Shown piece by piece: positions 1-25,073 of a DNA stretch of 25,073 nucleotides. Position numbers and translations under genes: made by a program. A model generated the notes under the pieces. That model was not told the origin of the DNA. It did no database searches and worked only from the letters and a program-made list of their open reading frames with translations. Origin of the DNA: a virus (taxonomy: Duplodnaviria; Caudoviricetes); IMG/VR virus record IMGVR_UViG_3300020239_000022, positions 1-25,073 of that record; one strand, written 5' to 3'. How positions within the stretch are numbered: the stretch's first letter is position 1; each line of letters opens with the position of its first letter.

Positions 1-242
1 CCCTGAGCACCAACACCTGTGTCCATTGCGGTAGATACTTGCCCTTGAGTATTAATAAATTCAGGAGATATACTTCCAGGAGTGTTTACTGTAAAATTAG
101 GGGGTGTATATCCAGGTATTTGAGTGTAGTCAAAACCTGCAGGAAGAATATCTCCCACAGTACCGCCAGGAAACATACCTTTTCTTTCCAAAGCCTCTAG
201 CCTGTTTTGTATTTCTTTATCTGTCAATGGTTTTTTTGGCAT
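1..242 (-). CDS. Hypothetical protein, N-terminal part only (runs off the window); possibly an internal virion protein
   Basis: Not in the ORF track. ATG at 242 after AGAGGGAAG; open frame MPKKPLTDKEIQNRLEALERKGMFPGGTVGDILPAG...GVGAQ to the window edge; continues the structural operon. Confidence 0.7.
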   Translation of the reverse strand, partial: MPKKPLTDKEIQNRLEALERKGMFPGGTVGDILPAGFDYTQIPGYTPPNFTVNTPGSISPEFINTQGQVSTAMDTGVGAQ

Positions 243-253
243 CTTTCTTCCCT

Positions 254-424
254 CTAGCCTATAATTATTTTAAGTAGTAACCCTATTACAGAAACGCTAG
301 CCCCTATAAGTATAGCTTCTATTCTGTACAGTCTTTTATCTATTGCCTCATACCTACTTGTACAAGCATCTACATGATCGTCTATCTTTTGGTTTACGGT
401 TGCGGTTGTAGGTTTTGTTGGCAT
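254..424 (-). CDS. Small membrane protein, 56 aa (holin / XhlA-like)
   Basis: Not in the ORF track. MPTKPTTATVNQKIDDHVDACTSRYEAIDKRLYRIEAILIGASVSVIGLLLKIIIG: coiled-coil-like N-terminus and one C-terminal hydrophobic helix; start overlaps the upstream stop (TAATG). Confidence 0.7.
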   Translation of the reverse strand: MPTKPTTATVNQKIDDHVDACTSRYEAIDKRLYRIEAILIGASVSVIGLLLKIIIG

Positions 425-882
425 TATAAATCTTCTCCTCTATAATTTTTTAAAGATTCTGGTAACTGTGGAAAACCAGGATCGTCATAATCTAAAGTAG
501 CATTATTTAAATCAATAAGCCTTTGTTCCCACCCTTCTCTGTTATCAGGATCACCATTGTCTATCCTATCTTGTGCAAACTCTATTTCTAAAATTTTGGA
601 TTCTTCCCATACAGTTTTCATTCTATTTTTAATTTTTTCTTTTTCAGGACCTTCTGGTATTTGTCTCTTTTTAGGAGTATGGTACAATTTACCATTTCTT
701 CTTTCTACTACAGGAGGAAGTTTTTCTTCATAAATTCCTAAAGAGGGTGCTGATTCCAATTCTACCTCTTCAAAACCTAAATTTAATAAATCTTCACCAG
801 GGTAACATTGTTCTAAGTTATCTTGTCTGTAAAGAGAATTATCTACAACTTCTCCATTTTTTACTTTTACATAATGTTTCAT
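424..882 (-). CDS. Putative tail fibre assembly chaperone / fibre-associated protein (152 aa)
   Basis: Directly follows the fibre and Gly-rich genes; C-terminal W-x-x-x-L-x-D-L...FPQLP resembles the W...LRDL...(W/F)P pattern of phage tail assembly chaperones. Confidence 0.5.
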   Translation of the reverse strand: MKHYVKVKNGEVVDNSLYRQDNLEQCYPGEDLLNLGFEEVELESAPSLGIYEEKLPPVVERRNGKLYHTPKKRQIPEGPEKEKIKNRMKTVWEESKILEIEFAQDRIDNGDPDNREGWEQRLIDLNNATLDYDDPGFPQLPESLKNYRGEDL

Positions 883-1779
883 TTATTGGTCAGCCGTATT
901 TGTTGATGGGTATGACCTTCCAGCCCCCCATATAATTCTTACACCTGCATTTCCTCCATACCCTACGTTAGGGCTAGGACCATAAGCATAAGCAGCTCCA
1001 GACCCAGCACAGCCACCGCCGTAGTCTCCTCCATCTCCTGTTCGATTACCAAAACTAGTAGAAATAGTACTGTAACTACCTCCTGCTTCACCATCAGTAC
1101 CTCCAGAGCCTCCGCCTCCGCCTGTAGTACCAGAGGACCCACCAGCAGTACCATTACTACCTTTACCTGTAAGACCAGTCCCACCGCCTGCACTTCCGTA
1201 ATTACCATAAGCAGCACCATTACCACCAGAACCTCCAGAACCTCCTAGACCTGCATTTCCAGCACCATTAGTTGAAGTTCCTGGTCCTGGTCCATCACTA
1301 TCGTAGCCAGCAGGAGCACCGCCTCCACCATGCCCATTATTAGCACCATTACCACCACTATATTTAGCATCACCTACAGAATAATTTGAATTACCTCCAG
1401 TATTATCAAAACTTCCACCAGGAGAACCTTTTTCTGCAGCAACTTGAACACTTCCACCATAGCTTACAACTACACCTTGATGAGCCCCACTACCACTTGA
1501 GTTATCAGAATCAAATTCTATAGATACACTCTGACCAGCAGCTACAGCAATATTATTTTTATAAGCTAAAGCTGCCCCACCCCCTCCCATTCCAGGAGTC
1601 ACCTGATTAGAGAATTTATATGTATTTCCACCACCTTCTCCTACTGCTACTACACAGATGCTTGATACGCCTGCTGGCACTTGCCATGATGTGCTACCAC
1701 TCTTACCTGAAAAAACTACTTGACCTGGAGCTGCTGCACCAGAAAAAGTACCTAATACCATTTGTGTTATACCACTCAT
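883..1779 (-). CDS. Glycine-rich virion protein, putative fibre-tip adhesin (298 aa)
   Basis: SWQVPAGVSSICVVAVGEGGG start, many GGG/GxG tracts and a GGNAGVRIIW end, typical of phage Gly-rich (polyglycine II-type) domains; downstream of the tail fibre. Confidence 0.7.
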   Translation of the reverse strand: MSGITQMVLGTFSGAAAPGQVVFSGKSGSTSWQVPAGVSSICVVAVGEGGGNTYKFSNQVTPGMGGGGAALAYKNNIAVAAGQSVSIEFDSDNSSGSGAHQGVVVSYGGSVQVAAEKGSPGGSFDNTGGNSNYSVGDAKYSGGNGANNGHGGGGAPAGYDSDGPGPGTSTNGAGNAGLGGSGGSGGNGAAYGNYGSAGGGTGLTGKGSNGTAGGSSGTTGGGGGSGGTDGEAGGSYSTISTSFGNRTGDGGDYGGGCAGSGAAYAYGPSPNVGYGGNAGVRIIWGAGRSYPSTNTADQ

Positions 1780-1788
1780 AAAACTCTC

Positions 1789-4638
1789 CTAACTTACATT
1801 ACCTGTTATTACGCAAACTGTTCCACTTACAAATAAAACAGTTGCTATTCCTCTAGTAGCAAGCGTTACACTGCTTTTGTCTGTATTTGTTCCAGAAATA
1901 TAAGCGGTAGTAATACTACAAGTTATAGTTATGTCTCCTGAGGAATCATTGTATATTGAAACAACATCTCCTTCACTAAACGTACTATTTGGAATTGTTA
2001 TACCAGCTTGTGCTTGAACAAATTTACCTACATCTCCTGTAGCTAATGTATAACTACCACTTTTAGACCCTACATTAGGCACATTTAAAAATCCAACACT
2101 ACCCCAACTTAAAGTATTAGAGCCATCTGTTTTTAAAGCCTGCCCATCTGAACCATCTGCATTAGGTAATACCCACACTTCATTAGATGATATAGCATCT
2201 GGAGCTTTAAACCCTACATAGTTTGCACCATTAGCTGCTAGTTCTTGAAATCTTAATTCTGTACCATTTCCTGCACTGGTACCATGAGGTGCCATGCTTA
2301 TACCACCTGCAGCTACAACTGCTGTAGTATCATTACCATCTTCATCATATTCAATACTTATATCTTGATCTGAACCAAGATAAATTTTCTTATCATCTGC
2401 AATATATAAGTCACCCCACTCAAGCGATGTGCTACCTAAATCAGCACCACCTGAAGCGTCAGGCACAACAGAAGTTTCTGCTGTAAATGTATTTGTTCTA
2501 ATTCCAGAAGTACCATTGTCAATAGCACCAAATCCTGAAGTAATAGAACCACCATCTAAATCACCTACTGAAGTAATATTTGTTTGAGCAGCAGTTGTTA
2601 ATGTACCTGCAATGTTACCAAAAGCTACATTACCTGCTGTACCACTAAATACTTCTGAAGAGTTTGTAGCATCTGGTATAAATGTAAATACGCTAGCAGA
2701 ATCGTCATAACCAAAGAAACCTACTTTAGCAGCAGAGCCTGTATGATACCTAAACTCAATACCTCTATCTTTATTATCATCAGAGCCTGGAGCAGAATCT
2801 CCACCTAATGTAAAGATAGGATCATCTATAGTTACTGTAGTAGAGTTTACAGTTGTTGTAGTACCATTAACAGTAAGATCACCTGCCACCGCAACATTAG
2901 CACCATCAAATGTTAAAGCAGTTGTAGTACCTGATTTAATAATTAAGTTACCTGAAGTATTAGTTGCACTACCAAATGTTGTGCCTCCATCTTTAAAGAA
3001 TATGTCTCCTCCATCTGCATCTAATATAATATCTGTTGTAGCATCTAAAGTTAAATCACCGCCAGAATCTATTTCTGCTATTATAGGAGTTGTTAATGTT
3101 TTGTTTGTTAAAGTATCTGTTGTTGCTTTACCAACTAAAGTATCTGTAGTAGGCGGTAAAGTTAAAGTAACATTACCTGAGTAATCTGAGTGTGCTGCAG
3201 ATTGTAATTGTGTGTAGTGAGCATTACTTGTTTCACAATAAAATCTTACATAAGATTGAGCACCAGAGTTTTTAATTGATATAGAACCTGATTGTATATC
3301 AACTCCACTAGAACCATCTATTTGTACAACACCAGTACCATTTGGTGTAAGGGCTATATTACCGTTAGATGTAGAAACTAAAGCATTACCATTTACATCT
3401 AAATTACCACCTAGTTGTGGAGTAGAGTCTTCTACAACATTAGAGATAGCACCTGATGTAGCAAGACCTGCTACTAAAGTAGACCTAGCTACTTTTTTTA
3501 ACCCACCACCAGAAGTATCTACAGCTAATAAAACATCATCATTAGCAATAGTACTTATTTCAGATAAATCTCCAACAGCAGTAGGATTATAATTAGTACC
3601 ATCAGCAATAAGTAAATGACCTGCAGTGTTTGTAGCCATAGTAAGATCATCACCAGATATGGTAAGATCACCTCCTACAGTAACATTACCTGTAGTAGTA
3701 ATTGTATCTATATAAGCATCTTTCCATCTAACACCTGTTGTGCCTAGATCAACATCACTATCTGATTGTGGACCAAATATATTATCAGCTAAGTATACTT
3801 GTTCTGTATTATTAGCATAAAAATGTATTTCGTTAGCAGTTTCAAAATCTATTTTTGTTTGATCGTCTTCACCAATTTTGATATCGGTTGCTAGTAAAGA
3901 AGTAATACCTGTTTGTGCTGCATCTACTGCTATAGTTACAGTATTAGAAGAACCTGTTGTTGTTACACCAGTACCTCCTGCAATAGTAAGAGATTCACTA
4001 TCTAAATCAATACTTAAAGCTCCGCCTGAATCTCCTTGAAAATCTAAATCTTGAGCTGTTACTTGTGAATCTACATAAGCTTTAATTGATTGTTGTGTAG
4101 CAAGTTTAGTAGCAGAATTAGAAGACATATTATCTTCATCGGCTATATCTGTAATAGTTACTGAACCATCAGATAAAGACCCAAAACTTAAAGTTCCAGA
4201 CACATCAACAGCACCATTCATATCAATGGTAGTAGCAGCTATTTGTATTTCTGTATCAGCAACTAAATCTAATTGTCCATCCGTAGAAGAATTAATATAT
4301 ATTGCAGTATCTCTAAATTGTATTTTTTCTGTAGTGCTTAATAGTAGATCATCAGAAAATTGAAAGTAATCTTCATCTTCCATCCAAGTTATAACACCAT
4401 CATTTGAATTAGCATTAAATGTAACAGCTATATCAGTATCTGCACCTGTACCCATACTAATAGTATTACTAAATAATGTTGAGAGGGGTCCGCCATCTCC
4501 TGCTGTACTACCATCATGAGTATGCCCAGTAGATACATTAAAAGCTGCTAAAATAGCATTAAACTCATTATTAGTATGAGCTGCTGTTATCGTATCTCCT
4601 GTAGTATAACTCGATTGTCTTGCTGAATAAACTGCCAT
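1789..4638 (-). CDS. Tail fibre protein (949 aa)
   Basis: Podovirus fibre N-terminus (GDTITAAHTNNEFNAILAAF...GHTHDG); T/G/S/D-rich beta-repeat modules (TPQLGGNLDVNG, TDTLTNKTLT, DLTVNGTTTTVNSTTVTIDD, DRGIEFRY); follows the nozzle gene. Confidence 0.85.
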   Translation of the reverse strand: MAVYSARQSSYTTGDTITAAHTNNEFNAILAAFNVSTGHTHDGSTAGDGGPLSTLFSNTISMGTGADTDIAVTFNANSNDGVITWMEDEDYFQFSDDLLLSTTEKIQFRDTAIYINSSTDGQLDLVADTEIQIAATTIDMNGAVDVSGTLSFGSLSDGSVTITDIADEDNMSSNSATKLATQQSIKAYVDSQVTAQDLDFQGDSGGALSIDLDSESLTIAGGTGVTTTGSSNTVTIAVDAAQTGITSLLATDIKIGEDDQTKIDFETANEIHFYANNTEQVYLADNIFGPQSDSDVDLGTTGVRWKDAYIDTITTTGNVTVGGDLTISGDDLTMATNTAGHLLIADGTNYNPTAVGDLSEISTIANDDVLLAVDTSGGGLKKVARSTLVAGLATSGAISNVVEDSTPQLGGNLDVNGNALVSTSNGNIALTPNGTGVVQIDGSSGVDIQSGSISIKNSGAQSYVRFYCETSNAHYTQLQSAAHSDYSGNVTLTLPPTTDTLVGKATTDTLTNKTLTTPIIAEIDSGGDLTLDATTDIILDADGGDIFFKDGGTTFGSATNTSGNLIIKSGTTTALTFDGANVAVAGDLTVNGTTTTVNSTTVTIDDPIFTLGGDSAPGSDDNKDRGIEFRYHTGSAAKVGFFGYDDSASVFTFIPDATNSSEVFSGTAGNVAFGNIAGTLTTAAQTNITSVGDLDGGSITSGFGAIDNGTSGIRTNTFTAETSVVPDASGGADLGSTSLEWGDLYIADDKKIYLGSDQDISIEYDEDGNDTTAVVAAGGISMAPHGTSAGNGTELRFQELAANGANYVGFKAPDAISSNEVWVLPNADGSDGQALKTDGSNTLSWGSVGFLNVPNVGSKSGSYTLATGDVGKFVQAQAGITIPNSTFSEGDVVSIYNDSSGDITITCSITTAYISGTNTDKSSVTLATRGIATVLFVSGTVCVITGNVS

Positions 4639-4641
4639 TGC

Positions 4642-6168
4642 TTATCTCCTACCTGCTGCTGCAAATTCTAAACTAAACCCTCTTAATGAATAGGGTGCTG
4701 AGGTTTCATCAGACTTTTCTGTAAACTGTACTGCTACCGCAAATCCTGAACCTGTTATGGGTTGCCTAATTAAAACAAATTCTGCACCGCCATATATTGA
4801 ACCACCATATGTCGATGTACCATATAAAGCTAAATCTGCAGTGCCTTCAAAAGGAATACTTGATGGATTTGGGGTATCAGAGGAACCAAAATCGTATTCT
4901 AAGCCTAAATTAGTAGCTAATGATCCTTCTGGTCTGTAATTTATTATAGCTCTATGTAATCTTTTTCTAATTCCAGGATCACCCATAGTTAAGTGGGCTG
5001 ATTTGAAACGTGCCTGAATACTTAAAGAATCGTCTCCAGCGTTAGTAAATGTATTTCCTGATTCTTGTTTGTATATGTAACCATCATGCCCTCCATGTAT
5101 TACAAACTCAACATTATTAATATATCCACTATCGGCACAATTAGGTTTTATTCCTTTTATATCTGAATATTCCCATCTGTCACCTTTAAATACTGCTATA
5201 ATTCCTGTAGAATCTGCCTCATCGCTAGCTTCAGAAAAAAATATTCGGTATTGTGTTTTAGCTTTTACTACAACAGAAACTATAGTAGATGCTGCCGTAC
5301 CTAAATTTAAAGATGTAAACCTTCTTTGTACATTTCTAGATATAACACCAAGTTCTACGTCACCAATTTTTTCTGTACCTGCAATAGTTCTTAAACCATC
5401 GGCAGATAGAAAAATAATATCACCACCTACTTCTTGTATGCTTTGTGAAGCAACACAACCTACATTAGTTGTTACTGGTTGCATTTGAAAATCTGCTATG
5501 CTATTTCCTACTAGCCTAAATATTGCATTAGTACAAAATATGTAAAGCTGTTCTCTAAATACTTTTAATCCTACTATATCACTAGTTACTGATATAGAAC
5601 CTGCACCTTTGGCAGCACTAAAATCACCTTCTGCATATGGGGCAGAAAATATTATTTTTTGTCGTGTAGCAGACATACCTGCATAGAAGGCATGGTTTTT
5701 AAATATTTTTACAAACTTAGGATTGGCAGGTGCTCCTGTACCACTAATGTCTGTTACTGAACTATTGTCGTAAGAGGATGCATTATTAGCACCATCAGCC
5801 CATATTATTTTTTCTGTACCACTCATATTATAAATATCAAAATCATATCTACCTGCACTAGTTCTGCCAGAGTCTATTTGTGTTACAGAACTTGAACCTG
5901 AAGAAATTTTAAATACTTCAGTGCCCCTAGCAGCTATTACTTGGTCTTCAAATACAGCAACCATAAGTATAGCACCTGAAGTGCTGCCAGACGTTACAAC
6001 ATTAGTATTAAATTTTTCAAAACCTGAAATACGCCTATATCCACCACCAATATCAGGTTCAAAGTTTGTTAATTCCATAGCTTCGCCAGGTTCCATTTCA
6101 AATTGAGATTTATTAAGAACTAAACCTCCTTTAAGATTAACTACATATGGGTTCAACATATCTGCCAT
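4642..6168 (-). CDS. Tail nozzle / tail tubular protein B-like (P22 gp10-type stabilisation) protein (508 aa)
   Basis: GGL-x-L N-terminus, GGYRRISG, and the beta-propeller-like IVGLKVFREQLYIF and VGCVASQSIQEVGGDIIFLSADGLR motifs; lies between adaptor and fibre. Confidence 0.75.
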   Translation of the reverse strand: MADMLNPYVVNLKGGLVLNKSQFEMEPGEAMELTNFEPDIGGGYRRISGFEKFNTNVVTSGSTSGAILMVAVFEDQVIAARGTEVFKISSGSSSVTQIDSGRTSAGRYDFDIYNMSGTEKIIWADGANNASSYDNSSVTDISGTGAPANPKFVKIFKNHAFYAGMSATRQKIIFSAPYAEGDFSAAKGAGSISVTSDIVGLKVFREQLYIFCTNAIFRLVGNSIADFQMQPVTTNVGCVASQSIQEVGGDIIFLSADGLRTIAGTEKIGDVELGVISRNVQRRFTSLNLGTAASTIVSVVVKAKTQYRIFFSEASDEADSTGIIAVFKGDRWEYSDIKGIKPNCADSGYINNVEFVIHGGHDGYIYKQESGNTFTNAGDDSLSIQARFKSAHLTMGDPGIRKRLHRAIINYRPEGSLATNLGLEYDFGSSDTPNPSSIPFEGTADLALYGTSTYGGSIYGGAEFVLIRQPITGSGFAVAVQFTEKSDETSAPYSLRGFSLEFAAAGRR

Positions 6169-7283
6169 TATACTGCAAACATGTAGTTTTTACGGTTAAG
6201 CAAATCGGTTCTCATTCTTTGTAAGCCAAAACTATACTCTTGTAAGTATACTTGTGCTAATTGTGGGTCAGAACGTGTAAGTAAAGTATAGTAAGCTGCC
6301 CTTTTTACTATAAGGTCGTGGTAACGAGTTGGTAAGCTAGGCGTGTCATCTGAACCAGATAAGTCTGTAGGGGCAGTATAATAATCATACTCCACTGTAT
6401 AAGAACTTTTATCTGGAACAGGTGATACCCCAAACGTAAGTGCTGTAGCAGAACTAGTAGTCCTGTATACACAATCAGGCTCTGCAAAATGGTCTGGGTT
6501 TTGGTGTTTATCAGTACTCGCAACACGTTGTCTCCACTCATCCTCATTTAAATATTTTAAGCTTTTAGGATGAAAATTTTCTTTTACGCTTACGTTATCT
6601 ACAAGCACTGTAGAAGATGCTGTAGAATTTTTTATTGTTAAAAAATGTTGTGTAGCAGATGCGTCAAAAGTAAAGTTATGATAACTTAAATCACCTTCAT
6701 CATTTGATCCACCTGCAGATGTATATGTGCCTGTCACTACGTCAGTAGCTAATGCACTTGTACCTACAGAAACATCAAGGCTAGGACTAATAGCTGTACC
6801 AGATTCACTAGCATTTTTCATAGCAAATGATACCATGTATTGCCTACCTCTAGTTAAAGAGACTGCTTGATAAACTGCAGATGTTCCTGAACCTGCTGCT
6901 AAAGATAATGAACCTGAGGAATATGTTGCTGAACCAGTACCAGAACTTGATTCTGTCCAATTAGTTATATTACTTGTAAATTCACCATTAGTTATAAGTT
7001 CTGTAGGTAGTAGGATAAAACTATCCCAATCTATTGTATTAGCTGCTGTCGGTGCTGTATATTCTGATATTCCTGCTGTTAGTGCAGATGTGCCTGAAGC
7101 TATTAAATAAGACCATTCTACCTCAGAAGTAGCGATGTCTCTTATAGATTTATTTATGTTTTCTTTTACTGTATTTTGTATGCCTACAGTAGCTGCTGCC
7201 GAAGATAGGTCTGCAGAAGTAGAAAGCTCAGGTTCGTTTAATTCTACTAATACTTTGTTTACTAATGAAAGAAATGATGCCAT
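6168..7283 (-). CDS. Head-tail adaptor / tail tubular protein A-like protein with an inserted beta-sandwich domain (371 aa)
   Basis: N-terminal FLSLVNKVLVELNE and C-terminal PVPDKSSYTVEYDYY...DLSGSDDTPSLPTRYHDLIV are typical of podovirus adaptors; directly upstream of the nozzle. Confidence 0.75.
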   Translation of the reverse strand: MASFLSLVNKVLVELNEPELSTSADLSSAAATVGIQNTVKENINKSIRDIATSEVEWSYLIASGTSALTAGISEYTAPTAANTIDWDSFILLPTELITNGEFTSNITNWTESSSGTGSATYSSGSLSLAAGSGTSAVYQAVSLTRGRQYMVSFAMKNASESGTAISPSLDVSVGTSALATDVVTGTYTSAGGSNDEGDLSYHNFTFDASATQHFLTIKNSTASSTVLVDNVSVKENFHPKSLKYLNEDEWRQRVASTDKHQNPDHFAEPDCVYRTTSSATALTFGVSPVPDKSSYTVEYDYYTAPTDLSGSDDTPSLPTRYHDLIVKRAAYYTLLTRSDPQLAQVYLQEYSFGLQRMRTDLLNRKNYMFAV

Positions 7284-7290
7284 GTTTTGC

Positions 7291-7632
7291 CTACGTTGTT
7301 AATGGATTATAAATTAATTCTACACCTACTACTGCATGTATTGTGCTTGCTGTCCCTGCAGTAACTGTTACCTTGTCTCCTGCTTCTAATACTAAAGTTG
7401 TATCTATCCAATTTGTAAAGCCTTCTCCTGCTATAGATGTTGCACCTGATAAGGCATAGTATGTAGTAGCGGATGAATCGTAGTATTCTATCTTAGCTGT
7501 CTTGCTTGATGCATTTACGTTTGCTACGTTTATAAACTTTACTACACCTTTAAAATTACTAGGACACTCATATATATCTGTCCTATTTGTATCAGAAGGT
7601 GCTGCACCTGCAGTAATAAACGTATTGTTCAT
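7291..7632 (-). CDS. Small beta-rich virion structural protein (113 aa)
   Basis: TDIYECP...INVANVNA...LVLEAGDKVTVTA pattern common in podovirus minor structural proteins; lies between capsid and tail genes. Confidence 0.6.
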   Translation of the reverse strand: MNNTFITAGAAPSDTNRTDIYECPSNFKGVVKFINVANVNASSKTAKIEYYDSSATTYYALSGATSIAGEGFTNWIDTTLVLEAGDKVTVTAGTASTIHAVVGVELIYNPLTT

Positions 7633-7633
7633 C

Positions 7634-7771
7634 TTAATCGTTTGATTTTTTAGTTTCTATTGAAATTATTACTTCTTGCTCTTTAGGTATATCTGCAGAC
7701 AGATTGATTGCACTTGCTGCACATCCTGTGATGCTGAAACCTAATAAAACTATTATAAATATGTTTTTCAT
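7634..7771 (-). CDS. Small putative lipoprotein (45 aa)
   Basis: Not in the ORF track. MKNIFIIVLLGFSITGCAASAINLSADIPKEQEVIISIETKKSND: basic N-terminus, hydrophobic core, lipobox ITG|C; AGGA RBS; fills the gap to the next gene almost exactly. Confidence 0.7.
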   Translation of the reverse strand: MKNIFIIVLLGFSITGCAASAINLSADIPKEQEVIISIETKKSND

Positions 7772-7783
7772 CGTATGTCCTGT

Positions 7784-7810
7784 AAAAAGTGGGGAGAATT
7801 AACCCCCCAC
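7784..7810 (-). terminator. Rho-independent terminator after the capsid/decoration genes
   Basis: Minus strand GTGGGGGG-TTAATT-CTCCCCAC followed by TTTTT, 12 nt after the stop of the 148-aa gene. Confidence 0.8.
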
Positions 7811-7822
7811 CTTAGTTGATTG

Positions 7823-8269
7823 TTAAGCGTATGTATCGCCTGTAGCGTCATCACCGACTGGACCTTCACAGTCAGCCATTAAAGCCCATACTCGGACTTT
7901 AGAGTTAACGTCTGCAGTAGCAACAGTCACATCAAGTGTGTCTGCTGTAGGATATGGTACAAACATTTCCCCAACAGCATCACCAGAAGTCATGGAACCT
8001 GCAGAAGTTTGAACAGCAGCAGCAACATAAGTTACTGTACCGTCTCCTAATGCAAGTGTACCTGTTCCAGTACCTGCTGTTATTTTATCAATGCCTGCAT
8101 TTAATACCACTGTGTTAGCAGGAATATTAATTGCTTGGTAAACATCACCACTTGTTAAAGCAGTTGATGTTCCATCAATAATAGTTGTTTGCACATAAAC
8201 TTTAGCGACACCATTACCTGCAACGTGACCTGTAGTGCCTGTACCGCCTGTTTTAGTTAAAGTAGCCAT
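7823..8269 (-). CDS. Putative capsid decoration/cement protein (148 aa)
   Basis: Small T/A/G-rich beta protein directly after the major capsid gene and before the terminator; strong AAGGAGGA RBS. Confidence 0.6.
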   Translation of the reverse strand: MATLTKTGGTGTTGHVAGNGVAKVYVQTTIIDGTSTALTSGDVYQAINIPANTVVLNAGIDKITAGTGTGTLALGDGTVTYVAAAVQTSAGSMTSGDAVGEMFVPYPTADTLDVTVATADVNSKVRVWALMADCEGPVGDDATGDTYA

Positions 8270-8283
8270 TAGTTATCCTCCTT

Positions 8284-9195
8284 CTAATCTATTTTAACGA
8301 AGGCTTTTGCAATGGATTCAGTTCTTAGAACTTTTCTTCCATATACATGTAAGCCTCGAACAATATCAGCGAAAGATTCAGTGTCCCTTACAACTTCAGT
8401 TTTAGCAATTTGTGAAGCAGTAGATACACCACCTTGGTGTCCTGCTAACACTTGATAAACGTCAGAAGTACTAGCAGAAGGCATATTGTTTGACTTATAA
8501 AGTCTAAAGCCGTTTACTAGTTGTGGAACTACTAAGCCATTTCTAATTTGTGAACTACCTTCGTTTAAGAAGTTAGCATCGACTAATTTTGAGCTTGTTT
8601 GTTGTAGTTGTTCAAAGAAAATCGGAGCAGCTACAGCCCAACGGTTGTCCGTAGGAACGTTTTGGTCGTCTAGGAGTCTTCCTAGTCTAGCAAGTACGTT
8701 AATAGGGTCAACTTCACCAGTATCAAAACCAGTGTCGATTGAGTTTGTTGCGTGGTCCGCACCATATGTGTTAGCTGAAGTAACACTTGAAGCGATGTTT
8801 GAGAGAACCTCTGAATCATAGCTGTCTTTAAGTGCATATGCACCTGCTGACGTTGCTAATGTTTCAAAATTAATGTGTCCTTGTCTTTCTTCAATATCGT
8901 CTACTTTAAAAGCAAATGCGTTAGCTTTGTCAATAGTTAATTGAATTTCATCATCTGCTAGGTCTTGCGTATTAACTGCAGCACCTCTTGCATATGAAGA
9001 GACAGAGATTGTTGGTTCTTTTATTATTCTTACAGTATCGCCAAAGTTTTCAATTTCTCCTGTATAGTCAGTGTTGGTAATATCCTCAACAACTGAAGCT
9101 TTACGGAAGAATTTAAGAACTTTTTGACTGTAAATCTCAGGTAAAAAATTACCTGAAGGCAAGTTAGTATAACCTGCTGAACTTGAGATAGCCAT
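8284..9195 (-). CDS. Major capsid protein (303 aa)
   Basis: NFLPEIYSQKVL...ITNTDYTGEIENFGDTVRI, FAFKVDDIE, LDDQNVPTDNRW, FADIVRGLHVYGRKV: conserved podovirus HK97-fold coat motifs; follows the scaffold. Confidence 0.92.
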   Translation of the reverse strand: MAISSSAGYTNLPSGNFLPEIYSQKVLKFFRKASVVEDITNTDYTGEIENFGDTVRIIKEPTISVSSYARGAAVNTQDLADDEIQLTIDKANAFAFKVDDIEERQGHINFETLATSAGAYALKDSYDSEVLSNIASSVTSANTYGADHATNSIDTGFDTGEVDPINVLARLGRLLDDQNVPTDNRWAVAAPIFFEQLQQTSSKLVDANFLNEGSSQIRNGLVVPQLVNGFRLYKSNNMPSASTSDVYQVLAGHQGGVSTASQIAKTEVVRDTESFADIVRGLHVYGRKVLRTESIAKAFVKID

Positions 9196-9230
9196 AATCT
9201 ATATCCTTTGTTAGTTAAAAAGTTAATAAA

Positions 9231-10070
9231 CTAACGGATTCTGCCCTCTCTTCTTGCTAAGTCGATCTCTTTTTCGTACTTTTCAAATTCGTGAGGTTTC
9301 ATCCGTCTGATTTCCTCAGAAGTCCACTCTTTCTTGCCTTTACTAGGTTCCGCTTTCTTTTTAGTTGGAACGTATTCAGCAGCAGAAGTGTCCTTCCGTT
9401 TTGATGTACGATTAATACCTTTATCGGCTTTATACAAGTCTAGTACCCTAGAAGCCCATTTTGCATCTGTGTTATTCTTAAGAACTCCATCTGCAATGGA
9501 TGGTGGTTGTTCTTCTAACCAGTTAATAAAATCTTCATCTGATTTAATAGTCATAAAGTCTGGATGTAATCTTAAAAGTTCTTGTTCAGCTTTCTGTTTA
9601 GTTAGCTGTACTCTTTCTTTCTTAAGTTCTTCAACTTCTGACTGCAGAGATTTAGTTTTATTATCTGCTTGAGAATATGCCACCGTTTCTATAACGTTAT
9701 AAACATCTGGATATTCCTGTTTAAACTTTTCTAGTTCTTCAGGAGTTTTAGGTGGCTTGTAATTAATACCACCATCTGATGCTTGTTTTGCTAAGCTTAA
9801 AAGTTCTTGTTCTTTTCCTTTAAACTCTTCTATTTTAGCGTCATAGTGCCTTTTTAAATCATCATACCTTTTTTTATAGTCATGTTCAGGTTCTGTTGAT
9901 TCGGTCTTCTCTACAAAACTAGTTTCTGTTTTTGCCTGCGGAGTAGCCTCTTGCTGAGTATCCTCTTCTGTGGTGTCCGCTTCTGGTTCATCATCTAGTT
10001 CTTGCCTGTAAGCTCCTTGATATGGAACTGGTTCTAGGTCTTCTTTTTCCTTTTGGTTTTCTTCGTTCAT
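9231..10070 (-). CDS. Capsid scaffolding protein (279 aa)
   Basis: Acidic disordered N-terminus, DYKKRYDDLKRHY, coiled coils, LHPDF...FINWL, C-terminal EIDLARREGRI; immediately upstream of the capsid gene. Confidence 0.8.
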   Translation of the reverse strand: MNEENQKEKEDLEPVPYQGAYRQELDDEPEADTTEEDTQQEATPQAKTETSFVEKTESTEPEHDYKKRYDDLKRHYDAKIEEFKGKEQELLSLAKQASDGGINYKPPKTPEELEKFKQEYPDVYNVIETVAYSQADNKTKSLQSEVEELKKERVQLTKQKAEQELLRLHPDFMTIKSDEDFINWLEEQPPSIADGVLKNNTDAKWASRVLDLYKADKGINRTSKRKDTSAAEYVPTKKKAEPSKGKKEWTSEEIRRMKPHEFEKYEKEIDLARREGRIR

Positions 10071-10080
10071 CTGTACCTCA

Positions 10081-10151
10081 ATGGGGGCTGTTGCTGCAGG
10101 TAGCCCATATTAGTTATTAAAGAGACAGGGTTGCTTTCGCAAGTAGCTGTC
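10081..10151 (-). promoter_or_regulatory. Tandem RNA hairpins with an identical internal loop in the scaffold 5' leader
   Basis: GACAG-CTAC-TTGC-GAAA-GCAA-CC-CTGTC (10124-10151) and ATGGG-CTAC-CTG-CAGCAA-CAG-CC-CCCAT (10081-10108), ending next to the GAGG RBS (10076-10079). Confidence 0.6.
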
Positions 10152-10153
10152 GA

Positions 10154-13100
10154 TTAGGTGTTGGGTCTTTCACCAACTGACATAAGACCCCTGTTGTTCA
10201 TATTTTCTAGAACATTGGAGCCTATATATTCTGTTAATTTCTTAGGTATAATGTATTCACCGTTGTGTACATTAACTGGTACTTTACCACCAGATTTAAG
10301 ATTTGTGCCTGCTTCGTTAGCTGCTCTTTGAACCATTCTGTTTATAGTGTCTTCACCATAAAGGGCTACTGCAGGCTGAGAGAGTACAAAATCTCCCTCT
10401 TTTAAAGTCATTGGAACGTCATCTGCTCTTGCAGACGGTGGAGCTTTGCCTTTTTTATTGACAAGTCCGTAATTCTTTGCTTGGTTACTATTATACAACA
10501 CTTTTTGATTTTTGTCAAGTATTTTTCCGCCATCTTGCATAAAAGACAGGCTACTCATGTCAAAACCAGTGTTTTTTAAACCTGCCTGTACTTCTTCTGC
10601 AGATTTTACTACTCCTGTATAATGTGTTAAATCTGTAATTTTGTTTTCAGCAATATACGCTAAATCAGCATACAAAGCTTCATATAAAGCCTCTAAACCT
10701 TCTTTTGTAGCTTGGAAATGCCTACGATAAACTTTACCTCCGTCTTGTGTAGACTGATCTTTACCATCATAATAGTCTAATCTATTTAAAAACATTTCTC
10801 TAGCAGATAAACCTTCTTGATCTCTATTACCTATAGTATAATATACTCCTGCACCCTTTTTACCTTGAGAATAATGTATTTGTAAGTCACCTTTAAAATC
10901 AAAACCTGTTGTTTTTTCTAATTCTTGTATGTAAGGCATCATAGGGTTTAGTAATTTTTGAGAAAACTCTACATTAGATGGGTTTGCTTTGCTAGGATCA
11001 TAGTCTCCCTGTGAGTAGGTGTTCATTTTAAACTCATCAAAGTCAAATGAAGCGTAGCCTGATTTATATGAAGGTTTTTTAGCTGTTAAGAATTGTAAAG
11101 CCATTGCTGCAATACCTAATACAGGATTTACAGAGAATAAGTAGGATGTTGCTCCTGATATAGCTGCTTGTTCTACATCTCCAGTTCTTAAAAAAGATAC
11201 TACTGCAGCTATTGTAGCTCCTCCTAGTGCTTCACCGCCTCCTATAAATTCACCAACAGCTTCAGCACCATATTCTGTAACTAAGTGTTGTACACCTGCA
11301 GTAAGAGCAGCTTCTTCATCACCGCCTAAAGCTAGTACGCCTGCTATAGAAGTTGCAGCACCACCAAAACCTCTCCATTTTTTAGCAATAGCATCACCTG
11401 CTGCAGTTCCTACTCCTCCTGCTGCCTCTGCAGCCTTTAAAGCATAAGACTCTATAACTTCAGTCTTAATAAACTGTGTACCACCTGCAATAGCAGCTTT
11501 TCCTGCATCACCAGTAACTGCACCTACTAGGATTGCTGCAGTAAATTCATCATATAAGTCTTTTAGTTTTACACTGTATGTGCCATCTTGCAGGGTAAAT
11601 AAATGGGTGTCTCCTAATTTTGCTATAGTATTTCGTATACTTCCTTCAGGAGAAAGTTGTGTTACATCTACTTCTGCTTCTTGTTCTTTTAACCACTCAT
11701 TAAATTCATCATCACTAGCCCAAGGTTGACCTGTATCAGGGTCTCTCATAACTGCCCCTTTTAAGTCTTTAAAAGCTTTAGTGTCATATTTACCAACTAT
11801 ATCACTAATATTAAAAACATCACCTTCAATAACAGCTAATCCATCTTTTAAATTAAATCGTCTACCCCCACCATACCAAGTTTCAAATGCAGTTTTTACT
11901 ACAGAATCACTTATATCAAATATACTGTCTGAAGCTCTAGGATTATTAGGGTCAAATGTACTAACACTAAATAAAGGTTTTACTTCTGTAACTCCTTTAG
12001 CACTTTCACCTGCAGCTACATCACTTGCCGTTCCTAAAACTGTTAGTGCAGCTATTTCACTTTCACTTAAGCCTGTATCTGTAGGAAAATCTATTGTGCT
12101 AGTTAAACCACTAGTATCTGTATAATCTAATGTAGTGCCTTTACCAGAACCACCCATAAACGGAGTAGATATTCTAGGGCTTACATAACCTTCTGGTGGT
12201 CTGAAAGAAGAAATTCGTTCTTCTTTTCGAGGAAAATTAGTAGCTGTTCTAGTTCTGTTTTCAAAATCTGCACCACTTTCACCAGGAGCAGGATTTACAG
12301 AATAAAAACCCTGTGTTGTGTCTACTGTATCTGCACTAGGAATATTATCTACAAAACCTGTAGGTTGTACTGTTTCATTAGGTAAGACTTTAGATGTAAG
12401 GCTTGGTTGAGTAGGTTTAACAAAAAAATCTCCGTCATCAGGGGGAGGAAAAAACCTTATTTCTGTTTCTCCTATACCAAAAGGATTGTCTACTTCTCCG
12501 CCTTCTTGATATCTCCATCTTCCTTGTACACCTACATTAAAATCTCCATCTTTACTATACCTTCCAGATAAAAGAACATTAGGATTTAAATTATATGTAG
12601 CTGTTATTTCTTCATCAGTAAGCGTAGCAGATAAATCTTTATAGTTTGCTCTTAAAAAATCTTCTGTAGCTTCTATATTTAATGGACCTCTATTAACATT
12701 TAATTTAGGTCCTTGTATATTGTCAGCACTTAAACGAACATTAGCATCACCAAATCTAAAAGGATTTCCTTGATAAGAATAATTTTCTTGAGTATCTGCT
12801 ATAAACGTACCATAAGGAGTATATATACCGCCTTCTCCTCTTACATTTCTTTTATCATCCATTCCTATATTTACAAAACCTTGGGGTGATCTAAATCCTA
12901 AATTAACATTACCTCTAACCCTAGCATTTGGACCTTCTTTATTTATATTAGGGTTTACAAAACCAAATCTATCTACAGAGCTATCTGCACCTAACATGTC
13001 TGGTTGTATATACATATTGGTGTCTAAATTCATAAAAGATTTAGTTTCAGGTACATTAGATTGGTACTCATATAAAGCTCCACTATTGTAGTCTTTAGTA

Positions 13101-13642
13101 TGGTCATAACCAAACGGTAAAGTATTTTGAGTAACCCTTTCTATACCTACATCTTTTACATATTTAGATTTTGTATATCTATCTTGTCCTCTAAGTAGTT
13201 CTTTAGTAAATTCAAGGTAATCTCCATTGTCTAAAGCTTCCATAGCACTAGGAAATTTTAAATACCATTCAGTTCCCATGTTGTAGGCTATATCAGTAAA
13301 AGCAGCTATTTTTTCAAACCCTGTAATATTTTTTGCTTTGGCTAATTTTTTTGCAGCCGTATGAGCTTTATTGTATTCTTTTAAAAAACGTTTTTCTGCA
13401 ACATCTTTGCTCATTACATATGCAGGTTTATTAGGGTCTTGTGTCCCATCTTCTAAAAGATTATAAGAAGCATAGTCTTTTTTATCAATCTTAAAACCAT
13501 AACCAATATGAGGAATATCTACAGTATCATCTGTGCCCTCTATTGTAGTAGGAACCATATGTACGTCAGATCGAAAGCCACCCTCTAACCTTTTAATGTT
13601 ATCCTGTAGTTCTTTTTCGTTTGTAATTTTAAGTTTAGCCAT
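10154..13642 (-). CDS. Large internal virion (ejection-type) protein with an N-terminal phage lysozyme (GH24-like) domain (1162 aa)
   Basis: IKRLEG...HIGYG...DIAYNMG...LKFPSAMEALDNGDY...ELL..SKY resembles T4-type lysozyme; Ala/Gly-rich hydrophobic helices at about aa 700-860; C-terminal ADDVPMTLKEGDFVL and VPVNVHNGEYII repeats as seen in phage internal/tape-measure-type proteins. Confidence 0.7.
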   Translation of the reverse strand: MAKLKITNEKELQDNIKRLEGGFRSDVHMVPTTIEGTDDTVDIPHIGYGFKIDKKDYASYNLLEDGTQDPNKPAYVMSKDVAEKRFLKEYNKAHTAAKKLAKAKNITGFEKIAAFTDIAYNMGTEWYLKFPSAMEALDNGDYLEFTKELLRGQDRYTKSKYVKDVGIERVTQNTLPFGYDHTKDYNSGALYEYQSNVPETKSFMNLDTNMYIQPDMLGADSSVDRFGFVNPNINKEGPNARVRGNVNLGFRSPQGFVNIGMDDKRNVRGEGGIYTPYGTFIADTQENYSYQGNPFRFGDANVRLSADNIQGPKLNVNRGPLNIEATEDFLRANYKDLSATLTDEEITATYNLNPNVLLSGRYSKDGDFNVGVQGRWRYQEGGEVDNPFGIGETEIRFFPPPDDGDFFVKPTQPSLTSKVLPNETVQPTGFVDNIPSADTVDTTQGFYSVNPAPGESGADFENRTRTATNFPRKEERISSFRPPEGYVSPRISTPFMGGSGKGTTLDYTDTSGLTSTIDFPTDTGLSESEIAALTVLGTASDVAAGESAKGVTEVKPLFSVSTFDPNNPRASDSIFDISDSVVKTAFETWYGGGRRFNLKDGLAVIEGDVFNISDIVGKYDTKAFKDLKGAVMRDPDTGQPWASDDEFNEWLKEQEAEVDVTQLSPEGSIRNTIAKLGDTHLFTLQDGTYSVKLKDLYDEFTAAILVGAVTGDAGKAAIAGGTQFIKTEVIESYALKAAEAAGGVGTAAGDAIAKKWRGFGGAATSIAGVLALGGDEEAALTAGVQHLVTEYGAEAVGEFIGGGEALGGATIAAVVSFLRTGDVEQAAISGATSYLFSVNPVLGIAAMALQFLTAKKPSYKSGYASFDFDEFKMNTYSQGDYDPSKANPSNVEFSQKLLNPMMPYIQELEKTTGFDFKGDLQIHYSQGKKGAGVYYTIGNRDQEGLSAREMFLNRLDYYDGKDQSTQDGGKVYRRHFQATKEGLEALYEALYADLAYIAENKITDLTHYTGVVKSAEEVQAGLKNTGFDMSSLSFMQDGGKILDKNQKVLYNSNQAKNYGLVNKKGKAPPSARADDVPMTLKEGDFVLSQPAVALYGEDTINRMVQRAANEAGTNLKSGGKVPVNVHNGEYIIPKKLTEYIGSNVLENMNNRGLMSVGERPNT

Positions 13643-13862
13643 TATCCCTCTTAGATTCTGCTCTAACCCACTCCCTCAACTGGAGGAGGGTTGCCAGTAA
13701 AGCCGCCTTCCCCTGGAGTTGGCGTAGTTCCTGTTCCGACTGTGCCACCACCAACGCCTGATGGGTCATTTGGGTTTGCACCTGCAGGAACTCCTCCAGT
13801 GCCTCCCATTGGTCCTTGTTGTTCACCAGGGGCAGGAGCCTCTTCGCCAGTTGTTTGTCCAT
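13635..13862 (-). CDS. Small helical protein (75 aa) overlapping the portal 3' end in another frame
   Basis: LLPLVNNKDQWEALEEFL...ELRQLQGKAALLATLLQLRE resembles the small protein that commonly follows portal in such podoviruses; AAAGGA RBS upstream; its end overlaps the start of the 1162-aa gene. Confidence 0.7.
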   Translation of the reverse strand: MDKQLAKRLLPLVNNKDQWEALEEFLQVQTQMTHQALVVAQSEQELRQLQGKAALLATLLQLREWVRAESKRDNG

Positions 13863-15780
13863 TGTTCAATCCTTTCAGCATTTCAGCAAATATTTGTGCT
13901 TCGTTCATGTCATTAACTAATTCGTCAGGGTCCATGTCCTGAGCTATAGCTAACTCTTTAATCAACGTAGGTAATTTAACGAAAGGAGCAAGCATAGGAT
14001 TAGTTACTGTTTGTAGTAACATTGTTAACCTTTGCGATCTTACTTCTTTCTGCATTACAGACGATGTACCTTTAGGCTTGATCTCCAAATCACCCATTAT
14101 GTCTTCTTCATCCTCTGAGAACTGCATATTCCACATGAACATACTTTCTCCTAGAGGTCTTAGAAGGTGGTCATCTATGTTTTTGATTACGGTTTTAATA
14201 CCTAAAGAGGCAGAACCCATCAACATAGATAATCCTGATGCAGTACGACCAGTACCAGTCACACCTGTTTGTCCGTGACTTATACTTGGTATACCAGTTT
14301 CTTCATCAGCAAGTTGTCTTGCTTTATCATACATTTGTAAATTTTCTACAGCAGTGCTTGGAAATTTAATTCCTGTGATACCTGTACCAGGAGCACCTGA
14401 CTGTCTTCTAAATATCTTTCCAGGGTATATATCCATAGACTGTCCTGGAACCATCATGTTTTCGTCTACTTCAAAAATAAGATTACCTGCTAATGCTAAG
14501 TTATCAATAGCCATACGTACATGTCCATTCATAAGAAGCTGTGCATCTTCCATATTCTCAGCTACACCTATACCAAAAAATCTATATGGGTTCTTTTCGT
14601 AAGGTACAACTTGATATGGTAATCTTTCTGGCACAAATGGGTTAAGAACTACTCTTAATATCTCATTACCACAAATCCAAGCATTAATATGTACTTGATC
14701 TAGGTCAGATGTAGATTCTGGTATGTCTAATTGTATTTCTTTAGCCATTTTAGCATCTAAAACACCCCAATATTCCAATACTTCGTAACGACCTTCACTG
14801 TATGTAGGGTCATTATCAGCATATAAATCATGCTCAAAGTATCTTTCTTCGTACTGTGTGCCCATATATAGTGATGCTTCTATAGCATCTTTGTCAAAAA
14901 ATGGTCTATTAGCAAGGTCACGTAGCTGTGATCTGTTCATTCTATGACGTTCTACTACATATTCTGCATCGTCTAGGCTTACAGCAGAAGGGTCAGGATA
15001 TAAATCCCAACAAGAAACAGCATTTAATCTAGGTACTAACTTATCTTGTGGGTCATAAAATCTAGTACCATCATCATCCTTGGACCATTTGTGTATTACT
15101 TTGTTGTGGTTAAATGGTCCTTTAACAATACCTGTGCCTAACAGACACTGTTCAAAAATACCTTTTCTGAGTTCGGAAACTGCTGAAGCATCTAGTAGTT
15201 GGTCATGGATTAGTTTCTCCATTTTACGAGCTGCTTCCTTAGCAGGAGATAGCTGTGGTTCTCCCATATTAGATGGTCCTGCAGCAAGATTAGCTTCAGC
15301 CATATCTTTTCCATATGGACCTAATTCTAATTCTTGTTGTTCTGGTTCTGTAGCTTCTAAAGCTCCTGCAGGTAAGTCTCTACCATCCCCTTCATACCCA
15401 TAAGGGTCTACTTGTTGATCTATTGGCGTTTCTAGGTGAACAAACTCTTCTATGCCTTCAGGCACAGGAGTAGGGTCTACAGCAATAGGAACTTTACCAT
15501 TAGAGAAAAGTATATCTACTAGCTGCCCAAAAGCAGCAAGCACTTTTACTTTTGTTATTTTAACAGTAACTTTAGAACGTTCTGATTGCCTATAGTCTTC
15601 ACTATCTTCTGAAGTTCCTCTATAGTTTTTGTAAGCACGTAACCAACGCTGTTCATCAGCTAAACGACCATCTTCTGCTTGTTTATACTTTGATCTTATG
15701 TAGCCTGCTAAACCGACCATTTCCTCATCGGTAATGTCTTTCTGTTCGCCAGTGCCTATTAGTTCACCTATCTCAGCCAT
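13663..15780 (-). CDS. Portal protein (705 aa)
   Basis: EQRWLRAYKNYRG, TKVKVLAAFGQLVDILF, GTGIVKGP, VSCWDLYPDP, FFGIGVAENMEDAQ, GRTASGLSMLM, VIKNIDD: podovirus portal motifs; between terminase and scaffold. Confidence 0.9.
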   Translation of the reverse strand: MAEIGELIGTGEQKDITDEEMVGLAGYIRSKYKQAEDGRLADEQRWLRAYKNYRGTSEDSEDYRQSERSKVTVKITKVKVLAAFGQLVDILFSNGKVPIAVDPTPVPEGIEEFVHLETPIDQQVDPYGYEGDGRDLPAGALEATEPEQQELELGPYGKDMAEANLAAGPSNMGEPQLSPAKEAARKMEKLIHDQLLDASAVSELRKGIFEQCLLGTGIVKGPFNHNKVIHKWSKDDDGTRFYDPQDKLVPRLNAVSCWDLYPDPSAVSLDDAEYVVERHRMNRSQLRDLANRPFFDKDAIEASLYMGTQYEERYFEHDLYADNDPTYSEGRYEVLEYWGVLDAKMAKEIQLDIPESTSDLDQVHINAWICGNEILRVVLNPFVPERLPYQVVPYEKNPYRFFGIGVAENMEDAQLLMNGHVRMAIDNLALAGNLIFEVDENMMVPGQSMDIYPGKIFRRQSGAPGTGITGIKFPSTAVENLQMYDKARQLADEETGIPSISHGQTGVTGTGRTASGLSMLMGSASLGIKTVIKNIDDHLLRPLGESMFMWNMQFSEDEEDIMGDLEIKPKGTSSVMQKEVRSQRLTMLLQTVTNPMLAPFVKLPTLIKELAIAQDMDPDELVNDMNEAQIFAEMLKGLNNGQTTGEEAPAPGEQQGPMGGTGGVPAGANPNDPSGVGGGTVGTGTTPTPGEGGFTGNPPPVEGVG

Positions 15781-15781
15781 T

Positions 15782-15979
15782 TTAGTAGTCTTTTTGGTCA
15801 GCTAAAGCATTAAAGTTAGAATCTACTTGATTCTTGCCTGAAAGGCTTTTTTCGTTAACAGATGATTCTTCTGCATGGGAATACTTTGTTTTAACCCAAC
15901 TTTCCATTTTTTCTCTGGATAGTTTTGTTTCGTCTTCCATGCCAAGGTCACCTTGTTTGTATTTACCGTATAGTGGCAT
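15782..15979 (-). CDS. Hypothetical protein (65 aa) upstream of portal
   Basis: AAGGAG RBS inside the 3' end of the upstream gene; stop lies 1 nt before the portal ATG. Confidence 0.7.
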   Translation of the reverse strand: MPLYGKYKQGDLGMEDETKLSREKMESWVKTKYSHAEESSVNEKSLSGKNQVDSNFNALADQKDY

Positions 15980-18900
15980 CTTCTTCTCCTTTTGGTTGGT
16001 TAATAAAATTTAAATTATTCATTTGATTTCTTATTTCTTCTGCTTTAGGGTCTCTAATAAATTTTTTAATTATTTTGCCCCCATATTCATCTTCTATTCT
16101 TTGTGCATCATCTCTTCTTCTTTGAACGGTAGCTTCTTTTTCAGGAAGAAATTTGCTTATTTCTTCATCTGACGTTCTTCTTGCAATATCTGGAGCAGCA
16201 CCTGCTAATTCAGATTCACTTAATTCTTCCATTGTGCCTGCAAAAAAATCTGGGTTTCCTGTACCGAAAGCACTTGCTGCAATAAAACTTCTTCCTATAT
16301 CTTTAGCTTTTTCTTTATAAACTTCTCCAGTAGTTACTTCTTTTTCAGGTGCTTTTGTTTTACTTATTAATTTAGCTGCTACTTCTGGTGATGATTTTTC
16401 TAAAAAAGTTCTTGTTTCTTTAGGGTCAGCACTAGGAGTAAACCCTAATTCATCTGTTGGTAAAAGTTCTTTACCTAAAACATCTTCACCTAAAGTGCTC
16501 ATATCAGCAAAATAACTTCTAGTTCCTAATTCTATAGCAGCCTCAAGACCAATAGCTGATGCTCTAGCACTAGTGCCATAAAAAGGAATTATAAAAGCTG
16601 CACCTTTTCCAAAACCTTTTAATGTAGTATTTAATAATTTTACATACTTATGTTCATTTGTAGGTTTATATCCACCTTTTATAGTTTGTTTAAAATCTCC
16701 CTCTGTCGTATCTTCTACATCATCTATATCATTAAATATAACAGCAGACCTTTTTGCAGTTCGTTCTATTCCTTTTGCTACTACAATTTGATCTGGGTCA
16801 GGGTAAGCAGCCTGAAACACCTGATTAAAACCAGTAGATCGTATTTCAGGAACAAAAGGTGTAGATGTTCTTAAATCTACAGTACCATCTTTTTTAAATT
16901 TAATTTTTTCTTTTAGTGGAGTTTCTAAATCTCCATCTTTTAATAATTCTTGTTCAGAAAAAAATACTACATCATCTATGATACCCTGTTCATTAAAAAA
17001 TTGTAAATAAGGTTCAAGCCTCATTCTATTTAATACTTCTTCTGGATATATTCTTTTTAAGTTATCACTAACTTCAGGAAAAGCATCAGGGTTATCATTA
17101 ATCACTGATTTAAGATAGTCTCTACTAATGTGACTAAAATCTTTATTATCACCTATAGGCTGAATAGATATAGCAATTCTATCTACTATTTCTCTTATAT
17201 TTAAATCCCTACCTGAAAGATTGGAATATCCTACAGAAAATTTTTGACCTTGTTTAGTTTTTAAAAAATTATCTAAAGCATCCTCTATCATTACCTTTTG
17301 ATATTTAAATCTTTCTGCACCTGAGTTAGCAACATTAGGAGGATATTGTAAATAATCTAATTGGTCTACTATTCTTTTTGTTAAATAATCAAATCTAGAA
17401 ACTTCTTCTAAAGTAAGAAATATATCATTTACAACTTTTTTATCTAACTTTAATTCTGCACCTTTATTACCTAAAAATTTTGTTCCTGAGAATATTTCAG
17501 ACAAACCTTTACTATTATTATCCCAACTACTAGAATCCCAATCTAACATGTCTCCTGCATTGTATTTATATATAGCTGCTTCATCTAATAAATTACCTAA
17601 CATTTTCTTAACATTATTATTATATCTGTTAAAATCTAAAGCATCTATAGATTCTTCTACAGCTTTTGTTGCATTATTTTCATCTAGTATTACATTCTTT
17701 TTAATTTTTGTTTCAGATTCTCTATCATACATATCATCAATAGCATCTGTTTGTTTTTTATCAAATACTGCCTGAGCTATTGCAGCCTTGTTCCAATTAC
17801 CCATCCTAGCTCTATCTATTTTTTCTTTTGTAGAATAGTCTGGAAAATTTCCTATAGTAGGTTCTTTTGTACCTTTAGGTACTTTTATATCTAATTTATC
17901 AGAAGTTACACCTAATTCTATTTGTTTTAGTCTATCTACCTGATCGTCTACAGATAGTATCTCTACACTGGGAGCAAATTTTTGATTAAAACTTTTACCT
18001 GATTGTTTGTACCTACTCGTTTTTGTAAACTTAGAAATCTCTTCGTCTGTTTTTAAATCTATTTGTTTAATATTCTGCTCTACTATTTTTTTATTTACAA
18101 TTTCTTTTTTTCTATTTATTAATTTTATGTTTTCATCTATCTCTATATGTTTTTGATAAGTTCTATCATATTCATAAAACTGTCTTTGAAAATCTAAATG
18201 AGTATCTAATATGTCTGCTTGTTCAGGAAGTATGTCAAATTGTTTTATGATACTACTTCTAGGATTTAAAGCATCAGAAGCATAAAATACTTTCATTAAG
18301 TTATCCTTGTGACCTAATATTTCTTGAACATATTTAGAATCAAGACCTGCTTGTATAGCCATAGTAGCCCAAGCCTTTCTAAATTTATGAGTTTTTTCTC
18401 TGTTCCATACTTTAATATCAAACAAGGCTTCACCGTTGGGTCCTCTTTTTTGTAATACTTTGTCTAGCCTACCTAAAACTACATTATCAGATACAGGTTT
18501 TGATATATCTGTAGGTGATGGAAACAACAAAGAATTAGGTTTTAGTTTTTTTAATTTTACTAATTCCATTAAGTCTTTCTTCATAGTTTTAGACATAGGC
18601 ACTATTCTTTTCTTTTTACCTGAACCTCCCTCACCTTTGCCTCTTTCTATATATATTAAGTTTTTGTCAAAATCTATTTCTTTTAATTTTAAAGAACTAA
18701 GATCACCTACTCTAGCTCCTGTATGTAATTGCATCTTCATTAAAAGATAATAATCATCTCCCATATTTTTTAGTTCATCTAAAACTGCATTGACACTTAT
18801 AAAATCTCTGGCATTTTTTTTAGAAACACTTATCATATTCATGCCTGATTCAATTACATTAGATTTAGGCAGACTCTTTATGTTGTCTTGCATAGCTTTA

Positions 18901-18986
18901 TATTGCTTTTTTTGCAAAGGAGACCAATTACTTTGGTCTGAGTTAGACCATTTAATTGTTTCATATCCGTATGTTTTAGTTGCCAT
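15963..18986 (-). CDS. 1007-aa protein with an N-terminal tyrosine recombinase/integrase catalytic domain and a long unknown C-terminal region
   Basis: LHTGAR(92)VGDLSSLKLKEIDF, GK(117)G, KRIVPM, LLFPS, H(200)KFR(203)KAWAT, VQEILGH(226), VFY(235): the complete R-K-HxxR-H-Y catalytic set. Confidence 0.85.
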   Translation of the reverse strand: MATKTYGYETIKWSNSDQSNWSPLQKKQYKAMQDNIKSLPKSNVIESGMNMISVSKKNARDFISVNAVLDELKNMGDDYYLLMKMQLHTGARVGDLSSLKLKEIDFDKNLIYIERGKGEGGSGKKKRIVPMSKTMKKDLMELVKLKKLKPNSLLFPSPTDISKPVSDNVVLGRLDKVLQKRGPNGEALFDIKVWNREKTHKFRKAWATMAIQAGLDSKYVQEILGHKDNLMKVFYASDALNPRSSIIKQFDILPEQADILDTHLDFQRQFYEYDRTYQKHIEIDENIKLINRKKEIVNKKIVEQNIKQIDLKTDEEISKFTKTSRYKQSGKSFNQKFAPSVEILSVDDQVDRLKQIELGVTSDKLDIKVPKGTKEPTIGNFPDYSTKEKIDRARMGNWNKAAIAQAVFDKKQTDAIDDMYDRESETKIKKNVILDENNATKAVEESIDALDFNRYNNNVKKMLGNLLDEAAIYKYNAGDMLDWDSSSWDNNSKGLSEIFSGTKFLGNKGAELKLDKKVVNDIFLTLEEVSRFDYLTKRIVDQLDYLQYPPNVANSGAERFKYQKVMIEDALDNFLKTKQGQKFSVGYSNLSGRDLNIREIVDRIAISIQPIGDNKDFSHISRDYLKSVINDNPDAFPEVSDNLKRIYPEEVLNRMRLEPYLQFFNEQGIIDDVVFFSEQELLKDGDLETPLKEKIKFKKDGTVDLRTSTPFVPEIRSTGFNQVFQAAYPDPDQIVVAKGIERTAKRSAVIFNDIDDVEDTTEGDFKQTIKGGYKPTNEHKYVKLLNTTLKGFGKGAAFIIPFYGTSARASAIGLEAAIELGTRSYFADMSTLGEDVLGKELLPTDELGFTPSADPKETRTFLEKSSPEVAAKLISKTKAPEKEVTTGEVYKEKAKDIGRSFIAASAFGTGNPDFFAGTMEELSESELAGAAPDIARRTSDEEISKFLPEKEATVQRRRDDAQRIEDEYGGKIIKKFIRDPKAEEIRNQMNNLNFINQPKGEEDATIR

Positions 18987-20660
18987 CTAGTATCCAAATA
19001 TAGGGTCTTGCACCTCATACCTATCAAATTCTTTAGGTTTTCTAAACCTAGGATGATAGTATGGGCTGTTAACTAATCTTGTCATGCACATATATCTTAA
19101 AGCATCGTAAGCATGATCTTCTGCTTTTGTATCTACATCCTCTGGATTTGTTTTACTTAGAGGTAGTGTAGGTAAAGTTCTTATCAACTGGCTACAGTGA
19201 TTAAATATTCTAAGTCTAGGTTCTCCCATGTCATTCATACCTAAACGTTTATGCATCTCTATCTTACCTGCCAGTCTGTCTCTATTAGAAGCCATCCATC
19301 TTAGATTAAACCTATTCATGGACTCTGCTATACTTAAACCATGCCCTGTTCTACTAAAACATGATTCGTCTAATACTGCTGTTTGCATAGTAGGATCATC
19401 ATACTCTAGTTCCATAATCCTTTCTGCTAACCCTTCTCCTGTGTAGCCTTTTCCGTAAAGCTCTCTATATATCCATAGGTTACCATCATAATCGACAGCA
19501 CCCCATAAAACACAAGAAGGACTAGAGTAACCGTAGTCTGCAGCCCTAATACGAGCCCAAGACCTAGGAATCTCAAAGGGGTCAACAACATGTACTGAAC
19601 GATCAAACTCAGCAAACGCTGCACCATCTGTGACATCCCAGTCTCCTTCTAATAATCTTCTTCTCTCTACTTCTGGTAGAGAATACAACATAGCCTCATA
19701 TTCCCCTGAAGCTATAAGGTAGGGGTTATCCGTTAATCTTGCAGGGATGAATCTTCTTTGGAAGAGGGGCTTTCCTGCTTTTTCTTGGGCTGAGGCTCCG
19801 TATCTGAGGATAGCACCTGATTCAACATCTTTAGCCCAAAAAGGCGTATTTGGCTCGGCAGCATCAATATACATTTTTTTAACCCACCAACCGCCCATTC
19901 CACCTGGGTTAGCTGTGCAACGCATGTACGGTATAATGCTTTGATCCGTAGTACGGAGTCTTGAACGAAGGTACTCCCATACGTAAGGAGTTGGGTAATG
20001 CGTGATTTCATCGATTGCAATCCAGTTAAAACTTTGTCCTTGATATCTTGTAACATCTGTGTCTCTATCTAAATATGAAAATAAAATCGTAGCCCCTGAT
20101 GGGAATACCCAAGTCGATTTACTTTCTCTAAATATAGCTTCTGGGAAAGCCTTCTTATATAATTGCCTACTTTTGTCTATAAGCTCTGTTAGTTCGCCCA
20201 ATGTCCTTCTAAGAAGCAATCCTCTATGATTAGGATTGTGGGCATATCTTAATGCATCTGCAAGTAGGGCATATGATTTACCTCCACCTGCTGCACCACC
20301 ATAAAGAACATCACGTTCAGGTGCTGCTAGGAACTCCATCTGAGGACCTGGATTCGGCTTGAACGCAACTTCCTGTTCCGCAACAAACTCCTGAAACGCA
20401 GTTGGTGCATCCGCAAGCACATCTTCCGTTATCGCAGCCTTTCCCTCTATCGCCTTGTCGAGGTGTTTGAACTTCTGTATCTTTTCTTTCTTTAATTGTT
20501 TCTGCCTCGATAGTTGGTTCTTATGTTTCTTAATCTTCTTGTCTCTATACCGCAACTGGGCTAGAGCAGCTCTACGAGCCTTTTCTTTAGCTGATAATCT
20601 ATACCGACCTTTCTCTCCTTCTTTGAGTTTAGGTCTTCCTTTTTTCTTAGGTGTTTCCAA
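18987..20660 (-). CDS. terL: Terminase large subunit (557 aa)
   Basis: Walker A YGGAAGGGKS, Walker B WIAIDE, motif III CTANPGG, nuclease motifs AADYG and DHAYDALRY. Confidence 0.95.
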   Translation of the reverse strand: METPKKKGRPKLKEGEKGRYRLSAKEKARRAALAQLRYRDKKIKKHKNQLSRQKQLKKEKIQKFKHLDKAIEGKAAITEDVLADAPTAFQEFVAEQEVAFKPNPGPQMEFLAAPERDVLYGGAAGGGKSYALLADALRYAHNPNHRGLLLRRTLGELTELIDKSRQLYKKAFPEAIFRESKSTWVFPSGATILFSYLDRDTDVTRYQGQSFNWIAIDEITHYPTPYVWEYLRSRLRTTDQSIIPYMRCTANPGGMGGWWVKKMYIDAAEPNTPFWAKDVESGAILRYGASAQEKAGKPLFQRRFIPARLTDNPYLIASGEYEAMLYSLPEVERRRLLEGDWDVTDGAAFAEFDRSVHVVDPFEIPRSWARIRAADYGYSSPSCVLWGAVDYDGNLWIYRELYGKGYTGEGLAERIMELEYDDPTMQTAVLDESCFSRTGHGLSIAESMNRFNLRWMASNRDRLAGKIEMHKRLGMNDMGEPRLRIFNHCSQLIRTLPTLPLSKTNPEDVDTKAEDHAYDALRYMCMTRLVNSPYYHPRFRKPKEFDRYEVQDPIFGY

Positions 20661-21096
20661 GTACTTCAGCCTCTACATCTGATAGTTCTAACTCTTCTGC
20701 TTTTTTTGCAGGTAACAAAACAACAGCATGTACGTGTTTGTTTTCTGTTACTACTTCTTGTCGTTTAGATATACCACATCTATCAAGTATGTCAGTTGCT
20801 GCTTCAAACCTAAGTTTCTGTCTAGCTATTGGTTCTTCTGTTGTTCCTGATAAAGCATCCTTTATCTGTCCTACTGCATTAGCTGTTGTCGTTGCTAGCA
20901 ACTCTTTTGCTCTGTCTATAATGTGAGGTCGCATAGCTTTCGATACTGAAGACCTTGAGGACTCCGAATAGCCTGCTTGCAATAGACTTTGGGTGATATT
21001 CCCAAAGGTTTTTTCTCCTTCCGCAAAGTATGCGTCAAGAAAATTCTGTTGTTTCTCTGTTAATTCTTGTGATTTTTTACGTTGTGGTGTTAACAT
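20647..21096 (-). CDS. terS: Terminase small subunit (149 aa)
   Basis: LTEKQQNFLDAY...GNITQSLLQAGYS helix-turn-helix start and AATDILDRCG motif; overlaps the terL start. Confidence 0.8.
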   Translation of the reverse strand: MLTPQRKKSQELTEKQQNFLDAYFAEGEKTFGNITQSLLQAGYSESSRSSVSKAMRPHIIDRAKELLATTTANAVGQIKDALSGTTEEPIARQKLRFEAATDILDRCGISKRQEVVTENKHVHAVVLLPAKKAEELELSDVEAEVLGNT

Positions 21097-21422
21097 TATC
21101 TTGGATATACCTTACCGCCATTGGCGTATCTTTTGTTTTGTGATATATATTTCATTACTCCACCCCTTTTAGCGTAGGTAGAAACGTTAGTAGGCTTACC
21201 TCCTACTCCTTGTGCTTTTGATCTCTTACGTCTTACAGCACTAGCCCTTTGGCTTTTAGACATTCTATTTGCTTGTGCTCTAGGAACACACTTAGGATAT
21301 TTTCTTTTAGAACCTCTAGCAGACTTTCTACCGCAGGATTGAAACTTACCATCTACCTTTTTGGCTCCTATATCTACCCAATCGCCTTTCGGTCCTTTGC
21401 CAAACCATTCTTTTAGGCTCAC
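21096..21422 (-). CDS. Small basic protein (108 aa), DUF5872-like C-terminal half
   Basis: GTG start overlapping the upstream TGA; LKEWF...WVDIG...CGR...KYPKCVP motif seen in phage/viral basic proteins; ends in KRYANGGKVYPR. Confidence 0.7.
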   Translation of the reverse strand: MSLKEWFGKGPKGDWVDIGAKKVDGKFQSCGRKSARGSKRKYPKCVPRAQANRMSKSQRASAVRRKRSKAQGVGGKPTNVSTYAKRGGVMKYISQNKRYANGGKVYPR

Positions 21423-21589
21423 TTATAACCTCCGCCACGTTTTTTATATTCTCTAACTAGCCATGCATTTGCATATGCTGAAGGGTAAACCTTAAATTTT
21501 CTTTTAGCTGCTGCTTTTACAGAAGCATATAGTTTAGGATTTGTAGGTGTAGGACCCTTCTTCTTTGTTTTTTTCTTTTTAGCTGCCAT
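21419..21589 (-). CDS. Small basic protein (56 aa), DUF5872-like N-terminal half
   Basis: Not in the ORF track. MAAKKKKTKKKGPTPTNPKLYASVKAAAKRKFKVYPSAYANAWLVREYKKRGGGYK; coupled at both ends (TAATG, GTGA). Confidence 0.85.
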   Translation of the reverse strand: MAAKKKKTKKKGPTPTNPKLYASVKAAAKRKFKVYPSAYANAWLVREYKKRGGGYK

Positions 21590-21768
21590 TAGTTGTACCT
21601 ACGTAACAAATGTTCTACACCTCTGTAAGAACCTCGCCTATAACTAACTTTCATTTTTGTTCTGTCAAGTCTGTAATCAGTACCTCTATATTTTTTTTGA
21701 AGACCTTTTCTTATGTTAACTAGAGGATATTTAATAGTTTTTAAATTTGTTTTATGTATTCTTTCCAT
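21589..21768 (-). CDS. Small basic hypothetical protein (59 aa)
   Basis: Start moved from 21780 to the ATG at 21768, which overlaps the upstream TAA; K/R-rich with two YRG motifs. Confidence 0.6.
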   Translation of the reverse strand: MERIHKTNLKTIKYPLVNIRKGLQKKYRGTDYRLDRTKMKVSYRRGSYRGVEHLLRRYN

Positions 21769-22067
21769 TAGCACTTCCACCTTCTTCTAGCTTGCCTAAT
21801 ACGTGAATTAGGATTGTTTCTTGTTTTAGCAGAACTTCTTTTCAGTTGTCCCAGTGATCTTGCACAATAAGACTTACGTCTTTTTGCTGCCTTACTACCT
21901 TTCTTTACTTTACCAGTTACGGCTGTCTTCAGTTTAGAACCAGGGTTTGCCTTTCTGTAGGCTCTTACACCCTTGGCTGTCATACCTGCACCTTTCTTAG
22001 TAGGTCGGTAATTAGCACCCTTACCTTTTGTAGTTTTAGGTATGGACTTGGCTTTCTTCCTAGCCAT
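21768..22067 (-). CDS. Small basic protein (99 aa), DUF6321-like
   Basis: GMTAKGVRAYRKANPGSKLKTAV...RRKSYCARS...PNSRIRQARRRWKC, a widespread phage basic-protein pattern. Confidence 0.8.
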   Translation of the reverse strand: MARKKAKSIPKTTKGKGANYRPTKKGAGMTAKGVRAYRKANPGSKLKTAVTGKVKKGSKAAKRRKSYCARSLGQLKRSSAKTRNNPNSRIRQARRRWKC

Positions 22068-22297
22068 TACATAGTTCCCATAGGTTTCCTTGGGTTAGGC
22101 ATGTTAGCACTTCCACCATACTTTTTGTTTTCAGATGTATAGTTTTTCATTTTGCCACCGTAAGACATTTTCTTTCTAGTCTTACATACGTTGCCGCCAT
22201 GACCCATATCTTTTTTAGGTTTATCAAAAACTCCTATTTGCATAAGATAATCTTTTCTGGTAATCTTACCATCACCACTATGATCTTTTAAACTCAT
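22067..22297 (-). CDS. Small basic protein with an EF-hand-like loop (76 aa)
   Basis: DHSGDGKITRKD loop followed by MGHGG, MSYGG and KKYGG motifs; TAATG coupling at both ends. Confidence 0.75.
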   Translation of the reverse strand: MSLKDHSGDGKITRKDYLMQIGVFDKPKKDMGHGGNVCKTRKKMSYGGKMKNYTSENKKYGGSANMPNPRKPMGTM

Positions 22298-22752
22298 TAT
22301 ATATTCCCCTTTCTTGGATATATTTTACCGCCATTGGCATATCTTTTATTCATGGATGCATAGGCTTTTCCACCACCCATCATGTCTTTTTTCTTTTTCT
22401 CACCATGAACTTTACCACCGCCCTTTTTGCGTGTAGGGGCAGCACCTGGAAGGTTTCTCTTGAAATTTAAATCTTCCATTCGTGACCTGTATCTATCATA
22501 GGTTTTAGGTGGTGAGGCACCTATTGAACGTTTTGGTGGTTTAGCAGGTAGTAAACGCTTCATTCTTTTTACATCCGCATCAGATACTGACTTACCGCCC
22601 TCCATATCTTGATTTCTCATTGCCATCAGTATAGCTAGTTGTTCTTCTAATTTTTTTATTCTATCTTTATCAGATTCAGATTTTATGTCTTTTTTAAGTT
22701 CTCTTATTTTTCTAGACGCAACACCTGATTTACCTGGTTTGTATCTTGCCAC
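22297..22752 (-). CDS. Basic hypothetical protein (151 aa), first gene of the packaging operon
   Basis: GTG start with a strong TAAGGAG RBS; K/R-rich; ends in YASMNKRYANGGKIYPRKGNI. Confidence 0.8.
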   Translation of the reverse strand: MARYKPGKSGVASRKIRELKKDIKSESDKDRIKKLEEQLAILMAMRNQDMEGGKSVSDADVKRMKRLLPAKPPKRSIGASPPKTYDRYRSRMEDLNFKRNLPGAAPTRKKGGGKVHGEKKKKDMMGGGKAYASMNKRYANGGKIYPRKGNI

Positions 22753-22889
22753 TGTTTATCTCCTTATATTAGTAAATGCCTACAGAAGGGTGAGGAGAGG
22801 TAGAGAAAAACGTTGCATCTTCCTATGGCTTGCAAGCTCTTGATGGGTTACATATACTACCTCTCGAGGTAACCCCCTTCATGTACCCT

Positions 22890-22918
22890 ATTATAGAATC
22901 AATGTTGCATTTTGTCAA
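22890..22918 (-). promoter_or_regulatory. Perfect-consensus sigma70 promoter for the packaging/morphogenesis operon
   Basis: Minus strand TTGACA (22918-22913), 17-nt spacer, TATAAT (22895-22890); A/T tract upstream (UP-element-like). Confidence 0.85.
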
Positions 22919-22937
22919 CACAAAAAAAAATTTTTAC

Positions 22938-22966
22938 TTGACAGTATGCATATTTGCATGTACAAT
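22938..22966 (+). promoter_or_regulatory. Divergent sigma70 promoter
   Basis: TTGACA (22938-22943), 17-nt spacer, TACAAT (22961-22966). Confidence 0.8.
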
Positions 22967-22970
22967 GGAC

Positions 22971-23044
22971 TTAACCCTCCTGGGGTTAATACTATATATA
23001 GGTAGGCTTTTAATCTCCCTCAGTTTCTGACTGGGGGTTTTTTT
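22971..23044 (+). ncRNA. Putative small non-coding RNA of about 70-75 nt
   Basis: Bounded by the promoter above and an intrinsic terminator; 5' hairpin TTAACCC-TCCTG-GGGTTAA; no ATG-initiated ORF inside. Confidence 0.55.
23017..23044 (+). terminator. Rho-independent terminator
   Basis: CCCTCAGT-TTCTG-ACTGGGGG stem (one U-G pair) followed by 7 T. Confidence 0.8.
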
Positions 23045-23514
23045 ATGTCTCCTATTAAGAGTAGGCAAAACTTATTGCGACTCATTCTCAACTAACTAAA
23101 AATTAGAAAAAATCTGGCATCTGTGTATACGTAGGTGTGGGTGGGGGGTAGTGTCGCTTGCGTACCCCATAATGGCTGTAATTAGCCATTTTACCTGATG
23201 CTTAATTAATCTTTTAATTAATTACATAGTCTTCCTTTTTTAAACCTTGCACAATTCCACCAATAAAAGCACCTAGAAAAATCAATCAATACATCAATAG
23301 CATTAATCAAATACATTTCGCACACATACACGCCATTAAAGAACATTCTGACAAATCAATTTAATATTTTTTAGGGTCAATGGGGAGGGGGTGGGCGTGT
23401 CCTTTTAACATCAAATAAAGAGGGTACTGGCGTTTTATAATTATATATCAAATACTTTCGACAATATTACTGGTTAAATCGTTTAATACATATAAGCAAC
23501 TTATGGAGTTTAAT

Positions 23515-23679
23515 ATGTTACAGAATGAAAAGATTAAATTGTTTCAGAAGTTCCTTGAATATTTACAAGGTAACGAAGAATTAACCAGTCAAGATTGTGA
23601 ATTAATAGAATTATATGGTGAAGAGTTCGACCTGTGGATTGATTACATTATGAGCAAAGAAAAACCCCCCTTAAATTAA
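23515..23679 (+). CDS. Small acidic hypothetical protein (54 aa)
   Basis: Not in the ORF track. MLQNEKIKLFQKFLEYLQGNEELTSQDCELIELYGEEFDLWIDYIMSKEKPPLN; GGAG 6 nt upstream; alternative ATG at 23503; stop lies inside the convergent hairpin. Confidence 0.55.
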   Translation: MLQNEKIKLFQKFLEYLQGNEELTSQDCELIELYGEEFDLWIDYIMSKEKPPLN

Positions 23680-23690
23680 TAAGAGGGGTT
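23656..23690 (-). terminator. Rho-independent terminator (copy A of a repeated 3' element)
   Basis: Minus strand AACCCCTCTTA-TTAATT-TAAGGGGGGTT then TTTCTTT. Confidence 0.8.
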
Positions 23691-23719
23691 AGGGAGGGAT
23701 TCCTAAAAGTAGGCGTTTA
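23657..23719. repeat. About 63-bp intergenic repeat, copy A
   Basis: AAGAAAAACCCCCCTT-AAATTAAT-AAGAGGGG...AGGG...TCCT..A.GTAGGC aligns with 24167-24230. Confidence 0.85.
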
Positions 23720-24112
23720 TTTTATCTTTTTTAAGGGAATAATCCTATTAAATGGTTTATCACTATCAGAAGACAACAAGCCATTTTCTTTCGCAATAGC
23801 ATACCTTTTGTTCTTATACCTTAAACTATCTTGAATTCTTAAAAGGTGGTCTTTCTCTTCATCTGTAAAATAATCAAAGTCGTTCATATCTTCCAGAGCA
23901 CCATACACCGCAAGTAATTCCTTAACTGTTATATTCTCAATCTTGCGTCTGTTAAACTTATCACAATAAGCAAAAGCAGAGTGCAAAGAAGATATTGCGT
24001 CATCTAAAGATTCGCACCTTGTCGAAGTAATACCAAGATTGCGGTAAAGATACCTTGAAAATAAAGTTTCAGTGTATTCATCCATTTCGTTTTTGTTAAA
24101 ATTAACCATCAT
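23717..24112 (-). CDS. Hypothetical protein (131 aa)
   Basis: CAGGAG RBS, own downstream terminator; no recognised motif. Confidence 0.75.
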   Translation of the reverse strand: MMVNFNKNEMDEYTETLFSRYLYRNLGITSTRCESLDDAISSLHSAFAYCDKFNRRKIENITVKELLAVYGALEDMNDFDYFTDEEKDHLLRIQDSLRYKNKRYAIAKENGLLSSDSDKPFNRIIPLKKIK

Positions 24113-24139
24113 TTTCTCCTGTATTTGGTTTATGAATTC

Positions 24140-24168
24140 AAGTTACTTTGATTTGGTTAGTTGGTCAA
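24140..24168 (-). promoter_or_regulatory. Possible sigma70 promoter for the 131-aa gene
   Basis: TTGACC, 17-nt spacer, TAACTT; AACCAAAT occurs in the spacer and again 28 nt downstream. Confidence 0.35.
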
Positions 24169-24230
24169 GAAAAACCCCCCTTGAAATTAATCAAGAGGGG
24201 CACAGGGGAAAATCCTGAAGGTAGGCATTA
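24167..24230. repeat. About 64-bp intergenic repeat, copy B, containing a minus-strand terminator
   Basis: Minus strand CCCCTCTTGA-TTAATT-TCAAGGGGGG-TTTTTCTT; aligns with 23657-23719. Confidence 0.85.
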
Positions 24231-24542
24231 ATCGTCTTGCTTACCTTGTTTCTTTCTATGCAAGCTTTCAGCATAAGCCTTCACTTTTGCAAAGTCTTCA
24301 TTTGATAACTTGTCATTATCTGCCTTGATCTCCTTATCCAGTTCCATCAATAACTGGGCAACATGGTCAGTAACATTAAAGGATAATTCATTAAAAGTAC
24401 CCATGATTGCAACTTTACTGGGGATTTGGCAATCAAGAAATTCCTCATCCATCCATTCTTGCAACTCTGTAATTATCCGAATAAATCTCTCTTGAGACTT
24501 TTTCTCTCTTTTAGTCTGTGGTCTAGTCCTTATATCAGTCAT
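24228..24542 (-). CDS. Hypothetical protein (104 aa)
   Basis: CAGGAG RBS; overlaps the upstream gene by 8 nt; helical composition. Confidence 0.75.
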   Translation of the reverse strand: MTDIRTRPQTKREKKSQERFIRIITELQEWMDEEFLDCQIPSKVAIMGTFNELSFNVTDHVAQLLMELDKEIKADNDKLSNEDFAKVKAYAESLHRKKQGKQDD

Positions 24543-24723
24543 GTTTTAAATCTCCTGTTAAATTATCAATCATAAAATCAGTTTTTGCCTTGATACTTTG
24601 AAGGTCTTCAACTGCACTTTTTGTTGTGCTGTGATTTTCCATAATGGATTTGCCGATACATTGTAGGCGGTTTTGAATTGTCATTGTGTATAATTTCAAT
24701 TCGTTTATCTGTTCTAAAGTCAT
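24535..24723 (-). CDS. Hypothetical protein (62 aa)
   Basis: TAGGAG upstream; coupled to the downstream gene. Confidence 0.65.
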   Translation of the reverse strand: MTLEQINELKLYTMTIQNRLQCIGKSIMENHSTTKSAVEDLQSIKAKTDFMIDNLTGDLKHD

Positions 24724-24744
24724 CTATCTTACTCCTATTATTTT

Positions 24745-24828
24745 TTAAAAATCAAAGATAAATCCCAATAGGACTATTATGAAAATTACTATAACAGCCC
24801 TATAAATGCCTGAGATTAATTCCAACAT
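24745..24828 (-). CDS. Possible 27-aa single-helix membrane peptide
   Basis: Not in the ORF track. MLELISGIYRAVIVIFIIVLLGFIFDF; fills the gap between two genes; no clear RBS. Confidence 0.4.
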   Translation of the reverse strand: MLELISGIYRAVIVIFIIVLLGFIFDF

Positions 24829-24832
24829 CTGA

Positions 24833-25073
24833 TTAGCTTGACAATTCAGTGAATAAAGGACTAGCAATAGCTTTTAAAACTCGACCTTCTCGTCTTAGTC
24901 TAGTTTCATGAACCTTGCCTTTTTTCTGAGTCATGGTTTTGATTTGTCCTTCCTCGTTTTCGTAACTATCCAATGAGGTGCCTGCATGAGTAGACCAGTT
25001 CGTCAAGGCGTTGTAAAGGGTGTACAAGTTTCTGCTCATACCAGTCTTTAATTCCTCTTCCCATTTATGGATT
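24833..25073 (-). CDS. C-terminal part of a DUF932-like phage protein (start is outside the window)
   Basis: The frame stays open to the window edge (IHKWEEELKTG-MSRNLYTLYNALTNWSTH); N-L-Y-x-L-Y-N-A-L-T-x-W-S-T-H resembles DUF932-family C-termini. Confidence 0.55.
   Translation of the reverse strand, partial: IHKWEEELKTGMSRNLYTLYNALTNWSTHAGTSLDSYENEEGQIKTMTQKKGKVHETRLRREGRVLKAIASPLFTELSS

Follow-up and report, generated by a model that had tools for sequence, protein, structure and literature searches.

How a tyrosine recombinase came to be encoded among the head genes of a phage, and what it does there, is the question raised by this locus. In the window (the whole stretch of viral DNA analysed here, 25,073 nt), the gene, which we call X, belongs to a head operon ordered terS, terL, X, a 65-aa ORF and portal, followed by genes for a protein of 1162 aa, for a probable scaffold of 279 aa and for the major capsid protein (Table 1). 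A preliminary description had placed a giant recombinase fusion between terL and portal. We recovered its intact long ORF of 1007 aa and found X directly after terL, but the gene that follows is the 65-aa ORF and not portal. As described, the terL stop codon directly adjoins the X start codon (TAG-ATG), and the RBS and ATG of the 65-aa ORF sit inside the 3' end of X. Judging from this gene spacing, X is probably cotranscribed with the late genes, and a perfect sigma70 consensus upstream is a candidate promoter for the packaging operon.

Table 1. Features of the X locus, with positions in the window
Feature	Position	Strand	Remarks
Portal	13663..15780	minus	PF23899, E 2e-29
Conserved 65-aa ORF	15782..15979	minus	downstream flank of X; immediately 3' of terL in empty alleles
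Gene X	15963..18986	minus	1007 aa; allele type A of the slot family
C-terminal module of X, aa 771-1007	15966..16676	minus	Gly-rich mild hydrophobic segment, acidic helices, terminal QMxxL-like motif
Central domain of X, aa 381-770	16677..17846	minus	mostly helical, acidic; AF2 model
Linker of X, aa 246-380	17847..18251	minus	predicted long helix; model confidence low
Tyrosine-recombinase (YR) catalytic domain of X, aa 61-245	18252..18806	minus	PF00589; basic, pI 9.7
terL	18987..20660	minus	upstream flank of X
Synonymously recoded block in terL	19056..19080	minus	25 bp; -94 to -70 from the terL stop
terS	20647..21096	minus	
Perfect sigma70 consensus (12/12)	22890..22918	minus	5' of the packaging operon; pattern match only

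Could so unusual an ORF be an assembly chimera? This was ruled out, since X lies whole on contigs from two independent studies (3202 and 3805 nt) and full-length homologues were found repeatedly.

X matches PF00589 over aa 69-237 (E 6e-21; 75.4 bits against a cut-off of 27.1) and carries the full catalytic R-K-H/Y-R-H-Y set, by which it is a member of the tyrosine recombinase superfamily. All six residues named in the preliminary description (R92, K117, H200, R203, H226 and Y235) are invariant among the five closest sequences, and just ~60-68 aa lie ahead of the catalytic domain, as short an N terminus as had been claimed. Equally, the C-terminal 757 aa proved unrecognizable, giving no PHROG or Pfam family match. 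The hydrophobic stretch noted there is present and mild (Kyte-Doolittle 1.13, aa 796-814), but it forms no clear transmembrane helix. A profile of the YR family best matched XerC-like proteins, XerA and IntI4. Pfam scans of X detected no TopIB or telomere-resolvase domain, those of X and its alleles no homing endonuclease nuclease domain (GIY-YIG, HNH, LAGLIDADG or PD-(D/E)XK), and Pfam and PHROG scans no MuF, LPD, ART or other known polyvalent domain. Neither X nor any of 11 alleles scanned matched a SAM-like core-binding domain (Phage_int_SAM) or an arm-binding domain in Pfam.

The AF2 model of full-length X was poor (pLDDT 42.9). A low-confidence model of the YR domain tied variola TopIB (rmsd 3.0 over 91) with an archaeal Xer protein (rmsd 3.6 over 101), both at Z 7.9. 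The central domain was modelled confidently (pLDDT 75.9, pTM 0.77) and had no match at E<=0.001 in BFVD and the PDB; its best VIA match reached Z 6.1, nearly all of it within the first 48 residues. As modelled, this domain is without a fold match, which does not in itself prove a new fold. An ESM Atlas search with aa 250-1007 returned nothing usable.

We then asked how widely X is carried. The best 80 terL matches in IMG/VR and the best 80 in the metagenome collection supplied the loci, and those with terL at least 87% identical were taken as close relatives. Among the matches listed, 73 such loci, the window included, could be scored; we left out 11 loci on contigs ending at or before the terL stop, as well as L019, a duplicate of L002. 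Collapsing identical junctions gave 55 distinct loci among the matches listed, 30 with a filled and 25 with an empty junction between terL and the small gene. The filled alleles encode proteins of ~975-1144 aa that fall, among the matches listed, into about nine types: A to G, I (L127) and the YR-less type H (L120, L128 and L132). Proteins of different types are mostly 15-30% identical, including cases in which the terL genes are 99-100% identical. By this distribution, X is not a core packaging gene: close relatives lacking it, together with the divergence of the alleles, leave a housekeeping role unsupported. Obligatory genome circularization and concatemer resolution for packaging, roles of the kind raised in the preliminary description, are left unsupported by the same two observations. 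Homologues do keep length, position and catalytic residues. We saw no clearly decayed copies of X among the loci inspected; in L113 and L123 the sequence breaks off into foreign DNA, as in a chimera. Sequencing depth in run X5 was 26.9 for the type-A contig and 57-69 for the long flanking contigs, roughly 40-45%, consistent with a mixture of alleles within one sample.

The slot extends beyond the close relatives. Among the matches listed, 35 distant IMG/VR loci (terL 60-66% identical) comprised 19 with an empty slot, 11 with basic proteins of 200-355 aa (one incomplete, the full-length ones ending in a GG-K-V motif) and 5 with proteins of 668-730 aa (one incomplete) whose likeness to YRs is doubtful. 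Distant slot proteins of 668-748 aa (L079, L083, L084, L098 and L176) show YR-like motifs by eye. L084 matched the YR profile at E 2.5e-4, with an eight-sequence set only, and L079 yielded ESM Atlas leads at 0.86; these proteins gave no YR Pfam match and an hhalign probability of 0.14%. Weak matches to pilot proteins (L084 to phrog_8693, E 0.013; L055 to Microvir_H, E 0.0072) were noted and not counted as evidence. When 1.84 billion representatives were searched with a profile, 18 matches reached E<=1e-30, all to parts of the X family profile. Most of the remaining listed matches cover the YR domain only. The eight matches inspected included X family members and some apparent chimeras. No cultured phage carrying an X family member was found, 50,697 phage records giving just two weak, YR-only matches. 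In metatranscriptome run X18, three short contigs lie in X; they possibly represent DNA and are no proof of expression.

Comparison of the types revealed a modular protein. The YR and central domains cosegregate by type, and the C-terminal module is shuffled among types: L013 (type C) and L021 (type G) are 69% identical in this module, 27% in the YR domain and 25% in the central domain. In type E (L015 and P0022) the YR domain lies in the middle of the protein, and the YR-less type H is homologous to type E on both sides of it (E ~1e-13). The C-terminal module is common to all types, those YR-less alleles included, and the mild hydrophobic segment lies 212-303 aa before the C terminus in all 27 proteins compared. 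A weak search for carrier proteins with the module outside the slot family found none.

To gauge the age of the types, we built a tree from the YR and central domains of 18 loci, in which a starred clade with members of both terL lineages was seen for each of types A, B, C, D and G. The terL-lineage label required six changes on this tree, no fewer than in shuffles. Between the window and L004, the YR domain, linker and central domain of type A gave dS of 0.58-0.80, in line with the flanking terL (0.69) and portal (0.72), so type A looks vertically inherited. These values, measured for type A only, fit inheritance through the lineage split and not a recent jump. Wherever a dN/dS ratio was obtained it was below 1, whatever the region or pair, falling at 0.00-0.32 in the YR domain of all seven YR-bearing pairs and reaching its highest values, 0.31-0.78, in the C-terminal part, a codon-level pattern that shows purifying selection on X. 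R92, K117 and R203 are kept in all 18 YR-bearing loci, H226 in 17 and Y235 in 17, the tyrosine of L032 being shifted by one column; position 200 is H, Y or K in 12, 5 and 1 of the 18. Five types present in both lineages, with type A diverging in step with terL and portal, point to long-term balancing selection on the locus. X is more interesting than on first reading, because this balanced multiallele polymorphism comes with a modular build.

The polymorphism extends into terL. Among the matches listed, the type of a short block near the 3' end of terL agrees with slot occupancy in all of the 55 loci but one, L122, a mosaic of the lineages; the 54 that agree include L013, despite a difference at a single site. 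In lineage 1 (15 filled and 10 empty alleles), eight near-fixed synonymous sites separate filled from empty alleles at -94 to -70 from the terL stop, recoding 8 of the 9 codons in the 25-bp block, and no site passed the same filter at -69 to -29. In lineage 2 (8 filled and 9 empty), six sites lie at -111 to -76. A few further sites fall in the last 28 nt of terL, and lineage 2 has two at -243 and -241. Upstream of -120, filled and empty alleles are mixed and indistinguishable. Over -60 to -120, filled alleles of different types are 0.005 apart, against 0.132 between filled and empty alleles. Within a lineage the empty-type block hardly varies (0.009), and it differs between lineages having the same X types. 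YR-less alleles carry the filled-type block. Since different X types that are equally unalignable downstream share one common block, plain linkage does not suffice to explain it.

Two meanings of the block come to mind. The recoding possibly marks a target site, in the manner of homing enzymes, or else the block acts as an element of the mRNA. In empty alleles the block is predicted to form RNA hairpins of -11.8 to -16.0 kcal/mol, compared with about -8 in five of five filled alleles. The empty-allele hairpins were stronger than those of synonymous recodings in all six alleles tested (p<=0.03, for a window picked post hoc), and their stems differ between the two lineages. Filled alleles showed no consistent signal of a replacement hairpin 5' of the 65-aa gene. 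We also considered an internal promoter and rejected it: matches as good as the one at 19085-19056 (9/12) are no commoner than chance predicts (28 found, 38.9 expected), and this one is present in filled and empty alleles of lineage 2 alike.

What, then, is X for? A virion-delivered role is our best guess. Specifically, we tentatively propose, as a reading that may well hold though we would not count on it, that X is an optional, intact YR-domain protein in a multiallele slot of a marine podophage related to the HMO-2011 group. It would likely be packaged by way of its C-terminal module and enter the cell along with the genome, to cleave DNA as an effector against host defences or coinfecting phages. 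X would be made late through translational coupling to terL and would be packaged and ejected by means of the C-terminal module, a putative packaging or delivery signal. Y235 would then carry out covalent 3'-phosphotyrosine nicking or strand transfer, and the central domain would take the place of the absent core-binding domain and give each type its own specificity. Rare types would be favoured, with the result that types are kept for long.

The closest parallels to this proposal are polyvalent and injected effectors such as T4 Alt, P1 DarA/B and MuF fusions, which, according to PMC5512222, are likewise large, modular, mosaic and portal-terminase adjacent, with an enzyme on a common carrier. 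X is itself modular and mosaic, with a swappable enzymatic domain, and is encoded among the portal-terminase and head genes, a location for which the same paper treats effectors as likely packaged. In contrast to polyvalent proteins, X has no detected MuF or other polyvalent domain. Neither "recombinase" nor "integrase" occurs in the main text of PMC5512222. Two observations argue against packaging of X: a close genome has a separate block of large genes resembling, by size and position, the usual internal-virion cluster, and the weak search turned up the C-terminal module on no protein outside the slot family. Moreover, free-standing homing endonucleases also cluster beside terminase genes, according to PMC10055350, so the position of X alone does not imply packaging. 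The literature searched, which included few subscription papers, held no report of the X family, of a virion-packaged phage tyrosine recombinase or of a conflict-weapon role for tyrosine recombinases.

A bolder form of the effector proposal, possible but doubtful, makes X a weapon of self/nonself discrimination between phages. Each ancient type would pair a YR active site with a central specificity domain of unmatched fold and, once ejected, would covalently cut rival-phage DNA at the empty-type terL block or else a host defence locus. Balancing selection would then act on the slot over the long term, as on an incompatibility or mating-type locus, and the slot could serve as a gene drive based on a recombinase.

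It is unlikely, in our estimation, that X is instead a homing-like selfish gene or marker-exclusion enzyme, made late, that cuts or nicks the empty-allele terL block in coinfection and is copied by gene conversion, the recoded block protecting X genomes; such behaviour would be compatible with virion delivery. Free-standing homing endonucleases (T4 Seg/Mob and the terminase-adjacent enzymes) resemble X in being optional, promoterless cassettes beside a conserved gene, with filled and empty alleles and linked flanking polymorphism, and those of T4 cut away from their insertion site and coconvert the flanks (PMC2988022). The tight confinement of the recoding in lineage 1, its agreement with occupancy and the near identity of the block across filled types speak for this mechanism. 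Against it, escape variation would be expected in an empty-type block that is nearly invariant within each lineage, and that block differs between lineages having the same X types. The filled-type block in YR-less alleles and the stronger hairpins of empty alleles, which would suit an mRNA element, also tell against it. One common target for nine deep types is hard to explain, and decayed copies were not clearly seen, L113 and L123 being apparent chimeras. Unlike homing endonucleases, X has YR chemistry and not that of GIY-YIG or HNH enzymes, is ~1000 aa long, has persisted vertically for long and has YR-less alleles.

Less probable still is an accessory lysogeny or episome enzyme (an integrase, circularizer or hairpin-telomere resolvase) by which X-positive phages would persist, each type acting on its own host or phage site. 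The Xer-like profile suits this idea, as does the finding that genome G001 (43 kb, 79% complete) has no PF00589 match other than X, and type diversity could mirror different attB sites. X indeed shares the R-K-H-x-x-R-H-Y set and fold with Xer-like and phage-integrase YRs (PF00589; XerA, XerC/D and IntI4). It differs from them in having its catalytic domain N-terminal, with ~760 residues after it and no detectable core-binding domain, and in being an optional head-operon gene with about nine deep alleles and no att- or dif-like site. We found no att-like duplication by eye at the junctions of 39 loci, where flanking att sites would have spoken for a sporadic insertion. No loxP-like palindrome (arm>=11) occurs at 15700-19200 of the window, itself a partial genome, and in 4 of 12 filled loci such palindromes are few, in varying places and near shuffle levels. 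The 22.7-24.3 kb region, suggested in the preliminary description as a substrate, contains no palindrome besides terminator hairpins. An exact-peptide scan of 185,579 prokaryote genomes (GTDB), of limited sensitivity, found no terL relative, and YR-less alleles fill the same slot. HMO-2011-type integrases, also PF00589 proteins from phages with a related head module, are placed 5' of the replication module in PMC9038755; the gene of HMO-2011 itself (gp09) measures 879 nt, and tblastn of X against it gave no match at E 1e-5. The best reading of this architecture is that X is not a lysogeny integrase, and the earlier view that it is no ordinary one is supported by the missing arm- and core-binding matches, the lack of att-like repeats and the head-operon location.

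The first catalytic histidine position varies in TopIB and telomere resolvases. A packaging-associated helper working with terminase (a topoisomerase IB-like relaxase or concatemer resolvase) is the least probable of the explanations weighed, quite improbable although X adjoins terL, its YR model ties variola TopIB with Xer and position 200 varies as in those enzymes, since X is dispensable in 25 of 55 close relatives among the matches listed and the depth of its types is unexpected for a housekeeping enzyme. Poxvirus TopIB, which is packaged in the virion, and the resolvases TelN/TelK belong to the same catalytic superfamily, but the X profile favours Xer-like enzymes and no palindromic telomere site was found. 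Phage YR-fold topoisomerases are noted in PMC7824862.

The most informative features of X are its multiallele polymorphism, its modular swapping and the linked terL block. Since wild populations contain deep alleles common to two phage lineages, and a 25-bp block offers a specific candidate site, conflict among phages or between phage and host can be tested directly. It is routine to annotate tyrosine recombinases as integrases and, on that basis, to class marine phages as temperate; the X family would be miscalled in this way. If packaged, X would represent a new enzyme class among phage-injected effectors, plus a domain without a fold match, and the natural YR types may supply a panel of different DNA specificities.

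The terL of the window is 51-54% identical to those of pelagiphage HTVC033P and HMO-2011, so the head module is, by TerL comparison, related to that of the HMO-2011 marine podovirus group. Hallmarks of this group are capsid, TerL and a DNA polymerase with a DnaJ insert, the last of which is not encoded in the window. The terL and portal genes of HMO-2011 adjoin each other; those of HTVC033P are separated by four small genes.

The slot 3′ of terL, which in the window holds a 1007-aa tyrosine-recombinase (YR) protein, is filled at the terL loci L120, L128, and L132 of related phages by YR-less proteins homologous to that of L015. In the L015 protein, both flanks of the YR domain have homology to these proteins. 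The shorter slot proteins of L079, L083, L084, and L176 have motifs that look YR-like by eye; a Pfam scan of them gave no YR match, and the ESM Atlas neighbors of the L079 protein lie in viral clusters without a name (0.92 to 0.93). Together they may form a broader family of late proteins with a diverged YR fold.

In distant relatives (L053, L055, L060, L063, L065, L072, L073, and L077), the slot encodes a basic protein of 200 to 355 aa terminated by a doubled GG-K-V motif. Small basic ORFs in the window also end in this doubled motif, possibly a capsid-targeting signal.

Near its C terminus, the 65-aa ORF carries a motif similar to one in pelagiphage HTVC033P gp78/gp79, which occupy the corresponding position before portal. 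L122 is the sole empty allele carrying the filled-type terL block, a recoded stretch near the terL 3′ end. Because lineage 2 sequence gives way to lineage 1 sequence immediately downstream, L122 is either a recombinant or an assembly mosaic.

The 1162-aa gene product has GG-K motifs and an N terminus resembling lysozyme by eye. Since its length (909 to 1162 aa) and N-terminal portion differ greatly among close relatives, the gene is, on these comparisons, a second hypervariable slot. Both terminator-like hairpins precede the long noncoding region of the window.

Coordinates of slot proteins, neighboring genes, and regulatory-like elements
Feature	Location	Strand	Remark
YR-less slot proteins, ~1000 aa	L120:5417-8434; L128:3692-6619; L132		
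Slot proteins, 668-748 aa	L079:2705-4711; L083:6779-8869; L084:6858-9050; L176:6669-8915		
Basic slot protein	L053:11209-12177		
Empty allele	L122:2876-3100		
Small basic ORFs	window 21096-22752		
65-aa ORF	window 15782-15979	-	
1162-aa gene	window 10154-13642	-	next after portal
Sigma70 consensus sites, back-to-back, near-perfect	window 22890-22918; 22938-22966	-; +	pattern match; 5′ of packaging operon
Sigma70 site, 11/12 match	window 13460-13488	-	pattern match; within 1162-aa gene
Terminator-like hairpins, two, alike	window 24174-24201; 23663-23690	-	end small genes
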